This document shows, one piece after another, positions 1 through 20,000 of a stretch of 20,000 nt of DNA. The notes under the pieces are model-generated. The model saw only the letters and a list, made by a program, of their open reading frames with translations. It had not been told where the DNA came from and did not search any database. Position numbers and translations under genes: made by a program. The stretch lies in NCBI GenBank assembly GCA_000182565.2, contig KQ257452.1; one strand, given 5' to 3'. Position 1 is the stretch's first letter. Every line of letters starts with the position of its first letter. The stretch comes from Spizellomyces punctatus DAOM BR117. Lineage: Eukaryota.

Positions 1-569
1 TTCCTTTCCACAAGCTGTTGCCTGTGCCGAAGCAGGTGTGACGCTTATCTCTCCGTTTGTGGGACGTATTCTGGACTGGTACAAGGCAAAGACTGGAAAG
101 GATTACCGGGGTTCCGAAGACCCTGGCGTCCAGTCTGTCCAGAAGATCTACAACTATTACAAAAAGTATGGCTACAAAACCATCGTCATGGGTGCCAGCT
201 TCAGAAACGTGGAGGAGATTGAAGAGCTGGCTGGCTGCGATTTCTTGACGATCAGCACGAAATTGTTGGAGGAATTGGCTAAAACGACCAAGCCTATCGA
301 ACGCAAGTTGAGTCCTGAGAAGGCGCAGGCTTTGGACATCCCCAAAGTGTCTTACGACGAGAAGAAGTTTAGATGGGAGTTGAACGAGGATGCTATGGTA
401 TGCGTCGGGTTATGATTATCAGTACTACGTTGGTGTGTGATTGGATGCGCATTGAATAACTGACAAAATTTCTAACTAGGCAACCGAAAAGCTTGCTGAG
501 GGTATCCGGAACTTTGCTGCGGACGGCAGGAAGCTCAAGGACAATATTAAAGCGAAACTCCAAGCGTAG
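1..569 (+). CDS. TAL1: Transaldolase, 3' part (5' end outside window). Exons <1-397 and 480-569
   Basis: Frame reads [27 protein letters not shown]...[11 protein letters not shown]...[10 protein letters not shown]...ELNEDAM. After the GT-AG intron 398-479 it continues [29 protein letters not shown] (TAG 567-569). These are classic eukaryotic transaldolase motifs. Confidence 0.97.
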
Positions 570-723
570 AGCGCAGGATTTAGCTCTAGAACGGGGCACT
601 ATGTTCATAGCATCTACACTCTTGTGGTCTGATCATGCACTTTTGCATGAGTGCACATATCTGTAATGAGCGCAACAGGGATTCTGTAATGTAGTTTCTG
701 TGTGACAGTTTTATGCAGTGTTT

Positions 724-3200
724 TTATCGGATACTCTTATCTAGCATCTCTGGATCCATCAGTACCACGTCTCTCAGCACCTTGCCAAACGTGAGGCTGA
801 CTGCATCCTGGAATTTTGCGAGAGCATCCAGAGGTGAATCAGTGTCCTGTAGCGGATATGCATTCCGGAGGATCGAGCGCAGTTCTGCCATTGGCATTGG
901 AAGCTTCAATTCTACAGTATGAGAACAGTTCAGTACAGATTGAAACATCCACAAACAAGAAAAAAATGGTGTCTCTAAAACACACCTTCCAGAAGATTCC
1001 CAACGCTCTCGACTAAACTCGGAAACGCTTTAGCAATATTTACCAAAACCCCTACAATCGTTTCCGTCCAGCCTTCTACCCGTGGGGGAAAAGGAATTGT
1101 CGTTGCCGTGTCCCTGGACGCCTTAAGGTGCTTGTTATATTTGGAGAGATCAAGGCACAGGTGGGCGATGTTGGGTAGAATCAAATGCTTTGCTTGGTGG
1201 AGACTTGTAGAAAATGAGCAACACAATTCTGATACTACAAATCACACACTCTGGTGAAGACGCACCTTTTTTCGATTGGATAGGTTTCGCCCAACCATCC
1301 AAACAATTGCAATCCAAATACCCTAACGCGAATATTCGGATGCTCGAGCATGCCTGGGACAAAATCAAAACACACATCTGCACAACAGTCGGTGTTTTAT
1401 TGATACGGGGTCTGCGGTAATGAAAACCAGAACAAACGCACGGACATGGAACACATACGCATAGAAGGCACGCCCTCCACAACCCCCTTTAATATTTCCA
1501 CCGGAAACGTCTGGAATGCGACAACGCGTATCAGAATTGGATCTTCAATGAACATCTGGTGAATAAAGTCGTATATAAAGGGGCGGATTGATTCTGGAGT
1601 GGTAAAGCGTGAGAAGAGTACGTTCTTGGACGTCAAACGGCAGAACTGGGTATTACCCTCGCCGCCGACTAGTCCTTCGAGAAGACATTGGATGATGGCC
1701 GCGTCTTGGGTTTGTATGAGGGTATCTATTGTTGTTGGAGGTAGGTATGCCTCCGGCTAACCAACCCCACATTAGTAAGTTTGCTTCACCTCCTCTGGAT
1801 GCACAAATTACAAACCTTTATTCCGCCGGCCCATAGTTTCCTCCATCGATGTTTCGAGGCAATCATGTAATACGTCAAGACCTATCCAATTCCCCATCCG
1901 CGAGCGGTCAAAAACCTGTCCAAGAAAGGACATGCCGATAACGCTTACCCGCAGGAAAATTCTTAAGGCGCCTCGTCTGAATACCTCTCGACATGAGAAG
2001 ACAATCAATGGATCCATAACGAGTGTATGGTGATCATAAGGCTTTGCATTCCTATCGAAACTTTTCTTAATACCAAGCATTACGGTGGAGAGGCAGACGC
2101 GATACGAACAAAGGCCTCAAGGTATTCACAGTCGCCAGACATGTTTCACGGGGATTGATCGTGTATAATGATATCCAAAGGGAAAAGAATTGTGTGCTGA
2201 TGTCTGATGTGGTTCTAGTGCGCTGTTATATCAGCCGTGGTGCGTGTCAATGCTATATCGGTGTGTGACATACTGAGGGTTTGTGATGCGGGGTAGTAGG
2301 TTTGTGGTAACGGTCGCGAAATGAGTTTGGAGGTCCATCAATGTTAGGGAATCCAGATACGATATAACTGGCGATATCCCCCATTTCGAAATCTCAGAAA
2401 ATGGAAATCGTGTAATATTAACAATGTCGCTGCTCTCACCTGCACGAAGATCCTCTTCTTTCCCACTACTTAATAAAATATTGACATCCGCTGCCTCCAT
2501 CTCTTTGCCTATCAAAGCAAAACCCCTGACAGCCGCGGGCACCACCGCACTCTTGTCCCTGCAACCCTCCTCGCAGAGAAATCCACCGACATCGAGAACC
2601 TCTGGATACTGGGCGCACATGAGTGCCCAGAAACGAGGATATAGAGTGTGGTATGTGGGTTGGTTTGAAGGATCCTCGACATGAGAGAGAATTTGCTTCG
2701 TTGGGATACGGTCCAAGAGGTTATCGGTATACTCCTCCACTGCACATTACAGTTAATAGCGAGTACGACAACGGGTGCTCTGCAAAGTCGGACATACATT
2801 CGTAGATGGGATCACCGCCTTGTTTTTGCAGACCTGATCTTCGTTCCTCTACCATATCGTTATAGAGCAAAACGTAGTATAAAGCAAGGACATGTCGTGC
2901 TGATATGGTCTTCCGGTTTTCAAATAGGAGAGCTATATCTGCTTCAGATATCCCGGTTACCGGTCCTCTTTTACCAACACTGGAAACCTCATATAGTCAC
3001 TACCGAAAACATGGTCCAACTGAGACGAGTGTAAACTACCTTTCGACGTATAGTTCGAGTGCTTTCGGCAAAACAGGGTCCAGCGGGACATGGGCATTCT
3101 TAATTTGGTCGAAAGTCCACTGCTGAATGTCTACATTGGGTTTGGGTAAGATGTCACCGCGAAGGATCTGGCAGACTATGCGGGTAGATAGGGAAACCAT
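724..3200 (-). CDS. INTS2: Integrator complex subunit 2 homolog, C-terminal half only, 587 aa. Exons 3200-3040, 2979-2798, 2739-2440, 2367-2274, 2214-2110, 2051-1949, 1881-1816, 1756-1657, 1593-1459, 1377-1266, 1203-986, 911-724
   Basis: All 11 introns are GT-AG and phase-consistent (1764 nt total). Colinear blocks resembling recalled animal INTS2 sequence: QWTFDQIKNAHVPLDPVLPKALELYVES, HVLALYYVLLYND, YTDNLLDRIPTKQIL, LWISLYTINPRETCLATVNTL, LVMDPLIVFSCREVFR, QTQDAAIIQCLLE, FIHQMFIEDPILIRVVAFQTFPVEILKGVVEGVPSMHVCFDFVPGML, IAKAFPSLVE. Confidence 0.88.
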
Positions 3201-3331
3201 TTAAGTTTCATTCCCAAGATCTACATTCACCTCCCTTTGGCCGACGAGGTGTCAGGTGCTAAGTCGCGCGTTCACAGTCGCGTTGCCAGCGAACGGGCTC
3301 TTGAGCATATTCAAATACTCACGACATCAAA
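3201..3331. promoter_or_regulatory. Putative bidirectional promoter between INTS2 (-) and TBCA (+)
   Basis: Only 131 bp separates the divergent start codons. It contains two AGTCGCG copies (aagtcgcgcgttcacagtcgcgttg, about 3261-3285). Confidence 0.55.
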
Positions 3332-3864
3332 ATGTTGAGCAACACAAAGGTGAATGTCCCTTGCTTCAAGTTCACATGCCGTTCAGATCGACCTTACATA
3401 AATCCATGTAGCCCTCAATGGACAGCGCAATCCGAAAGCTAAAGGTTCAAACGGGCGCAGTAAAACGGTACGCAACGTCGTGCTGCTGCTGGCCTCAACA
3501 ATTCCTAACGTTCATCGTACCAGCATAAGCAAGGACCTTTCATATTATGAAAAGGAAGCAGCTAAACAGCAGGAACGAATCGATAAACTCGTCGCGGACG
3601 GAGCTGACGAACACGACATTCGCAAACAAAAAGAGGTATTGGAGGAGACCAACCAGATGCTTCCAGAGAGTAAAAAGAGGCTTGCAGCTGCGTATAAAGA
3701 GTTGGCGGATTTGGTAGAGAAGTATTTGGTAAGTAGAGATTTGCTGAGCTGTCTTTCTAATTGGTATTGATGGGGCCTCTCTGCAGAGTGCTGCTGGATC
3801 TGAGGAAGTTGCACCTGAGGAAGTTCTAGCTGCTCAAACAGTGTTGCAAGAAGTGCGGGTATAA
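3332..3864 (+). CDS. TBCA: Tubulin-specific chaperone A (Rbl2/TBCA). Exons 3332-3349 (tentative), 3412-3467, 3524-3728, 3787-3864. Alternative start at ATG 3418
   Basis: Spliced product (MLSNTKPS)MDSAIRKLKVQTGAVKRISKDLSYYEKEAAKQQERIDKLVADGADEHDIRKQKEVLEETNQMLPESKKRLAAAYKELADLVEKYLSAAGSEEVAPEEVLAAQTVLQEVRV*. This is the typical cofactor A sequence. Confidence 0.93.
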
Positions 3865-3894
3865 TAACCAAGATGTACATATAATATAATAATT

Positions 3895-6800
3895 TCATAA
3901 ATATCTACGAACATCCCCGATCGCTCCGATGCACTTCTTGGCCTGTTCCCTCACCAACACGGCCCCATCCCCAGAGCACATCCCCTTTAACTTGGCCATA
4001 ACATCATGAATGCTAATAAACTGGGTCATCTCCGCATCCGACAAGCTTCTTACAATATGATACAAAATGTGCAATAAGTTTAATCGAACCATTGTTTCAG
4101 GGTGAGAGAGATGTGAGCAGATTTTTTGACCGAACAAGGAATAGCGGGCAATCGAGCGGCAGATCTTCGACGATGCCACTAGGATTCGTTGGAAGGGAGT
4201 GAGAATGCTTTCGAATGTTGCCGCTTCAGCTTGGCAGAATGCCAAGACCAACTTTTCCGCGTGGTGCGACAAGCAGAGTTGACTCTCGATTTGGTCGCTG
4301 TCGTTCGACATCCTGCGATTATTCGATCAATATAATTATCAAGATATATTGCCTCACTTCATGTTCGGTTGACAGTATGCTTACCATGTGGAGATAGCCT
4401 CGAGCGCGTCCACTTGCCAGCATGGATCCACTAGTAACGAAATGAACGACAACAATGCACCGTTCTGCCACAGTATTTTCCTGCATGTAGCACCAGCATT
4501 GACCATATCGGTCAAGATTGGTATGGCAAATTGCTTTAGAGGACTTCTCGTTTCCACAAAGCCTTGAAGGCAAGGCACGGCACCCTCAAGAGCAGCCGCT
4601 AGTTGCCGAGATTTGTTGAGACGACACAGGTTATACAGAGCATTCAAGGCTTGGTTTTGGATATCCTATGCATGCAGATGTCAGACACCACTTTGGCATA
4701 GTTTAATCGACTAACTTACTGTGAAAAACGGTCCATCCCGCAAGGTCAATATTTGACACAGCGGTCGAATTACATCCGCTTTTTCAAGTGACCGCAGGGT
4801 TTCTGAATGCATGGTAACGTTCTTCACGCATTTTAAAACTTTAACCAGTATTGGGGCAGCCAATTGTGGTACGGTGTTCACTATCCCTGGAATAACCATA
4901 TTTAGATATGAAAAGTGCAACCGCGGACGTAGCTCGAATCAGGACATAGGTCAGGCATACCTCTGATGCAAGCGTCTTTTGCGAGCGACTCCTTGAGCGA
5001 TACGTCGCCTTGAGAAAACATGACCAGCATATTGGCAATCTGATCAGTGTAACGATATGCTTCTGGATCCGTATCTTCATTCAGTTCACCAAAGACCCGT
5101 GATAATGATCTCAGTAGCCCGTGCTTCACGAAGAGATGGCAAATATCCGTTCGAGGGGTGGAACTCTATGAGTAGGCAACAGAGTTAAACTCGTCCAGGA
5201 TGATTTTGTTAGCATGGTCCCACACCTGCAATTCCAACACTCCGGATATCCCGTCAATACCCGAAAAAATTAGAACCTTCGACGTCCGATAATCAACTTC
5301 CAACAGATTAACTAGCGCCCGAACACCACCGCACGCCATAAACATCCGTAGTGAGTTGGAACTGGTGGTGCAGACGCGTTTTAAGAAGAGCGCTGCTTCT
5401 TCACGGACGTTGAGACGATACTCTGAGTTCGTTAAATCAATGAGCGTATTCAGCCCACCAAGTAGGCATATGTTCTCCTGTATCAGCATGTCACGCTGTG
5501 CGCTCTACCTTGGTATTTAAGGGTTAGATTATCACTGTGGAGGTACCCTGGGTGAAAACCACGGACCTTATTTATCAATCGTAACATTGTCCACTGTAAT
5601 TGCTCGTCTCTTTGGAATTTCAGCGCATCCAGTATAGGCCCGATAGCATGATGAGTGATTAGCATTTTACTCGCTTGAGGATGAGTGTCAAGCAGAGCCA
5701 ACTGACAGATGAATTGCATAACTGAGTTACGATGATGGATGAATGACGATCTTAACGGCCCAACCTACCGCTGCATCGCAGCTACGGCACAATACATTAG
5801 GGTCGTCCTCTTTTCGTAGGCGTTCGATGAACTCCACGACGCCCGATGTCATTGGTAGGGTATAGTCCTTCGCAACGGTTTCCTCGAATGCTGTACTAGT
5901 GATCAAAACGTGGTGGGATCCAAAGAGGAAACGCTAAGCTTCTTACCCATATTCTCCAGGACGCTTAGGAAAGGATCGTCTTCCGTGTCGCTATCTTCCT
6001 CGGAAGGCTTACTGGCAGCTGGCAACGCCAGCCAGCATGGGGCCTGCGATATGTTTACGTTAAATATACTTCGTTGTAAAATACAGAAATGGTATAGAAA
6101 GACACCTTGTGATCACTGGCATCAGGGCCCTGTTGGTCTGAATAAACGAAACTCTCATCATCAACAACTATCACTGAGGTAGTTCGTTTTTGCGCATTTA
6201 ATACAACCTTTGCTTTTCGCCTGTAAATTCACATCAAATGGTTCAAAGTCGTTGTCCCAGACATCGCTACTCATGTCCGGTTCGCACAACTCCTCAACGT
6301 CTGCTTTTGGAGGATTCGACGACGCAGTGAACTTTGTCGTGGACGCTGGTCGCAAAGGAGATGAGCGATCTGTTGTTGCCCGCTCTATTTGGAGGAGAAG
6401 AGTTTTGTTTATATACGTGACATGTGATAAAGATGTTATACTCTGAAGGCGCACTTTCACGGCTTCCTTTGCTTTGGGAGCTTGGAGATCTTGGAAGGCT
6501 TGACGCAGCTCTGGCGATTTGTCCGTCGTTCATGTCCTCTAGAATGTATTGCTGAAGATCTCGCGCCACTACCTGCAGAAATGTTACTATGCTACCTATT
6601 TACCAAGTGGATGTGTCCGCCACGAAACCCTCACCCTTCTTCGTGCACTTTCGATCCATGGATGCTTTAGAAGCCTTTTGGCAGAGATCCGCAAATTGGC
6701 GTCTTTTTGAAAGCATTCCATGAGAAAATCTCGGAGCATCTGCCTCGAAGGGAAAGATCCCAAGTCAATATAGCATGATGCAATTGATGCGACAATATGA

Positions 6801-7952
6801 CACGTACCACAGAGGTTTGGGCAGGTAGGGATGGATGATCATCGTGAACAATGCGAAATAGCGCCGACATTGGTGCGAGTGTGTGATATGGTGGGTGACC
6901 TTGTAGCAATTCAATGGCCGTGCAGCCGACACTCCTAGAGATCCATGTCTCAGCAGATGCACAAAATGGCTTTTGATTTTTTCAGTACCAAATGTCGGAC
7001 GCAGTCGTGGCACCGTGCAGTTCAATAACTTCAGGGGCCACTTTAAACAGGTGGTACATCGCCATGAGATAAAGAGCCTAGTCTGCCGAAAAACTTGCGG
7101 AACTTACTCCAATACGGAGATCCGGCAAATACTTTATTTGTAGCGTTAATCTTGCTCGCAATACCGAAGTCTGCCCAAATGCTGTGGGTTACTATCAAAG
7201 ACCCAAGTATAGAAAATTATAAGAATTATACCGGCCAGCTTGACCTGCCCTTTCTTAGTTGTAAGGATGTTCTGCAAATAGGAGGAAAACCCTTCCAGTT
7301 ATTATCATACTTGAGCTGATCGGCTGAAGTACCTACCGCAGCCTTGATATCACGATGAATGACACCTTGTTCATGCAAATAGACTAGACCCTCAAGTACT
7401 TGGGCAATATAGAGAGCAACGAGATGCTCCGGAAAGCGACCAAATCTTCTACAAATATTCGACAAGGACCCATTTTCGCAGTATCTTCATGAATGAAACA
7501 GATACCGGGTCATTTTATGGAAACGCGATTGAAGATAGAGATAAGATCTCAAGTGCCTACTCCATAATAATATTCAAGTATTCGGGCGTCTTGACAAATC
7601 CTAGATATTGCACAATGTTGGCATGCTGGTTGGTGTCGCCAATCAATAACGATCCTGATGGCTTTTAACAATTATGTGATACATGCGGACTCACATTCAG
7701 CTCCTTCAGCAAATCAATCTCTCCCTGAAAGAGCAAGTCAGATATGAATAAGCCGAGAATGTTTATCAACTTATAACGGGAGTACCGCACCGTAATAAGA
7801 GTCAAGTCGGGTTTCGCGATATTGGAGAGCCGGAGCTGCTTCACGGCCACGACCTCTCCGGTCTCCGTAACAAGGCCAGAATACACGCACCCAAAGGCAC
7901 CCTTTCCCAAGCAATCTCCCAGTTGAATTGCATCTGCCAAGATAATCGTCAT
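3895..7952 (-). CDS. CDC15: STE-group Ser/Thr kinase of the Cdc15/Cdc7/SepH family (MEN/SIN), with an N-terminal kinase domain and C-terminal ARM-like repeats. Multi-exon
   Basis: Spliced kinase motifs: [141 protein letters not shown]. Family-typical C-terminal blocks: [71 protein letters not shown]. The exact start codon is less certain. Confidence 0.92.
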
Positions 7953-8097
7953 GGAGTGTCAAAGTGGGCATAGATCGGCCAGAAAGACATGTCCGACCAA
8001 ATGGACAATCGATTACATAACGCGTTCTCATCACGTGATGATCGAGGAATCGGACCTGTGGGAGTTCGCACTTTTGAATCAATTGTGGAATCAACGC
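7953..8097. promoter_or_regulatory. Putative bidirectional promoter between CDC15-like (-) and ELG1 (+), with an MCB-like box and an E-box palindrome
   Basis: 145 bp between the inferred ATGs. ACGCGT at 8020-8025 and a perfect 14-bp palindrome TCATCACGTGATGA at 8028-8041. Confidence 0.6.
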
Positions 8098-11000
8098 ATG
8101 GCACGTAATGCAGCCTCGAAATCCTTTTTGCTGGACTCGGATTTGTTTGACCCTGAGGACGGAGGTGGGTGCTCCACAGTAGGTGCGTCATGAACTTGTA
8201 ACTTTTAGTTTGACCTGCTGCATGCAACTAGGTGCAGCCCGATCTACGGTGACCGATGCTTCCAATATGACCTTGGAAGCGGAAGAGCCCACCATTCCTG
8301 CGGTGTTGTCAGATACCCCCACGTCGGATGAGCTCGCAAAAAATTGCGAAACTTCTTCTGTCGGGGACACAGTAGCTGCCATCGCTGTACCGCCAGGGAT
8401 CACCGTGAGTTATTCATCTGTGCTTGCAGGTAAGCAGTGGAGACAGACTGTTACTGACCCCCTCTCAGGTGCCATTATACCCGCTCTTTCAGCGTCCTAT
8501 AAAAAAGAATCTGAAAAAATGCCCTAAGCCCATGCCCAAAGATACTAGTACAACCACAACGCGCCAACCAGCTTCACAGGTCTGAGTTTTCAAAAGGCAA
8601 ATCGCTTTAATGACATACATCTCTGAATGCGGATCATCTGCATTCCGTCGCAGACCAGAACGGACTCTGCTGTCCTTGTCGGAGAAAGTCAGCCACCCCT
8701 CCAAGTGCCTGCTCTCGTCTCATCGACTACCCCTTTGGCTCCTCCTGAAAAATCTATTAACGATATCCTCAAATCGAAGGGTATATCGAATTTCTTCAAT
8801 CCTCGAAGGACCGAAAACGGCAATAATGCACGTCAGGGCTCAAAACAAGCGGTCACAGCATACTTTCCCGACTCATTTTGTTGCCATGTTGGTGCAACGC
8901 ATCACTTGACTGGTCAGACCAGTAATCTGGCACCCGGATTTCATCCCAAATCAGATACCAGCACGGATCTCCAGCCCAGTGGTGATAGTATCGGAGCGAT
9001 GCATGACTTTCTCAGAGGTCGTACTACCCGACGCGTGTGTCAAGAGGAGAAAAAGCTCAGCAGCGGTCAATCTATTCCCAAAGTGAAGGCCAACAGATCT
9101 GCTCTCTCGCGCCTCCTGCGTTGTCTGTACTCGTCCGATGCTCTCTTTACTCCGGCATGCAAAGCTTTGTACGATCAACTAATCAGCCCAAGCACCGGCT
9201 TCGGACCAGACGGCTCGATATTCAGTGACAAGCCGCTGGGACGACAACAGGAGGACGTGTCCTCAGCTCTTGAGCGTTGGCTAGAACACTGGAAATACGC
9301 ATCTTCCCACAAACCTCCGAAGAAGCGCAGAAAGCGGACTAGTGGTACGTGAAATTTGGCAGTGTGGACACACACAACCTGCTGAACTTTGAGGGCAACA
9401 GGTTCGGACTCCGAGTCTCCGCTGAGTGATTGGGAAGATTATTGGGATGTGGAGTGGAACGCAGCCTCTAAGAATATCATGCTGATTGGCGCTCCGGGAT
9501 CTGGAAAGACCAGGTTAATACATTCGGCAGCAAAACGCTGCGGGTATAACGTATTGGAGATCAATGCTAGCTGCAGACGTAGTGCTAAAGACATTTTAAC
9601 GATTCTGACCGAGGCGACGCAGAGTCAGGCTCTTCCACCGAAGGACGGGGTCAAGTATCAAGAATGGGAACTATATGATACAAGGGATGGCCCACCCTTG
9701 CTGGAGCAACGTGAAGAGTCTTTGAACGCAGAGAGCGACGGTTTGGATGCATCCCAGGCAATTGTAGCTGTCCAGCAACTGGAAGGCGTGATACGAACTG
9801 CCAAGAAGACGCGACGGCAAAACCTGATATTTTTCGACGAAGTAGACTTTTTGTCCGAGGATGATAAGGGGTTCTGGAAAAGCGTACTCACGTTGCTCGA
9901 AAATAGCAAATGCCCGGCTGCCTTCGCTTGCAATGGCAAGTCTTCATATGTCATTTGTTTTGTTGGGTACCATGAGTCTAACATTGCTGCAGATAATCCT
10001 CTGACACTGTCAAACCCAAGTATATCTAGCACCACGCTTCCTCTCCTCAAGGATCTAATCACTCCCCTGTACTTTACCCCGCCAAGCGTAGAAGAGCTAA
10101 CTTGCTATAATCATCTGACACTTTTGTCCTTAAACACCTGGATCGAGGATCCCAGTGACCTGGCAAGATGGTCTGAGGCTGCCCGAGGAGACATCCGGAG
10201 ATGCGTCCATCGGCTGCCGTTGGCGCTTGTGCCATCTTGCCGAGAGAGCAACTTGTGTGTTCATTGCGCGGAGGAGGAATTAGAGGTTGAGATGGTAGAT
10301 GTTGAATTGACGGACGCAGAAAAGGAGAACACGTTCTGCCTGATGCAATTACCGCCACAGTGTGGGGTGTCGTTCGAAGGAGCCGAGTCATTGGATTTTC
10401 TGCAGCTCAATAGTCCTATCTCCCATGACCCCCAGACTACGTCACCAGAGAGTACATATGATCCAGAGGATACCAAGCCGCCCACCACCGCCAACGGACT
10501 TTATCCGGACTATGGCAGCTCAATCAACACCGCTGCGACTTGTACTGAAAATTTGTCGTTCATGGATACGGTTCTGCGTTCAACTCATTGGCGAATATCA
10601 CAGGTAACCAGCTTTTCATGAATCTTATCGACAGCGCTCCTGACTTCCGTCTTTTTGGCTGCCAAGATGCAAGAACCAGAGTTAGCATCTACATCCATAG
10701 GCATGAACGCAGATGCATTATATGCATATTGTTCTATTGTTCAACCAGTATCATATCCAGTGGATGCAGCATCTGGTCTATGGGAAGAATTTTGGGAGGT
10801 GGACGTTCATGAAGAGAGGAAAGAGAAAAGGTATCTCGTTACAGTTCCTTTCGACATGTCTATCAATGCAAATTACTCAATGGACGCTACGATCTGCAAT
10901 ACAGACCAGACTACGGAGATCTTGGTGATTTAATCTCATCAGGCACACCTGAACGCACTCTCGCACTCGATATTCTCCCCATGTTGACTCTGATGTTCCG

Positions 11001-11268
11001 ATTGGATCGTGAAGATCCGTCAGCGCCCATCAGCGATTCGACTGAACTCGCGTCTCTCCTGGTAAAACGGCGGTTGCGACGATCTGCTAAACGCTATGTG
11101 AGGTGGTTCGATGGCATGGTGCCTGAAGAAATTGCCAATGCCTACGGACGAATAGCGTATGGCACAGGACCTGAGAATGGACCGTCGTTTGCAGAGGTGC
11201 TGAAGAAGAGGATGCAGGAGGCTCAGGCTCAGTTGGTTTATGAGGTAATGGACGATCAAGAGTGTTAG
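8098..11268 (+). CDS. ELG1: ELG1/ATAD5-like alternative RFC large subunit (PCNA unloader), about 904 aa. Exons 8098-8164, 8232-8404, 8469-8579, 8654-9344, 9402-9935, 9993-10603, 10667-10830, 10905-11268
   Basis: Walker A IMLIGAPGSGKT, then GYNVLEINASCRRSAKDILTILTEATQSQ, Walker B LIFFDEVD and DDKGFWKSVLTLLENSKCPAAFACND. The EATQS and DKGFW blocks point to Elg1/ATAD5 rather than Rfc1/Ctf18. The exon chain is phase-consistent (2715 nt). The 5' exons are less certain. Confidence 0.88.
9936..9992 (+). other. GC-AG spliceosomal intron in ELG1
   Basis: G|GCAAGT donor, CTAAC branch point and TGCAG acceptor. Removal restores the conserved C-N-D after the sensor strand. Confidence 0.8.
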
Positions 11269-11412
11269 ATTAGCTGTTTTGTTTATATAGAGTGCCAGAC
11301 AATAGAGCAATTGTAGATACTATTGTATTTGGTTATCTTGACGGACCGTCATGGGTTGATGAAGGGTGATATATATACAAAATAAAATTAAAAAAAGGGC
11401 ACCTATGCACGT

Positions 11413-17316
<5,904 letters not shown>

Positions 17317-17453
17317 NNNNNNNNNNNNNNNNNNNNNNNNNNNNNNNNNNNNNNNNNNNNNNNNNNNNNNNNNNNNNNNNNNNNNNNNNNNNNNNNNNNN
17401 NNNNNNNNNNNNNNNNNNNNNNNNNNNNNNNNNNNNNNNNNNNNNNNNNNNNN
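17317..17453. other. Assembly gap (137 N)
   Basis: Run of N characters. Confidence 1.
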
Positions 17454-17455
17454 CC

Positions 17456-17590
17456 CACTTCGTAGATCACCTCGAAAACTGTTTGAACGTTTGCTTCAAA
17501 AACAATTACAAGGCCATGGGCCATGACTGTGCCGTGCACAGTGACTATATGCACTTCGTTCGTCGCGCATCAGCAGCAGAGTGTCGTTGA
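17456..17590 (+). CDS. Possible terminal exon of an unidentified gene whose body lies in the gap
   Basis: Open frame from the gap edge: HFVDHLENCLNVCFKNNYKAMGHDCAVHSDYMHFVRRASAAECR*, with coding-like codon usage. No family recognised. Confidence 0.35.
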   Translation, partial: HFVDHLENCLNVCFKNNYKAMGHDCAVHSDYMHFVRRASAAECR

Positions 17591-17807
17591 GCACTTGGTT
17601 GAGGTTCAACATTCTACTTGTCAATCGAGGTGGTTGGAAACATTTACAAACTTGCATATATCCCTGGCCCTTGTTGATTGGTACATTTTATAGAGCTGAA
17701 TGTTGTTTATACTGGTGACTATCAGCTTACCCATTGTGCTATACAACAGATCTACGAAACCCACACGGACAACTATCACCGCAAAACCCCACACCCACCA
17801 AAAACAC

Positions 17808-18916
17808 ATGGGTAACGTTCCTGCATAAAAGTACATTGACAACCACACATTTTTCACAATGGCGAAAAGTAGATCGACCAGACGCATACACGGATTCACA
17901 TCCAACACCCAAAAGACCTAAACCCAAAAAAAAGGAGAAATCCCTCGATGCACGCGAAAAGGATGAGCGAGAGGAAGAAGGTAACGAAATACCGTTTTTG
18001 GGGGGTAAACTCGCAGAAACTTACGGTTCGAGATTAGATTTAGAACACCCCCTAACAAAAAAAGAACGAAAACATAAAGAATACCAAGAACGACTCGAAA
18101 GACTCAACCGAGACTTTTTACACAACAAAGAACGGTACACCCTTTCTCCACTCCCTCCCCCAGCTTTCTTTCCCATTCTTACTTTTCATTAGCATCTTTC
18201 AAGATAAACTCGGAACCTTCAAACAAGACATCCAAACCCTCTCCCAAGGAACCCACCCAGAATTCACAGACATTCTCCGCGTATTCGACCAAGATCGACA
18301 ACAAGCTGTTGATTATGCGGCTTTGTTTAGGGATTACCAGTTGGATTGTGCTAATGTTATTTATCGGCATGAACATGATTCGACTGTGTTGGAGTACAAG
18401 GTATGGAGGAATGTCGGTTTTTGTGAAGATCTTTTGTTTATTTAGGGTATTTGGTATTGTAGAAGGAGAAAGAATCATTGCGTGAGAAACTATTGAGTAA
18501 CCTTGAAGAAAAGAAACGGAAACTAAAAGAAGATCGTGAGAATTTTGATATGCATACTGGTACGTTATATACTTACTCTATCGTTGTAACACTTTTAACA
18601 ATTTTGGATAGTTGTGGTAGACACCATTGAAGATCAACGCCTTGGAACCCGAAAAGCCACCCGCTCACACGCAGCTAAAACAGATGATAAAAAAGAAAAA
18701 CGACGAAAAACGCAGGCGTTACCGGGGTTGGTCGTTTTGGCTTCGGATGATGTTGCGTTACAAGATTTGAGTATCATTCGACGGGTGCGTTTTTTATTTT
18801 CTTTGCAAAACGGACGTGTGTGTGTGTATTGATTTGTTGTTTATTATTTTTGTTTGGGGTAGGCGGGGTACGCAGCAGCCAAAAAAAGCCTAGTCCCCAA
18901 ACCAGTACGAAAATAA
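17808..18916 (+). CDS. SDS3: Sds3/BRMS1-family Sin3-HDAC complex subunit, about 241 aa. Exons 17808-17811, 17873-17980, 18044-18134, 18193-18400, 18463-18559, 18621-18784, 18863-18916
   Basis: Spliced product includes RLERLNRDFLHNKERIFQDKLGTFKQDIQTLSQGTHPEF, ALFRDYQLDC, EYKKEKESLREKLLSNLEEKKRKLKEDRENFDM and LASDDVALQDLSIIR, matching the Sds3-like coiled coil and C-terminal motif. All phases are consistent (726 nt). Confidence 0.85.
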
Positions 18917-18963
18917 AATTTACACAAAAACAAAAATATACAGTTTTCGATTCTAAAATGCTT

Positions 18964-20000
18964 TTATGCACCTTTTTCGGCACTAAACACCGATACACCC
19001 ACACCGCCCACACAAGCACCCACCACCACCCTCCTTGGATGAAAGGCCAAAGCCGTGACACCCCCCCACGCCCGTCCAGACGATAAGAACCCATCATGAT
19101 GCCTCGTCATGGCGATGGAGCGGCCAGTAGCTGCCTCCCGTATATCGAGTTTGGTTTTTGTACCCCTGTAAAATACTTTAGTCACACCCCCTAAAATGTT
19201 TTCTTGAGCTTTCAAACTTACCATCCAACAAGTCCAACCACTCCATGTATATCCACCACACCCGTATCGTGTTCACCCTCCACAACTCTGTTCGTCCCAT
19301 GTCGGATATCCCAGAGTCGGATTTGGCCGGTACTGACTGAACAGAATTCAGTTGATTGGTACCCCGTCTTGAGAATCGCGGTAGGGTGGTCCGTGTATGT
19401 TTTGACGAGACTATAAAGTGTGAGTGACAAGGATCAAATCAAAATATTGTGCTTTTCTTCGTTTTACCTATCCCGAGAAGGCATCCGCATATCATGCACA
19501 CCCAAATTTCCATTGTCGTATCCAGCTACAAGGAGGTGACCCCCTTTTTCCAGCGTAAGCGACGTAACCATCGCCTGACTCTTTGTATAAATACTCTATA
19601 CACAAAATCAGCACACATCCACTTCAAAGTTGTTCTTTTTAGAGACCCACCTGGACACATGACTCTTTTCCGGCATCCCAAACCCGAATAGTCTCCTTCT
19701 CACCTCCACACACCAACACTCCAGAACTCTGCTCCCAATCACTCACAAGCGCCGAAAAGGGTGACACGGCCCGAAACGATGAGACCAGCGTCGGAGTCGG
19801 TGTATCGTATCCAGAATACAATCGAATCGTCCCTTCATCTACCAGAAAAAAAAAACCATTAAAACTATTTCCAATTTTTAATATAATAAATTAAACACGT
19901 ACCAGATCCAACCATCAAAATAGAATACTCTTCCTCATTAATAAACCTCAAAGTAGATACACCCGTTCGAGCCGGATGATGATTAAAAAACGTCGAGAAC
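18964..20000 (-). CDS. KOG1: Raptor/Kog1/Mip1 (TORC1 scaffold), C-terminal WD40 region. 5' part outside window
   Basis: VSTLRFINEEESILFLMVGSDEGTIRLYSGY, LVSSFRA, LVSDWEQSSGVLVCGGEKETIRVWDA, LLVAGYDNGNLGVHDMRMP, GQIRLWDIR and HHDGFL...VTALAFHPRR follow the order of Raptor WD40 motifs. Confidence 0.88.

Follow-up and report, generated by a model that had tools for sequence, protein, structure and literature searches.

A gene for the C-terminal half of INTS2 in Spizellomyces punctatus, and the probable loss of the N-terminal half

Introduction

What has become of the N-terminal half of INTS2 in the fungus Spizellomyces punctatus? The gene at positions 724 to 3,200 of the 20,000-nucleotide stretch analysed here (the window; contig KQ257452.1 of assembly GCA_000182565.2, strain DAOM BR117) encodes a protein that resembles only the latter part of this Integrator subunit, and the missing part might have been lost, might be encoded as a separate gene, or might be hidden by a faulty gene model or assembly. 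The Integrator backbone is not known to have been studied in any form other than that of the full-length human subunits. In the human complex, the INTS1/2/7 backbone holds the nuclease and phosphatase modules, according to the available text of a review that restricts Integrator to metazoans (PMC9006982), and the accessible portions of further papers report that INTS2 helical repeat 1 contacts RPB11, that segments of the Pol II CTD are bound both where INTS2, INTS4 and INTS7 meet and in a pocket between INTS2 and INTS6 (10.1101/2021.11.29.470345), that PP2A is positioned by INTS2, 5, 6 and 8 (PMC11062913), and that an INTS2 arch covers DSS1 on INTS7 (PMC12228764). A literature search, with subscription papers including the first INTAC structures outside its scope, found no paper on fungal or truncated INTS2, and the available parts of PMC7471841, 10.1101/2024.01.24.576984 and 10.64898/2026.10.14.759114 hold nothing on fungal or halved INTS2. 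It is already known from the databases that early-diverging fungi have an annotated INTS2, and the half-length protein itself is deposited there; what is discussed here is a new form of a known subunit, not a new kind of system.

The gene, its product and its start codon

The half-length INTS2 gene lies on the minus strand at 724..3200, with its ATG at 3200 and a stop codon that ends at 724, and an in-frame TAA at 3201..3203 (minus strand, codon 3203-3201) directly precedes the ATG in the sequence. When exon combinations were tested, a 12-exon model with 11 GT..AG introns gave a 587-aa translation without an internal stop, from exons at 3200-3040, 2979-2798, 2739-2440, 2367-2274, 2214-2110, 2051-1949, 1881-1816, 1756-1657, 1593-1459, 1377-1266, 1203-986 and 911-724 (minus strand), and this translation is identical to database protein P0001, labelled at its source as an uncharacterised protein of Spizellomyces punctatus. 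The sequence and the identity to P0001 both agree with an earlier interpretation made from the DNA alone (the sequence-only reading), which had described an intact open reading frame with an ATG at 3200 after an in-frame TAA. Its 12 exons and 587 aa likewise match P0001, but a 72-nt in-frame segment at 2439-2368 (minus strand), treated as an intron in that model, is coding in the congener protein P0002 (613 aa, 87% identical to P0001 and with an identical Met start), and 11-exon models of 611-617 aa outscore the 12-exon model against P0002 (2870-2881 versus 2764). The segment is probably coding, or alternatively spliced, and the product may be about 611-614 aa long, as the 11-exon model fits the congener better; in the AlphaFold model of P0002 the segment falls in a low-confidence loop (residues 165-230).

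The gene is transcribed and spliced at its 3' end, where the last intron (985-912, minus strand) is seen spliced in 6 reads with 5 starts in RNA run X6, an intron at 1265-1204 (minus strand) is spliced in one contig of run X1, and the minus-strand RNA depth in run X6 is 58 at 754-880. Run X6 is 3'-biased, and usable RNA coverage extends to two of the 11 introns, leaving the 5' end uncovered. The absence of stops and frameshifts, the canonical introns and the spliced reads together uphold the earlier argument against a pseudogene.

The uncovered 5' end is also what gives some room to the explanation that the half-length protein is an artefact, in which distant upstream exons are joined to it through an intron spanning the neighbouring genes or by trans-splicing, or in which the region is misassembled, and AG acceptors do exist at 3176 and 3168, the first of them after a pyrimidine-rich stretch. 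I nevertheless consider an artefact highly improbable. In the list of acceptors, the first AG downstream of the in-frame TAA is the one at 3176, and use of it or of the one at 3168 would remove initial residues that the congener conserves and that align with a helix of full-length relatives. The first coding exon (3040..3200, minus strand) covers positions 506-550 of the PF14750 profile, and in alignment A1 the part homologous to full-length relatives sets in about three residues past the Met; its start is shared with P0002, a separately deposited protein that begins identically. A contig of run X3 spans 3139-3381 with zero differences, which speaks against misassembly to the extent that the run is independent, since it may come from the source sample. 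Finally, no N-half exons were found within 100 kb on either side of the locus.

Genes around the locus

The divergent neighbour is a gene for tubulin-binding cofactor A (TBCA) on the plus strand, mapped from 3332 to its last mapped splice site at 3786, with the last exon following, and matched to PF02970 at E 7e-21. Two of its introns are seen spliced, in 11 and 31 reads, and the 11 reads across the intron at 3350-3411 support a start at 3332. A start at 3418 was considered as well, and these same reads rule it out as the sole start; the first exon has only six codons and the second in-frame ATG, at 3418, lies just past the first intron, making two starts possible. Between the divergent start codons of TBCA and the INTS2 half are 131 nt (3201..3331), which presumably contain a shared promoter and the 5' UTRs. 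The ATG at 3332, the spliced reads and the PF02970 match bear out the earlier statement that TBCA begins 131 bp away, and the statement that an upstream gene on the same strand (there called CDC15) has its stop at 3895 is borne out too, by the stop codon itself (3897-3895) and by the match of a protein kinase domain at 7668-7958 within a gene that occupies 3895..7958 on the minus strand.

This neighbourhood is tightly packed. At 3786-3900 the convergent TBCA and kinase genes are separated by hardly any sequence, and reads in both directions are present in the 3802-3928 bin. On the other side lies a plus-strand transaldolase transcript, for which 71 reads have loose poly(A) ends at 693; the stop codon of the minus-strand INTS2 gene is only 31 nt away, and the 3' UTRs of the two genes probably overlap. 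Farther away are ordinary housekeeping neighbours, an AAA ATPase gene at 8183-11268, which I take to be clamp-loader-like, and an Sds3-like gene at 17719-18485. A gene of the RNA polymerase largest-subunit type (minus strand, about 11413-17600, with Rpb1 domain 5 matched) contains a run of 137 N at 17317-17453, and the assembly therefore has gaps.

Identity as the C-terminal half of INTS2

The whole protein scores 234.3 bits against PF14750 (curated cut-off 25) over positions 506-1040 of 1050, five of seven exon pieces matched the same family, the first of them at position 506, and human INTS2 is matched at E 2.7e-33 over human residues 555-1082. The sequence-only reading had placed the first residues near the middle of animal INTS2, and alignment of the spliced protein puts them there, at human residue 555 and profile position 506 of 1050. 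A structural comparison gives the same answer, in that the AlphaFold model of P0002 (pLDDT 77.8, pTM 0.71), searched with Foldseek, returned human INTS2 as its top five matches, which are also its five significant ones, with E down to 4.7e-18 and a TM-score of 0.74 by query and 0.45 by target. From this model it is predicted that the half folds on its own as a helical solenoid like human INTS2 from residue 555 to its end.

The gene falls in a clade with three named Spizellomycetales INTS2 proteins and is the single locus found in the genome by the PF14750 search, both of which speak for orthology. Profile positions 1-505 are missing from the chain, and an in-frame stop stands before the ATG. 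The protein is thus a truncated INTS2 orthologue consisting of the C-terminal half, and not a canonical INTS2.

When and where the shortening arose

Relatives were taken from the best 150 of 417 cluster-representative matches, and the 136 with at least 300 profile columns of the C-half were kept, shorter matches being dropped. Among these 136 of the best 150, at least 200 residues precede the break in 92 and 46-199 in a further 11; 10 start no more than 45 residues from the break and 23 start further downstream. A half-length INTS2 as the norm in the fungi that possess one would have removed the interest of the locus, as the sequence-only reading had itself pointed out, and the 92 of 136 relatives (of the best 150) that keep at least 200 residues before the break contradict it. 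The starts of the remaining 44 of the 136 (again of the best 150), all with fewer than 200 residues before the break, are scattered; truncated automated models are common in the INTS2 family, and some of the short ones are surely annotation, because P0066, P0014 and P0116 are short singly inside full-length clades.

The nearest relatives allow the event to be placed. Spizellomyces groups with Fimicolochytrium, Powellomyces and Geranomyces with an SH-aLRT of 100 in a 40-row tree, and the proteins of these genera have 455 (P0009), 337 (P0004) and 239 (P0003) residues before the break; the congener starts at the same Met as S. punctatus, and between 239 and 455 upstream residues survive in all three sister genera, which places the shortening on the Spizellomyces branch. 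Chytrid INTS2 models are graded at the N-terminus more generally, with 239 residues before the break in P0003, 337 in P0004, 70 in P0007 and about 220 in P0012, compared with about 500 in most animals, an erosion that is either real or a product of annotation. The break itself corresponds to a low-confidence loop between two helices, residues 328-333 of P0004 in the model of the full-length Powellomyces protein, where the alignment is gappy. The C-half branch of Spizellomyces measures about 1.04 from the shared node, against 0.99-1.58 for the three sister genera, and is not obviously lengthened.

A second group of short proteins is found in the Mucoromycotina, a clade with an SH-aLRT of 99 in which the N-half is missing from six of six proteins: P0040 of Hesseltinella (582 aa), P0051 of Dichotomocladium (547 aa), P0155 (526 aa) and P0022 of Umbelopsis, and P0060 and P0129. 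The Hesseltinella and Dichotomocladium proteins start 4 and 11 residues from the Spizellomyces break (their contigs are 382 kb and 2.4 Mb long), and only these two of the six start within 11 residues of it, the other four doing so further downstream. A shared origin of the Spizellomyces and Mucoromycotina forms was rejected with p-AU 0.00015 in a test of 23 rows, for a group named after the first tree had been seen. The Mucoromycotina therefore seem, from this tree test and from gene models that come from protein records, to have shortened INTS2 independently at about the same loop, and this recurrence could partly be annotation.

Searching for the N-terminal half

Two outcomes had been set against each other by the sequence-only reading, fission of the gene with the N-half encoded elsewhere, or a lineage that uses a reduced Integrator lacking that half, and it had proposed a search of the whole genome for the missing part. 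With PF14750 and the relatives P0004, P0009, P0005, P0003 and P0006 as queries, the Spizellomyces genome gave 3, 5, 4, 3, 6 and 4 matches, respectively, and no N-half; 24 of these 25 matches are in the C-half at the INTS2 locus, and the one elsewhere, also in the C-half, has a chance-level E of 1.06. Searching the same genome with just the N-part of P0004 gave 0 matches. Closer to the gene, the best score of an N-half profile over 220 kb around the locus (the window and 100 kb on each side; 7607 segments plus those of the window) was 6.1 bits, and over the same region its C-half counterpart picked up eight exon segments at E < 1e-5. Two conserved N-half motifs, exact in 6 and 5 of 10 relatives, were also scanned against the genome DNA and gave 16 and 15 matches against 8 and 11 for controls; none of the 31 motif-match loci exceeded 7.5 bits with N-half profiles, with which N pieces that had been held out reached as much as 75 bits.

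Several individual candidates were rejected along the way. L060 (contig C19), the only exact N-half motif match, is a chance match without profile support, and a weak N-profile match in the C-terminal exon of the kinase gene, at 6.0 bits, is at chance level. A remnant of the N-half in frame upstream of the ATG looks suggestive by eye, and scored -2.3 bits, a value equalled or exceeded by 5364 of 8880 background windows; two further tests of it (363/2000 and 833/6000) were not significant.

Would such searches have found an N-half if it were present? Between N-part and C-part, identities among the three sister genera are 37 versus 33, 59 versus 52 and 41 versus 31%, the N-part being equally conserved, and in a calibration with Spizellomycetales relatives 50-residue N pieces were recovered at E < 0.01 in 5 of 6 query pairings, so that an N-half evolving at a normal rate is within reach. 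Proteins made up of the N-half only were also sought in databases. None was found in a weak search of proteins of 30-444 aa, a blank that counts little because the word-based searches recovered only P0001 and P0002 and missed relatives that are 38% identical, and an Atlas search with the N-half of P0008, which covered large clusters, returned generic helical-repeat clusters and full-length INTS2 but no N-half-only cluster.

Fission, in which the N-half would persist as a gene of its own that evolves faster and lies elsewhere or is hidden in an assembly gap, with the two halves reassembling on INTS7, is to my mind an unlikely explanation that still deserves serious weight. The break at a variable loop between helices is a natural split point, the C-half is without clear relaxation, and human INTS2 touches RPB11, the Pol II CTD, INTS4, INTS6 and INTS7 in the accessible text of 10.1101/2021.11.29.470345, which makes the loss of half the protein look costly. 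It stays alive because the genome search, which scores few candidates, gave false negatives (the INTS9 C-terminal family, IntS9_C, came back blank though the INTS9 gene is present) and because the 5' end is without RNA coverage. Against it stand the nine genome queries bearing on the N-half, none of which found it, the calibration that makes an N-half detectable at normal rates and, more weakly, the database blank for an N-half-only protein. The proposed genome search, non-exhaustive as it is, leans to loss; the pair of outcomes in the sequence-only reading was fairly drawn, and loss of the N-half is the favoured one, with fission having gained no positive support.

A probably retained Integrator

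The other outcome of that pair, a reduced complex, fares unevenly: INTS2 is indeed half-length, but reduction beyond INTS2 is not borne out. Four beta-CASP loci were found in the genome, among them INTS11 (L047:646-2502 of G000:C14, minus strand), which scores E 9e-206 against 5e-94 for CPSF73 and is largely one open frame of 619 codons, and INTS9 (E 1.3e-14); the remaining two are, by likeness, presumably CPSF73 and CPSF100, and the INTS11/INTS9 nuclease pair is distinct from these. Such a large single frame, seen in INTS11, stands out in a genome of intron-rich genes. INTS7 is represented by INTS7_N positions 1-274 over five exons and by INTS7_HB, its C-terminal domain going undetected in the family search, and INTS6 and INTS3 are present. 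Seven family searches of the genome for INTS1, 4, 5 and 8 were blank, and these blanks are uninformative, the same search having also missed the C-terminal family of INTS9 in the presence of INTS9.

Read at face value, the blanks for INTS1, INTS4, INTS5 and INTS8 would favour yet another explanation, that the half is a relic or a repurposed protein outside Integrator, either decaying or used elsewhere. This strikes me as barely plausible, given a gene that is transcribed, spliced and free of stops and frameshifts, with a product 87% identical to that of the congener, and given five other subunits in the genome, including an INTS11 (E 9e-206) in an open frame of 619 aa; the blanks, for their part, do not show that those subunits are missing. 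Judging from these partner genes, the half-protein is most likely a member of the Integrator complex.

Loss of the N-half of INTS2 within a retained Integrator is thus the explanation that I think probable. An ancestor of Spizellomyces would have lost the upstream half of its INTS2 gene, and translation would now begin from a start codon in the loop that precedes a helix, giving a protein of about 600 residues. This half-protein would still form part of the backbone in a functional Integrator built on INTS7, with INTS9/INTS11, INTS6 and INTS3, whose genes are present and whose assembly with it I infer, and the contacts of the lost half may have been dispensable or may have been taken over by other subunits. 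The Mucoromycotina would have shortened INTS2 at about the same loop separately.

A bolder version of this account, which I offer as speculation and consider decidedly unlikely, more so than fission, is that two fungal lineages independently halved INTS2 at the same loop and, together with the N-half, lost both INTS1 and the phosphatase shoulder of INTS5/INTS8; what remains would be a minimal, nuclease-centred Integrator of INTS2-C, INTS7, INTS9/11, INTS6 and INTS3. If it were true, the minimal Integrator would be an intermediate toward the loss of the complex in yeasts, available in a chytrid amenable to culture and experiment. Short of that, an INTS2 that is halved where the nuclease pair is intact indicates which part of the scaffold the complex may be able to do without. 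That INTS2 seems to have been shortened at this loop a second time suggests that a true module boundary lies there, which human or fly cells carrying deleted or split versions of the protein could put to the test.

Comparison with known INTS2 proteins

One point of comparison is human INTS2 (PDB 7cun_B and 8rc4_b; PF14750), part of the INTS1/2/7 backbone module of Integrator-PP2A. The two share the same fold, with a TM-score of 0.74 over the whole fungal protein, and differ in that the fungal protein is without about 550 N-terminal residues, the TM-score by target being 0.45. The genes for the human partners INTS7, 9, 11, 6 and 3 are also in the Spizellomyces genome, whereas the searches for INTS1, 4, 5 and 8 were blank in a way that is not evidence of absence. 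The short INTS2 proteins of the Mucoromycotina resemble that of Spizellomyces in being without the N-half and differ from it in their separate origin and in the four starts that lie further downstream. A third comparison is with the INTS2 proteins of the sister Spizellomycetales (P0004, P0003 and P0009), whose C-halves are 31-36% identical to that of Spizellomyces and whose N-termini vary in length among themselves, be this real or a matter of annotation.
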